This document shows positions 1 to 64,000 of a DNA stretch of 64,000 nt, piece by piece; positions within the stretch are counted from its first letter, which is position 1, and every line of letters starts with the position of its first letter. The notes under the pieces were generated by a model. The model was not told where the DNA came from. It saw only the letters and a list, made by a program, of their open reading frames with translations, and did not search any database. The stretch is taken from positions 181,226-245,225 of the IMG/VR virus record IMGVR_UViG_3300047095_000752; one strand, 5' to 3'. Both the position numbers and the translations under genes were made by a program.

Positions 1-160
1 CAATGGCGTTTAGATCTGCCTTTAAACTCGATATATAAGATTCTACAGTTAAATTAAATGCATATGGAGTTTCAGTCTTAGATTCAATAAGTCGATCTAG
101 AGTCGAGGGCTGGTTTATTATTGGCTTAGGGTTTTTATTTATTACTATCGTGGTTGACAT
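1..160 (-). CDS. hypothetical protein, runs off the left edge (MSTTIVINKNPKP...)
   Basis: ATG at 160 overlaps the stop of the 145..615 ORF; frame open to position 1. Confidence 0.45.
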   Translation of the reverse strand, partial: MSTTIVINKNPKPIINQPSTLDRLIESKTETPYAFNLTVESYISSLKADLNAI

Positions 161-615
161 TGTTTAGACTTTTTAGTTTTCATATCATAAAAAATATTTA
201 AGCACTTTATTAAGTTGTCATACATATCAGTATAAACATGTGGTATCTCATATGCCATCCCGGATGTAATACCCTTTTCTTTAGTTATGATATGTCCGTA
301 TTCACCATATCTTAAATCTATATAATGATATTTATTATTATTTTTATTTTCTCTAAAAATTTTATTTAATAATTTGATATTTTCATTTTCGGCGGATTTA
401 TGTAAATAAAAAACAATTGGACAACAATGAAAATCTTCGGGATCGTTATAGTCATAATTTCGGCAAGATAATATAAATCTGGGAAATTTTTTATTAAATT
501 TATCTAAATCTTTTATAATATTTTCTAAGATTCTTTTATTTTCAGATAACTCTTTTATTTCATCTTCGAATTCTTGTATTACATCTATTATTTCTTTAAT
601 GGACTTACTTGGCAT
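145..615 (-). CDS. hypothetical protein
   Basis: 156-aa ORF, coupled to neighbours. Confidence 0.6.
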   Translation of the reverse strand: MPSKSIKEIIDVIQEFEDEIKELSENKRILENIIKDLDKFNKKFPRFILSCRNYDYNDPEDFHCCPIVFYLHKSAENENIKLLNKIFRENKNNNKYHYIDLRYGEYGHIITKEKGITSGMAYEIPHVYTDMYDNLIKCLNIFYDMKTKKSKQCQPR

Positions 616-856
616 ATATTAGTTCTTTCGGTTTTCCGTGAATACAACCAAAATCTGGACCTGTCTTAAAATGTGCGCTATATCCATCCGAATCACAATA
701 CATCAACGAATCTGGTTTAGATTCTTCGATGTTTGGATCATATAGGAATTTATCACCATCTAATAAACAATCGTAATAATAATCCGATCTATATCCTTCT
801 AGGTGGCTGTTATCATCATCGGAATACCAATATTTACATTCTTTACAAGTTATCAT
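605..856 (-). CDS. small Cys-containing hypothetical protein (CKECKYW...FGC)
   Basis: ATG at 856 follows AAAGGA and lies downstream of the terminator at 876-908. Confidence 0.6.
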   Translation of the reverse strand: MITCKECKYWYSDDDNSHLEGYRSDYYYDCLLDGDKFLYDPNIEESKPDSLMYCDSDGYSAHFKTGPDFGCIHGKPKELIYAK

Positions 857-875
857 TTTAACATCCTTTCTAAGT

Positions 876-908
876 AAAAAAAGACCCACCATATATTTTG
901 GTGGGTCT
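876..908 (-). terminator. intrinsic terminator
   Basis: AGACCCACCA/TGGTGGGTCT stem followed by T7 on the minus strand. Confidence 0.75.
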
Positions 909-1360
909 ACTAAATATACTACGCACGATAGGTTTTTCTTTTATTAAATGAAAATCTTGGTATGAAATTTTTAAAAGTAAATTGTCTACCAATCCAGTTT
1001 AAATTACATATTGAAAATATCAATGATCCAAGTATAGTAACAAGAGATTGAACAACACGAAGTCGGTATGGGTATACAACCCATTTTAGGGCGGCTAGGT
1101 GGGGTAGACCATAAGACATGACCCACCCTCTTCTCCAGTCTTTACAATTGAATTCTCTATTATAATGATTCCAACCATTTGCTATTGATATATCGGGAGA
1201 CTGATAATCCATCCAAACCGCGTCCCTGTGAACTCCACCCTTACGATGAACAGAGTGCAGACCGCGCCGACAATATAAATAACCACGAAATGGATAGAAT
1301 AGCACATGTGTTCTGAGTTTTGTTGTCAATTTTATATTGAACTCCAAATAAGGGTTTGAT

Positions 1361-2962
1361 TTATAATGTTTGGTTTATAAGGTAGCGACCACAATCCCAT
1401 ATTTTAACGGTATATTCTTTTGAGTACTTACTATATCTATTGCTAAAATTGTCATCTATATAATAAAAGTCTGGTTCAATGCTTGTAGAAATTTCGCATT
1501 GAGAATCTAATTTAAAATATCGCTTATTTATTAAAACTGGCATTCCAATACCCCAAATATAATCTATAACAGAATGGTCTAGTTTAGTTCCACACCTCAT
1601 GACAATATTATCCTTTATCAGTACCACAAATACAAGTTCATCATTATAATAATATCCAACATTAGTATCAGACTTAGTATATCCTTCTATGTGATTTTTA
1701 TTTAAGAATTTTCGGGATATTCTTTTATTAATATATCTCATGTCACACTCATTGAAATCTATAATTTTGTTTAGATTTAATTTTTCTTTTATTATTGACT
1801 GGATGATGTCGGATTTATATATCCATTCATCCTCAAATATATGTAATAAGTCAATACCTTTATTAAGACATAGATTCGTTTTGTTTAAGTGGTATTGAGA
1901 GTCTTTACCTTGGAGTTCAGAATGCCAATACAATCCGTTAAATTCTATAGCTAAGTTATAGTCGGGTAAATAGATATCAAGTTCGAGAGGTGATATTATA
2001 GATCGATTTGAAGTTGATATGTTATAATCTATAGGTAAAATGGATTTAATAAAATCAACAATTTCGTTTTCATATTTTGATGTATATGGTAGTGGATCGC
2101 ATACATAGCATCTTGGTATTCGACCATTATCTAAATGATCTTCGAAGGTTGTGTTACAATCGTTACATTGAAATCTATATTTCTCATTTTTGACTCCATT
2201 GTAATTATATAAATTAAATAATGGAGTCAAAGATTTAAACTTATGTGAATTTAATATTTTATTGAATTTACGAGCTAATGATTTTTTTCTAAGTTTAGTC
2301 TTTCCTAAATCCGTTTTTAAATAATGTATTTCACCATAACGTTTTATGTTTGTTTCCTTTATTTTTTGTTTTACCGTATCACTTTGAAAAGTATATTTTA
2401 CACCATACTTCTCTAAATTTGTTTTTTTGATATTATTTTGTATGGTTGGATTATTAAATGGGTTTTCAAATCCATGTTGCTTTAAATTGGTTTGTTTAAT
2501 TTGTTCTAAAATAATATCGGATTTGAGTGGGTTATCCACGCCATATTTTTTAAAGCACGTAGTTTTAATTTTCTCTCTACACTCATTATTTTCTTTCGAA
2601 AGAAATTCTTCAACCCCATATCTTTCTAAATTAGTTTTCTTTATTTTATCTCGTATTTGTTTAATTTGTGTTATATACTCAACTCCGTATTTTTCTAAAT
2701 TAGTTTTCTTTGTTTTTTCAGTTCTTTTTTGTATAAATTCTGGATCTTTAAACTTACACTTCGTCGAACAATAAATATAAAACCCCTTAGCTAGATTTTT
2801 AAATTTTAATTTGTTATTACAAACCCTACAGTTAAGTTTTACATTAGGATTTATATATTTTATATAGAATTCTTCTTTAGAAGCTTCAGGATGAATTTTT
2901 GATAAGTGTGTCGATAATTGATTTATATTTGAATACTTTTTATCACATAGGCTGCAATCCAT
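1361..2962 (-). CDS. homing-endonuclease-like protein: Zn fingers, tandem KxTNLxKYG repeats, C-terminal PD-(D/E)XK (Vsr/DUF559-like) domain
   Basis: about six K(K/Q/E)T(N/C)xx(K/R)YG repeats; ELDIYLPDYNLAIEFNGLYWH nuclease motif; adjacent to thyX. Confidence 0.75.
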   Translation of the reverse strand: MDCSLCDKKYSNINQLSTHLSKIHPEASKEEFYIKYINPNVKLNCRVCNNKLKFKNLAKGFYIYCSTKCKFKDPEFIQKRTEKTKKTNLEKYGVEYITQIKQIRDKIKKTNLERYGVEEFLSKENNECREKIKTTCFKKYGVDNPLKSDIILEQIKQTNLKQHGFENPFNNPTIQNNIKKTNLEKYGVKYTFQSDTVKQKIKETNIKRYGEIHYLKTDLGKTKLRKKSLARKFNKILNSHKFKSLTPLFNLYNYNGVKNEKYRFQCNDCNTTFEDHLDNGRIPRCYVCDPLPYTSKYENEIVDFIKSILPIDYNISTSNRSIISPLELDIYLPDYNLAIEFNGLYWHSELQGKDSQYHLNKTNLCLNKGIDLLHIFEDEWIYKSDIIQSIIKEKLNLNKIIDFNECDMRYINKRISRKFLNKNHIEGYTKSDTNVGYYYNDELVFVVLIKDNIVMRCGTKLDHSVIDYIWGIGMPVLINKRYFKLDSQCEISTSIEPDFYYIDDNFSNRYSKYSKEYTVKIWDCGRYLINQTL

Positions 2963-3030
2963 TTATAATCCTAAAAATAATTCGTTATATTAAAATTAAT
3001 ATAACGAATTATTACGTTGTTGGTTTCATA

Positions 3031-3810
3031 TTAGATCTTGTGGTTCTCGAAGGTCCATTCCCCGTCTTCATTCCGACTCATATCTTGATAAATGTTTGGA
3101 AACTCTTCCTTAAGTAAAGTAGCAATTTTATCAAATACAACTCGAATTTCTATCTCAGCGTGTTTGGATGTACGAAGCTCGATGACATGTCGTAGAGTCC
3201 GGTGATTGGCGGTGAAGACCATCTTACACATCTTACCTGTAGGGGCAATGCGTCGGAATGCGGAAGTTAAAATCTTCTTAGTATCAAAGTCTTTAATATT
3301 ATCAATGTCATATATTTTTTCGAGTTCTTTAATTGATTTTTCAACACTTAGAACCGCATCTTGAAATACTTTATATGCTTCTTCGTTATCTTTAATAATA
3401 TCTGGAGCATACATAGAAATATCGTCGCAACGAATGTATCGATCTGATGACTGTGCATAGGCGGTTCCTGCCCTATGCCGGACTAACTCATGAGTAGCTA
3501 CACGAGATAGCTCCAACAGAAATCCGACGTTACAATGCTCTAGAACTGAACCGTGCCCGGATTTAAGAATGTTATTGATATAGATATCATTACCTTCTCT
3601 TACACGAGAAATATTCTTATTTTCAAATGTACCATCTTCTTTAGACCACGATTCATAGCAATTTCTACCGGCAAATTCAATTAATGATTCGGCACAGGTA
3701 ACACCAAGTGCTGGTTTCCATGCGATTTCATTGTCGCTAAGATAATCCCACAGTCCTGATGTAATTTGAGTCTTTGAAATGATATACACTTTGGGGTCTG
3801 TAATTCTCAT
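3031..3810 (-). CDS. thyX: FAD-dependent thymidylate synthase
   Basis: GHGSVLEH and ELVRHR-x7-S-x-R ThyX signature; AEIEIR C-terminal motif. Confidence 0.95.
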   Translation of the reverse strand: MRITDPKVYIISKTQITSGLWDYLSDNEIAWKPALGVTCAESLIEFAGRNCYESWSKEDGTFENKNISRVREGNDIYINNILKSGHGSVLEHCNVGFLLELSRVATHELVRHRAGTAYAQSSDRYIRCDDISMYAPDIIKDNEEAYKVFQDAVLSVEKSIKELEKIYDIDNIKDFDTKKILTSAFRRIAPTGKMCKMVFTANHRTLRHVIELRTSKHAEIEIRVVFDKIATLLKEEFPNIYQDMSRNEDGEWTFENHKI

Positions 3811-3867
3811 TGAAATTCCTTTGTTGCGGTTTCGGTTGGATTATTATATCATACGAATTTCAAGGCA

Positions 3868-4290
3868 TCAATACTTCTTACCATAATATATAGACTGTTC
3901 ACGTTCATGCCGAATTTTAAAATCTATTAGAATGTTACTTATTATATTCCACATCATACTATGCAGATTTAAATCCTCTAATTCTTCATTCACAATATTA
4001 CCATCACTGACGCTTAGAAGATCTGTACCATCCAATGTAAACCTCACTGCTAGACCTAATAGTGTTGGAATACCATAAAATTTAATATGTTTAGTGGGAG
4101 CTTGAATATACACGTCCCCTAATTTCATGTTCATCTTATCATTTGGGCTGGTGTTATGTATTGGTACCGTCGCTGTATAAATATTAGGATAAACTTGAAC
4201 CTCATTAAAAGTACAATTTACAAATATATCACCTTCTTTATAATTTAATATATCATCATTTGTTAATATTTTATTCGTGGTTATATACAT
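3868..4290 (-). CDS. hypothetical protein
   Basis: 140-aa ORF with GGAGG RBS. Confidence 0.6.
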   Translation of the reverse strand: MYITTNKILTNDDILNYKEGDIFVNCTFNEVQVYPNIYTATVPIHNTSPNDKMNMKLGDVYIQAPTKHIKFYGIPTLLGLAVRFTLDGTDLLSVSDGNIVNEELEDLNLHSMMWNIISNILIDFKIRHEREQSIYYGKKY

Positions 4291-4303
4291 AACAAACCTC
4301 CAG

Positions 4304-4681
4304 TTAGGTGAAAGAGTAACTAAACTTTATAAGGTTTTTATCAAATTCTTCAGATCTATACAAATAAGCGAAGTTATCTAATTCATTCTTAAACTTATCA
4401 AATCCCATATCATCCAATATATAATCGAGTCTAGTACATATATCATACATATTTTGATTATATTTAACATTACCATCCCTTGGTTTATCTCTTGGTGATA
4501 GACCTCTCGGACCTAAAGTCATACGATAGGTTTGATCTTTAAATACATTTATAATATGACCGAGATTATCATCCTTTGTAATTTGGGAGGTTACCGAAAC
4601 CATTTCGATAGAATAATACCACGTGTATTCTAATTGGGTATATCCTAAATCATGTAAATTTTTTGGTTGAGCGCCTTGCAT
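4304..4681 (-). CDS. hypothetical protein
   Basis: 125-aa ORF overlapping the upstream gene. Confidence 0.55.
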   Translation of the reverse strand: MQGAQPKNLHDLGYTQLEYTWYYSIEMVSVTSQITKDDNLGHIINVFKDQTYRMTLGPRGLSPRDKPRDGNVKYNQNMYDICTRLDYILDDMGFDKFKNELDNFAYLYRSEEFDKNLIKFSYSFT

Positions 4682-5336
4682 TATTCAAGTCCTTTAGTTG
4701 TATATATCGACATACTGTTAGATTCCTGTTGAGAGCATAGGGTACAGTTAAACTACCCCTAGACTGCATAGCAACTAAATCTAAATTAATCATACCAGCA
4801 TTTCGAGTTGACGGCTTTTCATTTATAGCATATATACCTTGAAATTTAGATGTCAACTCACTCTTAGTTATAGCTAATGCTTGTTTATAAGACTGAGAGT
4901 TTATATCAACTCTAAAGTGATATCCAGTAGAACTAATTGTAACATAGCACTTATATCTATTATATAATTGAAATAGATCCGTTACACATTTCTTTAAATC
5001 TTTTTCTGTAATCTTATTAGATCTACTGTCTATGTCAATTATTTTTTGTCGGAGAGTCTGACCGGGATATTCACTTTCGACAGATATGGAAACTGTGTAG
5101 CCAGTTATAATATCTTCATAGTTATCTTTATTTAATATTATAGCCGAATCTTTATATTTACGAACTACGGTGAAGGAATCGTGTGTATCGTATTTATTAA
5201 ACAGTAAAACTTTTCTGTAATTACACTCCTTAAGTATTTTGTCTTTGTTTGAAATGTAATACTCGTACAACTCACCTGTAGTCGTACGAGTATTACCAAC
5301 TGTTATTGTCTTGTCTGGTTCCGATGGTTGCGGCAT
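4650..5336 (-). CDS. stand-alone AEP primase-polymerase resembling the LigD Pol domain
   Basis: LYEYY..N-terminal helix, IIDID (DxD), SSTGYH (cf. SGxKGxH), INLD..QSRGSLTVPYAL (cf. IFxD..N.RG.T.VAPYSL). Confidence 0.7.
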   Translation of the reverse strand: MPQPSEPDKTITVGNTRTTTGELYEYYISNKDKILKECNYRKVLLFNKYDTHDSFTVVRKYKDSAIILNKDNYEDIITGYTVSISVESEYPGQTLRQKIIDIDSRSNKITEKDLKKCVTDLFQLYNRYKCYVTISSTGYHFRVDINSQSYKQALAITKSELTSKFQGIYAINEKPSTRNAGMINLDLVAMQSRGSLTVPYALNRNLTVCRYIQLKDLNNARRSTKKFT

Positions 5337-5344
5337 AATATCTC

Positions 5345-5764
5345 CTAGCCTCTATAACGATGATAATGCATTTCTATATATTTACCGTTTTTCAATTCTC
5401 GTCTTGTTGATTGATGTAGAACACGAAGAGTATTCCCATTCAAGTTAGACTTTGTATGTAGTTTATGGTTTATTTTATTTTTAAACCCTATATTATACAT
5501 AAGTTTTTTAGACATGAATCTATTTTTAGTTTCTAAAAATCTTTTAATAACATAGGGGCTTATGGAATACATCCACTGGTCGGACATTGGTAGATACTCA
5601 CATGCACACCAATTATAAAGATTATCGTAAAAATATGACTTTAAACTTTTATTACATTTTATATATTGTAACATATTTAGACGTGGTCGATATAAGATTA
5701 AATTTGTAAGCAGAGAGTAATTTATCATAGATTTTACTAAATACATTCTGGTTAAGTCGGACAT
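5345..5764 (-). CDS. hypothetical basic, aromatic-rich protein
   Basis: 139-aa ORF, coupled in operon. Confidence 0.5.
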   Translation of the reverse strand: MSDLTRMYLVKSMINYSLLTNLILYRPRLNMLQYIKCNKSLKSYFYDNLYNWCACEYLPMSDQWMYSISPYVIKRFLETKNRFMSKKLMYNIGFKNKINHKLHTKSNLNGNTLRVLHQSTRRELKNGKYIEMHYHRYRG

Positions 5765-5766
5765 AT

Positions 5767-5970
5767 CTAAGGTTCAACCATCAAGAATTTTTTGAAATAT
5801 TTATTACCTCGATATAAGTCGAACCAATGCCCATTAACAAAGCCAAATATAGAAATGTATAGTAAATTAGTATAAAATGCGAATGTATTATATGTATCGT
5901 ATTCAAATATGAAAATTCTAAATATACGCCTAATGCCGGACCAACAACGTGTAATTTTATCTATAATCAT
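5767..5970 (-). CDS. small orphan protein, tandem paralogue of 5957..6187
   Basis: shares GI(I)RRIFxxFI...GFxNxxWxxLY...YFKKF; ATG at 5970. Confidence 0.6.
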   Translation of the reverse strand: MIIDKITRCWSGIRRIFRIFIFEYDTYNTFAFYTNLLYISIFGFVNGHWFDLYRGNKYFKKFLMVEP

Positions 5971-6187
5971 GACATTTAACCCAATCGTCTGAAAAGAATT
6001 TTTTGAAATACACAGTACTATCGTATAACTCTTTCCATTGGTCATTAATGAAACCATACAATGTGATGAAGGTCATATTTGCATATACTGTAAATGTATA
6101 AAATGAATTACGAATCTGGTTTCCTATAAAACATGTAAATATGCGTCTAATTATACCCATACATATTCGGATGTTCGTTTCAATCAT
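5957..6187 (-). CDS. small orphan protein, tandem paralogue of 5767..5970
   Basis: same shared motifs. Confidence 0.6.
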   Translation of the reverse strand: MIETNIRICMGIIRRIFTCFIGNQIRNSFYTFTVYANMTFITLYGFINDQWKELYDSTVYFKKFFSDDWVKCHDYR

Positions 6188-7044
6188 ACATTGAACCTAT
6201 CTATAACTTTTTGCATTTCAGATAATATGGATTCTGCTTTGGTGTTGCGAGGTACCATTTTATCTAAAGATCCATAGTGGGCTTCAAGGCAATTCAATAG
6301 AAGTTCCTTAATTGGTTCATACTGTATGTCGTGAGGGAGAGAAGTAGTTTCATATAGTGTCTGGAGTGTCTTTTCTTTTTCATAAAAATGATTTTCAACT
6401 TGATCTAAGTTCCACTCTCCCGCGCGTATTGACTTCCACCGTTCTCGATCCCGTTGCATGTCCATATCACCAAATTGTAATAATTGTTCAGCATAATCTA
6501 TTAGTCGAACGATGTGATATGCGAATTTAGTATCAAATCCGTATTTATCTATTAATTCTTTTCTTTTACCGGAATTTGGATCTTTATTTTTCAATTTTCG
6601 TAATTGAGAATACGCATAGCCTTTGTAAGTGTGCCAGAGCTTAGAACATAAGAACTTATGTCTATTATTACGAACCATCTCACCGATCTTGGTCATATGG
6701 CATATACAATTATCAGGAACAAATAAACTGTCGATCATATTTGGATTATTATTTACACATAAATCAAAATACTTTACAATATTAAATATAGAAAAATCTA
6801 CGTCGTCATAACACTTCTGAAACTGATCGAATCCTTGTGGTCTTCGTCCGAATCCTTCTATATGCCCTCCAATTTGATGAGGAAACAGGATCAATTTTGG
6901 GGGCATACAGAAGCCATACACATCTTTATCGGAATCTCGGTTATGGACTCCGTATGCGAAACTGCCCATGATCACCTCATATTGGACGCTATCGATCATC
7001 CACTTTGGACAATCCTTCTGGACTTGTTTGTGTTGTTTGAACAT
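6184..7044 (-). CDS. Pol-beta superfamily nucleotidyltransferase (RlaP/YcgL-like)
   Basis: GSFAYG...DSDKD motif, NNPNMIDSLF, GYAYSQL, KFAYHIVRL. Confidence 0.85.
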   Translation of the reverse strand: MFKQHKQVQKDCPKWMIDSVQYEVIMGSFAYGVHNRDSDKDVYGFCMPPKLILFPHQIGGHIEGFGRRPQGFDQFQKCYDDVDFSIFNIVKYFDLCVNNNPNMIDSLFVPDNCICHMTKIGEMVRNNRHKFLCSKLWHTYKGYAYSQLRKLKNKDPNSGKRKELIDKYGFDTKFAYHIVRLIDYAEQLLQFGDMDMQRDRERWKSIRAGEWNLDQVENHFYEKEKTLQTLYETTSLPHDIQYEPIKELLLNCLEAHYGSLDKMVPRNTKAESILSEMQKVIDRFNV

Positions 7045-7056
7045 CTAGTTTTTCTC

Positions 7057-7587
7057 CTATAAAACATGTTTCCATAATTTATAATTAATAATTCTTGATA
7101 TTGCGGTTAGAGATACATTAAATATTTTTGCTAATTCTTTTTGTTCAAAATATTTATTTTTATGGGATATTCTAATTATACTAACTATCTTATTATTTAA
7201 TTTAGATTTTCCAATTTTTTCACCTTTAGCAGTTAAGTTATTTTGCGCGGCGTGTTTCATATTTTGGGAATGAGTACACCATTCCAGATTATCTAATCTA
7301 TTATTTAACTTATTTCCATCAATATGATTGATAATAGCACCTTCAAAATATTTCTCAGGTCGAAAACTCAACAGTACTAATCTATGAATTGTACAAATTT
7401 TTTTATTTTTATTTTTAGATAATGTGACGTGTAAATATCTCTTACCATTTGGTTTTAATATCTTTTCAGGATCGTTAAATTTAGATCCACCGGCACCTAT
7501 AATAAAACTTTTAACTCTACCAAAATTACTAACTTGATACATACCCTCATATTCAGGTATATCTTTCCAAATTTCTTGTATATCCAT
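7057..7587 (-). CDS. NUMOD4-HNH homing endonuclease
   Basis: EIWKDIPEYEGMYQVSNFGRVKS (NUMOD4); HRLV...INHIDGNKLNNRLDNLEW (HNH); C-terminal HTH. Confidence 0.92.
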   Translation of the reverse strand: MDIQEIWKDIPEYEGMYQVSNFGRVKSFIIGAGGSKFNDPEKILKPNGKRYLHVTLSKNKNKKICTIHRLVLLSFRPEKYFEGAIINHIDGNKLNNRLDNLEWCTHSQNMKHAAQNNLTAKGEKIGKSKLNNKIVSIIRISHKNKYFEQKELAKIFNVSLTAISRIINYKLWKHVL

Positions 7588-7783
7588 ATTGTTGGTCCTT
7601 TAATTTAATGATTACTCTGCTGCCATTTAACATGATCATAAAATTGTTTTGAGAGTTCCGTGCAGTTAGGATTGTCTCTCGGTATAGATGTGAATAGGGT
7701 TAGAGAACCCACACTATAATAAAGAATAATATTATTTTCAGTGTTATATTCCAATACTTGTTTTAAGCTTTCTTCAAGTGGCA

Positions 7784-8419
7784 TCACATTACCTCTTTAG
7801 GAGTATAAGGAATAAATTCTGCATTCATAGACTTATATATTGGAGAACCGATGTTCTTATATCGTGTGAATATAAATTTTTGCTTTAAATAACAATCTTT
7901 ATGTTCAACTGTTAAATCCCCATCGACCGTTAACTGCCCGAGTATCTTACACTTTATATCAACTCCATTAACAAGATATGGATTAAAATATTCACCGCTA
8001 AATTTAGAACTTCCTTTATGATTTTGGAATAAATATACTTCAAGTTCTTTATCTGTGGTGTGTTTCAAATTGAGTTTCAATTTATATTCAATCATATCGT
8101 ATGGAATTTGATTAACGTCTAACCAATTCCAAAACATATCAATGCGTTTAATATTATTTTCACAATATTTAGAATGTAAGTTTAAATAATTTAAGTCTTC
8201 AATCTTAACATCCACATCCCACTTTTCTTGCATCTCCTTACGAAGAAGAGTTAGGAACCATTCTGATTTACTATATTGCCAATGGGACTCACCATACTCG
8301 CCGTCCATGTTATAAAAAAATGTATTAAATAATATCCCCAGTGGAGAATCGAAATTATTATCAAAATTATAAAATTTTTCCATCTTATATGGGATCATAA
8401 CTTTTACCATAGGACTCAC
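7784..8419 (-). CDS. hypothetical protein
   Basis: 211-aa ORF in coupled operon. Confidence 0.55.
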   Translation of the reverse strand: MSPMVKVMIPYKMEKFYNFDNNFDSPLGILFNTFFYNMDGEYGESHWQYSKSEWFLTLLRKEMQEKWDVDVKIEDLNYLNLHSKYCENNIKRIDMFWNWLDVNQIPYDMIEYKLKLNLKHTTDKELEVYLFQNHKGSSKFSGEYFNPYLVNGVDIKCKILGQLTVDGDLTVEHKDCYLKQKFIFTRYKNIGSPIYKSMNAEFIPYTPKEVM

Positions 8420-8601
8420 TTCAATACCGTAGTTGTTATTTTCAATACAGGCTCACTGAATACAATAAATTCATTATTACATGCTTTACATGTGCTTTTA
8501 AATTCATCCGCTATCATTTTAATGTTATCATTTAATTTATGGTCGGTAGTACAAAATGGACATACAACCATATCAATTGCAACTTCACTAACTCTAGACA
8601 T
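8416..8601 (-). CDS. small Zn-ribbon protein
   Basis: CPFC...CKAC. Confidence 0.6.
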   Translation of the reverse strand: MSRVSEVAIDMVVCPFCTTDHKLNDNIKMIADEFKSTCKACNNEFIVFSEPVLKITTTVLK

Positions 8602-8611
8602 TTCAGACCCT

Positions 8612-8917
8612 TTACTTTCCGGTGAAAAAATTCATTCCAAATTGAAATTGTTTGTGGTATTTTAGCTTACCACATAGTAGTAAAACACAATCCAAGTTAT
8701 GACTAACAAACGCATATACTTGAAATGAGTTTACAGTTTGACCGCAAATACCAAATGGGCTAGTACCACCAACCTGAGTCCACGCATAAAAATCTACATG
8801 ATCATCGATATAAGCATGATTATTGATGTCAGGTTCTTGCTTCTTTAGTGTGTTTAGTATATCATATTTATATGCCGCAAAGAAGTCCCAATTAATGGGG
8901 TCGTGTGGGTTACTCAT
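8612..8917 (-). CDS. hypothetical protein
   Basis: 101-aa ORF with AAAGG RBS. Confidence 0.55.
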   Translation of the reverse strand: MSNPHDPINWDFFAAYKYDILNTLKKQEPDINNHAYIDDHVDFYAWTQVGGTSPFGICGQTVNSFQVYAFVSHNLDCVLLLCGKLKYHKQFQFGMNFFTGK

Positions 8918-9067
8918 TTTTGATTACCTTTTGTTTTATTGATTGTATATAAACATTTATGATAAACTTTATTCACAGTTGACGTATTAATATACACCAT
9001 AAAATTAAAAACCGATCAAAATGCGGTAAACTATGCTCTAAAGTGGCAGAAAACTGTCAATTTTTTA

Positions 9068-9083
9068 TGGTATGTAACTTGCT
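9068..9083 (+). promoter_or_regulatory. sigma54 (-24/-12) promoter
   Basis: TGGTAT-GTAAC-TTGCT matches TGGCAC-N5-TTGCW with exact GG-N10-GC spacing, 27 nt before the PEP-CTERM start. Confidence 0.7.
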
Positions 9084-9110
9084 TAGTATATACAACGGAG
9101 AACAACAACA

Positions 9111-9917
9111 ATGTCAATTTTCAAAAAAATTATACTTAGTTTAGGTGTTACATTATGTAGTTTAAATTCATATGCAATTACAGTTGATGGAAACTGGGAC
9201 GATTGGTTTTCATATTCAGGTAACATTGGTTTTAACACATGGCGTGAAAATCTAGTAACAGTTAACAACCCCAACATTCGTTTTCAAAACGATGAAGAAG
9301 GACCCACACCCGGTGGTGGTGGTCAGTTATATGATATAGAGCAAATCTTCTATGCATTTTCAGATAATGATCCCAACGCTATAAGTGGTGGTAAACTTTA
9401 TATTGGACTTGTAACGGGATTTCCACCACAAGGTGTTCCCGCAGATGCTCTATATGCTGGTGATCTTTTCATTGACATCGGTGCTACTGGTAGTTATACA
9501 TTTGCTATTAACTTAAGTGAACGACAAGCCGACGCTTCTCGCTTCAATCAAGGTTGGATCAATGTTAACTGGGATACAATAGACACAACATTTTATCCAG
9601 CAGCAAACCCATATCGAGTTGATGAAAATGGACCCGGTGTATTCAATTATACAACTTCATTAAACCCCGTTGTAGAAACCAATCTACACGGAAAGCATTA
9701 TTTTTATGAAATTTCAATCGACCTAGACAGCATCATGGAAGAACAGTTAACAAATCCAAATGGTGGTATCGGTCTACATTGGACTATGGAGTGTGGTAAC
9801 GACGTTATCGATGTCGTGGATAACACCCCTTTAAATCCAGTGCCCGAACCTAGTACAATCGCTCTGCTAACAATGGGTTGTATTGGGGCTGCATTTCGTC
9901 GTAAATTCAGCGCATAA
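9111..9917 (+). CDS. PEP-CTERM (exosortase-sorted) surface protein
   Basis: signal peptide MSIFKKIILSLGVTLCSLNSYA; C-terminal VPEPST + hydrophobic helix + RRK. Confidence 0.92.
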   Translation: MSIFKKIILSLGVTLCSLNSYAITVDGNWDDWFSYSGNIGFNTWRENLVTVNNPNIRFQNDEEGPTPGGGGQLYDIEQIFYAFSDNDPNAISGGKLYIGLVTGFPPQGVPADALYAGDLFIDIGATGSYTFAINLSERQADASRFNQGWINVNWDTIDTTFYPAANPYRVDENGPGVFNYTTSLNPVVETNLHGKHYFYEISIDLDSIMEEQLTNPNGGIGLHWTMECGNDVIDVVDNTPLNPVPEPSTIALLTMGCIGAAFRRKFSA

Positions 9918-9929
9918 AAATAATTAATA

Positions 9930-9967
9930 AAAACATCCCCGTATATATCTTTATACGGGGGTGTTTT
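9930..9967. terminator. bidirectional intrinsic terminator
   Basis: AAAACATCCCCGTATA/TATACGGGGGTGTTTT between convergent genes. Confidence 0.75.
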
Positions 9968-10310
9968 CGTTTATAGGGGAAGTCTCATCCGGATATAATA
10001 TATTCTCAGCTATGCAAAAATAATCTATTAAATCACCACCACACACAGAACATACCACTTTATGATAACCCTGACCATTGCCATGCATAATATGTTTATG
10101 GTTTACAGGAGCTTTACACTCAATACAATAATCCAAATGCTTACCGTCTTCTTTCCAATATTTCTTTAACTCTTCAAGTTGAGCTTGATATGGTATTAAT
10201 TGTTCAATTAAGGCGATTAGATCTCTTATCTGATGTTGAGTATGTGGTGGAGCGGAATATAAATTATTATTAATTTCATTTATTCTATTCTTGATATCAT
10301 TCACTTCCAT
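9951..10310 (-). CDS. hypothetical protein with Zn ribbon
   Basis: CIEC...CSVC. Confidence 0.55.
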   Translation of the reverse strand: MEVNDIKNRINEINNNLYSAPPHTQHQIRDLIALIEQLIPYQAQLEELKKYWKEDGKHLDYCIECKAPVNHKHIMHGNGQGYHKVVCSVCGGDLIDYFCIAENILYPDETSPINENTPV

Positions 10311-10533
10311 CGTCTATATCCTTATCTTGAATATTATCTTTTTTAATTTCAAGTTTTTCGTCAGCATCATCTACTCCCATATTAATTGCAATTCCCCATA
10401 TAATAAATCCAACAATTCCGATGACATACCATAATTCGTTTTCGTTTCCCATTTAATTTCCTTTACGACCTATCTATTATTAGACAAAATGCTATAACCC
10501 AAATCAAAACTATACAAAATAAGTAAGTTGAAG

Positions 10534-10866
10534 TCATGGGAGTTTTGTACCGTTTATATAAATTGTATTGTTTGATCCTGTTATATGAATTTCTTGATGA
10601 AATGGTAAATTAGATTGTGAAGTTGGGATGGTGGTTGGATCTGGATTTATATTTATATCAATAGTTTGATTTGGTGGGATGGTGTAGGGTACAACAGGAG
10701 TTGTAGATTCGATTTGTATTACATCCGGTTCAGTTTCAATTTCATTGAAGGTCATGCAAACTCCGATGAACAATATTATACACCCAATTGATATACCCAA
10801 TAAAAAGTAATAATCAACAATATCCATATTCTTTATTTTTTCTTTAACTTGGTCTAAATTAAACAT
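10534..10866 (-). CDS. single-pass membrane protein
   Basis: hydrophobic stretch YYFLLGISIGCIILFIGVCM, Pro/Thr-rich tail. Confidence 0.6.
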   Translation of the reverse strand: MFNLDQVKEKIKNMDIVDYYFLLGISIGCIILFIGVCMTFNEIETEPDVIQIESTTPVVPYTIPPNQTIDININPDPTTIPTSQSNLPFHQEIHITGSNNTIYINGTKLP

Positions 10867-11043
10867 TCAACTTCCCTCTACAGTTTAGTTTCACCATTTA
10901 ATGCGCGTAATCTTTTATCTACACTGTATCTAAGTTCTTTTACTTCTCGCTCTAGTCGTTCTTCTTTAGTCTCTCCATACTCGTCTCGATCCACGGCTGC
11001 ATCCGCCACTTGTTCGGCTAATACCAACCTACGCAGTAACCGA

Positions 11044-11388
11044 TTATACTTCTTTCGACTTATCCATACCATCAAGCTTTTCCTTTAAGTGGTTTAGAGT
11101 TTGACCTAAATCCTCAATATATTCTTCTAATAATTCTATTCTGTGTTCGTCTGATATTGCTTGTCGTTGATATTTTGCCATCTCTTCATAATAGTTTAGA
11201 TTTAATTCAGATGGGATATAGTAAGGTGGGTTAATTCTAGGCGCAGACACTAAACGATCATTTAAACGCTTTTGTTCTACCTGCTCAATATTCTCCAACA
11301 ACTTTATATCTTCAGCAGACAACAAATCATATATAGTTTTAGTATTTGGATCGTTATGATACATGAAAGTCCCTCGTCTGACTGCCAT
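11044..11388 (-). CDS. hypothetical coiled-coil protein
   Basis: 114-aa ORF, coupled. Confidence 0.5.
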   Translation of the reverse strand: MAVRRGTFMYHNDPNTKTIYDLLSAEDIKLLENIEQVEQKRLNDRLVSAPRINPPYYIPSELNLNYYEEMAKYQRQAISDEHRIELLEEYIEDLGQTLNHLKEKLDGMDKSKEV

Positions 11389-11957
11389 TATTTTTGTTTA
11401 TTAAGACGATCTTCACAGATGCACCGAATAGATTTAGTATTAGCCTCAACTTGATTTATAAGGTGAGTTGTGCTGTATTGATTATAAAAAGGTAAAAATA
11501 AAGGCGTTATGTTATATTCCTTAAAAATATTCTTTTCATTTTGCGTCATAGATTCGTAACTGTACTGATCTGATTTAATAAAATAATCTGGACGTATCGC
11601 CTTAAGAACACCATCAATAACAGGCGCATCGAAAATAGTCACATAATCAACATAAGAAAGACTAGCTAAAAAGAAGGCGCGGTCGTCTTGATTTAGGATA
11701 GGTCTACTCTCACCTTTTAGAATCTTAACTGATATATCTGAGTTCAACGCAATAATAACAGTATCAATAAAAGATCCATCAACTTCAAAGTATTTGGCTC
11801 GGGAGATCAGATCCAAGTGACCGGGATGCGTAAGATCGAAGCAACCACCGAGCATGGCTACCTTGTGATCCGGATTTGTATTTTTAAGATTCTTTAGTAT
11901 TTCATCTGGGGATTTAACTTTTTCGATAAGAATATCATTTTTAGTTTGATTGTACAT
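11388..11957 (-). CDS. RfaE/HldE domain II-like nucleotidyltransferase (ADP-heptose synthase / cytidylyltransferase family)
   Basis: GCFDLTHPGH (HxGH), ALNSDISVKILKGESRPI, VDYVTIFD, IRPDYFIK, YSTT. Confidence 0.88.
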   Translation of the reverse strand: MYNQTKNDILIEKVKSPDEILKNLKNTNPDHKVAMLGGCFDLTHPGHLDLISRAKYFEVDGSFIDTVIIALNSDISVKILKGESRPILNQDDRAFFLASLSYVDYVTIFDAPVIDGVLKAIRPDYFIKSDQYSYESMTQNEKNIFKEYNITPLFLPFYNQYSTTHLINQVEANTKSIRCICEDRLNKQK

Positions 11958-11962
11958 TTATA

Positions 11963-12484
11963 TTATCCTTTATAGTTCCATGATTTATTGTGTACTACAT
12001 CGTATATACACGTATCCGAAACATTGTACTTAGCCGCCAATTCTCTTAGGCTGTATTCTTTATTCGAATATTGATATCGAATTTCTTCAGCCTTTTCATA
12101 ATTTAATTTCCGCTTTTTATATCCAATTTGAGGAACCATAAGTCCAGTTTCATAAGCATGATTTATATTTTCTTTTTGTGTCACCCATTCTAGATTGTCG
12201 ACGTTATTATCAGTCTTTACACCATTAATGTGATTGACTTGAGCGCCCTCGAAATAAGTATCCGATTTAAATGCTCTAATAACAAGCTGATGCACACAAT
12301 ATGTTTTTGATTTTTTATCTTTAGTTAAATCTAATTTTTTATAGCCATATGTATTTAAATTAGGTTTTAGAATTGTGCCTAGACCTTTAGATCCAGTACC
12401 GGTATGAAAACTCTTTATATTACCTAAATTACTAACTTGATATTTATTATCAAAATCTTCTATAGCTACCCAAATCTCTTCCAT
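11963..12484 (-). CDS. NUMOD4-HNH homing endonuclease
   Basis: EEIWVAIEDF..YQVSNLGNIKS; VNHINGVKTDNNVDNLEW. Confidence 0.92.
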   Translation of the reverse strand: MEEIWVAIEDFDNKYQVSNLGNIKSFHTGTGSKGLGTILKPNLNTYGYKKLDLTKDKKSKTYCVHQLVIRAFKSDTYFEGAQVNHINGVKTDNNVDNLEWVTQKENINHAYETGLMVPQIGYKKRKLNYEKAEEIRYQYSNKEYSLRELAAKYNVSDTCIYDVVHNKSWNYKG

Positions 12485-12485
12485 A

Positions 12486-13433
12486 TTATCCTTTATTCTT
12501 CAGCCATTGATAGATCTTACCGGGAATGTATGTCGCAATATCGATGTGGTCCATTGGCGTTGGAGAACTTATATAATTTGAGATCTTAAATTGACCTTGA
12601 ACACCAAAACAATTTTCAGATCCATAGACTCGGTTACATAAATGTAGCGGACCCGACAAAACACCAACACAATACTTAGATTTTTTCACAACATCCAGAA
12701 GTAAATCGGGGTGCATAGGTTTATTACGGATTGAATACTTCTCATCGATAAAAGATGGTAGCGGAACTTTACTAAACACGATATTCGACGAACTGTTGAT
12801 ATGCACATCAAACGGCTGATATCCAGCATCTACGATTTCTTTCCAAATTGCGGCTTGAATATTTTCATTTGGGATCTTGATCGATTTGTCCGTATGCCCG
12901 GCGAAGTGATAAACAACTTGCTTGGAATCTTTGTTATCGAGATCGAAATTAAATGTATGAGTCTTTAATTTTACATTATCCCAACCAATTTCAACAAAAG
13001 CACACATTTCATTTTTAGATCTGTTTATGATTTGATCTGGTTTGGTTGATGGGTGTCTAAAATCGCAGTACCGGATATTGGCTATAATTTTATACTTCTT
13101 AGAAAGTTCTTTCATATTGTAACGGAAGAATACATTATCAACTCCCTGTACAATACTAGATCCGTACGGGATAACAAATTCTTTATTAAGGTCTGAAATT
13201 TTAATAATATCAGGGTGTAAATTTGTATAGTCGAGAGATGGGTGGTGACCAATGTTGAAAGTCCATTTTGGATATGCTTCTTTTAAAGTTACATATAGAT
13301 CCAGAAATTCAACAATGTCACCAATGCCGTGGTCAAAGATCAACAGGACTTTACCCGGACTGTATGTATCTAAGTAATGAACTAATTTATTTTTTGAGTT
13401 TGCAATTAAATTTTCTAATTGAATCGATTTCAT
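12486..13433 (-). CDS. GT9-like (heptosyltransferase-fold) glycosyltransferase
   Basis: HGIGDIV N-terminal motif; VGVLSGPLHL (cf. DSGPxH); next to HldE-like gene. Confidence 0.65.
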   Translation of the reverse strand: MKSIQLENLIANSKNKLVHYLDTYSPGKVLLIFDHGIGDIVEFLDLYVTLKEAYPKWTFNIGHHPSLDYTNLHPDIIKISDLNKEFVIPYGSSIVQGVDNVFFRYNMKELSKKYKIIANIRYCDFRHPSTKPDQIINRSKNEMCAFVEIGWDNVKLKTHTFNFDLDNKDSKQVVYHFAGHTDKSIKIPNENIQAAIWKEIVDAGYQPFDVHINSSSNIVFSKVPLPSFIDEKYSIRNKPMHPDLLLDVVKKSKYCVGVLSGPLHLCNRVYGSENCFGVQGQFKISNYISSPTPMDHIDIATYIPGKIYQWLKNKG

Positions 13434-13528
13434 GTTATACTCCTTGTATCTATATTATAATATAACCGACTAAATGTATACAAGAAAAAACTACCCGACT
13501 CAGATTAGAGCCGGGTAGTATATTTTGG

Positions 13529-14803
13529 TTATCCGAGAATCTCGCCGATGAGATCCTTGGATATTAACGAATCCATGATGGCTTCGTTAAGGTTCGACTG
13601 TACAGTCGGGTTGAGTACACCCGCCCGCTGCAGAAGCTTAGCCGCCGCCTCAATACAATGAATTCTGTCTACAAGGCTTCCGGATTCCTCACTGGACAGA
13701 ATCTGGTACACTCGGTCGGCGAGTGTATTTTCTTGTTTCGTGCGGGTGGTATGAGTCGGCGTTCTGAGAACCGGTTCTTGGGAAACCGACTCTACAACCG
13801 ACTTTGTCGTGGGCATCTCGGGAGCCGGGTGAGGAAATCCCTTTTCCTTGTTGATGATCTCGATTGCCCGTTGCACCCGCAGGGCATTGGTCTCATCATT
13901 TGGTGAGAACTTAATCTCACCACTCGTGAGACTCCTCGGGCTGATCGCAGCCACCTCTCTCATGTTGGTCAGCCACCGACCTTTACCCCGGTGAGCGATC
14001 CCCTTGTCGCAGCCACTTGTAAACGCCATGTAATTAATGGCAGCAACCGTGGCTGTCCCGATTGAACCAACCTTGATGGAATCTCCCACCTTCGCCGCCT
14101 TCAGCAATCTTACAGACTCATCCACAAGGCTGTCACAGACAACCTTGCGCTTCATACCGTGCCTCGCGGCGCGGCGTTCCTCTATCATAACCACGTTTTC
14201 TTCTCCCTTCACTTCACCCAATATCTTTGGTGTATCAGCTTCCGCTGCAACCATATCCGGTATTTCAATTTCAACCGGTTCAGCGCCAACAGCGATATCT
14301 TTAATCTCATGTCCCTCAACATCGACAAGCGAATGGGAGGGGGTTAATACCACATGGATTGGCTTCTCCACCTTTTCAAGTTCCGCAGCGGAATTACCAC
14401 TCCAGATGTCCTTGATGTACGTATTCGAAGACTCCCCACACTCCAGTTTCAATATCTTCACCGCCGCCGCCGCCCGTGAACTGTTCGTGTCCACAAACGG
14501 TGAAAACCTGATGCGGCGCTTCTCGATATTGGTTATATCGATTGCGATCAGGTCTGCCCGCGTCAGGGACTCGCCTTGACGGTGAGCTTTAATACCAACC
14601 GAGCCACCGAGGCAAAAAGCAGCCCAATTGATATTACACACCAACTGGAAGCTCTCCTTTGTCGCCATGTTGAATTTCACGGTCGACCCCGGTCCTTTAC
14701 CTCCAGATTTTAGTTCTTCAACAATCGCTATAACAGTAGCATCATCGAAGAACTTCGGTCTTGTAGGACCGATTGAAACGGTCCTCATCTTCATATCAAT
14801 CAT
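13529..14803 (-). CDS. GC-rich orphan protein with two internally similar domains
   Basis: GAAGGAG RBS; INWAAF..GG..GIKAHRQG..LT / INYMAF..G..KGIAHRGKG..LT and I(R/K)FSP repeats; own promoter motif and terminator. Confidence 0.7.
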   Translation of the reverse strand: MIDMKMRTVSIGPTRPKFFDDATVIAIVEELKSGGKGPGSTVKFNMATKESFQLVCNINWAAFCLGGSVGIKAHRQGESLTRADLIAIDITNIEKRRIRFSPFVDTNSSRAAAAVKILKLECGESSNTYIKDIWSGNSAAELEKVEKPIHVVLTPSHSLVDVEGHEIKDIAVGAEPVEIEIPDMVAAEADTPKILGEVKGEENVVMIEERRAARHGMKRKVVCDSLVDESVRLLKAAKVGDSIKVGSIGTATVAAINYMAFTSGCDKGIAHRGKGRWLTNMREVAAISPRSLTSGEIKFSPNDETNALRVQRAIEIINKEKGFPHPAPEMPTTKSVVESVSQEPVLRTPTHTTRTKQENTLADRVYQILSSEESGSLVDRIHCIEAAAKLLQRAGVLNPTVQSNLNEAIMDSLISKDLIGEILG

Positions 14804-14857
14804 ACCATCTTTCACTCCTTCCACGAGTTAGTTGAAAACCACAATTAAGTTTGGATT

Positions 14858-14877
14858 CAATAATTAATATATATAGT
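14858..14877 (-). promoter_or_regulatory. phage promoter class A (AYTATATATAT-N7-YG)
   Basis: ACTATATATAT TAATTAT TG upstream of the GC-rich gene. Confidence 0.7.
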
Positions 14878-15002
14878 CTATATTTATAAGGGAAATTTTT
14901 TGTCAAATCGATTGGATCTTTTAGCAAAAGAGTGGTACAATGATGGTATCTATACAAACCATATAGACGGTTGTATTGGCAAAGTTTAGAATTCAAATTT
15001 TA

Positions 15003-15015
15003 AGACAAATGATTA
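15003..15015 (+). promoter_or_regulatory. phage promoter class B variant (AGACAAAT)
   Basis: GACA-N6-TA upstream of nrdJ. Confidence 0.4.
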
Positions 15016-15045
15016 TCATACAAAAAACACAGGAGTTTAATTTTT

Positions 15046-17031
15046 ATGAGTCGTGACGAAATGAATGAATGGATCTTCCCAATTAAAGAACGCTTTAAAC
15101 TAAGTGAAAAGTTTCTAGAAGATTTCATAGATAAAGAACCGAATTGGGGTCCACTGGGTAAATTAACATACAAGAGAACATATGCTGCCCGTGTAGAGGG
15201 CGAAGATCGCACCGAAGAATGGTTTGAAACCGTAAAGCGAGTCGTAGAGACATGTTACACGATTCAATTAAATCATTGTAAAAATTTAAGACTCCCTTGG
15301 AAAGCACATACAGCACAAAAGTCCGCCCAAGAAATGTATACTCGGATGTTTACTTTTAAGTTTATTCCTCCGGGGCGCGGACTTGCTAATATGGGTGATG
15401 TTATTTTTAAACGTGGATCTATGGGGTTATTCAATTGCTCTGCGGTATCCACTAACAGCACAAATTTCTCAGATCCATACGTTTTCATGATGGACGTTTC
15501 AATGTGTGGAGTGGGATGTGGATTTGATACAGAAGGATCCGGTAAATTCAAATTCGTAACACCAAAAACAACAGATAAGCCACATATAGTGGAAGACTCT
15601 CGTGAAGGGTGGTGTGAGATCCTCCGAGTTGTTCTTGAATCATATGTTGGTAAAGAACACTTACCTACTAATATTGATTATTCTCAGATCCGAAAGATTG
15701 GATCTCCTATCGTAACATCTGGCGGCACTGCTCCCGGTCCAGAACCTTTAATTAATTGTATAAATAAAATTCAAGAAATAATGAATAAACGAATTGACTA
15801 TGATATTTCATCTAGTGATATTGTTGATCTTATGAATATTATTGGAGTGTGTGTTGTAGCTGGCGGGAAAAGGCGCACAGCCCAGATAGCCTTTGGACAT
15901 TACAACGATCAAGAATATATTTCATTGAAGGATCCGGATCTGCACCAAGAAGAATTAATGACCCACCGTTGGGCGTCAAATAATAGCATCTATGCTCAAG
16001 ATGGAATGGATTACACCAATATTATTAATACAATTAAAAAGTCTGGCGAACCCGGAATTCTTTATAAACATCGTATGCAAAATTATGGTCGTTTGAAAGA
16101 TGGGTATCAAGAAGGCATTGATGGTAAGGCTACACTGCTTAATCCATGCGGTGAAATTTCGCTGGAGAGTGAAGAACTCTGCAATATAGCGGATGTCTTC
16201 CCGGCGCACCATAGTTCCTTCGAAGATTTTAAACGTAGTCTCAAATTTGCATTTCTATATTGCAAGTCGGTCACGCTCGTACCTACACATTTAACCACAA
16301 CAAATTCGAAAATCCTAAAGAACCGCAGAATTGGAATCTCTCAGTCTGGGATCGTGCAAGCAATCCAAAAGCACGGTACAACCGAATACTTCCGTTGGTG
16401 CGATGAAGGATATCAATACCTCAAAAACTTGGATAAAAAATATTCAGACTGGCTATGTATCCAGAAAAGCATTAAGATTAGCACGGTTAAGCCGAGCGGA
16501 ACGACATCACTTCTGTGTGGGTCTACGCCGGGGATTCATTTTGAACACTCCGAATATTATATCCGTCGAATTCGGATTGAAGAAACCAACGAACAATTGA
16601 TTCAATCGGTTAAAGATGCTGGCTATAAGTGGGAAGTATCCGCTTATGGTGATCGTTCCATAGTATTTGAAATACCCGTCAAGGCTGAGAACTTCTATAA
16701 AGGGAAGTCGGACGTTTCGGTTTGGGAACAAATGCAACTTGGATCTAAGATTCAATCAATTTGGGCGGATAATAGCGTTTCACAGACAGTGCACTTTACC
16801 AAAGACGAATCCCTCTATCTTAAAAATGTAATTGAAATGTACGAAGATCAGTTGAAGACCGTATCATTTCTACCCCTGTCGGATCACGGATATATACAAG
16901 CACCGTATGAGTCAATAACCAAGGATCAGTACGAAGAAATGAGCAAGAATATAATCGCAATAAACTTTAAGTTTAAGAATACACAAGACACCATCGAGAA
17001 ATTCTGTGATGGTGATAAGTGTATGATCTAA
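15046..17031 (+). CDS. nrdJ: class II (adenosylcobalamin-dependent) ribonucleotide reductase, monomeric RTPR type
   Basis: TYKRTY, PPGRGL, FNC, NPCGEI, RRIG, VKPSGT, C-terminal CDGDKC. Confidence 0.93.
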   Translation: MSRDEMNEWIFPIKERFKLSEKFLEDFIDKEPNWGPLGKLTYKRTYAARVEGEDRTEEWFETVKRVVETCYTIQLNHCKNLRLPWKAHTAQKSAQEMYTRMFTFKFIPPGRGLANMGDVIFKRGSMGLFNCSAVSTNSTNFSDPYVFMMDVSMCGVGCGFDTEGSGKFKFVTPKTTDKPHIVEDSREGWCEILRVVLESYVGKEHLPTNIDYSQIRKIGSPIVTSGGTAPGPEPLINCINKIQEIMNKRIDYDISSSDIVDLMNIIGVCVVAGGKRRTAQIAFGHYNDQEYISLKDPDLHQEELMTHRWASNNSIYAQDGMDYTNIINTIKKSGEPGILYKHRMQNYGRLKDGYQEGIDGKATLLNPCGEISLESEELCNIADVFPAHHSSFEDFKRSLKFAFLYCKSVTLVPTHLTTTNSKILKNRRIGISQSGIVQAIQKHGTTEYFRWCDEGYQYLKNLDKKYSDWLCIQKSIKISTVKPSGTTSLLCGSTPGIHFEHSEYYIRRIRIEETNEQLIQSVKDAGYKWEVSAYGDRSIVFEIPVKAENFYKGKSDVSVWEQMQLGSKIQSIWADNSVSQTVHFTKDESLYLKNVIEMYEDQLKTVSFLPLSDHGYIQAPYESITKDQYEEMSKNIIAINFKFKNTQDTIEKFCDGDKCMI

Positions 17032-17762
17032 CAAGAGTTAAACGAAATCCTTCGAAAGGGTTTAAAATGATATCAGATATTAACAACTGTCCAGAAGTTT
17101 ATTACCCAGAAAAAAATATATTTACGGGTATAATTGAAAATATATTTAATCAAATTGGAACCACCAATAAATATTACGTCGAATTTGGATTTACTGATGT
17201 TGATGAACTATATGATAATACAACATTTCTAAAAAGGCATCATGGTTGGAATGGCTTGTGGATGGATGTAAGTCCGAATACAAAGTATAATAAAAAGAAA
17301 AATCCAGCCGTAAAAATCCATAAAATAACTGCAGAAAATATTAATGATTTATTTGAGTTATATAATGTTCCTGAAATATTCGATTTGCTAATCATTGATG
17401 TTGATTTTAATGACTTATGGATTTGGAAAGCATTAAATGAAAAATATAAACCAAGAATGTTAATGATCGAATACAATTTATTCGTACCACCCGGAGAAAG
17501 TAAAGTTGTTGCGTACGACCCCGACTTTGTTATAACTACGTATGACCAATATTTTGGCGGAAGTTTTGACGCATTATTAAAATTATCAAAAGAAAAAAAT
17601 TATCAATTAATTGGATGTTCGGATGCAAATATGTTATTCGTACCAAATGATTTAGTGGATGGTAACTTTATAATACCAGATGACATATATACTTTATATA
17701 TCCCACCAAATCCAAATAAACACACACACCCAAAATCAAATATGACCATGATAGACTACTAA
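17019..17762 (+). CDS. FkbM-like SAM-dependent methyltransferase
   Basis: YYVEFG, GWNGLWMD, ITAENIN, FDLLIIDVDFNDLWIW, PRMLMIEYN. Confidence 0.8.
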   Translation: MYDLTRVKRNPSKGFKMISDINNCPEVYYPEKNIFTGIIENIFNQIGTTNKYYVEFGFTDVDELYDNTTFLKRHHGWNGLWMDVSPNTKYNKKKNPAVKIHKITAENINDLFELYNVPEIFDLLIIDVDFNDLWIWKALNEKYKPRMLMIEYNLFVPPGESKVVAYDPDFVITTYDQYFGGSFDALLKLSKEKNYQLIGCSDANMLFVPNDLVDGNFIIPDDIYTLYIPPNPNKHTHPKSNMTMIDY

Positions 17763-17775
17763 AAATCAATAAAAC

Positions 17776-17812
17776 GAACGCCAGACCATATAAATTGGTT
17801 TGGCGTTCTTTT
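17776..17812 (+). terminator. intrinsic terminator
   Basis: GAACGCCAGACCA/TGGTTTGGCGTTC followed by T-run. Confidence 0.7.
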
Positions 17813-17893
17813 TATCGGTATCGTTTGCATATATCCTTCATGTATGGTACACTTCATATACAATACTCACCACAACACAACGGGACCCAACCA

Positions 17894-18748
17894 ATGAGTT
17901 TTTTTCGTTACCCCGGCGGCAAGTCGAAGCTAAGAACCAAAATTGTATCTAAATTAAATGATATGGCTGGAGACTTAGATTTGGAGTACCGGGAACCTTT
18001 CTTTGGGGGTGGTAGTATAGGACTACAATACCTAGAAAAATCAAAAAATAATAAAGTGTGGATTAATGATTTAGACTTGGGTATTTATTGTCTATGGGTG
18101 TCAGTGTTTAGATATCCAGAGAAACTTAAAGAGAATGTTTTAAAATTTACTCCAACCGTAGATGCATTTTACTCATTCAAAAACGATTTAACTAGAGACT
18201 GTAAATTAATTGATATTGATACTGTTGTAAATTTTGGATTCAAAAAACTAGCGATACATCAAATATCATACTCTGGATTGGGTACAAAATCAGGTGGACC
18301 ATTAGGTGGGCAATCCCAACTTTCAGATTATAAGATTGACTGCCGATGGTCACCTAAATATATTTGTAAAAAAATAGATAAACTTAATAAACAGTTTAAA
18401 AGATATAGTTTAAGATTTTCAGGAGTAGATTTTTCCGAAGTTATACTGGAAGATACTAAGGATGCTATTATTTATCTAGATCCACCATATTTTGTAAAGG
18501 GCAATGATTTATATCAGCACGGATTCAACACTGAAGATCATATACGCCTAGCAAATTGTTTAAAGAATACAAAACATAAATGGTTATTGTCGTATGATGA
18601 TTGTGATGAAATACGAGATTTATATAGCTGGGCAACCATAGAAGAACTTGATGGTGTGAGTTATAGTATAACAGCACTTAAAGATAAAGACTCGGGTAAA
18701 AGAACTAGCAGACAAAAAACCGAATTATTAATATCGGCGGGTTATTAA
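17894..18748 (+). CDS. DNA adenine methyltransferase (Dam/D12 class)
   Basis: RYPGGKS, EPFFGGGS, IND, YLDPPY, WLLSYDD; likely start ATG 17894. Confidence 0.9.
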   Translation: MSFFRYPGGKSKLRTKIVSKLNDMAGDLDLEYREPFFGGGSIGLQYLEKSKNNKVWINDLDLGIYCLWVSVFRYPEKLKENVLKFTPTVDAFYSFKNDLTRDCKLIDIDTVVNFGFKKLAIHQISYSGLGTKSGGPLGGQSQLSDYKIDCRWSPKYICKKIDKLNKQFKRYSLRFSGVDFSEVILEDTKDAIIYLDPPYFVKGNDLYQHGFNTEDHIRLANCLKNTKHKWLLSYDDCDEIRDLYSWATIEELDGVSYSITALKDKDSGKRTSRQKTELLISAGY

Positions 18749-18749
18749 A

Positions 18750-19424
18750 ATGGATTTGTTAGAACAAATAAAAACAGAAGTTTTGATATATGATTGTACA
18801 TTTAAATTAGCAGAAGAGACACATAAAAAATCTTTGGATAAAATTATTTGTTTTTCTAATGCAATGAATTCAAAAGGTCAATCTAAAATACACTATGAAA
18901 ATGAACGAAATGCTGTAAATGCATTAAACAATATTAGAGTCGGTAAATATGGTGAATTAGCAGTTGCTGTATTTTTATATAAAAATGGATATCCAAAAAT
19001 AGTACCTGATATGACGGTTAGATATGGTGCGAGTAAAGGGTGGGATTGTGATCTACCATATAAAGAATTAGACCCCACTCTCCCGGATATACATGTAAAA
19101 ACATGCGACGTAAATACAACTAAGTATTTAAAATCAAATGGCAGGACAGACAATTATTCTTGGACATTTCAATTTGGTAATAAATCAGGCAAGGGTGGTA
19201 AAGATATTCTATTTACAACTCCGGATAGCACCGAAGTTATTTTTTTGTCTGTAGTATCAAATATAAATAACCCTAACGTTACAGTTTACGCTTCTGGTCC
19301 TTGGTGTAAGTTATATCCGATATTAAAAGATCCAATGTTAGATTATTTAATAGGATTTAAAAAATGTATATATTCAAATGATTTATTAGATATTGCTAAG
19401 ACTGTTAAATTAGAAATAAATTAA
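18750..19424 (+). CDS. putative PD-(D/E)XK nuclease coupled to the MTase
   Basis: GKYGE helix...PD...WDCDL...IHVKT; starts 1 nt after the MTase stop. Confidence 0.5.
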   Translation: MDLLEQIKTEVLIYDCTFKLAEETHKKSLDKIICFSNAMNSKGQSKIHYENERNAVNALNNIRVGKYGELAVAVFLYKNGYPKIVPDMTVRYGASKGWDCDLPYKELDPTLPDIHVKTCDVNTTKYLKSNGRTDNYSWTFQFGNKSGKGGKDILFTTPDSTEVIFLSVVSNINNPNVTVYASGPWCKLYPILKDPMLDYLIGFKKCIYSNDLLDIAKTVKLEIN

Positions 19425-19426
19425 AC

Positions 19427-19469
19427 AAAAAATCACCGTCCCTTAAATATTGGAGGCGGTGATTTTTTT
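19427..19469. terminator. bidirectional intrinsic terminator
   Basis: AAAAAATCACCGTC/GGCGGTGATTTTTTT between convergent genes. Confidence 0.75.
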
Positions 19470-19475
19470 GGGACA

Positions 19476-19772
19476 TCAAGTACATCCGACCCCCTGCGCC
19501 GGGATCTTATGGTCACCCGCCCGTAGGGTCGACCACCGCCCCTCTCCCTCCGGCCACTTCCATTCGCAGAACCCCGCCACCAACTCGAAGATGGATCCGT
19601 CTTCGAACTTGGCGGAAACATCACCCTTGTTTCCGCCACTCTCCACGAATTGTTTACAGTCTCCTTTTATGGAGGTAACCCGCTGATTAAACTCCGGGTT
19701 GGAGTTGAACTTCGTCTCAACTAATTTCATAGCCAAGACGTAGTCCCTTCCGAATGTTGATGATGTCCACAT
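19476..19772 (-). CDS. GC-rich orphan protein
   Basis: AAAGGG RBS, class A promoter upstream, terminator downstream. Confidence 0.65.
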   Translation of the reverse strand: MWTSSTFGRDYVLAMKLVETKFNSNPEFNQRVTSIKGDCKQFVESGGNKGDVSAKFEDGSIFELVAGFCEWKWPEGEGRWSTLRAGDHKIPAQGVGCT

Positions 19773-19842
19773 GTTATATCCCTTTTATGTGAAACTTTGA
19801 TATCCCCATCAAGTCACACAGAAGTTATGGGAATATAATTTA

Positions 19843-19862
19843 CAATTATTAATATATATAAT
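19843..19862 (-). promoter_or_regulatory. phage promoter class A
   Basis: ATTATATATAT TAATAAT TG. Confidence 0.7.
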
Positions 19863-19866
19863 TAAA

Positions 19867-20199
19867 TTAAAATACACAATTATGAATTCTATCCGCTTTT
19901 ACTTTATCCCCGACGATGTAGTAAAAGTTTTTTTGCTTTAACGCATTCGCGAATTTGTGTAGGCAGATGTGAACGGCACCTTCAATCCGTATCCCGGAAT
20001 TGAGATCTACTCGGGTACCGTCATTTAATTTCATGACCATCTTATCATCCGTCTTATCACGTAATGTTACTGTATATCCGTTGGACGAATCAAGCTCAAT
20101 ATTGGACCCGTACACCCATATGATCTCCCCTATCGAAGGAAGTATTTTTCCACCGATGGTGATATCACGCCCCGTAACATTAACTAACATTGGTACCAT
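19867..20199 (-). CDS. hypothetical protein
   Basis: AAGGAGG RBS before ATG 20199. Confidence 0.6.
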   Translation of the reverse strand: MVPMLVNVTGRDITIGGKILPSIGEIIWVYGSNIELDSSNGYTVTLRDKTDDKMVMKLNDGTRVDLNSGIRIEGAVHICLHKFANALKQKNFYYIVGDKVKADRIHNCVF

Positions 20200-20211
20200 A
20201 AAACCTCCTTG

Positions 20212-20250
20212 AAAAAGAAAAACCGGCGCTCCCCACAATGAGGAGCGCCG
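20212..20250 (-). terminator. intrinsic terminator
   Basis: CGGCGCTCC/GGAGCGCCG stem followed by T-run on the minus strand. Confidence 0.75.
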
Positions 20251-20256
20251 AACCTG

Positions 20257-20340
20257 TTACGCGAAGAAGTCGTTGCCATTCGACTTCTTCTTGAAGAGTT
20301 TGTTGAAAATATTAATGATATAATCAATTACCCCAGCCAT
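20257..20340 (-). CDS. 27-aa amphipathic peptide MAGVIDYIINIFNKLFKKKSNGNDFFA
   Basis: own class A promoter, AAAGGG RBS and terminator; below the ORF-track cutoff. Confidence 0.65.
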   Translation of the reverse strand: MAGVIDYIINIFNKLFKKKSNGNDFFA

Positions 20341-20395
20341 ACCGTTACCCTTTCGATGTTTAATGTTGTATTATAGAATATACATACTCTATCTT

Positions 20396-20415
20396 CGTTA
20401 GTTTATATATATAAT
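20396..20415 (-). promoter_or_regulatory. phage promoter class A
   Basis: ATTATATATAT AAACTAA CG. Confidence 0.65.
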
Positions 20416-20861
20416 CACTGTACAGTGGATGGTAGTTGCAATAATTGAGTCCCTCGTTGCCAAGAACTCTCCAATAACATAGGTCTATTCACTTTTGATG
20501 AATCGACACGAGATGTCGCTAATACCCAGCTTGCCGCCATTATCCCACTTCCCGATGATATGTTTATATATACTTTGCTTTTTCGGTGCATATGAATTAG
20601 TTGTTCACTTGCCATATAAATGGATTCCATATCATTAGGATGATCTATGATAACTTTTTTTGCTCGTATATATAATTTTGGGTGTTTAGCTCTTAGATTA
20701 TGAACAAACCCACCACTTCCTAATACCCGCTTGTATCGTATAGAATCATATAATATAAACAACTGATCTATTTCTATATCCCGCAGGATATCACATATCG
20801 CCCCTCGTTTCGTGTTTTCCTCAAGATCGGTAGTACCAACCCAACTCAATAAGACACTCAC
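20415..20861 (-). CDS. stand-alone CARF-domain protein (RtcR/PspF-type N-terminal domain)
   Basis: LLSWVGTTDL...P.D..SIY...INISSGS..MAASWVL...LLESS..RG pattern of CARF domains of sigma54 activators; no AAA+ or HTH. Confidence 0.7.
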   Translation of the reverse strand: MSVLLSWVGTTDLEENTKRGAICDILRDIEIDQLFILYDSIRYKRVLGSGGFVHNLRAKHPKLYIRAKKVIIDHPNDMESIYMASEQLIHMHRKSKVYINISSGSGIMAASWVLATSRVDSSKVNRPMLLESSWQRGTQLLQLPSTVQ

Positions 20862-20874
20862 ATAAACACTCCTT

Positions 20875-21300
20875 CTAAGTTTCGTTCAAAGGGTTATACA
20901 CAACACACGTGATTAAAGATTGTAAACAATAAGTATTATCAAAATCCGGATCCCTATATACAAATACGACATTGTTAAAACACATGAGATATAAATAATA
21001 CTTCGATAATCCGAATTCAACATAAAAACTACGATATACAGACATGTTATAAACAGATCCATAATAACGAAAGTTGTAATATTTTTTCTGTTTATTATTT
21101 AAATATTGTTTATTATGTGTTGTCTTAGTATGATGTGTTATATGTATATCCTTTGGTATGATATTTCGAAGATCCGATGTTTTACTATCTATGAAATAAG
21201 GTAAAACGAGTCTATAATCTTTTTTCAAAATTTTAAATATTAGTTCCATACATCGGATAATTATATTATCATAGGTGTCCGACAGATTTAATTTGTACAC
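20875..21300 (-). CDS. orphan protein (array member)
   Basis: 141 aa; CMELIFKILKKDYR N-terminal motif shared with other array genes. Confidence 0.5.
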   Translation of the reverse strand: MYKLNLSDTYDNIIIRCMELIFKILKKDYRLVLPYFIDSKTSDLRNIIPKDIHITHHTKTTHNKQYLNNKQKKYYNFRYYGSVYNMSVYRSFYVEFGLSKYYLYLMCFNNVVFVYRDPDFDNTYCLQSLITCVVYNPLNET

Positions 21301-21326
21301 ACGAAGCCCTCAAGTTAAATACCATA

Positions 21327-21725
21327 TCATAGACGATACTCAAATATATATTCTCCGAAATACGTCCCGGTTAAATCATAGTCCTCAAGTCTAACCAAAA
21401 AACTTAACAATACGAAATTTGTTTTAAAAGTAAATGCGGTCAATGTAGTAATTCCATCACAGTCGTATATTATGGTATCACTTAATATCACCGCATTCTT
21501 GTTGAATGTATAATTATGTTTAGGCTTATATTTCAAATCTGGTATATACAATTCCATTTCTTCACCATTTGGATAGGAGTCATATAAACCAATTAGTCTG
21601 TTGTTTACACTTTGGCTTGACCACAATTTCATGTAATTGAATATAGGGAATATTTTAACATTTAAGTTAGACACAAGAACATGGGTATAATATATACACT
21701 GTTGAATTCTATGTTGTATATCCAT
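21327..21725 (-). CDS. orphan paralogue (PIFN...KxNF family)
   Basis: FPIFNY...KTNFVLL. Confidence 0.55.
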   Translation of the reverse strand: MDIQHRIQQCIYYTHVLVSNLNVKIFPIFNYMKLWSSQSVNNRLIGLYDSYPNGEEMELYIPDLKYKPKHNYTFNKNAVILSDTIIYDCDGITTLTAFTFKTNFVLLSFLVRLEDYDLTGTYFGEYIFEYRL

Positions 21726-22114
21726 TATACGGGGAGTACCGAACTTCTAAATGGCAGTCTGTTATAATTAGATGATGGACATGCATATCTAGATGTTAGA
21801 ATTAAAAAATTGTACTTTGGAACTCTTAGAACTAATACGGTCGAGTCGTGTACACTAGATTTGGAGAACCCGCGACACACACTCAATTTAAATGTGTGAT
21901 CCGAATTAACTAATGGATAAGGAAAGTGAATGTCGATCCCATAGAAATTGAATTTTACTTTATCACTTTGTTTGGAATCTATACATATTATATCATGCAT
22001 CATAAAATTAAATATAGGAAATCGACATATTTTTAGGTCGTAGATCAATCTTAAAATTAAAGCCAAACTATTAGTTAACTTAGATTTATATACAAGACTT
22101 GGTCCCACCATCAC
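21725..22114 (-). CDS. orphan paralogue (PIFN...KxNF family)
   Basis: FPIFNF...KYNFLIL. Confidence 0.55.
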   Translation of the reverse strand: MMVGPSLVYKSKLTNSLALILRLIYDLKICRFPIFNFMMHDIICIDSKQSDKVKFNFYGIDIHFPYPLVNSDHTFKLSVCRGFSKSSVHDSTVLVLRVPKYNFLILTSRYACPSSNYNRLPFRSSVLPV

Positions 22115-22560
22115 ATCATCCTCCTTTTTTGCTTAACATTCATCATACTGTAGTTATATGGCCAGGTATCTCTATGGTATTCAGAATCCTCGTTGGACCC
22201 GTCTGTTACCCTTTTTAATAACATAAAATTATATTTACTGGTGAATAAGGATAGGGATACATCACAACATTTATCTCTTATTGGCGCAAACACATTCCTG
22301 AATATAATATTTGGGGAACCAACTGATATTTTAAAATTAGACATATAAAGAGACTCAGCAGACGACCTTCGTATTGGCGTAGTTTTGGTATAATTAGTTT
22401 GAAAGTTATTATAATCCCATGCTTTAACAAAATTAAATATAGGTATAATTGTAATATGTAACCCAAAGTCTATGAGCTTAAACAATTTATTTACTATACT
22501 ATATTGCATTCCTTTAATATAATGTATATACTTATATGAATTTTGATTCCATGGGTACAA
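22111..22560 (-). CDS. orphan paralogue (PIFN...KxNF family)
   Basis: IPIFNF...KYNFMLL. Confidence 0.55.
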   Translation of the reverse strand: MYPWNQNSYKYIHYIKGMQYSIVNKLFKLIDFGLHITIIPIFNFVKAWDYNNFQTNYTKTTPIRRSSAESLYMSNFKISVGSPNIIFRNVFAPIRDKCCDVSLSLFTSKYNFMLLKRVTDGSNEDSEYHRDTWPYNYSMMNVKQKRRMM

Positions 22561-22617
22561 GCTCTAACCTCCACTCGTCATAATTAACCGCAGAAAAATA
22601 AAACAGAAGTATAACTC

Positions 22618-22637
22618 CAATAATAAATATATATAGT
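22618..22637 (-). promoter_or_regulatory. phage promoter class A
   Basis: ACTATATATAT TTATTAT TG; heads the paralogue/CARF operon. Confidence 0.7.
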
Positions 22638-22650
22638 TAAATAAACGTCG

Positions 22651-22663
22651 GGACAAATGTGTA
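22651..22663 (+). promoter_or_regulatory. phage promoter class B (GGACAAAT)
   Basis: GGACAAATGTGTA upstream of the 22686 gene. Confidence 0.6.
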
Positions 22664-22685
22664 TATACTTAAAAGGAGATTTTAT

Positions 22686-22892
22686 ATGATTACTCATAAA
22701 GACATACACGTAGTTTTAGAATCATTTGTCAAAGAAACTACGCAAAAAAATAATGCCGTAAAGACCGAAGATAATTTTATGTTAGAGTCTAACTTACTTG
22801 AGTACGGTAGTGAAACCTATGATTTTGCTGGAAATATTAAAGTTGCTGACGAAGCTGCCTATATGGATTTCATCATCGAAAATAACCACTAA
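22686..22892 (+). CDS. small acidic protein with LxE motifs
   Basis: AAGGAG RBS, ATG 22686. Confidence 0.6.
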   Translation: MITHKDIHVVLESFVKETTQKNNAVKTEDNFMLESNLLEYGSETYDFAGNIKVADEAAYMDFIIENNH

Positions 22893-22972
22893 ATCCTAGT
22901 TTCGACTTTCTTTTTACCTCACTAGATGGTATACTGTAGTAACAACAGTTTCCAATTTAGTGAGGTTTTTTC

Positions 22973-24169
22973 ATGTCTAATAATCTTAAACCGATAATGT
23001 TCTGCACACAACCATGTATGGAGATATTCGATTATATAAATCCAAATACCATTGACACGATACATCTATATATAGATTTAAAAAATTCATCGACCAACTT
23101 ATTTATACCAGATGTAGTACAAGAAATAGTAGAGACAAGTCGCCGAATGGGTAAGTCAGTTGAAAGTTCTATTTTTCAATCTATTATATTGACTTGCTCG
23201 AACTGGATAAGTGCTGCTCGAAGCCGTGGGTTTAATTGTAAGATAATCATATGCAATGATAAAGGCAGGTCCGAATACCATACAAAACTAAATCCATTAT
23301 ATAAAAAGAATAGAAAAATCACAAATGTATTGATGGAACATTATAGTGAAGAAATGGATCAGATTAAGACCCGCAACTGGGATTTCGCTGAGAAGATATG
23401 TGCAAAATTAAATAATATACATTTTATTAATATTAATTTCTTAGAAAGTGATTTTTTACCTTATTATTTAATAACTCGATATTTCAACGAATCGCCAAAT
23501 GTATATCATATCGTATCATCATGTGATAAGGATCACTTTCAATTATTAAATAAACCCAATACAATAATGTTCTCACGCAAATCAGGCACTACAACCATAT
23601 TAGATAAACAATCGTATTTAAGTAAATTTTTAAAGATTAATAAAGCCAGCGTTAAATCACAATCCAAATGGATCGATATAATGTCTAAAGTAAATCCAGA
23701 ATATATTGTATTAATAATGGCTATGTGCGGGGACGTATCCGATAACGTATTTGGTATACCTAGAATTGGTGATAAAACTGCATTAAAAATGATATCAGAT
23801 CATGATGTTGTAAACGAACTAATTGGTACGGTGGATGAACTTGAAGATAGATTATATAATGGTGGAAAAGTAATTCTAGATAAGCCTGATTTATATGATA
23901 GTTTAGATAATAATTGGAAATTAGCTGTAGATAATAATGACTTACTCACCAAAGCATATAAACAAATAAGCTACGAATCGCTATCAAGATGGCTTGATAA
24001 AACTGACATGATTAATGTTAAAGTTCCTGCTCGTAAAGCGATTGATGATAATATTAATAAACCATTCTATGTTTATAACGAAACTCACAAAGAAAATTTT
24101 ATCAAAAAAATAAAAGAATTAATACACGACTTTCACTTGAACGATTCTGATATTTACAATTTATTTTAA
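22973..24169 (+). CDS. 5'-3' exonuclease / T4 RNase H-like (FEN family)
   Basis: YID, YKKNR, ESD, SCDKD, GDVSDNVFGIPRIGDKTA (H3TH). Confidence 0.85.
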   Translation: MSNNLKPIMFCTQPCMEIFDYINPNTIDTIHLYIDLKNSSTNLFIPDVVQEIVETSRRMGKSVESSIFQSIILTCSNWISAARSRGFNCKIIICNDKGRSEYHTKLNPLYKKNRKITNVLMEHYSEEMDQIKTRNWDFAEKICAKLNNIHFININFLESDFLPYYLITRYFNESPNVYHIVSSCDKDHFQLLNKPNTIMFSRKSGTTTILDKQSYLSKFLKINKASVKSQSKWIDIMSKVNPEYIVLIMAMCGDVSDNVFGIPRIGDKTALKMISDHDVVNELIGTVDELEDRLYNGGKVILDKPDLYDSLDNNWKLAVDNNDLLTKAYKQISYESLSRWLDKTDMINVKVPARKAIDDNINKPFYVYNETHKENFIKKIKELIHDFHLNDSDIYNLF

Positions 24170-24172
24170 TCT

Positions 24173-24218
24173 AAAAAACACGCTACCGGGATATCTGCCG
24201 GTAGCGTGTTCTTTTTTA
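24173..24218. terminator. bidirectional intrinsic terminator
   Basis: AACACGCTACCGG/CCGGTAGCGTGTT flanked by A- and T-runs. Confidence 0.8.
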
Positions 24219-24222
24219 GTTC

Positions 24223-24633
24223 TTATGCTTTCTTTCCTTTCTGGATTGCTTCGAGGACAATCCCGGTTGAAAGGACCGCGAACAATATCACGGTCTGCAC
24301 CATAGCCGCCCCAGCCACTGCAGTTAGGCAGTAGGGGGATTCGTTCAACTTGTAGGACATGGCGATGATCGCCAGTCCCGCTACGACGAGGGAAATAACC
24401 GCCCGGAGGCGGATGTGATTTTCCCACATGTAGCGCGTCCGCTCATGTGGCTCCGACCACCTCTGATTGATAATCAGTACCCAAAGCGCCGCTGTTGTTC
24501 CGGCGACACATGATACCACCGGGATGCTGATGTTGTTGAGTGGTGCGAAATACGCCGCCCCGTAGATTGCAGCCTCTCCAATGATAGCAGCGATTAGCAT
24601 AAAAGGCATTAAAGCCTTCCGATCTTCAAACAC
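24223..24633 (-). CDS. GC-rich multi-pass membrane protein
   Basis: about four hydrophobic helices; GAAGGAG RBS. Confidence 0.7.
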   Translation of the reverse strand: MFEDRKALMPFMLIAAIIGEAAIYGAAYFAPLNNISIPVVSCVAGTTAALWVLIINQRWSEPHERTRYMWENHIRLRAVISLVVAGLAIIAMSYKLNESPYCLTAVAGAAMVQTVILFAVLSTGIVLEAIQKGKKA

Positions 24634-24663
24634 GATTTTACTCTCCTTCCAAGAGGTATTATA

Positions 24664-24981
24664 CTATTTCCCGAACATCGCCCCCATCATCCGACCCGCC
24701 GTCGCCAATCCCATCACCGTATTTTTAATCTCCTCTATTTTGGGTCTAAGACCCGATGCCTTGAAGCGGAGCGCGTCAACAATGACGCCCACCACAATCA
24801 AGGTAACAACGCCACATATCAGATAGGTCGGGGCGGCGAGCGCCTTCATAGCACCCACCGCGAGGAAGCCCACCATGTAGGCTTCCTTGTTCCCCCCGGT
24901 CTGGATTCCTTTCCAGACCGGGGTAACGAATGCTCGGGTGAGGGACCCAATCCTTTTGAGTCCCTTTACGATGGGGTTCAT
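24664..24981 (-). CDS. GC-rich membrane protein
   Basis: ATG 24981 in ATGA overlap with the upstream gene; hydrophobic core. Confidence 0.65.
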   Translation of the reverse strand: MNPIVKGLKRIGSLTRAFVTPVWKGIQTGGNKEAYMVGFLAVGAMKALAAPTYLICGVVTLIVVGVIVDALRFKASGLRPKIEEIKNTVMGLATAGRMMGAMFGK

Positions 24982-25316
24982 GTGCAAGCCCCAACCCGTG
25001 CACCCACGGACTGGGCGAGGTACCATGCCGCGTAGACGGCGATGGCGGGGATGAACCACAAGAGGCTACACCCCGTCACCACGAGGTCTAGAATCTGACC
25101 GGCCTTGTGGTCTACGGTCCCCTTCCTCTCAATCGCGAGCATGATACCCATGCTCACGAAACTTCCCGTGATCGCCACAGCGGCAATCGTGGGGAAGATG
25201 GTGCCGACAGCACACCAACCAATAAGGCTGATGGCGTCGGCGGTGACTGGCGACCTCTCAAGGAAGTCAAGACACTTCCCGATGGTCACCTGAAGGTGAA
25301 GTTTGAGTTTACCCAT
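24978..25316 (-). CDS. GC-rich membrane protein
   Basis: AAAGGA RBS; hydrophobic helices. Confidence 0.65.
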   Translation of the reverse strand: MGKLKLHLQVTIGKCLDFLERSPVTADAISLIGWCAVGTIFPTIAAVAITGSFVSMGIMLAIERKGTVDHKAGQILDLVVTGCSLLWFIPAIAVYAAWYLAQSVGARVGACT

Positions 25317-25349
25317 AATATATCCTTTCTTGGAGATGTTTTTGTTCAG

Positions 25350-25796
25350 TTATACCGCCACACAACCGACGCGGGCGGGACGCTCACCCATAAAGCTATT
25401 ATTACGGATGGTGGATAAAATCTTCTCACCGATAATGTAAGTGGCGAGGGCGGTGATGACACGGAGTGTAAAACCGAGTAGCACACCCACCACCATAAGC
25501 TGCAACCCAACCAACCAGATGGTCAGTTTGCCTAGCACCGCATAACCGGCGAAGCGGGCAATACCCCCTTCGATGACGACCGTCAGTATCGTCTTCAACG
25601 AGGGCTTAGAGACGAGCTCAATCGCGGAGCATACAAGCACCACACCACCAATGGCGGTGAGAGCGACTGGGGCGGCGACGAGACCCATCGCCATCCCACC
25701 TACACCCACAACAACGGACGCCACAGGGGCGAACTTCACGCCGAAGTTGAGGGCGCGGACGATGATATTCTTGACATTGGATACGATGCTTTTCAT
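25350..25796 (-). CDS. GC-rich membrane protein
   Basis: first gene after class A promoter; very hydrophobic. Confidence 0.7.
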   Translation of the reverse strand: MKSIVSNVKNIIVRALNFGVKFAPVASVVVGVGGMAMGLVAAPVALTAIGGVVLVCSAIELVSKPSLKTILTVVIEGGIARFAGYAVLGKLTIWLVGLQLMVVGVLLGFTLRVITALATYIIGEKILSTIRNNSFMGERPARVGCVAV

Positions 25797-25869
25797 GGTA
25801 TTACCCTTTGATGTTTAGACTATATGAAACCACCATTCAATCCGCATAGATCGATGATAGTATTCTTTA

Positions 25870-25889
25870 CACTTCTTAATATATATAAT
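25870..25889 (-). promoter_or_regulatory. phage promoter class A
   Basis: ATTATATATAT TAAGAAG TG, immediately after terminator hairpin 25901-25928. Confidence 0.7.
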
Positions 25890-25938
25890 GAAAAATCAAC
25901 AAAAAAAGACCCCATAAATATGAGGTCAAAATGTTAAA

Positions 25939-27337
25939 TTATTTAAATTTTAATGACAATTTACCATGTCTTACCATATATACATCAAGCACAGATATAC
26001 CATCACGTTTAATTTTTATAGGGTATCTAAGTCTTGTGAACCAATTGCGATCAGTATCACCCATAAAAACATAAGATATAAGAATTAATTCGGATTTAAA
26101 AGATCTTAGTAATTTTGATACTTTATTTAAACATACAAAAACATTGTCTTTGAAGATATAGCGAAACCAAGAGAAGATGTCGATCATTACGTTCTACCAA
26201 CGACTAAATTTGTGAAATAAGGGTTTATGGTATATTTAATCATACGAGATGGATAAAAATATCCACTGGATGGTTTAAAAATAATTAACTCACACCCATA
26301 GGAATTACTTAAACCATACTTAAAATCTATAAAAGGGGAGACCCCCGGTATACGAAAACTTTTGACTAACTTATATGTATAAAATATACAATCTAAAATA
26401 GTAATACCCTTAGCCATAATGCATCTCGTATGATTTCTTTAATTTGGTATATCGAACAATAGGAGGACCGGTATGTAGTCGATATAAAATACCAGTTAAA
26501 TTAAAGGAACGATTTGCATATTTGCTCACCCCATAAAGAGTCCACATCGACATAAATTTGTTTTGATCGAAACCATATCCGGTATTAATATCAGATCCAC
26601 TAAATATCCACTTTATAATTGAATCAATTTTTTTGAATATTTTCATAATTAAAATTTTTATAACGTCATTGTAAAATTTCACCAGTTAAACTCCATTTCA
26701 AACAGTCGCCTAAATATTTATCATCGTAGGACTTTATATGATAATAAAACGTGTCAGTAGAATATTTAGTACATACTATTTTTAAAGCATGTCTACATAA
26801 AATACTAATCATTGCGCGGTAATCAAATTTAATTATACTAAATATAAGATTGACAAACATATTAAAATATTTATAAGGTGCGCTGATAGGCGTCAGTAAA
26901 CGCAAGTGCTAAACTCCCTCTGGTTCGTATATAATCTACGACGGTATATACCATAAAAGCCAACTGCTTAGATTTAAGGATTTGTGTTTCAGTCCAAGAA
27001 TGTAATTTAACAATAGTATTAAATGAAAATGTTAATATATGTCTATATGTTTTTTTGGTAATATAATAAATATATTTGAAAATTAAATCTACACACTTAC
27101 GAAATAGGTTTTCTAAAGCCATCGGAGTTTACTCACCGGATTCAATATTAAAGCAAATTTTCCAATACCATACCTATAAGCCTGTGAATACTCACAATAA
27201 AAATATTCTATTATACCTATTGAAAATGATATTAGCCAGACATATTTGAACTTATATTGAACTAATGCGTGTAGAAGTTTGTAATATGGGTTTATAGTAG
27301 CTAGTATATAAAAGTTGGAGTATGATAATGTCTTCAT
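25939..27337 (-). CDS. array of six translationally coupled 74-90 aa orphan genes (25939-26187, 26187-26417, 26410-26682, 26666-26905, 26871-27122, 27113-27337)
   Basis: head-to-tail overlaps; similar size and Y/F/I/K-rich composition. Confidence 0.55.
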
Positions 27338-27366
27338 TGTTTCTCCCGTGGTTTACCCTTTTAGCT

Positions 27367-27379
27367 GGACAAATTAATG
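27367..27379 (+). promoter_or_regulatory. phage promoter class B
   Basis: GGACAAATTAATG upstream of the neck gene. Confidence 0.6.
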
Positions 27380-27411
27380 AAAGTATATTAGTTTAAAGGA
27401 GATATATTAAA

Positions 27412-28134
27412 ATGCTTACTTGGGATAAAGTTTTAACCTACGTAAAGGCTAACTTAGCTTTACCGTCAACATTTATTGAACATGATGATACTCAGATCCA
27501 AGATTATTTGAAGATCACGGCGTTATCCGAATTTAGTACATACATACCTGATTGGGAACGTGTGCCGATATACCCCGGAATTGACACATACAAAGTACCT
27601 CAAAAATCAAATCAATTCTATTTTTTCGATGAAGAATGCTGCGATATAATTAATGTACTTTTTTGTTATTTTAATATGGAAAGTGAATTGTGGACGGGGC
27701 ATCCTGTAGTTGGTCCATACGGACTTGAACATTATAAATGGTGGAGTTTGTCCGTATTCAAGAGCAAGCTATTTAAGAAGTACTCGAACTACGATCAAGT
27801 CTATAGATTTATACAACCGAATATTATAGAGATCCTTCCCGGTAATCTTGGAGATGATCCGATTGTTGTTGAATACGAGCGAACTCAGCCAAAAGACTTA
27901 TCAAAAATGCCGCAACCATTTGAAATGTTATTCATGGATCTTTGTTTAGCTCACTACATGACTCGCCTCGGTAATTTGAGATCACATTACGGATCCGGTA
28001 ATATTCAAACTCCATTTGGCGACATACCTTTAAGTGGAGACGATCTAAGATCCAGAGGCGATGAACTTCGCCAGAGAGTTGTTGAAAAGCTTGAAAATAA
28101 TTCACAACCAGAAATCTATATAGAGATAGATTAA
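27412..28134 (+). CDS. neck / head-tail adaptor protein (T4 gp13-like)
   Basis: N-terminal YVKANL..P..FIE.DD.QI; C-terminal LCLAHYMTRLGNLRSHY..IQTPFG.IPLSGDDL. Confidence 0.7.
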   Translation: MLTWDKVLTYVKANLALPSTFIEHDDTQIQDYLKITALSEFSTYIPDWERVPIYPGIDTYKVPQKSNQFYFFDEECCDIINVLFCYFNMESELWTGHPVVGPYGLEHYKWWSLSVFKSKLFKKYSNYDQVYRFIQPNIIEILPGNLGDDPIVVEYERTQPKDLSKMPQPFEMLFMDLCLAHYMTRLGNLRSHYGSGNIQTPFGDIPLSGDDLRSRGDELRQRVVEKLENNSQPEIYIEID

Positions 28135-28154
28135 TGGATCGGATCCAAACATGA

Positions 28155-28190
28155 AACAAAAAATAAAGCCTGTATATAAACAGGCTTAAA
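28155..28190 (-). terminator. intrinsic terminator
   Basis: AAGCCTGT/ACAGGCTT followed by T-run on the minus strand. Confidence 0.7.
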
Positions 28191-28239
28191 ATTTATGGGT
28201 GTTAATTTACCTCACTTTAAGTTAAAGTTGAACTATATA

Positions 28240-28259
28240 CAATATTTAATATATATAAT
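28240..28259 (-). promoter_or_regulatory. phage promoter class A (no downstream ORF)
   Basis: ATTATATATAT TAAATAT TG. Confidence 0.65.
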
Positions 28260-28702
28260 TAAGTGGTAGTTTCACCATCGAAGTGTTCATCATCAGCCTT
28301 AGCTATTTCTTTAGTTTTATGAATTGTTCCGTCTTTGTGGTTTGGAGGGGAGTAAATACTGTATAATTTAAGTTTAGTAGTTCCAGTATTTACAATGTTG
28401 TGCTTAACTCCAGCCGGGATAATAATTCCTGCGCCGGGATATATTTCATATTCTTTACCATCAATAACACTTACACCGGTACCTTCTTCGATTCTAAAAA
28501 ATTGATCTAAGGTATGGGTTTCGGAACCGATATCTTCATTTTCATTAAGGGACATAGCGACTAACTGACAATTGTTAGCTGTATATATAACTTTTCTAAA
28601 ATTGTCATTATCTTCAGTTAGTTTTTCAATATTATCTATAAACCCATTTTGACTTGATAATGTGTTTTCATTTAATTTCTTTTTTGTTATAACTTTATAC
28701 AT
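28259..28702 (-). CDS. cupin-2 domain protein with N-terminal extension
   Basis: NFRKVIYT..CQLVAMSL...DIGSETH..DQFFRIEEG...IPAGVKHNIVN...LKLYSIYSPPNH. Confidence 0.88.
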   Translation of the reverse strand: MYKVITKKKLNENTLSSQNGFIDNIEKLTEDNDNFRKVIYTANNCQLVAMSLNENEDIGSETHTLDQFFRIEEGTGVSVIDGKEYEIYPGAGIIIPAGVKHNIVNTGTTKLKLYSIYSPPNHKDGTIHKTKEIAKADDEHFDGETTT

Positions 28703-28717
28703 AACTTAATCCTTTCA

Positions 28718-29017
28718 ATGTTGGAGGTATTCATGCTAAAATTTGTCATAAATATATCTAAACTAATTATAACATTAATTGTATGTGGATTCACGTATAA
28801 TTTGTTAGTTGACAGTTATAATAGAGTTACTAAAAAAGAAAATGTTATATATAACATATCAGTGTATTACGATCTATCTCTGGCCGATTCAGACTCCTCG
28901 TACAAGATGCCAATCATAAAGGATAATTATATACAATACACAAATATAAACGGAGACACTTTAATATACAGTAACTTTAGATATAAGATTGAAGTTAAGG
29001 AATTGGACAGCAAATAA
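28718..29017 (+). CDS. small membrane-anchored protein
   Basis: N-terminal hydrophobic helix. Confidence 0.5.
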   Translation: MLEVFMLKFVINISKLIITLIVCGFTYNLLVDSYNRVTKKENVIYNISVYYDLSLADSDSSYKMPIIKDNYIQYTNINGDTLIYSNFRYKIEVKELDSK

Positions 29018-29028
29018 GAATAGAATTG

Positions 29029-29036
29029 GGACAAAT
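29029..29036 (+). promoter_or_regulatory. phage promoter class B
   Basis: GGACAAAT upstream of 29073. Confidence 0.55.
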
Positions 29037-29072
29037 TTAAGTAAATTTAACTTTTAATGAAGGATTTTATAA

Positions 29073-29945
29073 ATGAGATTACACAACGCTAAAGATAATA
29101 TAGATGCGGTTCTATCTGAGTCACTACTCGGCACTGTGGGTGGAGCCGCCCTGAAATATGGTGGAAAAGCCCTCGCCGGTATGACTAAGGCAAATGCTGC
29201 TAAAGCCGCCAAACTTGGTGTGGGTGGTACTGCCGCATACACTGCCGGAAATGCAGTTGATAATAGAACTGGTGATAATGTAGGTAAAGCATGGCGCGGT
29301 GTAAAAAACGCTGCGTCTAATGTTAAAGCCGCAGGTTGGGATAACCCTCTTGATGCTGCAGGTAAGTGGTGGGCAAGTAACCCACAAGCTGATGCTGCTC
29401 GGGATGCTCATATCAAATCACTAACCAAATCAAGTGCTGAAAAAGTTGCCGCCCGCGAAGCCGCAGAGAAAGCAGCCCAAGCACAACGAGACGCTCAAGC
29501 CAAGAATGTACTTGCAAATTCAGGTACAAAGCCTACTCTTGCAACATCCCTTAAAGATGGTATGACTTCTGCCAAAAATTCAATTATGACTAATAGTAAA
29601 GCTGCTCTCGAAAAGGTGAAAAGGGTGGCAACCAACAAGACTGCAGAAGTTAAGAAGGGAATTGATAGCTATCAAGCAGGTCGCGCCAAAGCTGCCGAAC
29701 TAATGGCTAAGTTACCGAAGCCCGCACCAATCCGGCCCGTAGCCCCGGCTCAACCCGTACTACCACCCCCTCCACCTCCGATGCCACAAGCCGCCTATAT
29801 TCCACCTCCTAGACCAGTTCAAGCTCCCGTACAAGCACCTCAACCTGTACCCCAAGCTCCTCAACAAACACGGGTACAACGTGCACAGAATTTCTACGGT
29901 GTAGGTCGAAATCGCCAAGGTAGTGGTGGTGGTCCCAGAAGATAA
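29073..29945 (+). CDS. Ala/Lys-rich, Pro/Gln-tailed protein; candidate internal head (ejected) protein
   Basis: class B promoter, N-terminal VLSE putative cleavage site, low-complexity composition. Confidence 0.55.
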   Translation: MRLHNAKDNIDAVLSESLLGTVGGAALKYGGKALAGMTKANAAKAAKLGVGGTAAYTAGNAVDNRTGDNVGKAWRGVKNAASNVKAAGWDNPLDAAGKWWASNPQADAARDAHIKSLTKSSAEKVAAREAAEKAAQAQRDAQAKNVLANSGTKPTLATSLKDGMTSAKNSIMTNSKAALEKVKRVATNKTAEVKKGIDSYQAGRAKAAELMAKLPKPAPIRPVAPAQPVLPPPPPPMPQAAYIPPPRPVQAPVQAPQPVPQAPQQTRVQRAQNFYGVGRNRQGSGGGPRR

Positions 29946-30038
29946 TTATCTTATTAAAATATATATAATACACAATCCCATTTCAATTAATATTGGAATG
30001 GGATTCTTTTTATGATATCATATGGGTAGGAGAACACT

Positions 30039-30557
30039 ATGAATAGTAAAAATAAAGGATCATCGTTCGAGCGCAAGATTTGTAAGTTATTATCACAGTG
30101 GATTACAAGCGGTGAACGTGACGATATTTTGTGGCGCTCCATTTCATCTGGAGCTTGGAATACTATTAAAAAACGCACTACAAATACACAAATTGGGGAT
30201 CTTACCTATATAGATCCATTAGGGAAACCTTTTATTGATAAGTTTGCAATCGAATGTAAATCGTATAAAGATGTACAAATGATTAAATTGTTTAACGAAA
30301 ATAGTATTATAAATAAATGGTGGGATAAAATTAATGAAGAAGCCGGAGATAAATATCCAATTATAATATTCAAAGAAAATAGAAGTTGTGAGTTTGTGGT
30401 TATTCCGTATTCTATATTTGACGTATTGAATTCTGACATTGGATTTTCAAATACAAATTATATTAAAGTGGGTAGGGAAACTAATACATTTTATATAATT
30501 AAACTGTCGGATTTATTACAAAATGATTACAATAAATTTATAAATGACATAAGATAA
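30039..30557 (+). CDS. Holliday junction resolvase (Hjc-like PD-(D/E)XK)
   Basis: SKNKGSSFER...SSGA...GDL...IECK. Confidence 0.85.
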   Translation: MNSKNKGSSFERKICKLLSQWITSGERDDILWRSISSGAWNTIKKRTTNTQIGDLTYIDPLGKPFIDKFAIECKSYKDVQMIKLFNENSIINKWWDKINEEAGDKYPIIIFKENRSCEFVVIPYSIFDVLNSDIGFSNTNYIKVGRETNTFYIIKLSDLLQNDYNKFINDIR

Positions 30558-30569
30558 AGGATGATAACA

Positions 30570-30719
30570 ATGCGTAAATTTAATGAAGATTTTTCATCAC
30601 CCATGAGTTCAGTTAGTATGCCTTCATATGAGACATTTACTAAACCTTATCGCTTAGATAAAGCAAAAAAATTTATTAAAAAAATTGCTGCTAAAAAAAT
30701 AAACTCTACTAAAAAATAA
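30570..30719 (+). CDS. 49-aa basic protein (MRKFNEDF...KKINSTKK)
   Basis: AAAGGA RBS, followed by terminator. Confidence 0.5.
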   Translation: MRKFNEDFSSPMSSVSMPSYETFTKPYRLDKAKKFIKKIAAKKINSTKK

Positions 30720-30760
30720 CCCCCCAGTAGCGTCGTGTCAGCGCGGACTGGGGGATTTAA
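30711..30760. terminator. bidirectional terminator
   Basis: CCCCCAGT/ACTGGGGG stem with A/T flanks. Confidence 0.65.
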
Positions 30761-30954
30761 AATTTTATTCGGGTGGAGTTTAGGGACCAGCCCTTATAGC
30801 TATGTTCATTTTAATTACCCAATCATGGTGAAGCCCTAGCTGTGGTTGGCGCGGGCGTGGGAAACTTGTTCAACCACCTCGTCGACGGTGGCGTTCGGAT
30901 AGCGGACTACGACTTGCCAGATCGCTCTAACAAGTGTAGTCCGCTCAACTGGAC

Positions 30955-31239
30955 TTAGCGGGCGCACGCGGGGCACCCACCGAGCCTCGCCCGCAGCCGG
31001 GCGAACCGGCTGGGGGGCGGAAGCACAGGGGCTTTCTTCAGCCCCAGCTTCAGAGCGGCTGCCCCGACAATCGCCGGGTTCCTCAACACCATGGCACCGC
31101 CAATGGCGGCCACCATGATTACGCCCGCGACCGCGTAATCCCGCTTCGTAAGCGGGGTGTCGGTCGTCTTGGTTGTGGTCGTCTCTTCGGTAGTGGTGAT
31201 CTTTTCGTGGGTCTCTGCGTTATTGGTGTCTTGTTCCAT
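30955..31239 (-). CDS. GC-rich small membrane protein
   Basis: GGAAGG RBS; Thr-rich N-terminus, one TM helix, basic Cys tail. Confidence 0.65.
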   Translation of the reverse strand: MEQDTNNAETHEKITTTEETTTTKTTDTPLTKRDYAVAGVIMVAAIGGAMVLRNPAIVGAAALKLGLKKAPVLPPPSRFARLRARLGGCPACAR

Positions 31240-31295
31240 GACATACCTTCCATTATGCCACCTATTCTTAGAATTAGGGGCGTTAGTTGTAAATT

Positions 31296-31315
31296 CAATA
31301 GTTTATATATATAGT
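31296..31315 (-). promoter_or_regulatory. phage promoter class A
   Basis: ACTATATATAT AAACTAT TG. Confidence 0.7.
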
Positions 31316-31401
31316 CGTTTTTAGCCTATTTTGAAGGTAAAATATAAGCTGTTTTCTTACACAATTTTAGGGTATAATACCGCACATAATCATATTTTTT
31401 A

Positions 31402-31414
31402 GGACAAATGAGTG
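31402..31414 (+). promoter_or_regulatory. phage promoter class B
   Basis: GGACAAATGAGTG upstream of the LigD-PE/GT operon. Confidence 0.55.
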
Positions 31415-31484
31415 TAAAGAGGTTAAAATAAACAAGAAGATTTTATAAAATGGTTTAATTTAAAAATATTAAAGGAGAATAACT

Positions 31485-31910
31485 TTGTATTCGACTGAAC
31501 GATTTGTGATCCATGAACACGACGCTAAAACAGCAGGTTTACACTATGACCTGCGGATCTCTATCCCAAACCGAGATTCCCTAGCGAGTTTTGCGATCCC
31601 TAAGCATAAGATCCCACAAAAAGCAGGGGATAAGGTTTTGGCTGTAAAGACGCACGACCATGGTAGAATCTGGCTGTCCATAGATAATATGACGATCCCA
31701 GAAGGTCAGTACGGAGCAGGATCTATAAATATTTTTCAGGCAGGTGTATGTGAGATAGAAGGTTGGTCGTATAGTCACATAACATTTAGAGTAAATGGAT
31801 CCTCAGTAAAAGAAGGTCTGGATGGAAGATATGCTTTAATTAAGTTTAGAGGTGGTAAATCTGGAGACAGAGATAACCTATGGGTATTATTAAAAACTAA
31901 AACACAATAA
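31485..31910 (+). CDS. stand-alone LigD 3'-phosphoesterase (PE) domain protein
   Basis: RFVIHEHDA...LHYDLR...SFAIPK...LAVKTHDH...IPEGQYGAG. Confidence 0.9.
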   Translation: MYSTERFVIHEHDAKTAGLHYDLRISIPNRDSLASFAIPKHKIPQKAGDKVLAVKTHDHGRIWLSIDNMTIPEGQYGAGSINIFQAGVCEIEGWSYSHITFRVNGSSVKEGLDGRYALIKFRGGKSGDRDNLWVLLKTKTQ

Positions 31911-31944
31911 TAAATAAAATGCACAGCACACAAGGAATAATACA

Positions 31945-33111
31945 ATGAAATTGTTAGAACAACAAATATATAAGCAGTTACATGAACATAACGAGATCTG
32001 CTTTGGCCCCTTGGTGGGGGAACTGGGGTGGGAAGTAATTCTTTTATCTGGATTTATTAAAAAGTATAAGAAAGATTACCCCGAAAAGAAGATCTACGTT
32101 TGTACCAGAACAGATCGAAAAGAACTATATGAAAACTGTGGACTAGACGATATTCTAATTTTTGATATTCCGGGTGATTACGATAAATTTACTGCGCGTG
32201 GTAACACATTATGTATCGAGAATGCTGAAGGTATTCCGCTTATCGTAGATGTATCAAAACAATTTAAAAATTTAAAAGAGAGTGTCCACCAAATCCATCC
32301 CGGAACTGTATTTTTTTCATTCGAAACTCAGCAATTTAGTGCTGTCCCGCCTTATGAACTGTCCAATCTAGACTTTAGATTGCTACCAAATCCCGCCAAT
32401 AGTGATGTCATTAAAAATATACTATCCAAGAAAGAAAATCTTAATAAGAAGGTTGTCACTATATTTAGTAGGCACCGTATAGATCTAGCTCACAGAAATT
32501 GGAGTGAATCTAACTGGAAAAGTTTATTCAGAAAATTAAAGAAAAATGATGATTACATAGTCTTCATCTCTGGCATATCCCCTTCGTTCGTGAAGCCTAA
32601 AGCCTCTAAAAACATATATATACTGGAGGATATTCAGAAGAATTATAACGCAGATGTAACCACACTAGGATTATGTATAGAAGCTATACGTAATTCTACT
32701 TTTACGTTCGGTCCACAGACAAGTGGGATCCTCTTAGCAAATATATTAAATGTTCCATCATTATATTTTGGTAAAGAAAGAGATCTTGTATCAAAAAACT
32801 ATAATCCATTTAACGTCCCCCATCAATTCGTAGAAGTGGAATATGGATCTAATTTCTCGTATAATATAGCAGTGGATGAGGTATATAACTACATTTTAAA
32901 TTTTAATCCAAATTCTGATACCAATATAAATTCGGCTCCAAGCACATTAGCAGAAAATATGGAATATAAACTTCCTGTCTTACACCCAACATTATCTCAA
33001 ATCACAGATCCAAAAGTATTACGTGAAAAGGTTAGAGAATTTAATATGTATGGAGTTCGTAGAAATATTCCATTAGAGTTAAGACCAGTTAATACACATT
33101 CCGAGGGATAA
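31945..33111 (+). CDS. GT9-like glycosyltransferase
   Basis: GPLVGELGWE; RNW..NW; FGPQTSG; GT-B layout. Confidence 0.65.
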   Translation: MKLLEQQIYKQLHEHNEICFGPLVGELGWEVILLSGFIKKYKKDYPEKKIYVCTRTDRKELYENCGLDDILIFDIPGDYDKFTARGNTLCIENAEGIPLIVDVSKQFKNLKESVHQIHPGTVFFSFETQQFSAVPPYELSNLDFRLLPNPANSDVIKNILSKKENLNKKVVTIFSRHRIDLAHRNWSESNWKSLFRKLKKNDDYIVFISGISPSFVKPKASKNIYILEDIQKNYNADVTTLGLCIEAIRNSTFTFGPQTSGILLANILNVPSLYFGKERDLVSKNYNPFNVPHQFVEVEYGSNFSYNIAVDEVYNYILNFNPNSDTNINSAPSTLAENMEYKLPVLHPTLSQITDPKVLREKVREFNMYGVRRNIPLELRPVNTHSEG

Positions 33112-33116
33112 TATAA

Positions 33117-34286
33117 ATGAAAAATACTGAGAAAAAGATATACGAAGAATTAGAACCCCATAATACAATTTGTTTTGGTCCTGTTTTCTCCGATTTTGGA
33201 TGGGAGGTGTCATACATCTCAGGGTTTATCAAAAAGTATAAAAAAGATAATCCACACAAAATAGTATTTGTAGCAACTCGTGAAAACCGTAAAGAATTAT
33301 ATGAAAATGCAGGACTTAATGATGTCTTCACATTTAAAATCGACGGTGATTATGCGACAGTAACACCGAGATCTCACTCAGTATATAAAGTTGATTCAAA
33401 AAATGTAAATGTACCAATTCCAATAAAAGTTGAAGATGAGTTTAAATATGTAAAAGATAGAATTTCAGATACCCATAAAAATGTAAAATTCCATTCATTT
33501 GTAGATTTAGTTTTTAGTTTTCAACCGGACTTCTCACTACAGGAATTTGATTATAGTTTTAAAACCCATGATGACAATTCAAAATTAATTCAAGATATCA
33601 TTGAAAAGAATCCAAATAAAAAAGTAGTAACAATATTCAGCAGACAGAGAGTAGACCTAGACCACAGAAATCTAGGAGTTAATCATTGGAATCATTTATT
33701 AAGACGACTCAGTGATTTAGATTCGCATATATTCTTAATCGCAGGAGTAAGTCCAGCGTATGTAAAACCAGACCCTCACTATAAGAATATGTATAACCTT
33801 GAAGATATGTGTGGCGATAATCCAAATGTTACAATACTAGCATTAATGATTGAGGCTGTCCGGAGATCACATTTTACATTCGGACCTCAAACTGCAGGTA
33901 TATTATTATCAATGGTTATGCAAGTTCCTACATTATATTTTGGTACGGACTATAACCTCGTATCAATAAATTATAATCCATTTAAATCTCAATCTGATTT
34001 TATACAAGTTAAAGTTAAGCACCCATCTGGAGAATATGATATAAATCCGGATGAACTTTACCGTAGAATAACAGAACTTAAATTAAGAGATCCTAATCAG
34101 ATAATAGTTACACCCGGACCACACACAATTGATATTGAATATCGAATACCAGAACTACATCCTTTATTAGTAGGTTTAACGGGATATCAAAAAATACAAA
34201 AAATAAGAGAATTAAATAGAAATCCTTCTAAATCAATACCCCTCATCGAACCGGTACCCGCTGTTGATACCGTAATTACAAAATAG
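33117..34286 (+). CDS. GT9-like glycosyltransferase, tandem paralogue
   Basis: colinear similarity to 31945..33111 (ICFGP..GWE, RKELYEN.GL, KKVVTIFSR, FTFGPQT.GILL, NYNPF). Confidence 0.65.
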   Translation: MKNTEKKIYEELEPHNTICFGPVFSDFGWEVSYISGFIKKYKKDNPHKIVFVATRENRKELYENAGLNDVFTFKIDGDYATVTPRSHSVYKVDSKNVNVPIPIKVEDEFKYVKDRISDTHKNVKFHSFVDLVFSFQPDFSLQEFDYSFKTHDDNSKLIQDIIEKNPNKKVVTIFSRQRVDLDHRNLGVNHWNHLLRRLSDLDSHIFLIAGVSPAYVKPDPHYKNMYNLEDMCGDNPNVTILALMIEAVRRSHFTFGPQTAGILLSMVMQVPTLYFGTDYNLVSINYNPFKSQSDFIQVKVKHPSGEYDINPDELYRRITELKLRDPNQIIVTPGPHTIDIEYRIPELHPLLVGLTGYQKIQKIRELNRNPSKSIPLIEPVPAVDTVITK

Positions 34287-34297
34287 GAATATGAACA

Positions 34298-34900
34298 ATG
34301 AAGATATACAATCAAAAAAAAGATTTATGGTTAATGGCGTGGGCGGATTGGAATCCCGCTAAACGATATACAGAAGAATATCAAGTGAGAGCCGAGACTA
34401 CAAATTATTATAAACCCGAAGTTTTACAAATTAGAGATAGCTTTGTTAGATCTAAATGTGATCTTAAAACTGCGTTTGATTACGGGTGCGGTATGCGACC
34501 TTTCCATCTTAATCTCAAAACGAAAGAATCCGACTGTCTCGGTATGTGGGATAAATATATTGAACCTCACACAAAGTTCGACCGTGAAGCATATATGAAA
34601 AGTATAACTCTGCTGTTGTTTGATGTATTGGAGCATATGCACGATCCACATGCATTTTTAATGACGATCCCACAAAAACGATTGATAATGACAATTCCTG
34701 TATTTCCTGCAGCAACGATTAATACTTTAGAGGAGCTTGAAGGTTGGAAGCATACCCGTCCCGGTGAACATTTCATCTACGCTACAGAAGCTGGTATAAT
34801 TGATATAGTTACCGAGTCTGGATGGAATATAGAATACAAAGGATATCCAGAGTGCCCTCCCCGTGAAGATATTTTAACATTGGTTTTAACAAGGAATTAA
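34298..34900 (+). CDS. class I SAM-dependent methyltransferase
   Basis: FDYGCG, FDVLEHM.DP, WKHTRPGEH. Confidence 0.8.
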   Translation: MKIYNQKKDLWLMAWADWNPAKRYTEEYQVRAETTNYYKPEVLQIRDSFVRSKCDLKTAFDYGCGMRPFHLNLKTKESDCLGMWDKYIEPHTKFDREAYMKSITLLLFDVLEHMHDPHAFLMTIPQKRLIMTIPVFPAATINTLEELEGWKHTRPGEHFIYATEAGIIDIVTESGWNIEYKGYPECPPREDILTLVLTRN

Positions 34901-34902
34901 AA

Positions 34903-35415
34903 ATGGAAGAAGAAATTTGGAAACCTATTCCAGAATATGAAGATTCATATGAAGTTAGCAATCTAGGTAGAATAAAAAGTATAAAATTCAATAAAGAAAA
35001 AATACTAAAACTATCATTCGATAATTATGGCTATAATCATTTGAGTTTACGTAAAAATAAAATAGGTAAAACCAAAAAAGTACATAGATTAGTTATGTTA
35101 ACTTTTAAAAATGATTCTTATTTTGATGGCGCTCAAGTTAATCACATTAATGGTATAAAGACTGATAATAGATTAGATAATCTAGAATGGTGCGATCAAT
35201 TCCATAATATGCAACACGCATTTAAATTAGGGCTACAAATATCACTCAAGGGTGAAAATCATGGTGCCGCTAAATTAAATCAAAATCAAGTTAATAAGAT
35301 TAGATTTTACTATGAAAATAAAATATTTAATCAACGTCAATTAGCAAATATGTTTAATATAAAACGAGGAACCATTTCCGATATCACCACTAAAAAAATT
35401 TGGTCTCATTGTTAA
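34903..35415 (+). CDS. NUMOD4-HNH homing endonuclease
   Basis: EEIWKPIPEYEDSYEVSNLGRIKS; VNHINGIKTDNRLDNLEW. Confidence 0.92.
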   Translation: MEEEIWKPIPEYEDSYEVSNLGRIKSIKFNKEKILKLSFDNYGYNHLSLRKNKIGKTKKVHRLVMLTFKNDSYFDGAQVNHINGIKTDNRLDNLEWCDQFHNMQHAFKLGLQISLKGENHGAAKLNQNQVNKIRFYYENKIFNQRQLANMFNIKRGTISDITTKKIWSHC

Positions 35416-35450
35416 ATAAATTTAGAAGTAACCGTTCGAAAGCGAGTTTT

Positions 35451-37751
35451 ATGAAACATTATATCATCGATACAAATATCCTTATTACAGACCCAAATGC
35501 AATTACGAATCTACTGGATGGAGGTACGAATAAAGTTACAGTTCCAATTAATGTATTGATGGAATTGGATAAACTTAAAAATGATATTAAAGTTGGTTAT
35601 TTAGCGCGAAAAGCCACAAATGAATTAATAAAACTCAGAGAACAAAATAAGGTAACTATACTTGGTTCTGAATCTAGTGATTGGATTGATAATTATTTAG
35701 CTTCACCTGATGGTAAGATTTTAGATAATATATTAAAAAGTAAACTTAATGTTAAAGACGACAATATATTTTTGACTAATGATAATATATTTTCAATGAC
35801 ATCCGAACAGATATTTGCTGCTAAGAAGAGAAAGATTAAAGTTGAACCTTATAATACAAAAGGTGAGTATATATCAGATCCAGTTTTATTCAATGGATTT
35901 TTAAAGAGTAGTAACGTTGAAGATAACTTTATTAACGTAGCTAATTATTTTACTTGGAATGAAGGTAAATTAAATTTTAACAATAAAAAGAAGTCTCGTG
36001 CGGTCGCGGAACAAAAGGTGTGGACTCTAAGCCCTCGCCACTATACCCAAAAAATGATGATTGATCTTATTCTTAATGACGATATCAAACTTTTAAGCGT
36101 GCAGGGGCAGGCCGGGTTTGGGAAAGCTCAACCATTAGATTCGAAAGTGTTGACACCTAATGGGTGGATCCGAATGGGTGATATAAAAATTGGAGATGTG
36201 GTATCAACTCCAGATAGCACCACAGCATCTGTCGTTGGGGTGTACCCGCAAGGTGAAATTGACATATATCAAGTGACGTTTAATGACGGAACAAAAACCG
36301 AATGTTGTGGCGATCATTTGTGGAAAGTTCGAACTTATTGTGAAAAACATAAATACAAAGTAAAAACAACAAATGAACTTAAAGATGACTTATACGTTAA
36401 AACTAAAGTCGAAGGTAAGGGACAACGAATAAAATATTTTAACTTCCCATTAGAATGTGCCTACATGGATGAAAAACCAATCCCAATACACCCCTATGTA
36501 ATTGGTGTACTGTTGGGTGACGGAACTCTTTATTCTAGCTATACAAAATTAACTTCAAATGATCCAGAAATAATAGAAGAATGTAGAAGACTTATAGGTA
36601 ATGATATTATACTTGAAAAAACAAATGACGAAAATAATATGGAATACACATTTATAAAAAAGATCCGAAGTTCATCTTTTGTAAAAAATAGTTTTAATGA
36701 AATACTAAAGTCTTTAGACTTAGCCGGTAAAAAATCATATGAAAAGTACATACCGAAAGATTATTTATTCAATTCAAAACAAAATAGAATAGAACTACTC
36801 CAAGGATTGATGGACACCGATGGATTTGTGTCAGACGGTAAAGTGACAAAAGAAATATCATATTGTAGTACATCTTATCAGTTGTGTTTGGGTGTTATGG
36901 ATTTAGTCCGTTCACTTGGTGGAAAAGCCACTATAAACCAAAAGAAAACATTTTGTTATACGAAAGGTTATGAGAAAGAGGGTAGACCCGCATGGAATGT
37001 AAATATAAATTTTTCAAACGATGTAATTCCATTTAAATTAAAGAGAAAGGTCGATAGGTTTTTGAGTTTAAAAAAATATCCCGTCTCTAAAGGTATAAAA
37101 AGTATTGAATATATAGGTAAAAAAGAGGCACAATGTATTTCAATAGATCACAAAGATCATTTATATATAACGGACGATTTTATTTCTACACACAACACTG
37201 TGATCGCCTTAGCCTGTGCTCTTTATGAAACATTTGAAAAACATAAGTATAAAAAGATCGTATTCGTTAAACCTATGTTTGAAATTGGTAATTCTATGGG
37301 ATTCCTTCCGGGGGACGTGAATGATAAAATAGGTTGCTATTTCGAGTATGCGTTAGATCTACTTCTATTCCTGAGTGATCAGCGCAAAGCAACTAAGATA
37401 TTTGATGATCCACAGAATTATAAAAAGATTAATGAAAAGGCATTCAAATTTATGCCACTAAACTTTATTCGCGGCCAAAATTTAAACGAGACACTTCTTA
37501 TATGCGATGAGTTTCAAAACGCTAACAAACACGAACTGAAGTCGATCCTTACACGATGCGGCGAAGGTACTAAAGCGATCATCCTTGGTGACGTAGATCA
37601 AATCGACAATGCAGCAGTGAACAAACAAAATAATGCGATCAGTGCTCTGGTTAGAAATATGCTCCCGAATGATAAGTATGCTCATATTGTACTTAGTGGT
37701 AAACAGTCACGCGGACCTGTCTGCGATATGATCCTTAACTCTGGAATTTAA
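35451..37751 (+). CDS. phoH: PIN-PhoH ATPase (PhoH2-type) containing an intein
   Basis: IIDTN PIN start; GQAGFGK|T Walker A split by intein; GFLPGD, IRG, DEFQN, TRCGE, GD..QID. Confidence 0.9.
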   Translation: MKHYIIDTNILITDPNAITNLLDGGTNKVTVPINVLMELDKLKNDIKVGYLARKATNELIKLREQNKVTILGSESSDWIDNYLASPDGKILDNILKSKLNVKDDNIFLTNDNIFSMTSEQIFAAKKRKIKVEPYNTKGEYISDPVLFNGFLKSSNVEDNFINVANYFTWNEGKLNFNNKKKSRAVAEQKVWTLSPRHYTQKMMIDLILNDDIKLLSVQGQAGFGKAQPLDSKVLTPNGWIRMGDIKIGDVVSTPDSTTASVVGVYPQGEIDIYQVTFNDGTKTECCGDHLWKVRTYCEKHKYKVKTTNELKDDLYVKTKVEGKGQRIKYFNFPLECAYMDEKPIPIHPYVIGVLLGDGTLYSSYTKLTSNDPEIIEECRRLIGNDIILEKTNDENNMEYTFIKKIRSSSFVKNSFNEILKSLDLAGKKSYEKYIPKDYLFNSKQNRIELLQGLMDTDGFVSDGKVTKEISYCSTSYQLCLGVMDLVRSLGGKATINQKKTFCYTKGYEKEGRPAWNVNINFSNDVIPFKLKRKVDRFLSLKKYPVSKGIKSIEYIGKKEAQCISIDHKDHLYITDDFISTHNTVIALACALYETFEKHKYKKIVFVKPMFEIGNSMGFLPGDVNDKIGCYFEYALDLLLFLSDQRKATKIFDDPQNYKKINEKAFKFMPLNFIRGQNLNETLLICDEFQNANKHELKSILTRCGEGTKAIILGDVDQIDNAAVNKQNNAISALVRNMLPNDKYAHIVLSGKQSRGPVCDMILNSGI
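36126..37196 (+). mobile_element. class 3 intein with LAGLIDADG endonuclease (357 aa)
   Basis: starts AQPLD (Ala1), ends THN before Thr+1; DHLW, AQCI, THN give the W-C-T triplet; LLGDG and LQGLMDTDG motifs. Confidence 0.9.
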
Positions 37752-37772
37752 AATATACAAAAAAAGGGGGTC

Positions 37773-37934
37773 TCATTCCCCTTTTGGTTGGCGTTTCGGT
37801 TTGGGGCGCGGTACAGTGTACCGCGTCCCTTCAACCTTACCGCGCCCGTCACACTCTTCGCAGCGGACTCGGTAAGGGTCCTCCGGGTTGTCGAGGAGAT
37901 AATCCCCTTTCCCGTTGCATTTTTTGCAGTCCAT
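37773..37934 (-). CDS. 53-aa GC-rich Zn-finger protein (two CxxCxGxG motifs)
   Basis: MDCKKCNGKG...RCEECDGRG; GGAGGTG RBS. Confidence 0.7.
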   Translation of the reverse strand: MDCKKCNGKGDYLLDNPEDPYRVRCEECDGRGKVEGTRYTVPRPKPKRQPKGE

Positions 37935-37968
37935 AATATTCACCTCCTTTCTAGTGGTGGAGGCGGTC

Positions 37969-38208
37969 CTAGATGGACCACCTCCGTTTGAGGTCGGTGA
38001 CGTGATCGCGAATCACGTCGTATGGAAGTTCATCGCCCTCGGCTTTGAACTCCTGTTTGGCGAGCGCGGCGATGGCGGCGGCGCGCTGGGAAACCCGCTT
38101 GCGAGCGGGGGTGGGGGTGGCGACGGGGGCGAAAACGCTACGCAGCAACTGCGTAGCGTTACTCACCACCTCAAACTCCACCATGGACTGGGAACAGACA
38201 TCGCACAT
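37969..38208 (-). CDS. GC-rich orphan protein (MCDVCSQ...)
   Basis: AAGGAG RBS before ATG 38208. Confidence 0.6.
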   Translation of the reverse strand: MCDVCSQSMVEFEVVSNATQLLRSVFAPVATPTPARKRVSQRAAAIAALAKQEFKAEGDELPYDVIRDHVTDLKRRWSI

Positions 38209-38257
38209 GGTGCGTCTCCTTTTGTTGTTGTTGTTGTTTTTGTTGGTGAGAGCAGGG

Positions 38258-38551
38258 TCACAAGACCCCACTCCCGTCAAACAGGACACTCGCCTCCTCC
38301 TCATACTCATCCTCAACAGGCTCCTCCTTGCGGCTGATGAGTTCTTCATACTCAGCATCCGACAAGGCGGCGAGTTGGAGAGCATCCACCATCTCCTCGC
38401 GCAGCGGGTGGTTGCGGATCTCATCACAGAGATCGCTAGCGATGCACCGACCCTGTTCAAGCCGGTAAGTCCCGAGGCGGCGGGTCTTCGGTGCGCACGC
38501 GGCTTCCCATACGCTGGCGGCGGCGGCTTTGAGTTCTTCGACAGTTTTCAT
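38258..38551 (-). CDS. GC-rich orphan protein with acidic tail
   Basis: GGGAG RBS before ATG 38551; first gene after class A promoter. Confidence 0.65.
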   Translation of the reverse strand: MKTVEELKAAAASVWEAACAPKTRRLGTYRLEQGRCIASDLCDEIRNHPLREEMVDALQLAALSDAEYEELISRKEEPVEDEYEEEASVLFDGSGVL

Positions 38552-38620
38552 GGTATTTCTCCCTACCACGTTACACATCCCACCACCATTTCACAATGAA
38601 ATTGGCTAGTGGTTTGTTTA

Positions 38621-38640
38621 CACTTCTCTATATATATAAT
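38621..38640 (-). promoter_or_regulatory. phage promoter class A
   Basis: ATTATATATAT AGAGAAG TG. Confidence 0.7.
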
Positions 38641-38674
38641 GAAATTTACTATATTACGAACAGTGTGTTATAAT

Positions 38675-38687
38675 GGACAAATGTATA
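38675..38687 (+). promoter_or_regulatory. phage promoter class B
   Basis: GGACAAATGTATA upstream of 38702. Confidence 0.6.
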
Positions 38688-38701
38688 AAAGGACCTAAAT
38701 A

Positions 38702-39112
38702 ATGAGTGCAGATCTACACGCAGAAATAAAACAAACCGTAAATTCTATCATTGAAGAAAAAATGGAAGGTATAGCCACCATGAGCGACCTTAATAATAGC
38801 ACTCGGGTATATGATAAATTAGATGAAATTTCAAATAAATTGTCATTATTAGTCAATGAATTATCCCAATTAAATCTACAAACTGTGACGGTAAACAATT
38901 TAACGACGACAAATACACAGTATCAACCACAATATATACCAATGGTTGAGGTACCAAAATCAAGCTCAAAAACTAAATCCAAGCCAGATGCGATATTTAT
39001 TCCAACTATAGATTCATCGAATATTGAAATGGTTAATAAAAATAAAAAATCAGTCGAATTATCCGGAGATGACTTTTTAAATACTTTAAACGCTTTAGAT
39101 AAATTGAAATAA
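38702..39112 (+). CDS. hypothetical protein
   Basis: 136-aa ORF after class B promoter. Confidence 0.6.
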   Translation: MSADLHAEIKQTVNSIIEEKMEGIATMSDLNNSTRVYDKLDEISNKLSLLVNELSQLNLQTVTVNNLTTTNTQYQPQYIPMVEVPKSSSKTKSKPDAIFIPTIDSSNIEMVNKNKKSVELSGDDFLNTLNALDKLK

Positions 39113-39122
39113 AGGACATTTG

Positions 39123-41720
39123 ATGCCATCATTAACATTTACACCAACAAGTGCCGTAGTGTCGGGTTCTGTAACGGCTCCAAATTCATCATGGACTAAC
39201 TTGTCTTATTTATATGATTTATCCGGGAGCCACACCCAAACTTCAATCACACTAGCACCGAACGCTGAGACCAATTATCTAATTATTAGTGGATTTGGAT
39301 CCGAGATCCCTGCTGGTACGACATTAACCGGTGTTCGATTTAATTTTGATGTATCTCTCGATTCAGTATCGGATAGTGAAAACGTGGCGGCTACCGAACT
39401 CTACCTTCAGATCAATGGTTCGGATTACGGACCAAACTTGGTGGCAACTGAAGGTTATCTAAATGATTTCGGTTATGGTAATGGGTCAGTTGGTGGTGGA
39501 GTTGGGGATTATATTGTAGATGGACTTAATTTAACTTTGGTTGAAAATTCCACATTTGGTATAAAATTAAAAATTAGAAATACAAACACAATAGAATATT
39601 ACAGAGCCTATATAAACTCTGTGTCATTAGAATTATTCCACTCAGAAGAACGTCCGAAATTCTTATATGAAGGGGATTCTACATCAGAAGTTCATATACA
39701 ATTACCATTATCGGATACCACATCAACTACAGTATTTCAAATATTACATGGCGCGGAAGACACCACATCACCCGGTACAAACTATAACTACTTCTGGGGA
39801 TTTGGATTCTCCGCTCCTAACCCAAATGATCCAGCCGTTGGTTACACACCTATAACTCAGATTCCCGGACACGGTAGTTATGATACCAACTATTTAGTTC
39901 CGACCTATGGAACAAGTTTAGATTCAACTGAGTATTGTTGTTATAATATAACAGACCATACAATGGCGTATGACACAGCCGGTCTTGTTGTGGGTGAAAC
40001 TTATCGTAGATCCCTTGATTTGATAAATATTAGATTACCGATTATAACAATTTATGGTCAATTATACGATTCACTTTATTTTAACATCGAAATAATTCCA
40101 GAAGCAGATCAACTACCACACTTTATTTATAATGGCGACTCAACATCTGAAGTAACAGTTACATTAGATAAAAAAGTAGGAGCTACAAATCCAACTACAA
40201 ACTTTTTAATACACCACGGTCCAGATCCCGACATAATTACTCGTAATCCGGATTTAATATTATCTTATAAAACATATAGTATGTATACTGATGTAGATTC
40301 GACTTCACTGGAACCGGTATATGATTTTGATACTTCTTCAATTGGTTCTGGAATTGGTGTATATCCAAACAACTTCTTAAATACATCTCAGGTTAGTATT
40401 GTTAGAGGTGTAAGTGAATTATGGGGTTCAAGTACTGATACAACACACACAATGGCGTATAACGTATCAAGTTTAGTAGCGGGAAATACATATAGACGCG
40501 CACATGTTTTGTGGTATGAGGCAACGGATGCAAGTGGAGTCGTGTATGATTCTGGTATTTATGACACTCTGTATTTTAATGTAGATTTTGTTGATACCAC
40601 GGTTCCGCAATTAATTGAACCTTATATTATTTATAATGGGTTTACTAATTTAGATGCAAATATTGTAATTGACTTGAATCCAACTGCAACTATACCAACA
40701 ACTAACTTTGAAGTATATCATGGTGATATTGTAGAACCTTCAGATGGAGACGATTTAATATATTATCAGATAGGTGGATTTTATACTTCACCTTTAGGTA
40801 ATGATACAACATCCGTCTACACACCGTCTGATTACACAGGTAGTTATACAATTGGTACTTATAATGTCAATTACTTAGATTTAACCGGAGTAACATGGGA
40901 CCAAACTTCCGGGGTTTACCAAAGTCATACAACAACAAGTCATACTATGGGATATGACGTATCAGGTTTAATTGCAGGAGAAGTATATCGTCGAGGTGTT
41001 GCTCTAACTTATTATGATACCGATACAAGTGGTGATACTTCGTCTGGAGCTTTAAGAAAAAGTATTTATGATGTATTGTATTTTAACTTAAATGTAATCG
41101 ACACGAGTCCCGCTCCATTAGCATATCCATATTATGTGTACAGCGCAGATCCGTACCCAGACGGCGAACCCGTTGATCCTGATGGTCCCGACGGTCCTTT
41201 ACTTGAGCCAGATTATATTGGGGATTCGACATCTGAAATTAATATAAGCATGTATCCATACGATTCAACTACAATTACATTTGGTATTAAGCACGATATT
41301 GCTTCATTGCCTCCGGGTGTACATGATATGGTAGATATATTTTCTTATATTTACGATATTGGTAGAGACACAAGTGATGCTGTTATATCCCCAAGTTGGA
41401 CTTCACTTGATCCCACCCGAGAAGTTGAATCTGGTATTTACGATAATAGACCAAAAGATAATTATTTTGGTTCTGGCAATTTGGAATTAATTGAATTAAC
41501 AATATCACCATTTGTCTTGGGTGGGGAGTTATTAGAACCCGGAACTTATAGATTGTATTTATCATTAACTTTAATGGGTTATTCATATTCTATAGATCCC
41601 GAAGATTTAGTACCAGATGAAACAAATTCGTTTTACGAAATGGATAGATTGTATATTAACTTAACAATTCTTCCAAAAATATTTAGACACACAGGTACAT
41701 ATTCAAATTCAATTGTATAA
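39123..41720 (+). CDS. large acidic Thr/Ser/Tyr-rich protein with four ~160-aa repeats; probable virion surface protein
   Basis: repeats begin P.F.Y.GDSTSEV and end YD.LYFN. Confidence 0.65.
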   Translation: MPSLTFTPTSAVVSGSVTAPNSSWTNLSYLYDLSGSHTQTSITLAPNAETNYLIISGFGSEIPAGTTLTGVRFNFDVSLDSVSDSENVAATELYLQINGSDYGPNLVATEGYLNDFGYGNGSVGGGVGDYIVDGLNLTLVENSTFGIKLKIRNTNTIEYYRAYINSVSLELFHSEERPKFLYEGDSTSEVHIQLPLSDTTSTTVFQILHGAEDTTSPGTNYNYFWGFGFSAPNPNDPAVGYTPITQIPGHGSYDTNYLVPTYGTSLDSTEYCCYNITDHTMAYDTAGLVVGETYRRSLDLINIRLPIITIYGQLYDSLYFNIEIIPEADQLPHFIYNGDSTSEVTVTLDKKVGATNPTTNFLIHHGPDPDIITRNPDLILSYKTYSMYTDVDSTSLEPVYDFDTSSIGSGIGVYPNNFLNTSQVSIVRGVSELWGSSTDTTHTMAYNVSSLVAGNTYRRAHVLWYEATDASGVVYDSGIYDTLYFNVDFVDTTVPQLIEPYIIYNGFTNLDANIVIDLNPTATIPTTNFEVYHGDIVEPSDGDDLIYYQIGGFYTSPLGNDTTSVYTPSDYTGSYTIGTYNVNYLDLTGVTWDQTSGVYQSHTTTSHTMGYDVSGLIAGEVYRRGVALTYYDTDTSGDTSSGALRKSIYDVLYFNLNVIDTSPAPLAYPYYVYSADPYPDGEPVDPDGPDGPLLEPDYIGDSTSEINISMYPYDSTTITFGIKHDIASLPPGVHDMVDIFSYIYDIGRDTSDAVISPSWTSLDPTREVESGIYDNRPKDNYFGSGNLELIELTISPFVLGGELLEPGTYRLYLSLTLMGYSYSIDPEDLVPDETNSFYEMDRLYINLTILPKIFRHTGTYSNSIV

Positions 41721-41762
41721 TTAATAATGATATGGTACAATTGATGTAACGAGGATTCAATC

Positions 41763-41993
41763 ATGGCTTACACATTCGAACAAATTGTCAAAGGAACTAT
41801 AGGTATAATTTCAAGTTATATTCCGGGTAAACATAAAGTGGAGCCGGAAGTAGCAACGAGCCGCCTTAAGTTATGTTCGGATTGTGACCATATGAAAGAA
41901 AATCGTGGAAATTTTAAATGTGGTATTTGTGGATGTTATCTAAAATCTAAAGTTGTATTAAAAATAGAAAAGTGCCCTATAAATAAGTGGTGA
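41763..41993 (+). CDS. small Cys-rich protein (DUF6171-like)
   Basis: RLKLCSDC...CGICGCYL..K....EKCPINKW. Confidence 0.7.
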   Translation: MAYTFEQIVKGTIGIISSYIPGKHKVEPEVATSRLKLCSDCDHMKENRGNFKCGICGCYLKSKVVLKIEKCPINKW

Positions 41994-42037
41994 AAATTTT
42001 AGTTGACATCATAATTTAAATATGATATTATATTTTC

Positions 42038-42126
42038 GAAGTGAGCCGCGAGCCTAGTACTCATGGGACTTCGCCTCATAAACCCCGTTCCACTGTCTGC
42101 AGACCTTGTAACGGGGTTTATTTTTT
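42038..42126 (+). ncRNA. candidate ~90-nt small RNA or attenuator
   Basis: TTGACA-17-TATTAT promoter (42003-42031), GC-rich structured body, AAACCCCGTT/AACGGGGTTT terminator. Confidence 0.5.
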
Positions 42127-42146
42127 ATTATATATATTCAATATTG
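42127..42146 (+). promoter_or_regulatory. phage promoter class A
   Basis: ATTATATATAT TCAATAT TG directly after a terminator. Confidence 0.7.
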
Positions 42147-42185
42147 TATACGAAACCCTCAACCAGAACGGGAGTAAACAATATT

Positions 42186-42458
42186 ATGCCAACACCGAAT
42201 GAACAAGATCTGATCATATTTATGCATGAGTTCAACACCATTAACCATGAGATTATAAGCGCTATGGAACGGCGTACGTTTAGCATGGTTAAGATTACAG
42301 GTAACGGAGGAAACGTTACGGATCCCGCCACCCTAATCGTCGATGCTAAAAACATCGTCAAACAGACGGATCGCATCGGGGAATACAAACAAGAATTGGG
42401 AATCCTCAAAAATCGCTACGAGCGGTTCCTCACCGACAAAGGAATTGTAAATGCCTAG
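42186..42458 (+). CDS. hypothetical protein
   Basis: GGGAG RBS, ATG 42186. Confidence 0.6.
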   Translation: MPTPNEQDLIIFMHEFNTINHEIISAMERRTFSMVKITGNGGNVTDPATLIVDAKNIVKQTDRIGEYKQELGILKNRYERFLTDKGIVNA

Positions 42459-42648
42459 ACACTTGTCGCGGGAACAGCGAAAAGAAGTGGACCACATATT
42501 GGAACGGGTATACATTCTTAAATCGCTGACCGAGCAGGTGGATGAGTATACCCAACATATCAAGGAATTAAACCCGAGAAAGGTAGCCATAAGGGCTGAA
42601 CTCAAGGGTTTAATCAAATCATTACAAAACTTAGAATTCAACTTATAG
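42451..42648 (+). CDS. small coiled-coil protein
   Basis: coupled; terminator at 42645-42676. Confidence 0.55.
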   Translation: MPRHLSREQRKEVDHILERVYILKSLTEQVDEYTQHIKELNPRKVAIRAELKGLIKSLQNLEFNL

Positions 42649-42756
42649 GGGCTAACACCCCCTTTATTTTTTTTTGTTTAATTAATTTACGGTTGACAAA
42701 TTTATAGAATATATGGTAGTATTTATTATATATTTTAACTTGAAGGATACTAAATA

Positions 42757-43833
42757 ATGAGTAAAGAAAAGACTGAGAATAGCTATATGATCGCCGGATG
42801 CGATGTAGGTACCGGGAATCTTGTTTTTGCAAAAATAAATAAAGATAATAAAGTTGAAGTTAATTCAATTCGTGATATGTTTATTTACGTCGAAGATGAT
42901 CACATTTCTTCCTCGGAAATGGCTAGCTCAAAGCTGGACTATATCACCCAAAATGATGATAATGGCGATCCAGAATGGCACGCTGTAGTTGGGGACGATG
43001 CATTAAAACTTGCAAATATTTTTAATTCTAAGATTAATCGCCCAATGTCCAAGGGTATGCTTAGTCCACATGAAGTAAATGCGTCTCCTATTATTACAGC
43101 CATGCTTAAAAATATTATTGGAGAAGATGTTAATGGTGGACACGTTGTATTTAGTGTTCCTTCCCAGCCATGCGATACCGGTGAAGTTGCCCCATTGCAT
43201 TTCCACACGGAGGTATTTAAACAGATCTTTAAGAATATTGGATTTACCGAAGTTGTTCCGCTTAATGAAGCTCAGAGTGTGGTATTTTCAGAATGTGGAT
43301 CTGAGAATTTCACTGCATTGAGTGCCTCATGGGGCGCAGGGCAGGTTAATATAGCACTCACATTCAAAGGATCACTATTGTTTTCATTTAGTATTGGTCG
43401 TAGCGGTGATTGGATCGATGAGTATGCTGGATCTGCAACTGGATTGATCCCAAATAAAATTACATCGATTAAAGAAAAACCTGATATGAATATTAAAAAT
43501 CCAGTTACAGCGGCTACTCCCAAAAAGGAAAGAGTAGCGCGGCAAGCAATTGGATTCGCTTATCAACAACTGATTGCTTATGTTGTAGAACATATTGACG
43601 AGCAATTTAAAGCTCACGCTGATAATATTGATCTTGACGAACCAATTCCATTTGTACATGCAGGTGGTACTAGCCTTATTCCCGGATTTATTGATGCATT
43701 TACTGAGAAGTTTAATGAACTAAAAGAATTTCCAGTTGAGATCAGTGAAATTCGACAAGCTAAGGATCCCCTTAGCGCGATCAGTGTCGGATGTTTGACC
43801 TATTCACAATGGCTTCAAAATAAGAAGAGTTAA
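42757..43833 (+). CDS. actin-fold ATPase (MreB/FtsA/ParM superfamily)
   Basis: GCDVGTGN (phosphate 1), NEA (connect 1), SWGAGQVN (phosphate 2), AGGTSLIPGF (adenosine), DPLSAISVG (connect 2). Confidence 0.85.
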   Translation: MSKEKTENSYMIAGCDVGTGNLVFAKINKDNKVEVNSIRDMFIYVEDDHISSSEMASSKLDYITQNDDNGDPEWHAVVGDDALKLANIFNSKINRPMSKGMLSPHEVNASPIITAMLKNIIGEDVNGGHVVFSVPSQPCDTGEVAPLHFHTEVFKQIFKNIGFTEVVPLNEAQSVVFSECGSENFTALSASWGAGQVNIALTFKGSLLFSFSIGRSGDWIDEYAGSATGLIPNKITSIKEKPDMNIKNPVTAATPKKERVARQAIGFAYQQLIAYVVEHIDEQFKAHADNIDLDEPIPFVHAGGTSLIPGFIDAFTEKFNELKEFPVEISEIRQAKDPLSAISVGCLTYSQWLQNKKS

Positions 43834-43837
43834 TATT

Positions 43838-44782
43838 ATGCCCGCAAAATTAACTCATGACTTTGTGAACTCTTATTATAGAGATCATGGATATACATTA
43901 GATTCCACATATAATGGAAATAAGAATAAAGATGACCTGATATGCCAAGAGGGACATAAAACTAAAATATGTTTTGATAAATTTAAAAACCGTGGTGATC
44001 GATGTTCCGAATGTTCTGGTAACGAAAAATGGACATATGAAGAAGTATACAAAGCCTTCAAAGATAAAGGTTGTGAATTATTAGAAACAGAATATATTAA
44101 TAATCAAACAAAAATGAAATACAAATGTAAATGCGGGAATGGAAGTTCAATAACATTAGGTAATTTTAATTCAGGGCATAAATGCTCAAAATGTGGCGGC
44201 AACGAAAAATTAAAATATGAAACTGTCTACAAAGCCTTCAAAGATCAAGGTTGTGAATTGTTAGAAACAGAATATATTAATACACTTACTAAAATGAGAT
44301 ACAGGTGTGAATGTGGTAATGAATCCATCAGTTCGTATAATAATTTTCGGAGTGGTAATAGGTGTAAGGAATGTGGGTTATTAAAAAGGACTGGCGCGAA
44401 TCACCCAAGATTTAAAAAAGATAGAACTAGAATGGATCGAACTAAAATACTATCGTTTGATTATAGAAAACTCCACATCTTAAATGACGATCCCAATTAT
44501 GCAAATCACGTCCAATCCAAAAATGTCGCCAAGACATCGGGTAATAGATGGGATATATCTGATTATACCGTCGATCATATACAACCAAGAATTGCCTTTA
44601 TTGATAATGATCTTGACATTAAATACGATTTAAAAATAATTAAAGAAATCTGTAACCTACGAGAAAACTTAAGAATAATACCTCAAAAAGAAAATGGATC
44701 TAAAGCCGGTAAATACAACCAAGAAGAGTTCATGGCTTGGTTCAATGAAAAGATAAATGTATATAACTTAAAGGAAATATAA
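43838..44782 (+). CDS. Zn-ribbon-repeat HNH endonuclease
   Basis: three C.LLETEYIN...KM.Y.C.CG...G.(R/K)C..C repeats; VDHIQP...NL...N..K. Confidence 0.75.
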   Translation: MPAKLTHDFVNSYYRDHGYTLDSTYNGNKNKDDLICQEGHKTKICFDKFKNRGDRCSECSGNEKWTYEEVYKAFKDKGCELLETEYINNQTKMKYKCKCGNGSSITLGNFNSGHKCSKCGGNEKLKYETVYKAFKDQGCELLETEYINTLTKMRYRCECGNESISSYNNFRSGNRCKECGLLKRTGANHPRFKKDRTRMDRTKILSFDYRKLHILNDDPNYANHVQSKNVAKTSGNRWDISDYTVDHIQPRIAFIDNDLDIKYDLKIIKEICNLRENLRIIPQKENGSKAGKYNQEEFMAWFNEKINVYNLKEI

Positions 44783-47101
44783 ATGCAAATTGTAAAGACT
44801 ATGCAATTGACAAATCAGTGGGTTGTTGTGATAATCAACTCCATGCAGGATGTGGTTAATGAAATTGGTAGATTATCGGGTAGTTCAACATACCTGAATA
44901 ATGTTAATCTATGGGCAAGTACTAGATATACAGCGACACCAAACTACAATGCCCGTAACGCCTTCCGTACCGTCAGAGACCAATACATTGCCCAAGCCCG
45001 TATCAATGTAGGTGAACAAGCATTAGACGACGCCACATCATTCACACCAAATCCCCTAGAACAAGGCCGGGTACTCGTTGGAATCAATGAGGATATTACA
45101 ACTGGCGGCCCTCTTGTCGAATACGTACATTACTGTTACTTGAAGGTACCACTTGATACAACTTCAATCTCCGTATTCGGACAAACAACCTCCGTAATCC
45201 TGAATGATGACCAAATCTCCAGAGCAATCAAGATAAATCAGGTAGGCTATCTGCCCTCATCACCAAAGAAGTATGCCTATATAGGAGCGCACATTTATGA
45301 TCACGGTCCGCTTACCATCGATGCGACAAGTTTTACTATTCATGATAGTAGCTCAAACGCAACTGTGTATACCGGATCGGTCACACTAAGAGATTCAAAT
45401 ACAATTCTTGCAAGTGGAAAACCATTGACGGGTGAAAACGTCTATCAGATGGACCTCTCGGATTTTTCAGGTATTGGTGAATTTTACATTAAAGTTCCCG
45501 GCGTGGGAAGATCTTGGAATTTCAAACACACACTCGATGTTTATGGGGAAGTATTCTACACTACAACCCGTGGTCTTTATCATCAACGTTGTGGATTACC
45601 TCTAAAAGCTCCTTATACTAATTGGCTACGCCCAACCTGCCATACGAAACCAGTCAAGGAATCTAAATTCGTTTCGTTCCCAAGTCAATTTACAGATCGT
45701 CCCGCTAACTATGAACGGTTTGATGTTTACGGTGCGACCACAGATCATAGCTCATTCAACGTGACCGCAGCGGGCGGCTGGCATGACGCGGCAGACTGGG
45801 ATCGTAATACTCAGCACTACACTTGTGTTTTTGATCTTCTTTACGCTTATGAAATGGATCCTGATAAATTCACTTCAAATCAATTAAATATCCCGGAATC
45901 ACCAACCGCTTACCCAGATATATTGAAAGAGGCGGAATACGGTTTACAGTGTTGGAAGAGATCTATGGACTCGCGGGGCGGAGTTTCCGGGATGATCGAG
46001 ACGAATACGCATCCGACACGCGGAGTTGACGGCAATTACGCATACTCGGTTAGAACTCGCTGGGATTCACTACTATTAGCCGCCGCAGCAGCCATGATGG
46101 CGGAATTAATCGCGCCATTTGACATGGCTAAATCGAATACTTGGAAATGGTATGCTATTAAAAGTTATAACTTCGGAAACAATCCCGCTAATAGCTTAGG
46201 AACTGTGACAATCCCCGCGAAGACGAACCGAGGACTTGGTACATCTTACACCTATACCTTCACGGAAAAAGACACGCATATTGAACCGCTCCTTGCTCAC
46301 GCTAAATCCAGATTGTATAAGTTAACAAGCGATTCCACCTATCTAACTGGACTTGATACTTTAATTGGAAAATTAAGAGCACCATTTAAATGGCCATATA
46401 CAAATCGTGATTACAGCGGATGGATTAACTATAGTTGTCTCGATCACGTGTCAAATCCAACTACCAAAGCTAATTATATTAAACTTTGGTTTACAAATTA
46501 TGCTGATGCGTTACTACCCCACGTTGCAGCCCAGCCTTATAGATGTACTTGGCCAGTTACAAAAGACTTCTGGTTGGATTGGGGAGCGAGTTGCATGACC
46601 AATGAGAACAGATCCCTGCTACTTTCATACAAACTCACGACTCAATCCAAGTATTTAGAAGCTGCAATTTTAAACATGGACTATATGCTCGGCGCAAATC
46701 CACAGGGTATGGTATACACAACTGGTTTAGGGCAGTCGTATCCTGCAATTTTACAGCACGAAACGAGTCAGTTTGATGGCATCGATGATCCAGTACCCGG
46801 AATTGCCTTGTACGGTCAAACCGGCGGCTCACACAACACACTACGCACAACAGTCTGGCAATCCCCTTCTCCGACGGGACAGGTGGAATTCAAGACGCCC
46901 GTTGTTCCTTTATGGAGATCTTGGTCCGCTCACCCAACCTTAAATACAAGACAGTGTGAATTTACGATCCAAGAAACAATGTCCTGCAATATCTTCTCGG
47001 CTGCAGCCTTAATGTCGGAGGGGTGGAGTCCTTCAAATACACTTAAAACCAAGACTCCAAAGACACTGGCGAATTTACCCGGATATTATTACTTACCGTA
47101 A
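44783..47101 (+). CDS. glycoside hydrolase family 9 with Ig-like CelD_N domain
   Basis: INQVGYLP, LYHQRCG, GGWHDAAD, DYMLGANPQGMVYTTGLG, CEFTI catalytic Glu. Confidence 0.88.
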   Translation: MQIVKTMQLTNQWVVVIINSMQDVVNEIGRLSGSSTYLNNVNLWASTRYTATPNYNARNAFRTVRDQYIAQARINVGEQALDDATSFTPNPLEQGRVLVGINEDITTGGPLVEYVHYCYLKVPLDTTSISVFGQTTSVILNDDQISRAIKINQVGYLPSSPKKYAYIGAHIYDHGPLTIDATSFTIHDSSSNATVYTGSVTLRDSNTILASGKPLTGENVYQMDLSDFSGIGEFYIKVPGVGRSWNFKHTLDVYGEVFYTTTRGLYHQRCGLPLKAPYTNWLRPTCHTKPVKESKFVSFPSQFTDRPANYERFDVYGATTDHSSFNVTAAGGWHDAADWDRNTQHYTCVFDLLYAYEMDPDKFTSNQLNIPESPTAYPDILKEAEYGLQCWKRSMDSRGGVSGMIETNTHPTRGVDGNYAYSVRTRWDSLLLAAAAAMMAELIAPFDMAKSNTWKWYAIKSYNFGNNPANSLGTVTIPAKTNRGLGTSYTYTFTEKDTHIEPLLAHAKSRLYKLTSDSTYLTGLDTLIGKLRAPFKWPYTNRDYSGWINYSCLDHVSNPTTKANYIKLWFTNYADALLPHVAAQPYRCTWPVTKDFWLDWGASCMTNENRSLLLSYKLTTQSKYLEAAILNMDYMLGANPQGMVYTTGLGQSYPAILQHETSQFDGIDDPVPGIALYGQTGGSHNTLRTTVWQSPSPTGQVEFKTPVVPLWRSWSAHPTLNTRQCEFTIQETMSCNIFSAAALMSEGWSPSNTLKTKTPKTLANLPGYYYLP

Positions 47102-47130
47102 AGTTATTAAATTCAAGTGTTATCATACAT

Positions 47131-47159
47131 TTGCCTTAACTCAGTTTCAATGGTATAAT
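47131..47159 (+). promoter_or_regulatory. sigma70-type promoter
   Basis: TTGCCT-17-TATAAT with TG extension. Confidence 0.6.
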
Positions 47160-47191
47160 CAATGTGAACTTAAACCAAGGAGAGACCTATT

Positions 47192-47932
47192 ATGTTCAAG
47201 TTAATTCGCAAATATATTGACTTCATATTCAAGACCGACCTAAAAAATTATGACAAGGATTATCGAGATTATTGTGGCGATATCGATCTGTATGAAAGTT
47301 GTTCTCGTGATCCATTTGTATTTATGAAGAAATATTTTCAAGATAACTTATTAATTAATATCTCTCTTTTGGATATGGATCACCTGCAATTATTGATTTT
47401 AGACGCATTTGTGAATAAACAAAAAATCATTGTAAAAGCTAAAAATTATAACCACACGACGCAGGTTCAAATCATCCTCACAGCTTGGTTGATGATTTTC
47501 TATCCAAATACTAAAATTGGTGTAATTGTACCTAATCAAATATTAGCTAAAAAATACATTGCGGATTTACAAAATGCTTTTAATTATATTAAAAAGGAAT
47601 ATTATGGGGACGCTTTTTTTGAAGTGACCGCCCAATCAATAACACTCACTAACAATTCACATTGTACAGTAAAGTCTTCTCGCGATGTCGATCTCAATGG
47701 TTTATTTCGTGGTATTACCTTGGATTGTATTTTTTACAATGATGTAAACCGACTTCAGTGCGTTGAAGAAATATACGACCTCTTCAAGAAGCAATATAAC
47801 CCAGAATACGTATTTATGTTCAACACAGACTCTAAGGAAATGCCCTATCATATTAATCCTAAGTCTAATGTATGGTTTGATGCTAAATTTAATTCAAATT
47901 CAGAATTATATCCTACAACCATACAAAAATAA
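47192..47932 (+). CDS. degenerate large-terminase (gp17-like) ATPase domain, catalytic motifs lost
   Basis: C.RDP..F.K.Y, IIVK, AWLMIFYPN.KI, I.L.N.S, RG.TLDCIF; Walker A reads AKNYNHTT and Walker B reads YND. Confidence 0.65.
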   Translation: MFKLIRKYIDFIFKTDLKNYDKDYRDYCGDIDLYESCSRDPFVFMKKYFQDNLLINISLLDMDHLQLLILDAFVNKQKIIVKAKNYNHTTQVQIILTAWLMIFYPNTKIGVIVPNQILAKKYIADLQNAFNYIKKEYYGDAFFEVTAQSITLTNNSHCTVKSSRDVDLNGLFRGITLDCIFYNDVNRLQCVEEIYDLFKKQYNPEYVFMFNTDSKEMPYHINPKSNVWFDAKFNSNSELYPTTIQK

Positions 47933-47972
47933 TATTATCGACAAATATGTATAAACATTAGGATTTGATATT

Positions 47973-48467
47973 ATGAACCAATTGAATAAAAATATTAAGC
48001 AACTTCGAGAAGATATAATCGAATTTGTAATTGATAAATCTGTAGACCTCGGGCTTGATGCTGCTCGTAAGGCGAAGGATAAAACCGTTGAAGTTATCAA
48101 GAAACAAGACTACACGGCAATTAAATTATCAATACAAGATATAATAAATGATGCGTTATGGAGGCATAAATCTAAGACTCAGCAATGTAATGATTTAAAA
48201 GACGACATCCAATATTATGTTTGTAAGAAAAGTATAGCTTATATGCAAATTAAGGAACTCCAGAACTCCGTGGGTAATTGTCGGAGAAATGAAAATCCGG
48301 TATTATGCCGTACAAGAGTATTAGAAAAAATTGTAGAAAAAAAGAATTTCATACTAAAATGCGAACAGCAAATAAATGAAATTAAAGTTGAAAATATAAA
48401 ATTAGACAATGCTCGTAGTCCGGGTAAAACATACTGGGGAAATGAGTACAAATCACTGGACGATTAA
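47973..48467 (+). CDS. hypothetical protein
   Basis: class B-like CGACAAAT at 47939. Confidence 0.55.
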   Translation: MNQLNKNIKQLREDIIEFVIDKSVDLGLDAARKAKDKTVEVIKKQDYTAIKLSIQDIINDALWRHKSKTQQCNDLKDDIQYYVCKKSIAYMQIKELQNSVGNCRRNENPVLCRTRVLEKIVEKKNFILKCEQQINEIKVENIKLDNARSPGKTYWGNEYKSLDD

Positions 48468-48484
48468 GACAATCGTATGGTATA

Positions 48485-48868
48485 ATGGATATAACAATGG
48501 ATAACGAACGTAAAAGTAAAATAATTGAGGAACTATCAAGCAATAGAGAAAATCTATATGAATTGCTTAATAGTAACATCACAGATCGTAAATCATTAGA
48601 AAAATTTAAAGTAACAGACGATGACTTTAAGAATCGACGTAGTAATATGACGTTGGCGGTGGAATTAACCAAGACTAAGTCGGAACTAATAAATGCCGAA
48701 CTTAACATTAGAAAATCTATTGACAGTTCAATAAAAACTGAGTACGAACTATTATCTAAGTTTGAAAAAGACTCGGCTAATAAAAAAGAAGCAAATATAG
48801 ATATTGCCGCCCTCGCCGCGCAGATATTGAAGTACCGTTCCAATGAAGAGCACACTAACAAAGGATAA
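48485..48868 (+). CDS. hypothetical helical protein
   Basis: 127-aa ORF preceding recA. Confidence 0.55.
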   Translation: MDITMDNERKSKIIEELSSNRENLYELLNSNITDRKSLEKFKVTDDDFKNRRSNMTLAVELTKTKSELINAELNIRKSIDSSIKTEYELLSKFEKDSANKKEANIDIAALAAQILKYRSNEEHTNKG

Positions 48869-48871
48869 AAC

Positions 48872-50095
48872 ATGGCTTCAAAGCTTAAAAAACAAAAAGT
48901 TGTAGACCTCACTGAAGATAACTCGGATTCGTTTCAAAATGCGTTTTCGAGTTTTCTATCCTCTACCCAAGGAATTGAAAATAAACTAACTGATGATATT
49001 AAGAAAATTCCAACTGGTATTGATTTTCTAGATGCCATTACGGGCGGTGGTATTCCTTGTAAGTTCTCAGTATTCGTGGGTAAGCCCGGCGGCGGTAAAA
49101 GCTCACTCCTTGCCAGTATTATTAAAGCCGGTCAGAAGAAATGGGGTAAGAAGTTTATTGCGGTATATGCAGACTCAGAAGAGTCCATGTCTCAGCAACG
49201 CCTAAAGGATTTGGGTTGTATATACCCAGTAAGTATTATTAATGGACTCACCGTAGAAAAGCTATTCAAATGTGTAGAGTCGGTATGTGCTTTTAAAGAA
49301 TCCAATCCCGAAAGTCTAGAGATCCCATCCATCATTGTTTGGGATTCAATTGCAAATACTCAAACTGAAGATTTAATGAATTCCGAAGAGTTATCGAATA
49401 CAGATGGCATGCGCCGCGCAAATATTCTATCCAAATATATACCAAAGTATGTCGACCGCCTAGCCAAGTACAACATCGCACTTGCCGCCGTAAATCAGTA
49501 CAGAGACAAGCCAAACGTCGGCGGTGGACCACAGGCTGCTGATATGCGAAACATGGGACAAGACGTTACAACCCCCGGCGGACACGCAGTCCAATATAAT
49601 GCATACTTAATGTTAGATATCGCTCAGGGTCCTATGCATAAAAATGATCCTTATGGGTACCCAATGGCACCAGTTACAATAAAAGCGATAAAAAACAAAT
49701 CATTCACATCAAACGTACCTATAGTATTAAATTTTAATCACACCAAAGGATTTTCTAACTTCTGGACGAATTATGAATTTCTAAAGACCCGCAAGTATAT
49801 TAAAGCTGGTGCCCGATGCTCATTAAATTCATATCCAACAGTAACATTTTTTCAAAAGAATGTCGCAAATCTCTATAATACAAATCCAGAATTTAAGGAA
49901 GCATTTAACGCTGACCTTAAATCTGCATTTGAAGAATTTATTAAAGAACACTCCGCCGAAAATATGGATAAAGATTCTTGGGATCCTAGTTCAGACATTA
50001 GCAATTCAACCGAACCTGTGATACAATATGATAGTCCTGATATGCACCCCGAAACCTTAGAAGAAGAGTCTGTGGAGTTATTCGATGTTGACTAA
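48872..50095 (+). CDS. RecA/UvsX-like recombinase
   Basis: IPTGIDFLDAITGGGIP, GKPGGGKS, DSE, IVWDSIA, VNQYRD, TPGG.A, IKNK. Confidence 0.9.
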   Translation: MASKLKKQKVVDLTEDNSDSFQNAFSSFLSSTQGIENKLTDDIKKIPTGIDFLDAITGGGIPCKFSVFVGKPGGGKSSLLASIIKAGQKKWGKKFIAVYADSEESMSQQRLKDLGCIYPVSIINGLTVEKLFKCVESVCAFKESNPESLEIPSIIVWDSIANTQTEDLMNSEELSNTDGMRRANILSKYIPKYVDRLAKYNIALAAVNQYRDKPNVGGGPQAADMRNMGQDVTTPGGHAVQYNAYLMLDIAQGPMHKNDPYGYPMAPVTIKAIKNKSFTSNVPIVLNFNHTKGFSNFWTNYEFLKTRKYIKAGARCSLNSYPTVTFFQKNVANLYNTNPEFKEAFNADLKSAFEEFIKEHSAENMDKDSWDPSSDISNSTEPVIQYDSPDMHPETLEEESVELFDVD

Positions 50096-50657
50096 TACTT
50101 CCGATGTAGATTTTATTATACCACTATTAAAACAAGAAAATAATTCAATTAAAAAGATAGCTTATAGTGGAACCCATGGTACTGGTAAAACTACATCGTG
50201 CTTCAATTTAGCTACACAGTGTAAATTAAATTGTCATAGTAAATCCATCCATCTATTAACTGAAGTTGCTAGTGAATCTCCATTTAAAATTAATAAAGAG
50301 ACTACAGTTGAAAGTCAGATGTGGATATTCGTAAATCAAATTTCAAGAGAATTAGAAAATTCACTTCGGTATAAAATATTAATATCAGATCGAACTATTG
50401 TTGATAATATTGCTTATACTATGGTAGCTGGATTCAAAGATTTGGCTAAAAATCAGTATGAATTCGCGAAGTCATTTATTTCAACATATGATTATATTTT
50501 TGTTAAAAAGAACGCTAACAACGATTTTCACTATGAAGATGGTATTCGGGACTCAAAGGATTCCCAGTACCGACAAGATGTAGAAGATGCGCTACTTAAT
50601 ATTTACATAAAACTGGAATCTTACATGGTAGCTCGAAATCGTATAATTTTTATTTAA
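50085..50657 (+). CDS. P-loop kinase (AAA_28 / NadR-like, possible dNMP kinase)
   Basis: YSGTHGTGKTT, EVA, SDRTIVDNIAY, DGIR. Confidence 0.8.
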   Translation: MLTNTSDVDFIIPLLKQENNSIKKIAYSGTHGTGKTTSCFNLATQCKLNCHSKSIHLLTEVASESPFKINKETTVESQMWIFVNQISRELENSLRYKILISDRTIVDNIAYTMVAGFKDLAKNQYEFAKSFISTYDYIFVKKNANNDFHYEDGIRDSKDSQYRQDVEDALLNIYIKLESYMVARNRIIFI

Positions 50658-50671
50658 CAAATATTTAACAA

Positions 50672-50712
50672 AAAAATAAATCCCCCACAATTAAGTTTGT
50701 GGGGGATTTTTT
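50672..50712. terminator. bidirectional terminator
   Basis: AAATCCCCCACAA/TTGTGGGGGATTT. Confidence 0.8.
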
Positions 50713-51172
50713 AGTCGAACGCTTGATAGGTCGGGTTATAAACAAAACACGCGGACTCCACGCAATTCCAACTTGCCGTGGATATTATTACTTTTTTAAT
50801 ATATAACCCAATACTATTAAATCGACCGTACGGAATTATTTTATTATAAACATTTCCATTTATATCACCACATCCAATCATTACAAAACTTGGGATTAAT
50901 TTTGGAGTATATACAATATCACTATCTTTCGGTTCGTATATCGGTAAAATTTGCTGGACCGTTGATAATCGATCACACCTATATGATCGAACCGTCGAAT
51001 CTATAAAACAATGTCTAATAAGTGATATGTATTCAAACGTAGTTCTTCCTCTAATTGTAATTGTATTAATCATTTTAAATATTAGATATATTGATCTTAC
51101 AGCATAAACTTTATAATTGAATTTTATATTCTCTGTGATCTTATCAAATTTATAAAGCACAAAAAAATCCAA
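50711..51172 (-). CDS. orphan protein resembling the array genes
   Basis: RSIYLIFKMI motif. Confidence 0.45.
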   Translation of the reverse strand: MDFFVLYKFDKITENIKFNYKVYAVRSIYLIFKMINTITIRGRTTFEYISLIRHCFIDSTVRSYRCDRLSTVQQILPIYEPKDSDIVYTPKLIPSFVMIGCGDINGNVYNKIIPYGRFNSIGLYIKKVIISTASWNCVESACFVYNPTYQAFD

Positions 51173-51308
51173 AAAGAGCTACCGACAGTCCTCCCCAGAG
51201 GGAGATACCATCAGTAGCAGGGAAATGGGGTAGTATAATATTCGTTGTATGGATGTCTCTCAGAGAAGAGACGCGGTATGCGTACAACTTTTGCCGTCCT
51301 TCGGACAT
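51150..51308 (-). CDS. 52-aa protein with hydrophobic C-terminus
   Basis: AAAGGAGG RBS, class A promoter upstream. Confidence 0.5.
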   Translation of the reverse strand: MSEGRQKLYAYRVSSLRDIHTTNIILPHFPATDGISLWGGLSVALFGFFCAL

Positions 51309-51391
51309 TCGTCCTCCTTTCGTTGATGCGGCTATAACTATCTTTGATGCTATATAGGTCCCGATATATTTTTCCTTTATAGTGTACCTAC

Positions 51392-51411
51392 CAATATTAA
51401 ATATATATAGT
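51392..51411 (-). promoter_or_regulatory. phage promoter class A
   Basis: ACTATATATAT TTAATAT TG. Confidence 0.7.
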
Positions 51412-51497
51412 GTTTGTCCGAAATTCGATTTGCATATCCCCGGATCTCGTGGTATAATTTGAGTACTAAAGAACATGGACACACCGGAGATTTAAAG

Positions 51498-53042
51498 ATG
51501 CTCTCAGAAAAAGTTATTAATACATGCTTTGATGTATGTGTTGCGACTCCCACCGATTACCCAAAATGTCGTGAATTATTTTCAGCAATATTTTCTATTT
51601 TCAATCATTATATTAAAAATACTCCTGTAGAAGAACGTCCTCTCAACTCCCGTATAAAAATTGAGTTCGTACATTATATTGCACGATTCCGGTTTAAAAC
51701 ACCTGAACAATTCTCAATTGAACGGATAAAGGAGATGACGGCAAAGGGTAAATACTCCGATTTATCTTGCTTGCTTCAGGTTAATCCCACTTATACATCA
51801 AGTGAAATAATTGATGAATTTCTGACAAAAACTATTATCCCCAAAAGAAAAGGATCCCACCTTGGGTCTAATATAATTGACCTTAAGCAAGCAATTGAAC
51901 ATTATGAAAATGATTCTTTTGAAGATTTGAATGATCTATTAGATACATTCGAGAATATCATCTCTCGTACCCACGTTGGGTTAAAAGAATTAAACCGCAT
52001 TGAATCAATATCTAAATCATCATGCTTAGATCTACTGAATGATGACTACAATAACGTCTTAGAACGATTTAGGATGCAGTGCACGAATAATATTATTAAG
52101 TCCGGGTTTGATATTATCGATGAAACGCTCCCATTCGGTGGATTTGAATCTGGTCGTGTTTATATCTTCGGCGGCGAAACTGGTGTTGGTAAATCCGTTA
52201 TGCTTCTCAATATTCTGGCAAATACAGTTAAAATGTATGCGGAATATATCAAGGATTGTATTGATGAAGACGAGATCAAAGCTTTAAAATCCAAGAAGAA
52301 ACAAGTACACTTATACATAACCGCAGAAAACTTAATTGATGAAAGCCTTATCCGGTATTATTGTGCCAGTACAGGTCGCTCCCATAATGAAGTCGTATTT
52401 GATATTAAGAATGTACCTAACTTCAATCCTAAAAAAGAAATTACTGAGGATTTAGTACGGACGAACTCCAATATCTTATTTTATTATGTACCCGCCCGTT
52501 TAGTTAAGTTGTCTGAAATTGAAGCTATTATCGATGAGACTATTCAAAAGTATGAATTAAAGTCTGTTTACATAGATTATCTAGATCTTATCCGTAGCGG
52601 CACTGAAACTGAACTCCGTCACGAACTGGGCGAAGTTACCTCCGGGTTTAAACGGTTCGCTATCCTCAATAATGTACCTGTGATTACAGCCACCCAGTTG
52701 AATCGCTCAGGGTATAATAACAGCAAGGCATCATTCACAAGCATGTCAGAATCCATGGAGAAGGCAAACGACACGGACTTTCTGGCATACTTACAACGGA
52801 CAGATAAAGATGAAACCCGATTTATGAATGAGTTCGGGGCTATTATAACTGGTACAAAAGTAAGACTTTCCATCCTAAAAAATCGTGGTGGTCCTACCGG
52901 GAAGTCAACTGAACTGCTATTAGAAAAGACCTTAAATGGTAAAAATATATTCAATTACCAGTTTAAAGAAGTTCCTGACTATAAAGAAATTGATGCTGAA
53001 ACCGACCACATAGCATTAGCAGATTATGGTATGGATGTTTAA
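51498..53042 (+). CDS. replicative helicase (DnaB / T4 gp41 family)
   Basis: SGFDIID, GETGVGKS, YITAE, YIDYLDLI, TATQLNR, SES, LKNRGG. Confidence 0.92.
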   Translation: MLSEKVINTCFDVCVATPTDYPKCRELFSAIFSIFNHYIKNTPVEERPLNSRIKIEFVHYIARFRFKTPEQFSIERIKEMTAKGKYSDLSCLLQVNPTYTSSEIIDEFLTKTIIPKRKGSHLGSNIIDLKQAIEHYENDSFEDLNDLLDTFENIISRTHVGLKELNRIESISKSSCLDLLNDDYNNVLERFRMQCTNNIIKSGFDIIDETLPFGGFESGRVYIFGGETGVGKSVMLLNILANTVKMYAEYIKDCIDEDEIKALKSKKKQVHLYITAENLIDESLIRYYCASTGRSHNEVVFDIKNVPNFNPKKEITEDLVRTNSNILFYYVPARLVKLSEIEAIIDETIQKYELKSVYIDYLDLIRSGTETELRHELGEVTSGFKRFAILNNVPVITATQLNRSGYNNSKASFTSMSESMEKANDTDFLAYLQRTDKDETRFMNEFGAIITGTKVRLSILKNRGGPTGKSTELLLEKTLNGKNIFNYQFKEVPDYKEIDAETDHIALADYGMDV

Positions 53043-53053
53043 TTTAATAATTA

Positions 53054-53066
53054 GGACAAATAATCG
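53054..53066 (+). promoter_or_regulatory. phage promoter class B
   Basis: GGACAAATAATCG. Confidence 0.6.
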
Positions 53067-53134
53067 TAAAGCCATCCATAGGCTTGTATACCAACCCCAA
53101 CATATAAATTTAATTAATTTTAAGGAGAATTAAT

Positions 53135-54025
53135 ATGTATAGAAATAGTAAGAAAGATCGCACCGAATTCTTTCGCCAGTTGAATGAATCCTTCATCGAA
53201 GATGAAATTTTTACCGAAGATAATGTAGACCTTAAGAGTCTCAGTAATTACAGTAACCCCGGTCTAGACATCATCACTTGGCGTGGCGAAGGCGAAATGC
53301 CCACCACAGTCAAGGGTGCCGACATGGACGATATCGCCAAGAAGATTGCTGCCCCCTACGGTGAAGATCTTAAGGCTACCGAAGTGTTCGAAGCTGTATT
53401 TGATGAAGTTTTTGGTAAGGGTGAAAAGAGTTACCGCCCCTTTGAAGTACTTGAAGATGATTTTGACATGGCTTCTGTTATTCAACGTGATAACGATTAC
53501 CATGAATTCATCCGCGAGGAAGCCGACGAAGACAAGGAAGAAGACTCTAAAGACGATAAGTCATTTTCCGCTGATATGGATAAATTGAAGCAGACCAACG
53601 ACGAATCATCCTATGATGAAGATGACGACGATGATGACGATGACGATGAGGAGGACTCCCTCAATGAAAGTTTTTTAGGGCTGAACTTAGACGAAGATTA
53701 TCAAGACGATTATCAAGACGCTCTTAATGAAGATGCTAACGACTATGATATGGGTGATGTAGCTCCTTTATCATTACTTGAAAACAACGAACTTGATATC
53801 GTAAATCTCGACACTCTGCTTGAACAAACTCAATTAATTGAAGATGAGTTAGACCAAGTATCCAATTATGACAGCGTTTTAGAAAATGATTCTGATTTTT
53901 CCGACGTTTTTGATTCCGATAACGAAATGATTTCTGAAGATACATTTGATGAATCCTTCGATATGGAAGACCTGTTAGAAGATGGTACCGACTACTCCGA
54001 GTATTTAGACGAAGATATCCTTTAA
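53135..54025 (+). CDS. extremely acidic protein, probable prohead core/internal protein
   Basis: poly-Asp tract, many L/I-x-E motifs, class B promoter, near portal. Confidence 0.6.
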   Translation: MYRNSKKDRTEFFRQLNESFIEDEIFTEDNVDLKSLSNYSNPGLDIITWRGEGEMPTTVKGADMDDIAKKIAAPYGEDLKATEVFEAVFDEVFGKGEKSYRPFEVLEDDFDMASVIQRDNDYHEFIREEADEDKEEDSKDDKSFSADMDKLKQTNDESSYDEDDDDDDDDDEEDSLNESFLGLNLDEDYQDDYQDALNEDANDYDMGDVAPLSLLENNELDIVNLDTLLEQTQLIEDELDQVSNYDSVLENDSDFSDVFDSDNEMISEDTFDESFDMEDLLEDGTDYSEYLDEDIL

Positions 54026-54050
54026 TTTAAAAAAGTTGTACGTTAAACCT

Positions 54051-54090
54051 GAAATTCCAGATCATTTAAAAATGGTCTGGAATTTTTATT
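54051..54090 (+). terminator. intrinsic terminator
   Basis: AAATTCCAGATCAT/ATGGTCTGGAATTT plus T-run. Confidence 0.7.
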
Positions 54091-54105
54091 AGATAGGGAT
54101 CTACT

Positions 54106-55576
54106 ATGTTACTATATAACGCTAAACAATTTATACAAGAATTTGTAATGGGTAGTCACTTTTCTGGTACTATGTTTAGTACAATACCTGAATCTAAGCA
54201 GGGTAAAAAGATTAATTTAAAGAACAATTTAACTGAATATAAACCGGTCAAGAAAAGACTCACCCATGATAAAAAGACATTACCTACCAAATCTATAGAT
54301 AAGGAAAGTTTTTCAAATCATGAGGTAGATGTTAAAGGAAATAAATAAATGGACTCTGACCATGACAACGATTATTTAGTAGATATAAAATCCAAAAACT
54401 TTACATTACAAACGAAATATGGTAAAATCATCCGAACACCAATAAAGTTCTATATTAAAGCTGGAGATAAACTATACTGGGACATGCAAATAACCATGTC
54501 TGGTATAAAGGACTTTAATATAGTGAAGTTGGTTAAGAATGTAATTGAACCGACCCAAACCGTGGAAACAAAGGTTGTTGAGGAGTTAGTGCGCCCCTCA
54601 ACAAAACATAAAAGGGAATAAATAATGAAGACTAAGTATACGTTTGTATTGAATAACAACTCTAAAATCGTTTTGACTGAGGAAGGTGGACCTAAGCTAT
54701 CATCGGATGACATTGATAAAATAATGAATTCTGAAAATATTATTGTGGTATCAACAGCCACAGATTCTTTGAAGATAAGACCCTCCCAAATTAGCGCAAT
54801 TCATGTAACAACTGCTGATGGAAATAATAAAAAGAATTCCACCCAGAATGAAGAACACTTATATCATAATGAACACGATGCTGAAAATGATGCGACTACT
54901 GATGCTTTTTATGATATTAAGGATGATTCGTCAGATCTATATGAAGATGATATTATTGTTGAGAATGACGACGTAAGCAATGATAACATTGAGCTTGTAT
55001 CAAATATTGAGTTTGATGATAATGATGATTTGGACTCAATTTTAACGATGTCCCATGAAGAAGATTTAGATGAATCTACAACTTAATACACTTATTGAAA
55101 ATATTGATGTTATATTAATATTATTCTTTTTAGCAATATTTTTTAAATATATAACAAATTTAATAGAAGATATAAAAAATGAATATAGGCGTAAGTTATT
55201 ATTTTCTCGTGCAGAATATGTAATTACAATATATGAGAATAAAAGACATATAGCATTCAACTCTTTATATAAAAGAAAACTTTCCGTCCTATATACAAGT
55301 AACACTACCACAAATAAATCAGAACAAATTTTAAAGTATGAGAAGACTTTTATTCATATTGTTCGAGAATTATGTGGACCCACCATATTTGAAGATCTAA
55401 GGGATATATATGGTGACACCAATTCAATCGTACGAGATTTAAGTGAGTATTATTCCACAAAGATAATCACAATTGAAGCTGGTAACTTTGAAATGGAACT
55501 TAAAGAAAAATTCGCAAATGATCTAATAGACGATGATGATCCGGATTCAAAACCCCAAACTATCTTTATAAGATAA
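54106..55576 (+). CDS. four hypothetical genes (54106-54348, 54349-54621, 54625-55086, 55070-55576; last has an N-terminal TM helix)
   Basis: coupled ORFs upstream of portal. Confidence 0.55.
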
Positions 55577-55588
55577 AGGCTTTTATAA

Positions 55589-57703
55589 ATGGCAACTAAC
55601 AATAGTGGTATTAAAAGAATAAGCAAAGCATTAGCTGATATTCGATTAAACTTAATATCAAGTCGTGATTATAGTAAAATCGACTCTGAAATTGATAGAT
55701 CTATCGATAAGCTCACGGTTAGTGACTTAAATGTAAATACTATTAATTACGCAGAAACTATGAAGCAGTACATGACTAAAAGTATTGATACTAACTCTAT
55801 CAATAAAGAAGTAACCGCTAATATCTTAAATACACCTGAGACATTAGCTCGTTTTGGTCGTTATTCTAATGCTGAAGAAGTTATTTATAATATACCACAA
55901 TGTTCCCGCGCCCTAAAGGTATTAGCATCCGGTATTCTGTCTCCTGACAATGTAACTAAGACTAGCTTAAGTATTCTAGCTAGCGAAGATTCTGATGCGG
56001 ATAATGTCAAAGAAATTTTAAATAATATTAAATTAATTAATAAAGAAATAAAATTTGAAGATTTCTTGGATACAGCCATTACCGAAACTCTAAAGTATGG
56101 TGATAAGTTTATCGAAATTTGCTCATATAAGTCTAAAGAAATCCCAATCACACAATCCATGTACCTTCAAGAAAGAATCATATATGAAAGCACAGGACGT
56201 GTAGGGGAGCCGCCTCAAAAAATGAGGACAAAGATCCATAACGTCCAATATGATGAACCAACCCAGTTCTTAAATGAAGATGATGTACAGTATTTTAATA
56301 AATTCAATAAAAAGGTTTATTTGAATATTGTTGAAGATGGTAGTCCAAATGAACTTAATTTCTCACAGTCTTTACTTCATGAAAAACGGTCTCGTCGTAA
56401 TAGAAAGGCTAAAGAAGAAAAGCTTTTCGAGAATATTGAAGAAGTACGTCTAATTCAACACGATCCCCGTAGAGTAGTAAAACTCCAGACCGAAAGATTT
56501 AAGGTTAACCTTGGATATTTAATTCTACCCGAAGGTTCCGAGGATATGGCGGGACTTGGTATGGTAGGCATGAGTTCGACTGCTGGCGGTGGATATTCTT
56601 CTGGTGGTGCGACTCCAATTGCAAGTGGACTTCAAAATGATGTATTTAAGGGTGTCGAAGGTCTTTATGTAGATCTTATTAAAATGATTAAGCGCCACGT
56701 TAATTCAAATGACCTTAAAGTTAATAAAAAAGAAATGAAGGAAATGTTAGCTCGTCTTGTAAAGGACCTTGAAACTGACTCTGATAAGTCTGAAATCAAG
56801 ATTCGATATGTACCACCAGAACGGATGGAGCATTTCATGATTAATGATCGAATCCACTTTCCTTATGGTGAAGGTATATTTGAAAAGACGATGCACGCCG
56901 CCAAGGAATTAATCGCCCTTAAAACTGCAGTAACAGTACGTAGAATTACAGATGCTGTAGATAAGAGAGTTATTTATATTGAATCTACAATGGCGAGAAA
57001 TTCAAGAAATATTATGACCTCATTTAGAGAGGCTCTTCGTAAGCGTAAGTTTACAATGAACAGTTTATCTAATATTAGTACTATCCCATCTCAAATGACT
57101 AACTTTGAAGATTATATTTTAACTCAGAAGAATGGTAAGAGATCTGTTGAATTCGATACTATTCCAACTACAAGTAGCATTAGAGATATTGCCGAAGAAC
57201 TTAAATTCTTCCGTGATGAATTGGTATCAAGCTTGGACGTACCTCCAGCATTTATTGGTATTGAAGAAAATGTAAATGGTAAGAGTACCCTTGCCCACGA
57301 ATCCGCTTTATTTGCCGAGACAATTTTAAGTTATCAAAAAGTATTTAATATACACATTTTTAGATTTTTTAATAACTTACATAAATTATTATATGGTCGC
57401 TCCGTCCCCGATACAATCAACATTACATTACAGCCTCCTAAGATGTTAGCAATTAGTACAGAATTAGAACATCTTGAAACTGTATCTCGTATTATGGAAC
57501 TTTCTACTTCTCTTGGTATTGAGAAAGAAACCCTCCGTAAGCGTTATGTCCCCGTCGATTGGGAAGAGGAAGAAGACGTTAAGGTTAAAGATCAGCTTAA
57601 TAAGCGTGGTGAAGCCTCTAAGAAATCAGACGATGATATATTTGGCGGCGGTATGATGGGTGGAATGGGTGGAATGGGTATGGGTGGTGCACCAATGATG
57701 TAA
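55589..57703 (+). CDS. portal protein (T4 gp20-like)
   Basis: LKYGD.F, PYGEGIFE, RRIT.A.DKRVIYIE, EDYIL, ELKFFRDEL.SSLDVP. Confidence 0.88.
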   Translation: MATNNSGIKRISKALADIRLNLISSRDYSKIDSEIDRSIDKLTVSDLNVNTINYAETMKQYMTKSIDTNSINKEVTANILNTPETLARFGRYSNAEEVIYNIPQCSRALKVLASGILSPDNVTKTSLSILASEDSDADNVKEILNNIKLINKEIKFEDFLDTAITETLKYGDKFIEICSYKSKEIPITQSMYLQERIIYESTGRVGEPPQKMRTKIHNVQYDEPTQFLNEDDVQYFNKFNKKVYLNIVEDGSPNELNFSQSLLHEKRSRRNRKAKEEKLFENIEEVRLIQHDPRRVVKLQTERFKVNLGYLILPEGSEDMAGLGMVGMSSTAGGGYSSGGATPIASGLQNDVFKGVEGLYVDLIKMIKRHVNSNDLKVNKKEMKEMLARLVKDLETDSDKSEIKIRYVPPERMEHFMINDRIHFPYGEGIFEKTMHAAKELIALKTAVTVRRITDAVDKRVIYIESTMARNSRNIMTSFREALRKRKFTMNSLSNISTIPSQMTNFEDYILTQKNGKRSVEFDTIPTTSSIRDIAEELKFFRDELVSSLDVPPAFIGIEENVNGKSTLAHESALFAETILSYQKVFNIHIFRFFNNLHKLLYGRSVPDTINITLQPPKMLAISTELEHLETVSRIMELSTSLGIEKETLRKRYVPVDWEEEEDVKVKDQLNKRGEASKKSDDDIFGGGMMGGMGGMGMGGAPMM

Positions 57704-57740
57704 CATTTGGGCTTTATTATAATAACGATATAATGTGCAA

Positions 57741-57753
57741 GGACAAATAAATG
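57741..57753 (+). promoter_or_regulatory. phage promoter class B
   Basis: GGACAAATAAATG. Confidence 0.6.
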
Positions 57754-57764
57754 AGGAAATTATA

Positions 57765-59069
57765 ATGCAATTTGACAAACTTATTTATGAAGATGAAGAT
57801 TTAGTGGGAGAGAATTCTGTTCCACAATCTATTGTTATAAATAATACTTCCGGTGGGACTGTTGTTATTCATCAAGCCCCCGGTATGTTACCAACGGTGT
57901 CAACTATTCCGCCTACGGGAGTTCCACCCGAAGGAATTGCTGATGCTCCCCAACAGCCATATTATGACGATGAGAATGAAATTCAACCATCTATCGACCC
58001 GCCTGTACCGGATGCACAACAGATGCCCGAGGCACCACAATATGATCCCCAAGCTTCACAAGAATTTCCTCAACCCTATGACGATGAAGAATTTAACCCC
58101 CAGACAGATTTGCCTAATGGAAATGGTAACGAACTCCCTTATTACGATGATGATGCTGAAGAATATAATGAAGAACCTTTACCACCTCAAGAAGTAGCCC
58201 AAGCTGAAACTCCCCCATCAGATCCGATGGCTGGAGTTCCTGTTGATCCTAATGTTCAACCTCAATTTGCTACATATGATGATTTTGCTCCACCTCAAGA
58301 ACAAACGGAAATGCCTCAAGAAGGTCAGCCCGCACAAACTCCATATTACGAGGATGACCCCCAGATTGATCCCGCCACCGGACAACCAATGGAGCCACAG
58401 ATTGACCCAGCAACCGGACAAGCTGTAGCTCCCCAAGAATCAGGTGTAGACCCTGCTACAGGTCAGCCGGTAGCTCCCCAGATTGATCCCGCTACGGGGC
58501 AGCCTATGGATCCTGCAACCCAAGGCGGAATAGACCCAGCGACAGGTCAACCGATGGCTCCTCAAATCGACCCAGCCACGGGTATGCCTATGGATCCTGC
58601 CGCTCAAGGTGGAATCGACCCTGCTACAGGTCAGCCGATTCCCCCCGCTGGTGGACAAATCGACCCAATGACTGGTATGCCAGTGGATCCAATGGCTGCA
58701 GCGTCCGACCCGTACACATCATCTTGGACTGACGAAAAGCAACCCGACGGTCGTGTCGGTAACTCATCTGAAGTTACAACAGGTAGACCAATCCCAGTTG
58801 AAGATATTTCTAAAATAACAGAACTTAAAAAAATCAATTCTCAATTAATGCGTATTAGAGGAATTCTTGAAAAAGAACTTGATAAATCATATAACGCAGT
58901 AGAAGAAAAATTAACCGAAGCCATTGATTATTTTAGAACTATTATTGCAAACTTAGATTCATACGTAAATCAAATCGACGATATAATCACAAAATACAAG
59001 AGATTTATTGTTACGGTTTTAACTCAAATTAATATATTGAAGAAACAAGAAATGGAAGATAAAAAGTAA
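57765..59069 (+). CDS. Pro/Gln/Asp-rich putative prohead scaffold/core protein
   Basis: between portal and protease; IDPATGQP repeats; helical C-terminus. Confidence 0.6.
   Translation: MQFDKLIYEDEDLVGENSVPQSIVINNTSGGTVVIHQAPGMLPTVSTIPPTGVPPEGIADAPQQPYYDDENEIQPSIDPPVPDAQQMPEAPQYDPQASQEFPQPYDDEEFNPQTDLPNGNGNELPYYDDDAEEYNEEPLPPQEVAQAETPPSDPMAGVPVDPNVQPQFATYDDFAPPQEQTEMPQEGQPAQTPYYEDDPQIDPATGQPMEPQIDPATGQAVAPQESGVDPATGQPVAPQIDPATGQPMDPATQGGIDPATGQPMAPQIDPATGMPMDPAAQGGIDPATGQPIPPAGGQIDPMTGMPVDPMAAASDPYTSSWTDEKQPDGRVGNSSEVTTGRPIPVEDISKITELKKINSQLMRIRGILEKELDKSYNAVEEKLTEAIDYFRTIIANLDSYVNQIDDIITKYKRFIVTVLTQINILKKQEMEDKK
58364..58695 (+). repeat. coding tandem repeat (Q/G)IDPATGQP(M/V), about eight copies
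   Basis: visible in translation; codons degenerate. Confidence 0.85.
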
Positions 59070-59099
59070 TTTTAATATTATACTTATAGGAGTATATAA

Positions 59100-59858
59100 A
59101 TGTATATTTTACAAGATGATACAAACATTAGAGCGATTCCACGTCGAATCAAATCATTTAAGTCAAAACCCTACATTCAAATGGAATGTATTTTACAAAC
59201 TGCAAATGAACTTAATAGAAATAAGAGAAGTTACGATAAACAGACCTTACAAGAATCTATTAATAAAATCATGCCCAGAATTAAAGGTAAAGAATTCGTA
59301 GGTGAACTCGACCACCCCGTAAGTAAAGACCCCGGTCGTCAGCTAACCGTTCTTTATAAAGAATGTTCACACGTAATTACAGAACTTGGTTGGGACGGCA
59401 ATTCCCTAATCGGCGTGCTGGAAACTACAAACACACCAAATGGTCAAATTTTAAAAGGATTAGCTGAACAGGGGATTCCGGTTGGATTCTCATACCGAGG
59501 CATGGGTGATTTACGTCCTACCTTAGAAAATGGTCAACAGACTTTTAAAGTTGTAGGTCCTTTACATACAGTGACTTGGGATAGTGTTTCATTTCCTTCC
59601 CACCCAACTGCAAGAATGACTAGAATTTCAGAAGGTGTTGGTTATAACAATAACAATTTTGATAAAAATGCAAGTGCTGACCCAATTAAAGTTACAGATC
59701 AAATTTCAAAGATGATTTTCGAATCAATCGACTTAAGTACTATTACAGAAAATAGAAATAATTATATTTGTACTGAGAATGGTGTTTGTTACCTTCCAAA
59801 CGATTTTGACAAATTAGTAGAATTAAGAAAAAAACATCTTTTAGGATTATTTAGATAA
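59100..59858 (+). CDS. prohead core protease (T4 gp21-like)
   Basis: NRNKRSY, GELDHP, TPNG.IL, GFSYRGMG, TWDSVSFPSH. Confidence 0.92.
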   Translation: MYILQDDTNIRAIPRRIKSFKSKPYIQMECILQTANELNRNKRSYDKQTLQESINKIMPRIKGKEFVGELDHPVSKDPGRQLTVLYKECSHVITELGWDGNSLIGVLETTNTPNGQILKGLAEQGIPVGFSYRGMGDLRPTLENGQQTFKVVGPLHTVTWDSVSFPSHPTARMTRISEGVGYNNNNFDKNASADPIKVTDQISKMIFESIDLSTITENRNNYICTENGVCYLPNDFDKLVELRKKHLLGLFR

Positions 59859-60481
59859 TGGCAATTACAATCCCAACCCAAATTAGATCCGTTGATCCAT
59901 ACGCAGATCATAGATTTTCAAACACCATAAATAGATTCAATAGAATCTTTACGGCTGGTTTGGATACTATCATGCCGTTTGATGATCAAGAATTCACCTT
60001 AACTAAAATGACCTCCGGAGGTACCGCCACACCCGGTGGGTCCGGTTATCCAACTTATACTTGGAATGCTAATAAAGCTGTTAAGATTGGACCGGGATTG
60101 TGTATTAAAGATGATACCTTAATTCATATTAGACATGATGCGTATCTTGATTTTGAAGATACTGATAATTATGTTGGAACTGATGTTGGCTTTAATCAAT
60201 TCAATGCAACTGGTAAATATTTTATTCTTTTACATTATGTTTATTCCAGATCCATTCCAGCACCTCAAGCTACATATGTAATTGCAAAACAGAGATTAGA
60301 GTTTTTAAATAATAGAGATAAGTATATTTATCTTGGTACAGCAAATGTTATTTCAAGTGCTGGATATTCTATTGATACTATCGATTTAACTGATATTGAT
60401 GAAAGTATTAATAATGATGTTATATCAAGACCTAATTATAAATTTGTATTACCACTTGTAGATGGTGGAGAAATTGTCTAA
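59858..60481 (+). CDS. probable structural protein ending VDGGEIV
   Basis: follows protease; paralogue of next gene. Confidence 0.6.
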   Translation: MAITIPTQIRSVDPYADHRFSNTINRFNRIFTAGLDTIMPFDDQEFTLTKMTSGGTATPGGSGYPTYTWNANKAVKIGPGLCIKDDTLIHIRHDAYLDFEDTDNYVGTDVGFNQFNATGKYFILLHYVYSRSIPAPQATYVIAKQRLEFLNNRDKYIYLGTANVISSAGYSIDTIDLTDIDESINNDVISRPNYKFVLPLVDGGEIV

Positions 60482-61134
60482 TGAGCGTCATTCCGATTCA
60501 AGATACGTATTTATCACCTTTTTGTGATGATAGTCCAGAAGGACTTGGTCAATGGATTTCAGTTTATAATCTATTTGTTAGAAGAGGTAATTACACTTAT
60601 GTCGGACAAAACTCTATTAGATTTAGTACATTAGACCACCTGTCCGCTCCATTACCTAATGTAAGTGCCAGAGTTTATGATAATTCCGGATACGATTTCG
60701 AAATGACAGCATCAACAGCGTCCACCGTTACACTTAGAGGTGGGATTGTTGTAGTAAATAATACTGTTATTGAACTTGAAGGATTTACTACAAACTTTAG
60801 CGAACTAGCTGGACACTGGGCACCGGGTAACTTATATGGTACTTGGAATTTTTCAAACAATTCCACCGACTCAGCATTTATGTGTGTTTTATACGATCCA
60901 TATATGCCAGACGGAACCATAAACCCAACCGAACCCGGCGCTAGAATAGTATATGTAACGGTCGGTGATTTAGACTATAGTGTTATGGCTCCAATTTGGT
61001 TAATTAAAGTAACTAAAACAGGATCCACAGTTACAAATGTGCAGTTATTATTAGAAACTGTTGGTGTAACCCCAAAAGTAGAACAAATTGGCTATTGGAA
61101 AAATTTTATAGTAGATGGTGGAAATTTTGTATAA
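60481..61134 (+). CDS. probable structural protein ending VDGGNFV
   Basis: paralogue of previous gene. Confidence 0.6.
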   Translation: MSVIPIQDTYLSPFCDDSPEGLGQWISVYNLFVRRGNYTYVGQNSIRFSTLDHLSAPLPNVSARVYDNSGYDFEMTASTASTVTLRGGIVVVNNTVIELEGFTTNFSELAGHWAPGNLYGTWNFSNNSTDSAFMCVLYDPYMPDGTINPTEPGARIVYVTVGDLDYSVMAPIWLIKVTKTGSTVTNVQLLLETVGVTPKVEQIGYWKNFIVDGGNFV

Positions 61135-61171
61135 GAATATTATATAATAAATAGGAGTTATAAATAACGAT

Positions 61172-64000
61172 ATGAGTAATACTACAATTAAATTAAAACG
61201 TACAGACTTCGCCGCCTCTATAGATGCTATAGTTCTACAACGCGGCGAACCTGCAATCGATTTTGATAGACAAATTCTATGGGTTGGTGATGGTGATGTG
61301 AATTTACAATTCGCCGCCGTTAATTCCGATGCCGCCTCTCATTCTGTTACATCAGCGGGTGAGTCTGGTGATGTACATACAGTAACAGTTACCAAATATG
61401 GTTCTGTTCTTAAAGGGACTGCTACAACCAAGGCTTCTTTCCAACGACTTGGATTCTACGATCTTGGTGATATTGCAGTTTTACCTTCAACCAATGCTTC
61501 CTTCCCTTCGCAAGATGTATCTGATACAACTGGTATATTAAGTCGTTGGCACTGGATTGAAAAGACGCATGCTGGTCCCCGTAGATCTTTATTTATGACC
61601 AATACCTCTATTAGCGGTGTTGGTACGGGATCTAATGGATCTGGTATGGGTAATATGCGTCACGCTGGTGGTGCTAGTGCCGCAGACCTAACTGGTTATC
61701 GGGTTGAAGCTCTGTCTTACGAATATGCCGGTGATATGTTAATGACAAATCCGGAATTTGATGGCGGCGGCTCTCACGTCCTTGTAGTAGATTATACAAG
61801 TAGCTTATCAAACAATGTATTAAAATTCCGTAGACTACTCGCTGCTGATATTGAAGGTGGATCTCCTGTACATGAAATGACATCGGATTCACACAGTTGT
61901 TCCGCATCACTGATATATTATTCTCGCGGGGTTAATGACATGACCTCTTTAAGTTTCTTAAGCGGTACTGTTGCCGGTAAAGTTATTAAAAGAGCTAGTT
62001 CAACAGCGCTTGAATGGAGTACTGTTGATTGGTCTGAAATTACAGGTAATTTTAATCCCGACCTTGGTTCCGTGGCTGCAAATAATAATACAATGCGATT
62101 TGATGCTACACTTAGTCGTTGGGTTATAAATCCGTATGTAAACAGTATTAACGACTCAGCCGCCGGTTGGAATGGTCACGAGATTATAAATACCGGGTTC
62201 ACAGGTAGAACGATTGGTACTACGTATAAAGCGTATTCCGGTTCAACAGTTATAAGTACGGTTGAAATGTGTTTACCCGGATCTACTAAAAAGGTCAATC
62301 AATATTATATCGGAAGTAATGACGGTGGGTTTGTATTTAATATTAAAGGTAACCACGACCAATTTCTATTTTATGCTGGTAACAATCCTGATGCTGGAGA
62401 TGTTCCGAACTTCTGGATTCGTAAAACAGGCGGGGTTAGAATTCAAGCGACAACTAGACATGACAATCTTTTTGCATTAACAAATTCCGGGACTCCAGCA
62501 AAATCAGCCGATCTTGAAATTGGTAGTAAAACCAACACCCGGCAAATTGTATTTGATTCCGCGTCTCGCCCATCATTACCCGAATACTCTGGTATATTAA
62601 TAAGTGAAACCAGTATTAGACAAGACCACGCCACCGCCGTAGCAACTGCCGAGGTTGCAGGTCTGAGAATAGATAATATAACATACACATCCGGAAGCGG
62701 CGCTCCAGACTACACAAATCCATGCCAACCTACATATATGCTCCGACTTGGAAATGTATCATCAACCAATACAACAATTGGTGCACGATTTGGCAGTGTA
62801 ACTGTAACCGAACGTGTAATAGATCCAACAATTACAGGTAGAACTGCGTGTGGTCTATATTTCGATAGTATTCGTAATGCTAGAGACGAGACTGGTAGTA
62901 ATGCGTTTGGGATTCGGTTTGATCAAATTGTTGCAGGTTATGGGAGCACCACTGCCGGTGGGTCCGCTTATGGGGTTAACATTGGTGGTGTTTCTGGGTT
63001 CATTGACGCATATGGTTTCAATTTCAGTACATCTATTACAGGTAAGCGAAATGCATATGGTATTAATATCAATGCCATATCAAATGACACCGGGGTCGCC
63101 CCATCAACTACAGCATCAAATACAATCGGTCTAAACATTGGTTCTATTAGAAATGGTGCTAATGTTGCTGGTATTTCAATTACCGATATAACTTCGGGCG
63201 ATACTACTAAAAAGACAGTTGGATTATTTATAAATCTTGGTGCAAATACTAGTTTACAGTCTACTTCTGTAGCGACCAACGATCCCCATGTAATTTATGC
63301 TATAGGTGGTAAAACGTATTTAGGTGGAGCGACAACACTAGGATGGACCGGCGTCGGAACTACCCTAACTGTATTAGGGCAAACCGTACTACAATCATCA
63401 TTGGCAGTTTGGACTAGTGTAACTATATCACAAGCCCTAGCAGTCGGTAACAGTAGTATACCGGATACAAACTACGTATCTAATTTTTATGGTGATGTTA
63501 AAATTAGACGAATCGGAGCACAAGGGGTTGGGCGTCGACTCTCAATTGACGGTAACGGGACGGATGAAGTGTTCGGCGGCGGTCAATTAATATCATCCGT
63601 AATTTCTATTGAGCGGGGTCATATTGATGTAACATCTGGTGACTTGAGGTTATATAGTGGTATTGTTCGGGATAATACGTTTGATAGTACCATTTTAGAT
63701 CAAGGTACCAGTACCGACGAGTACTTAAAAGCTGGTAATGGCACTGTAATCGATGTATCTAAATATCGTACCTTAATATTAACTACTTCAACCGCAGGAT
63801 CTCCTGTCGGGAACACTCCACATTCTATATGGAGAATAAAGCCCGGATATAATGGGCAAAGATTAACATTAGTTGCTAGAATTGCTGCTACATCCGCCAC
63901 CAAACGATATATAGAATTACAGGGCGCTGATACAGACAATATAAACGACTCAAATAGACAATCGAATATAGTCATTGAGAAGAGTGATTATTTTGACGAT
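61172..64000 (+). CDS. fibre/spike-like protein with Mtd_N-type N-terminus, runs off the right edge
   Basis: MSNTTIKLKR...LQRGEPAIDFD..ILWVGDG; Gly/Ser/Thr-rich beta-repeat region; same frame open at the window end and no stop reported by the ORF track. Confidence 0.8.
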   Translation, partial: MSNTTIKLKRTDFAASIDAIVLQRGEPAIDFDRQILWVGDGDVNLQFAAVNSDAASHSVTSAGESGDVHTVTVTKYGSVLKGTATTKASFQRLGFYDLGDIAVLPSTNASFPSQDVSDTTGILSRWHWIEKTHAGPRRSLFMTNTSISGVGTGSNGSGMGNMRHAGGASAADLTGYRVEALSYEYAGDMLMTNPEFDGGGSHVLVVDYTSSLSNNVLKFRRLLAADIEGGSPVHEMTSDSHSCSASLIYYSRGVNDMTSLSFLSGTVAGKVIKRASSTALEWSTVDWSEITGNFNPDLGSVAANNNTMRFDATLSRWVINPYVNSINDSAAGWNGHEIINTGFTGRTIGTTYKAYSGSTVISTVEMCLPGSTKKVNQYYIGSNDGGFVFNIKGNHDQFLFYAGNNPDAGDVPNFWIRKTGGVRIQATTRHDNLFALTNSGTPAKSADLEIGSKTNTRQIVFDSASRPSLPEYSGILISETSIRQDHATAVATAEVAGLRIDNITYTSGSGAPDYTNPCQPTYMLRLGNVSSTNTTIGARFGSVTVTERVIDPTITGRTACGLYFDSIRNARDETGSNAFGIRFDQIVAGYGSTTAGGSAYGVNIGGVSGFIDAYGFNFSTSITGKRNAYGININAISNDTGVAPSTTASNTIGLNIGSIRNGANVAGISITDITSGDTTKKTVGLFINLGANTSLQSTSVATNDPHVIYAIGGKTYLGGATTLGWTGVGTTLTVLGQTVLQSSLAVWTSVTISQALAVGNSSIPDTNYVSNFYGDVKIRRIGAQGVGRRLSIDGNGTDEVFGGGQLISSVISIERGHIDVTSGDLRLYSGIVRDNTFDSTILDQGTSTDEYLKAGNGTVIDVSKYRTLILTTSTAGSPVGNTPHSIWRIKPGYNGQRLTLVARIAATSATKRYIELQGADTDNINDSNRQSNIVIEKSDYFDD

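What the first reader, a model, noticed from the sequence alone, without database searches (positions are those of the whole stretch)
44783..47101. GH9 cellulase-family enzyme in a phage
Seen: a complete Ig-like plus GH9 catalytic domain with DAAD and Glu motifs, no signal peptide, and somewhat higher GC than its flanks. GH9 is not a typical phage depolymerase family. Inference: it digests a beta-glucan EPS/floc matrix, on the virion or at lysis, consistent with a PEP-CTERM/EPS-producing host.
Basis: partly seen in the sequence, partly recalled or inferred. Interest (0 to 1): 0.6.

Follow-up and report, generated by a model that had tools for sequence, protein, structure and literature searches.

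The report
Phage-borne GH9 glycan-cutting enzyme
A 245-kb lake-water phage carries an intact cellulase-family (GH9) enzyme without an export signal, probably taken from the surface-sugar synthesis genes of uncultured Hydrogenedentota bacteria, and it most likely cuts the host's own sugar coat rather than plant cellulose.

Summary
ORF 44783-47101 (+) encodes 772 aa with a CelD_N Ig-like domain and a GH9 catalytic domain. GGWHDAADWD and Glu726 are invariant, there is no signal peptide, and GC is 43.8% against about 31% in the flanking genes.

The gene is truly phage-borne. The genome is one 245-kb viral contig with a T4-type portal, head protease, UvsX and DnaB. The gene order is kept in two related phages, and contigs from independent lake runs bridge both junctions.

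All signal-less copies form one clade spanning three different phage types. That clade nests among Hydrogenedentota genes. In bacteria the family carries a signal peptide and sits with glycosyltransferases, a Wzy-like protein and a phosphodiesterase, which looks like a glycan-synthesis cluster and not a cellulolytic one. The phage's PEP-CTERM protein also matches the same Hydrogenedentota sub-lineage.

In other phages the gene ends the tail module, and a distant GH9 is fused into a tail fibre. My best reading is a depolymerase of the host's surface or extracellular glycan. Whether it rides on the virion or is released at lysis is unresolved, and the substrate is unknown. Viral GH9s have been reported before, so I rate this a new member of a known kind.

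The parts
44783..47101 (+). Whole ORF, 772 aa (P0001): a three-domain GH9 enzyme without a signal peptide
44772..44775 (+). AGGA ribosome-binding-like site. The upstream ORF's TAA (44780-44782) abuts the ATG, which fits co-transcription with the upstream genes.
   Evidence: read directly from the sequence
44783..45217 (+). N-terminal domain, residues 1-145: a beta-sandwich with an inserted helical hairpin. It is shared with the secreted bacterial homologues and has no clear solved relative.
   Evidence: Domain model pLDDT 93.6. Best PDB match has Z 5.2, to Ig-like S-layer domains. Conserved in 28 homologues.
45221..45508 (+). CelD_N Ig-like domain, residues 147-242
   Evidence: Pfam PF02927, E 4e-14
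45542..47023 (+). GH9 (alpha/alpha)6-barrel catalytic domain, residues about 254-747
   Evidence: Pfam PF00759; CelD Z 35.5, BoGH9A Z 34.2, xanthanase Z 28.5-28.9 (6fhj/6fhn)
45773..45802 (+). GGWHDAADWD, residues 331-340. Asp335 and Asp338 correspond to the catalytic-base pair of the GH9 'DAGD' motif.
   Evidence: Aligned to the GWHDAGD motif of 3x17 and 1clc; invariant
46958..46960 (+). Glu726 (Q-C-E-F-T), the inferred catalytic acid
   Evidence: Invariant in 40 homologues and in all 24 phage-type copies. Its position agrees with CelD Glu555 by the offset of the structural alignment. Not verified residue by residue.
46754..46762 (+). Gln658-His659-Glu660, standing where canonical GH9s have His-His-Arg. 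This is a subfamily-specific change next to the active site.
   Evidence: Alignment to 3x17. Q658 is invariant; H659 is Ser or Asn in some phage copies.
47075..47098 (+). Conserved extreme C-terminal tail L-x-G-Y-[YW]-Y-L-P, of unknown role
   Evidence: L765, G767 and Y770 are invariant; L771 and P772 are nearly so. pLDDT is low there.
42757..43833 (+). Upstream neighbour: an actin-like protein of the Volactin family. Its position upstream of the GH9 is kept in related jumbo phages, directly adjacent in L004.
   Evidence: Pfam PF25216, E 3.7e-52; 78% and 75% identical in L001 and L004
43838..44782 (+). HNH/CapR homing-endonuclease-like ORF between the actin-like gene and the GH9. It is variable and probably mobile.
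   Evidence: phrog_559 E 1.8e-27; CapR domain; only 37% identical in L001 and absent in L004; assembly breaks inside it
9111..9917 (+). Phage-encoded PEP-CTERM protein with an N-terminal signal-like segment. It is the second gene that links the phage to one Hydrogenedentota sub-lineage.
   Evidence: PF07589 at 29.5 bits, TIGR02595; 54-61% identical paralogues in G001-G003; co-distribution with the GH9

Best explanation
The gene encodes an active inverting GH9 endo-beta-glycanase. A phage lineage captured it from Hydrogenedentota-like bacteria and stripped it of its secretion signal.

In the bacteria, the secreted enzyme belongs to a surface-glycan or EPS synthesis cluster with two GT4 transferases, a phosphodiesterase-like protein, an unknown protein of about 400 aa, and in some loci a Wzy-like protein (+/- Wzy-like). 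It probably trims or releases that polymer, as BcsZ and PslG do in their systems.

In the phage, the enzyme is made in the cytoplasm without a signal. It reaches its substrate, the host's own coat or matrix glycan, from the outside. I see two routes. It could be carried on the virion to clear a path to the cell surface (about 0.45 of this reading). Or it could be released at lysis to free progeny from the matrix (about 0.55 for this jumbo phage, since its gene is not in a recognisable tail module).

Shown: fold, domains, catalytic motifs, phage residence, a single signal-less phage clade, the bacterial gene context, and the tail-module context in other phages.

Inferred: activity, substrate, timing and location of action, and host.
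For: - GH9 fold and motifs.
- Phage-borne: T4-type portal, head protease, UvsX, DnaB and RNR in the window. The genome is one 245-kb IMG/VR viral record. Gene order is kept in L001 and L004. Independent runs bridge both junctions.
- All signal-less copies form one clade (SH-aLRT 100) under two models. The clade nests beside Hydrogenedentales copies (support 98). It spans jumbo phages at 30-35% GC, a temperate lambda-like phage at 57% GC, and a third type at 47.5% GC.
- Bacterial copies carry N-terminal signals. They lie in a cassette that recurs in Hydrogenedentales, Waddlia, a gammaproteobacterium and an unclassified MAG: GH9 with 2x GT4, a PF01663 protein and an unknown protein, +/- Wzy_C, GT2 and DUF6492.
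- In L075 the gene ends the tail operon after gpJ and a tail-fibre-assembly-like gene. In L077 it follows a Laminin_G_3 protein.
- In L006 a distant GH9 (31% identical) is fused behind a phage-tail repeat and a Laminin_G_3 domain inside a tail-fibre module.
- GH9 already includes enzymes that cut substituted beta-1,4-glucan polymers: xanthanase 6fhj and xyloglucanase 6dht.
- Host link: the phage's PEP-CTERM protein and its GH9 are found in the same 6 of 61 genomes of the G001 phylum. One further genome has only the PEP-CTERM family and 54 have neither. My Fisher calculation gives p of about 1e-7, uncorrected for shared ancestry.
Against: - In this phage the gene sits between an actin-like gene, a homing endonuclease, a TerL-ATPase-like ORF and UvsX. 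That is not a recognisable tail or lysis module.
- There is no phage-specific virion-anchoring domain. The N-terminal domain is shared with the secreted bacterial enzymes.
- The substrate is unknown. The subfamily is only 20-25% identical to characterised GH9s, has Gln-His-Glu instead of His-His-Arg, and carries an insertion of about 40 residues before the catalytic Glu.
- Phage GC (35%) is far from that of the proposed host lineage (62%).
- I obtained no CRISPR or direct physical host evidence.
- No expression data: none of the runs that hold the sequence is an RNA run.
Confidence: 0.55

Rival explanations
1. Intracellular role. Lacking a signal, the enzyme acts in the cytoplasm during infection on nascent lipid-linked oligosaccharide or another internal glucan. 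This would shut down host coat synthesis and recycle sugars and lipid carrier, or keep new coat from trapping progeny.
For: - No signal peptide in any of the phage-clade copies listed.
- In the jumbo phages the gene is embedded among replication, recombination and cytoskeletal genes. It is probably co-transcribed with the actin-like gene.
Against: - GH9 enzymes and all bacterial members of this subfamily are exported enzymes that act on assembled polymers.
- In other phages the gene lies in the tail operon.
- I know of no precedent for a cytoplasmic GH9 acting on lipid-linked intermediates (own knowledge).
Confidence: 0.15
2. Auxiliary metabolic cellulase. The phage supplies a cellulase that boosts the host's breakdown of algal or plant cellulose in the lake, as is usually proposed for viral GH9, GH5 and GH6 genes.
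For: - The Pfam GH9/CelD_N architecture is that of CelD-type endoglucanases.
- Viral GH9 genes have been read this way, and one hydrolysed CMC (PMC10465536, PMC8725595).
Against: - A nutrient-acquiring enzyme needs export from a living cell, and the phage clade has lost the signal.
- Bacterial homologues sit with glycosyltransferases and Wzy-like genes, not with cellulolytic or sugar-uptake loci.
- The gene sits in tail modules in other phages.
Confidence: 0.12
3. Binding protein only. The GH9 scaffold has been retained as a glycan-recognising receptor-binding module with little or no catalysis.
For: - The changed His-His-Arg signature and the Ala in place of Gly in the DAGD motif.
- The association with tail-fibre genes in other phages.
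Against: - Both Asp residues and the Glu are invariant across phage and bacterial copies down to 40% identity.
- The same 'changed' residues are present in the bacterial enzymes, so they are a trait of the subfamily and not decay in phages.
Confidence: 0.06
4. Not phage-borne: a bacterial gene joined to phage DNA by mis-assembly.
For: - Higher GC than its flanks.
- Assembly breaks about 50-550 bp upstream, inside the endonuclease ORF.
Against: - The same gene order occurs in L001 (a different sample, 75% identical protein) and in L004.
- Contigs from independent runs X5, X6 and X7 cross the 5' junction, and those of X6 and X7 cross the 3' junction into the next ORF; X5 record 15 reaches 47108. 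The X5 and X6 records and X7's 3' record match without differences.
- The breaks lie in a repeated homing-endonuclease gene, not at the GH9.
Confidence: 0.02

Closest known systems
CelD-type Ig-like + GH9 endoglucanases (C. thermocellum CelD 1clc, compost LC-CelG 3x17, A. acidocaldarius Cel9A 3ez8)
   Same: - CelD_N Ig-like domain followed by an (alpha/alpha)6 GH9 barrel.
- Z 32-35.5 over about 500 residues.
- Both Asp residues of the DAGD motif and the C-terminal Glu are present.
   Different: - Only 20-25% identical.
- Extra N-terminal domain.
- DAAD in place of DAGD, and Gln-His-Glu in place of His-His-Arg.
- An insertion of about 40 residues before the Glu.
- A conserved C-terminal tail.
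- No signal peptide, no dockerin and no CBM.
- The bacterial relatives are not in cellulolytic loci.
GH9 enzymes acting on decorated beta-1,4-glucans: Paenibacillus xanthanase (6fhj) and Bacteroides ovatus xyloglucanase BoGH9A (6dht)
   Same: Same fold (Z 28.5-34). They show that GH9 can cut the backbone of substituted or exopolysaccharide glucans, which is the type of activity proposed here.
   Different: About 19-22% identical. Different accessory domains. Their substrates are known, and this one's is not.
Hydrolases encoded inside polysaccharide-synthesis clusters (BcsZ in cellulose operons, PslG in Psl), named from my own knowledge
   Same: The bacterial homologues are signal-bearing hydrolases that sit next to glycosyltransferases and a Wzy-like protein.
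   Different: Different GH families (GH8, GH39). The phage copy stands alone, without the cluster and without the signal.
Phage tail-fibre or tailspike depolymerases
   Same: - An enzyme aimed at host surface glycan.
- The gene sits at the end of the tail module in L075 and L077.
- A GH9 is fused into a tail fibre in L006.
   Different: - An alpha/alpha barrel, not a beta-helix.
- No phage-specific anchoring domain.
- In this jumbo phage the gene is not in a tail module.
Viral 'AMG' cellulases from metagenomes (rumen viral GH9 with CMCase activity, PMC10465536; Mariana Trench viral GH9, PMC8725595)
   Same: A GH9 gene flanked by viral genes, with a bacterial origin inferred.
   Different: - The rumen GH9 is 79.5% identical to a gene from a rumen MAG classified as uncultured Ruminococcus.
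- This one belongs to a separate three-domain subfamily.
- It forms an old, signal-less, phage-only clade that is 44-52% identical to its nearest bacterial genes.

Membership tests
Glycoside hydrolase family 9 (CAZy GH9 / Pfam PF00759) | Catalytic domain matches the family profile above the curated cut-off and has the (alpha/alpha)6-barrel fold | tested here: met
   95.6 bits against a 27.7 cut-off. Z 35.5, rmsd 2.8 A over 498 residues to CelD.
Glycoside hydrolase family 9 (CAZy GH9 / Pfam PF00759) | Two Asp residues of the D-A-G-D motif (catalytic base pair) | tested here: met
   D335 and D338 in GGWHDAADWD align with GWHDAGD of 3x17 and 1clc and are invariant. Gly is replaced by Ala in nearly all members of the subfamily.
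Glycoside hydrolase family 9 (CAZy GH9 / Pfam PF00759) | C-terminal catalytic acid Glu (CelD Glu555) | tested here: inconclusive
   E726 is invariant. It lies at the expected place by the offset of the structural alignment, model 141-747 against CelD 46-575. Sequence alignments stop at residues 679-737, and I had no model coordinates to superpose.
Glycoside hydrolase family 9 (CAZy GH9 / Pfam PF00759) | His-His-Arg of the first GH9 signature | tested here: not met
   It aligns to Gln658-His659-Glu660. Only the second His is kept, and not in all phage copies. This is a conserved family signature and not the catalytic pair, so it argues for altered substrate handling rather than against membership.
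Glycoside hydrolase family 9 (CAZy GH9 / Pfam PF00759) | Hydrolysis of beta-1,4-glycosidic bonds with inversion | not testable with these tools
   Needs an enzyme assay.
CelD-type (Ig-like + GH9) architecture | N-terminal CelD_N Ig-like domain packed before the barrel | tested here: met
   PF02927 at residues 147-242, E 4e-14. The structural alignments start at residues 140-147.
Virion-associated phage depolymerase (tailspike or tail fibre) | Gene lies in the tail or baseplate module | tested here: not met
   The flanks here are actin-like, HNH endonuclease, TerL-ATPase-like and UvsX genes. The feature is met in relatives L075, L077 and L006.
Virion-associated phage depolymerase (tailspike or tail fibre) | Phage-specific N-terminal domain that anchors the enzyme to the tail | tested here: not met
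   Residues 1-145 are shared with the secreted bacterial enzymes. No tail-fibre family was found on P0001.
Virion-associated phage depolymerase (tailspike or tail fibre) | Protein present in purified virions | not testable with these tools
   Needs virion proteomics.
Hydrolase of a polysaccharide-synthesis cluster (BcsZ/PslG-like role) | Encoded beside the glycosyltransferases and polymerase of the polymer, and exported | tested here: not met
   Met for the bacterial homologues. The phage copy has neither the cluster nor a signal, so I claim only descent from such an enzyme, not membership.
Viral auxiliary metabolic cellulase | Host-derived cellulase whose product can reach environmental cellulose from a living infected cell | tested here: not met
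   The signal peptide is lost in the whole phage clade. The bacterial relatives are not in cellulolytic loci.

The most novel reading that the evidence does not exclude
The signal-less GH9 clade is a structural virion enzyme, which would make it a new fold class of phage depolymerase (an alpha/alpha barrel instead of a beta-helix). It would be shared by at least three unrelated phage types that infect one large-genome lineage of the uncultured phylum Hydrogenedentota. Its substrate would be the polymer made by the GH9/GT4/Wzy-like cassette. That would name the phage receptor glycan and give the first gene-level host marker for phages of this phylum.
Probability: 0.25. Interest if true: 0.6.

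Novelty: new member of a known kind. Interest (0 to 1): 0.4.

Why it matters
It changes how a viral 'cellulase' should be read. Gene context in the bacterial relatives and in other phages points to the host's own coat polymer as the target, not to carbon cycling of plant or algal cellulose. Surveys that count viral GH9 genes as cellulose-degrading AMGs may therefore be mislabelling them.

It also gives two independent gene links between a 245-kb low-GC lake phage and a high-GC, large-genome lineage of Hydrogenedentota. I found no report of phages infecting that phylum in my paper search.

Finally, it offers a compact, well-folding enzyme that could be tested on uncharacterised environmental exopolysaccharides.

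Tried and rejected
- tblastn of P0001 against 50,697 deposited phage genomes gave no match, and PHROGs has no family for it.
- Sequence alignments to solved GH9s, single or by profile, never reached the catalytic Glu.
- The N-terminal domain alone gave only weak Ig-like matches in the PDB (Z at most 5.2). The 'atlas' fold library was not available.
- Host search by CRISPR: no Cas1 in the three Hydrogenedentales genomes, so there were no arrays to mine.
- The 50-60% GC island at 24.2-25.8 kb has no DNA match in those genomes.
- A control search for the PEP-CTERM family in another phylum failed on a handle error and was not repeated. Its restriction to Hydrogenedentota is therefore shown only within that phylum.
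- No other member of the bacterial cassette is present in the phage genome. The only hit was a weak AAA_28 match.
- Laminin_G_3, tail-collar and Terminase_6C profiles found nothing in the phage genome, so I could not place its tail-fibre module.
- Rfam found nothing in the window.
- The promoter and terminator scan was no better than shuffled sequence.
- The 'careful' tree did not finish in time. Both trees I report are quick searches (SH-aLRT only), one with LG+G4 and one with the C20 mixture.
- I sent no complex prediction, because two copies exceed the size limit. I did not use the large protein-representative search, because the word search gave ample relatives.
- No alternative genetic code was used.
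Full report
**What is there**

The window holds an ORF at 44783-47101 on the + strand, 772 aa. Its ATG abuts the TAA of the upstream ORF, and AGGA lies 8-11 nt before it.

Pfam finds a CelD_N Ig-like domain at residues 147-242 and a GH9 catalytic domain at residues 254-671, both far above their cut-offs. An AlphaFold model built on 40 homologues has mean pLDDT 90.3. It matches C. thermocellum CelD with Z 35.5 (rmsd 2.8 A, 498 residues). Other Ig+GH9 enzymes follow at Z 32-34, and the GH9 xanthanase at Z 28.5-28.9 (6fhj/6fhn).

**Catalytic residues**

- The motif GGWHDAADWD (residues 331-340) aligns with the GWHDAGD motif of solved GH9s. Asp335 and Asp338 are invariant.
- Glu726 (Q-C-E-F-T) is invariant too. 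Sequence alignments stop before it. The structural alignment (model 141-747 against CelD 46-575) puts it where CelD Glu555 lies, by offset only.
- The family's His-His-Arg is Gln-His-Glu here.

**Signal peptide, GC and the missed domain**

- There is no signal peptide. The protein starts exactly at the conserved core, while bacterial homologues carry a hydrophobic N-terminus plus a linker. The one hydrophobic window is an internal helix of the catalytic domain.
- GC is 43.8%, against 31% for both neighbouring genes and 34.8% for the genome.
It is a beta-sandwich with a helical insert (domain model pLDDT 93.6) and has no clear solved relative (Z at most 5.2).

**Is it in a phage?**

Yes. The evidence is as follows.

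- The genome is a single 245,225-bp IMG/VR viral record that CheckV rates 78% complete.
- The window holds a T4-type portal, a head maturation protease, a UvsX-like recombinase, a DnaB helicase, ribonucleotide reductase, PhoH and homing endonucleases.
- The order actin-like gene, (endonuclease), GH9, 246-aa ORF, 164-aa ORF, UvsX, AAA_28, DnaB is kept in two related phage contigs from other samples. L001 has a 75% identical GH9. L004 has a 56% identical GH9 and lacks the endonuclease.
- Contigs of independent lake-water runs cross the 5' junction (X5, X6, X7) and the 3' junction into the next ORF (X6, X7); X5 record 15 reaches 47108. The X5 and X6 records and X7's 3' record show no differences. 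The only assembly breaks lie inside the endonuclease ORF.

**Relatives**

The word search found 444 homologues.

- Bacterial copies are about 840-930 aa and all carry an N-terminal signal. They occur in Hydrogenedentota, Planctomycetota, Chlamydiota (Waddliaceae, Parachlamydiales), Lentisphaerota and a few Gammaproteobacteria.
- Copies of about 770 aa without a signal come from phage contigs.
- In two trees (LG+G4 on 105 rows; C20 mixture on 50 rows) all signal-less copies form one clade with SH-aLRT 100. That clade sits beside Hydrogenedentales copies with support 98, inside a wider group that includes the other named Hydrogenedentota copies.

The phage clade holds three kinds of phage:

- the low-GC jumbo group (30-35% GC);
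- a temperate lambda-like phage at 57% GC (L075), where the GH9 follows gpJ and a tail-fibre-assembly-like gene and precedes DUF5675 and an integrase;
- a third type at 47.5% GC (L077), where it follows a Laminin_G_3 protein.

A fourth phage contig (L005, with terminase, portal and primase) carries an 855-aa copy. That copy keeps a lipoprotein-type signal and groups with Sedimenticola genes, so it is a separate capture.

A fifth viral contig (L006) encodes a 1,404-aa protein. It combines a phage-tail repeat, Laminin_G_3, CelD_N and GH9, and sits among baseplate and tail-fibre genes. A distant GH9 (31% identical) is thus built into a tail fibre.

**Bacterial gene context**

The two long contigs I looked at first were uninformative. 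Clustering the flanks of 38 loci showed a recurring cassette: GH9 with two GT4 glycosyltransferases, a PF01663 phosphodiesterase-like protein and an unknown protein of about 400 aa. Wzy_C, GT2 and DUF6492 are present in some loci.

The cassette occurs in Hydrogenedentales (where the GH9 is duplicated in tandem), Waddlia, a gammaproteobacterium and an unclassified MAG. This is the layout of a glycan-synthesis cluster with its own hydrolase. It is not a cellulose-degrading locus. None of the other cassette genes is in the phage.

**Host**

The phage encodes a PEP-CTERM protein at 9111-9917. Its homologues occur as 6-8 paralogues, the closest of them 54-61% identical, in each of the three Hydrogenedentales genomes that also hold the nearest bacterial GH9.

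Among 61 genomes sampled from that phylum, 7 have this PEP-CTERM family and 6 have the GH9. The 6 GH9 genomes are all among the 7, and all 7 are 6.1-7.9 Mb genomes. My Fisher calculation gives p of about 1e-7, not corrected for shared ancestry. One of these genomes, the MAG behind L012 (isolate ME2006-08-22D15), is a lake MAG — by my reading of that isolate name, from Lake Mendota — and every run that holds the phage is lake water or freshwater.

Two unrelated phage genes therefore point to one large-genome Hydrogenedentota lineage as host or donor.

The GC gap (35% against 62%) argues against this. Such gaps are known for jumbo phages such as phiKZ (own knowledge). The raised GC of the GH9 fits a gene from a high-GC source that has been only partly ameliorated. 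I obtained no CRISPR evidence.

**How it most likely works**

The enzyme keeps the catalytic pair and Glu in every copy down to 40% identity, so I take it to be active. Its ancestors are exported enzymes of a coat or EPS synthesis cluster. The phage clade has lost the signal, which fits a protein that leaves the cell either on the virion or at lysis.

The tail-module position in L075 and L077 and the tail-fibre fusion in L006 show that GH9 enzymes can be virion equipment. In this jumbo phage, however, there is no anchoring domain and no tail-gene context. Release at lysis is therefore at least as likely here.

I put 0.55 on 'depolymerase of the host's own surface or extracellular glycan'. The rivals are an intracellular role (0.15), an AMG cellulase (0.12), a binding-only protein (0.06), an artefact (0.02), and other readings for the rest.

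**Comparison with what is known, and novelty**

Viral GH9 genes have been listed as AMGs in trench sediments, and a rumen viral GH9 was shown to hydrolyse CMC (PMC8725595, PMC10465536). No deposited phage genome has a detectable relative of this protein.

The gene is thus a new member of a known kind: a phage-encoded glycan hydrolase. Its new points are a distinct three-domain subfamily, an old signal-less phage-only clade shared across phage types, a synthesis-cluster origin, and a likely Hydrogenedentota host. I rate its interest as moderate.

Noticed in passing
window 42757-43833 (+): An actin-like protein of the Volactin family (PF25216, E 3.7e-52), a family first named in haloarchaea. It lies upstream of the GH9 and is 75-78% identical in the two related jumbo phages. 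It may be a phage cytoskeletal protein, the actin counterpart of PhuZ tubulin. No tool result bears on what it does.
   Followed up: partly
window 9111-9917 (+): The phage encodes a PEP-CTERM sorting-signal protein with an N-terminal signal-like segment. It is about 60% identical to a multi-copy family in large-genome Hydrogenedentales. The host's exosortase would sort it to the cell surface, where it could remodel the surface or exclude other phages.
   Followed up: partly
window 24200-25800 (-): A sharp 1.6-kb island of 50-60% GC in a 30% GC background. It encodes four tandem small proteins (112-148 aa) that are very hydrophobic and rich in Ala, Gly and Val. No Pfam family matched the three I scanned, no tandem repeat was found, and there is no DNA match in the Hydrogenedentales genomes.
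   Followed up: partly
window 43838-44782 (+); also 1361-2962 (-): HNH/CapR homing-endonuclease-like ORFs. The one before the GH9 is only 37% identical in L001 and absent in L004. Public assemblies break inside it (loose ends at 44237-44751, and one contig skips 44276-44571). This suggests a repeated, mobile element.
   Followed up: partly
window 47192-47932 (+): A 246-aa ORF just after the GH9 looks like the ATPase domain of a T4-type large terminase (atlas score 0.96; phrog_5989 E 5.7e-9). The genome's own terminase-like gene is elsewhere, at G000:38727-39389 (-). It may be a stand-alone P-loop paralogue, and it is conserved in L001 and L004.
   Followed up: partly
window 47075-47098 (+), residues 765-772: The extreme C-terminus L-x-G-Y-[YW]-Y-L-P is conserved from phage to Chlamydiota copies but is modelled with low confidence. 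It could be a docking or sorting tail. Unexplained.
   Followed up: no
L007 4841-7399 and 7779-10415; L008 4702-7401 and 7818-10415; L012 3635-6232 and 6458-9241: Hydrogenedentales carry two tandem paralogues of this GH9. They are preceded by a BACON-domain protein and a coiled-coil protein and followed by the GT4/phosphodiesterase cassette.
   Followed up: partly
L006 7904-12118 (+): A 1,404-aa tail-fibre protein in a 60%-GC viral contig fuses a phage-tail repeat, Laminin_G_3, CelD_N and GH9. A patatin-like phospholipase gene follows it.
   Followed up: partly
L005 9839-12406 (+): A different phage contig (terminase, portal, primase) carries a copy of the family that keeps a lipoprotein-type signal and a proline-rich linker. 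It groups with Sedimenticola genes, so it is an independent capture, apparently used in exported form.
   Followed up: partly
window 50085-50657 (+) and L003 15426-16019: The phage AAA_28 protein, a few genes downstream of the GH9, is 30% identical (E 4e-14) to an AAA_28 gene three genes from the GH9 in a Waddliaceae genome. This is probably coincidence.
   Followed up: no
G000:13572-16862 (outside the window): The phage genome has a cluster of six tRNA genes on the minus strand, including two tRNA-Ile(TAT), Leu(TAA), Asn(GTT) and Arg(TCT). These read A/T-ending codons. That fits a low-GC phage in a high-GC host.
   Followed up: no

What the first reader, a model, noticed from the sequence alone, without database searches (positions are those of the whole stretch)
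47131..47932. Catalytically dead terminase-ATPase copy: candidate decoy for terminase-sensing defences
Seen: a 246-aa protein follows the T4 gp17 N-terminal ATPase scaffold, but Walker A (SRQxGK[T/S]) reads AKNYNHTT, Walker B DE reads ND, and no nuclease domain follows. The ORF is intact, has a good RBS and has a host sigma70-type promoter rather than class B. Established: Avs1-3 STAND NTPases recognise the large-terminase ATPase fold. Inference: a retained, early-expressed pseudo-terminase could be a non-activating decoy, or a regulator or competitor of packaging.
Basis: inference. Interest (0 to 1): 0.75.

Follow-up and report, generated by a model that had tools for sequence, protein, structure and literature searches.

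The report
Conserved dead copy of terminase ATPase
An uncultivated T4-like jumbo phage from lake water keeps, besides its normal DNA-packaging enzyme, a short extra copy of that enzyme's motor core that can no longer use ATP or cut DNA; selection preserves it, so it most likely works by binding something, and what it binds is unknown.

Summary
ORF 47192-47932 (+, 246 aa) is a real, distant paralogue of the phage's own large terminase (TerL). It matches phrog_5989 at E 5.7e-9 and its own TerL at 21% identity over 161 aa. Structurally it matches T4 gp17 at Z 20.1, with model residues 25-246 on gp17 101-315. It covers only the RecA-like ATPase core. Walker A (TerL KSRQTGAS) reads AKNYNHTT, Walker B D-E reads N-D, and there is no lid or nuclease domain. 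An intact 606-aa TerL lies about 190 kb away in the same 245-kb record.

It is not decaying. Eleven homologue clusters (236-269 aa) from freshwater metagenomes share a fixed gene order: GH9-like, this gene, two small ORFs, UvsX-like, DnaB, portal. pN is 0.05 against pS 0.72. A sigma70-type extended -10 promoter is conserved in several relatives. The P-loop stretch is one of the more variable parts of the protein. A family-specific N-terminal helix is the most conserved.

The closest published analogue is T4 vs.8, a stand-alone TerL-ATPase-like protein with intact motifs that activates EcAvs2. This family is not a detectable vs.8 member.

The decoy idea is untested and nothing here favours it. 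I favour a non-catalytic binding or regulatory protein, at modest confidence.

The parts
47117..47129 (+). Conserved 13-nt element GTGTTATCATACA just upstream of the -35 hexamer. Possible regulator site; function unknown.
   Evidence: GTTATCATAC is present at the same place upstream of the orthologues in L015 and L016 (protein identity about 30%). There is only one other full copy in the 245-kb record, G000:C1 about 140273, also upstream of a gene.
47131..47159 (+). Sigma70-type promoter TTGCCT-17 nt-TGGTATAAT (extended -10).
   Evidence: 10/12 matches, TG present. The -35 and extended -10 are conserved in L005-L008 while the spacer differs. Equivalent extended -10 promoters occur in L015 and L016. 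There is none in the lineages where the gene abuts the upstream gene. The same promoter type precedes the DnaB and actin-like genes.
47177..47182 (+). Ribosome-binding site AAGGAG, 9 nt before the ATG.
   Evidence: Sequence read directly. AAAGGA-type words are enriched upstream of genes genome-wide.
47192..47932 (+). CDS of 246 aa: a stand-alone, catalytically dead paralogue of the TerL RecA-like ATPase core.
   Evidence: Purifying selection.
47192..47233 (+). Family-specific N-terminal amphipathic helix (aa 1-14, MFKLIRKYIDFIFK). It is absent from TerL and is the most conserved segment of the family.
   Evidence: Alignment A5. Mean column entropy 1.01 against 1.72 for the whole protein. Helix 2-13 in both models.
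47438..47461 (+). Degenerate Walker A / P-loop equivalent (aa 83-90, AKNYNHTT, against TerL KSRQTGAS).
   Evidence: Ungapped alignment with the phage's own TerL and with gp17 SRQLGKT via profile A3. The stretch is more variable than average (entropy 1.92) and differs even between 91%-identical homologues.
47465..47536 (+). Best-conserved core shared with TerL: the helix after the P-loop plus strand beta2 (aa 92-115; L96 and W99 invariant in the short family and in TerLs).
   Evidence: Alignments A3 and A5. Entropy 1.10 for aa 92-104.
47705..47713 (+). F-R-G motif (aa 172-174), with R173 ten residues before the Walker B position. It sits at the position of the conserved R-G of TerLs (gp17 AVRGNSF..IDE) and of vs.8.
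   Evidence: It is retained in the window's subclade, P0003 and P0005, and lost in P0004, P0006 and subfamily B. Its equivalence to the trans-acting arginine finger of P74-26 TerL (R139) rests on my own knowledge, not on a test.
47720..47743 (+). Walker B strand equivalent (aa 177-184, LDCIFYND). TerL hhhhD-E reads ..Y-N-D, so both the Mg-binding Asp and the catalytic Glu are lost.
47939..47955 (+). Weak copy (CGACAAATATGTATAAA) of the phage-specific upstream motif GGACAAAT..TATAAA, just before the next gene. The downstream genes may therefore be transcribed separately from the pseudo-TerL gene.
   Evidence: Motif enrichment and list of sites.
47973..48467 (+). Context only: a 164-aa ORF of unknown function that always follows the pseudo-TerL gene and evolves at the same fast rate. 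It is a candidate partner; nothing shows that it is one.
   Evidence: Synteny. Identity 65% then 30%, in parallel with pseudo-TerL at 67% then 30%. No family match.
48485..48868 (+). Context only: a 127-aa helical ORF, conserved in all relatives.
   Evidence: Alignment A6. There is a weak language-model lead to T5-type small terminase (score 0.88), not supported by Pfam.

Best explanation
SHOWN. The gene encodes a stand-alone copy of the RecA-like core (the part equivalent to gp17 residues 101-315) of a T4-type large terminase. In every member of the family the Walker A lysine and the catalytic glutamate are gone. In the window's subfamily the whole P-loop and the Walker B aspartate are gone too. 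There is no lid subdomain and no nuclease domain. A complete TerL exists elsewhere in the genome. The copy is kept intact, in one genomic position, across a deeply diverged clade, under purifying selection.

INFERRED. It cannot be a motor or a nuclease, so it acts by binding: it is a pseudoenzyme. My preferred mechanism is that it is a non-catalytic regulatory or adaptor subunit of the phage's own DNA-handling machinery. It would use the preserved TerL-type surfaces (the helix after the P-loop, strand beta2, and in this subclade the R-G motif that in TerL rings points into the neighbour's ATP site) to dock on TerL or on a TerL partner. It would use its new, strongly conserved N-terminal amphipathic helix to hold a second partner, possibly the co-evolving 164-aa neighbour. 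Made from a host-type promoter at the head of the recombination/replication block, it would control when or where the packaging ATPase engages replicating DNA. This is analogous to the inert subunits of other ring ATPases.

The identity of the partner is a guess.
For: Homology and fold.

Loss of the catalytic motifs across 12 family members, with a graded series: subfamily B keeps R..G.TT and the Walker B Asp, while subfamily A has lost everything.

Intact full-length TerL with Terminase_6N and K-S-R-Q-T-G-A-S / I-I-D-E-T in the same record.

Purifying selection: pN 0.05 against pS 0.72 versus L006, and 0.23 against 0.80 versus L005. No stops or frameshifts in any homologue.

Fixed synteny (GH9-like, pseudo-TerL, about 160 aa, about 125 aa, UvsX-like, AAA_28, DnaB..., T4-type portal) in every long contig.

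The conservation pattern is that of a binding protein, not an enzyme. The P-loop stretch is more variable than average, while the N-terminal helix and the helix after the P-loop are the most conserved.

R-G motif in register with gp17 and vs.8.

Pseudo-TerL and the adjacent 164-aa ORF diverge in parallel.
Against: No interaction was or could be tested here, because no complex prediction was available.

The R-G motif is lost in about half of the family, so it cannot be the universal mechanism.

The gene is far from TerL. It carries a host-type promoter that it shares with replication genes, whereas TerL would be expected to be late. A partner that is absent early weakens a TerL-docking role.

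Synteny with UvsX/DnaB is weak evidence, because the whole region is collinear in all relatives.

The gene evolves two to three times faster than its neighbours over long distances (30% against 60-70% identity). That also fits an arms-race protein.

No expression data exist.
Confidence: 0.35

Rival explanations
1. Immune decoy or anti-defence protein. It would be an early-made TerL look-alike that occupies the sensor pocket of terminase-sensing defences (Avs1-3, Upx) without triggering oligomerisation, or that otherwise blunts them before TerL appears.
For: Host-type promoter, conserved in three sub-lineages.

The TerL-ATPase core fold is exactly the part that EcAvs2 and Upx recognise, and stand-alone TerL-like proteins (T4 vs.8, Ksap1/2) are known to sit in the Avs2 pocket. 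The authors themselves raise an anti-defence role for such proteins (PMC13601566).

Loss of the nucleotide site removes the ATP-mediated contacts used for activation.

Fast long-range divergence combined with strict retention.
Against: No direct evidence of any kind.

The known TerL-like small proteins activate Avs2 rather than block it.

Without bound ATP the protein should also lose part of the binding interface.

Upx is modelled to bind an unfolded ATPase core, so a decoy could just as well trigger it.

The known anti-Avs proteins (ORF55 ligase, ORF83) are unrelated to terminase (10.1101/2025.06.06.658234).

The gene is a fixed core gene in a collinear block, not in a variable accessory region.

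The host, and its defence repertoire, are unknown.
Confidence: 0.15
2. It has been exapted into the replication/recombination module. It would be a non-catalytic adaptor that works with the UvsX-like recombinase, the DnaB-type helicase and the two small helical proteins (for example as a loader or mediator scaffold), with no remaining link to packaging.
For: It always sits at the head of the block (pseudo-TerL, two small ORFs, UvsX-like, AAA_28, DnaB), down to 25-30% identity.

It has the same promoter type as DnaB.

It diverges in parallel with the adjacent 164-aa ORF.
Against: The whole region is collinear in all relatives, so adjacency is weak evidence.

A phage-type motif between this gene and the next suggests separate transcription.

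In some lineages the gene is instead joined to the upstream gene, with no promoter of its own.

The small ORFs match no known mediator or loader family.
Confidence: 0.2
3. Weapon against competitors. It would be a dominant-negative TerL fragment that poisons the packaging motor of co-infecting phages or satellites, while the phage's own TerL is insensitive.
For: It is a truncated, inert ring-subunit look-alike made from a host-type promoter. Satellites are known to manipulate packaging motors (10.1101/2024.04.22.590561, listed, abstract only).
Against: This is purely speculative. Its closest TerL relatives are the phage's own lineage, which is the motor it would be most likely to poison.
Confidence: 0.05
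4. Decaying remnant of a partial TerL duplication, with no function.
For: The catalytic motifs are lost and the protein is truncated.
Against: The reading frame is open in all 12 homologues, which span 21-91% identity. pN is far below pS. Promoter and RBS are conserved. A new N-terminal motif is conserved.
Confidence: 0.03

Closest known systems
T4 vs.8 (phrog_1488), an uncharacterised stand-alone TerL-ATPase-like protein of T4-like phages, reported in 2026 to be toxic with EcAvs2 (PMC13601566)
   Same: Both are short (about 180-250 aa) stand-alone proteins of T4-type phages that consist only of the TerL-like RecA core. Both are encoded away from TerL among non-structural genes. Both have the F-R-G motif about 10 residues before Walker B. 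The tree does not separate the two from each other: TerLs are monophyletic against both, support 92/99.
   Different: vs.8 keeps an invariant GGRQSGK[ST] and IIDEP, whereas this family has lost both. There is no detectable sequence membership: no phrog_1488 hit and profile-profile probability 2%. The family is detectably closer to TerL than to vs.8. It also has a family-specific N-terminal helix.
Large terminase subunit, T4 gp17 type (Pfam Terminase_6N; PDB 2o0h, 3cpe)
   Same: Homologous RecA-like N-subdomain: Z 20.1 over 207-209 residues, with PHROG, BLASTP and phmmer hits. Shared elements are the C..DP..F helix, the Q of the adenine-binding motif (Q66), L..W after the P-loop, and the R-G motif.
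   Different: No Walker A, no Walker B or catalytic Glu, no lid subdomain, no RNase H-like nuclease domain. It is 246 aa against 606 aa.
Ksap1 / Ksap2, non-terminase activators of Avs2 (PMC11564622; PMC13601566)
   Same: They are described as small phage proteins with a terminase-ATPase-like beta-sheet core, lineage-restricted and of unknown function.
   Different: No sequences were compared here. They are known only as Avs2 triggers in Dhillonvirus and Stephanstirmvirinae.
Inert subunits of ring or oligomeric P-loop ATPases, e.g. clamp-loader delta/delta-prime (analogy from my own knowledge)
   Same: They are paralogues of a catalytic subunit that keep the fold, have lost nucleotide chemistry, and serve as structural or regulatory members of the assembly.
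   Different: No assembly containing this protein has been shown. This is an analogy only.

Membership tests
Large terminase subunit (functional TerL, T4 gp17 type) | Homologous RecA-like ATPase core | tested here: met
   phrog_5989 E 5.7e-9; BLASTP to its own TerL E 8e-7; VIA-align Z 20.1 to gp17 101-315. It does not reach Pfam Terminase_6N.
Large terminase subunit (functional TerL, T4 gp17 type) | Walker A / P-loop able to bind ATP (here K-S-R-Q-x-G-x-[ST]) | tested here: not met
   It reads A-K-N-Y-N-H-T-T. The Lys, Arg and Gly are replaced, and the stretch is variable among close homologues.
Large terminase subunit (functional TerL, T4 gp17 type) | Walker B Asp plus catalytic Glu | tested here: not met
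   D-E reads N-D in the window's subfamily and D-N in subfamily B. No family member has the Glu.
Large terminase subunit (functional TerL, T4 gp17 type) | C-terminal RNase H-like nuclease domain | tested here: not met
   The protein ends at the equivalent of gp17 residue 315. The downstream ORFs are unrelated. There are only two TerL-like places in the record.
T4 vs.8 family (phrog_1488) | Sequence match to the family profile | tested here: not met
   No phrog_1488 hit for the protein or anywhere in the genome. hhalign of A5 against a 15-member vs.8 alignment gives probability 2%, E 0.02, although the alignment is in structural register.
T4 vs.8 family (phrog_1488) | Intact Walker A (GGRQSGK[ST]) and Walker B (IIDEP) | tested here: not met
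   These are invariant in the vs.8 alignment A7 and absent here.
T4 vs.8 family (phrog_1488) | Stand-alone TerL-ATPase-core protein of a T4-type phage, encoded apart from TerL | tested here: met
   T4-type portal and TerL in the same genome.
T4 vs.8 family (phrog_1488) | Activates EcAvs2 on co-expression | not testable with these tools
   This needs the co-expression toxicity assay of PMC13601566.
Anti-defence decoy of terminase sensors (hypothetical class) | Binds Avs1-3/Upx without activating them, and lowers TerL-dependent activation | not testable with these tools
   No complex prediction or assay was available. The known anti-Avs proteins are unrelated.
Anti-defence decoy of terminase sensors (hypothetical class) | Expressed before TerL | tested here: inconclusive
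   A conserved sigma70-type promoter suggests host-RNAP transcription. No RNA run could be listed. Some lineages lack a promoter of their own.

The most novel reading that the evidence does not exclude
The family is a terminase-mimic counter-defence. It would be a TerL core that has shed its nucleotide site so that it no longer triggers Avs/Upx-type sensors, but still occupies or titrates them (or a host factor that presents TerL to them) before the real terminase is made. It would be the first case of a phage using a paralogue of its own immune-recognised protein as a decoy. It would also suggest what vs.8- and Ksap-type proteins are for.
Probability: 0.13. Interest if true: 0.85.

Novelty: new variant of a known kind. 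Interest (0 to 1): 0.5.

Why it matters
Large terminases were thought to be single-copy hallmark enzymes. Only in 2026 was a stand-alone ATPase-like paralogue (T4 vs.8) noticed, because it sets off the Avs2 immune sensor, and its function is still unknown.

This family shows that such paralogues can persist for a very long time after losing all nucleotide chemistry. Whatever they do therefore does not require ATP. That narrows the question to 'what does a terminase-shaped protein bind?'.

The family also offers natural separation-of-function variants: subfamily B keeps half of the site, and subfamily A keeps none. These can be used to test both packaging control and recognition by terminase-sensing defences.

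For annotation, proteins like this should not be called 'terminase large subunit' or used as TerL markers in phage phylogenies.

Tried and rejected
1. Split terminase (ATPase and nuclease on separate genes). Rejected: a complete 606-aa TerL with intact motifs exists, and there is no second nuclease-like place.

2. Pseudogene decay. Rejected.

3. Membership of the vs.8 family. Not supported by the PHROG or profile-profile tests.

4. Origin by co-transfer with a homing endonuclease. An HNH/CapR-repeat gene of one family lies next to TerL (here and in L021) and near the pseudo-TerL (window, L005, L011). However, the genome holds at least 14 copies of that family, so the adjacency is not specific.

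5. Timing of the duplication. The tree puts all sampled T4-type TerLs together (92/99) and does not resolve whether the short family arose in this lineage's stem or earlier. AU tests reject neither grouping (0.46, 0.17), and long branches are in play.

6. The neighbouring 127-aa ORF as a small terminase. There is only a weak language-model lead (0.88) and no Pfam support.

7. Relatives among isolated phages. There are none by tblastn or megablast. The IMG/VR scan returned only a full-length intein-bearing TerL.

8. Expression. No RNA run could be listed.

9. Defence, NCBIfam and Pfam libraries. Nothing relevant.

10. T4-style late promoter TATAAATA. Not informative in this genome.

Full report
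WHAT IS THERE

The window is the last 64 kb of a 245,225-bp linear IMG/VR virus record (CheckV completeness 78%). Its DNA is found in many lake-water metagenomes. G+C is 35%.

The finding's coordinates hold four features:
- a sigma70-type promoter, TTGCCT-17-TGGTATAAT, at 47131-47159;
- an AAGGAG ribosome-binding site at 47177-47182;
- one ORF, 47192-47932 (+), 246 aa;
- only short chance ORFs on the opposite strand.

IS IT TERMINASE-LIKE?

Yes, by four independent routes.
1. Profile search: phrog_5989 'terminase large subunit', E 5.7e-9. Pfam finds nothing.
2. The genome's own TerL. This is a 606-aa ORF at G000:C1:37776-39593 (-) with Terminase_6N, K-S-R-Q-T-G-A-S and L-I-I-D-E-T. It aligns with the short protein at 21% identity over 161 residues (E 8e-7), without a gap across Walker A.
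3. An exhaustive phmmer scan of 1.84 billion cluster representatives found only six short relatives and two full-length TerLs. The better TerL hit is 48% identical to this phage's TerL.
4. Structure. An AlphaFold2 model built from the short family alone, with no TerL in the alignment, has pLDDT 79 and pTM 0.79. T4 gp17 is its best PDB match: Foldseek E 4.5e-8 and VIA-align Z 20.1, with model residues 25-246 on gp17 residues 101-315. An earlier model that included TerLs in the alignment gave the same answer. A language-model search gave only Terminase_6N clusters.

The protein therefore equals the RecA-like nucleotide-binding subdomain of gp17. It stops before the lid subdomain and the nuclease domain. 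The naming of those subdomains rests on my own knowledge of the gp17 structure papers.

IS IT CATALYTICALLY DEAD?

In the ungapped alignment, TerL K-S-R-Q-T-G-A-S corresponds to A-K-N-Y-N-H-T-T (aa 83-90), and TerL D-E corresponds to N-D (aa 183-184).

This phage's own TerL lacks the Lys after the Gly and has a Lys at the start of the motif. From memory, that is the same pattern as lambda gpA KSARVGYS. The conclusion does not change: the Lys, Arg and Gly are all replaced.

Among 12 family members there is a graded series.
- Subfamily B (P0007, P0010-P0013) keeps R..I-G-x-T-T and the Walker B Asp, but has Lys to Asn and catalytic Glu to Asn.
- Subfamily A (the window, P0001-P0006) has lost everything.

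No member has the catalytic Glu. The P-loop stretch is more variable than the protein average (entropy 1.92 against 1.72) and differs even between 91%-identical homologues. That is the opposite of a working ATPase.

IS IT DECAYING?

No.
- All homologues (236-269 aa, 21-91% identity) have open frames.
- Against the 91%-identical orthologue, 101 of 140 synonymous sites differ but only 30 of 598 non-synonymous sites do. The nominal dN/dS is 0.02, with dS saturated.
- Against the 67% orthologue, pN is 0.23 and pS is 0.80. At the short range the neighbouring genes behave alike.
- Over long distances the gene and the 164-aa ORF after it are the fastest-evolving in the block: about 30% identity over half the length, against 60-70% for GH9-like, UvsX-like and DnaB.

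The most conserved segments are:
- a family-specific N-terminal amphipathic helix (aa 1-14), absent from TerL;
- the helix after the P-loop together with strand beta2, where L96 and W99 are shared with TerLs.

An F-R-G motif ten residues before the Walker B position is in register with gp17 (AVRGNSF...IDE) and with vs.8. From memory, this is the position of the trans-acting arginine finger of P74-26 TerL. It is kept in the window's subclade, P0003 and P0005, and lost elsewhere.

CONTEXT

In every contig long enough to tell, the order is: actin-like (Pfam Volactin), GH9-like 771-772 aa, pseudo-TerL, about 160 aa, about 125 aa, UvsX-like recombinase, AAA_28 (thymidylate-kinase-like), DnaB-type helicase, several small ORFs, T4-type portal, prohead protease. 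The one exception seen is L011/L012, where an HNH-like gene rather than GH9 directly precedes it.

The promoter is conserved in the window's subclade. The -35 and the extended -10 are identical or nearly so, while the spacer has diverged. Equivalent extended -10 promoters stand in L015 and L016. In four other lineages the gene abuts the upstream gene and has no room for a promoter.

Genome-wide, the same promoter type precedes DnaB and the actin-like gene. A different, phage-specific motif (GGACAAAT, 2-4 nt, TATAAA) sits 20-60 nt before many genes, both metabolic and structural. A weak copy lies between the pseudo-TerL gene and the next ORF.

'Early' remains an inference by analogy with T4. 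No RNA run could be listed.

ORIGIN

A maximum-likelihood tree of the ATPase cores puts all sampled T4-type TerLs together (92/99) against the short family and vs.8. Those TerLs are the phage's own, P0008, P0009, T4, a cyanophage, a Microcystis phage, a Flavobacterium phage and an intein-bearing metagenomic TerL.

A single origin of the short family is not rejected (AU 0.46). Its grouping with this phage's TerL lineage is not rejected either (AU 0.17). Long branches make any dating unsafe. The only hint of a within-lineage origin is that the sole TerLs detectable from the short protein belong to its own lineage.

COMPARISON WITH WHAT IS KNOWN

Evans et al. 2026 (PMC13601566) report the following:
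- EcAvs2 is activated by the TerL ATPase domain alone.
- It contacts the terminase-bound ATP through a bridging ATP.
- Upx is modelled to bind an unfolded ATPase core.
- Ksap1 and Ksap2 are likewise terminase-like in fold.
- The authors speculate that such proteins may be anti-defence proteins.

I fetched vs.8 (219 aa; GGRQSGKS, IIDEP). It belongs to phrog_1488. That PHROG matches neither the window protein nor anything else in this genome. A profile-profile comparison of the two families is not significant (probability 2%), although the alignment is in register.

So this is the same kind of object as vs.8, a stand-alone TerL core in a T4-type phage. It is not a detectable member of that family, and it differs in the key respect that its nucleotide site is gone.

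The anti-Avs proteins catalogued so far (ORF55 ligase, ORF83) are unrelated to terminase. In the searches run here I found no description of a Walker-dead terminase paralogue.

HOW IT MOST LIKELY WORKS

What is shown is a retained pseudoenzyme. It can only act by binding.

I prefer a regulatory or adaptor role in the phage's own DNA transactions, at confidence 0.35. In this model it docks through TerL-type surfaces on TerL or a TerL partner, and through the new N-terminal helix on a second partner, possibly the co-evolving 164-aa neighbour. The reasons are that the gene is a fixed core gene of a collinear block and that inert paralogues of ring ATPases usually serve their catalytic relatives.

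The rivals are:
- an adaptor wholly within the recombination/replication module (0.20);
- a dominant-negative weapon against competitors (0.05);
- no function (0.03).

The decoy idea is not contradicted. Promoter type, fast divergence with strict retention, and the vs.8 precedent fit it. Nothing here favours it over the others, and loss of the ATP-mediated contacts cuts both ways.

VERDICT

This is a new, Walker-dead variant of the recently recognised class of stand-alone terminase-ATPase-like phage proteins. Interest is moderate (0.5). It would be high if the decoy reading, or a defined role in packaging control, were demonstrated.

Noticed in passing
window 42757-43833 (+): A 358-aa actin-like protein (precomputed Pfam hits to PF25216 Volactin on its orthologues). 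It is conserved at this position in all relatives (59% identity to the L011 copy) and is preceded by a sigma70-type extended -10 promoter. A phage-encoded actin homologue in a T4-like jumbo phage may be worth its own look.
   Followed up: partly
window 44783-47101 (+): A 772-aa protein with glycoside hydrolase family 9 and CelD_N Ig-like domains (Pfam E 5.5e-27 and 4e-14). It is conserved at 69-75% identity across the clade and lies directly upstream of the pseudo-TerL in most relatives. Its role (virion depolymerase or something else) is unknown.
   Followed up: partly
window 43838-44782 (+); G000:C1 about 39583-40584 (-) next to TerL; at least 14 copies in the record: A large family of HNH endonuclease-like genes with repeated CapR-type zinc-ribbon modules is scattered through the genome (27 matching places). 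One copy overlaps the start of TerL. The window copy is absent at the same site in L016, so it is probably a mobile insertion.
   Followed up: yes
genome-wide; in the window e.g. 22652, 27368, 29030, 31403, 38676, 53055, 57742 (+): A phage-specific upstream motif, GGACAAAT followed after 2-4 nt by TATAAA/TATATAAA, lies 20-60 nt before many genes, both structural and metabolic. Sixteen of 22 GGACAAAT copies in the record are within 80 nt upstream of a gene. It is probably a phage-specific promoter class.
   Followed up: partly
window 47117-47129 (+); second copy at G000:C1 about 140273 (-): A 13-nt element, GTGTTATCATACA, lies immediately upstream of the -35 hexamer of the pseudo-TerL promoter. 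Its core GTTATCATAC is conserved at the same place in relatives whose protein is only about 30% identical (L015, L016). There is one other copy in the genome, also upstream of a gene.
   Followed up: partly
window 48485-48868 (+): The 127-aa helical ORF two genes downstream has a weak language-model resemblance (0.88, a lead only) to T5-type small terminase clusters. Pfam scans of five orthologues give no support. No small terminase was recognised next to the true TerL either.
   Followed up: partly
G000:C1:37776-39593 (-), outside the window: The functional TerL of this lineage (and P0008, P0009, L022) has K-S-R-Q-x-G-x-[ST] instead of T4's S-R-Q-x-G-K-[ST]. That is, there is no Lys after the Gly but a Lys at the start of the motif, as in lambda-type deviant Walker A motifs (the lambda comparison is from memory).
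   Followed up: no
L022:2926-5697 (+) (IMG/VR contig, not the window): A related T4-type TerL of 923 aa carries a large insertion after the ATPase core. It has the look of an intein with a homing-endonuclease domain.
   Followed up: no
window 50085-50657 (+): The AAA_28 / thymidylate-kinase-like protein after UvsX has a weak match to the PADLOC model VakA (E 9.4e-6).
   Followed up: no
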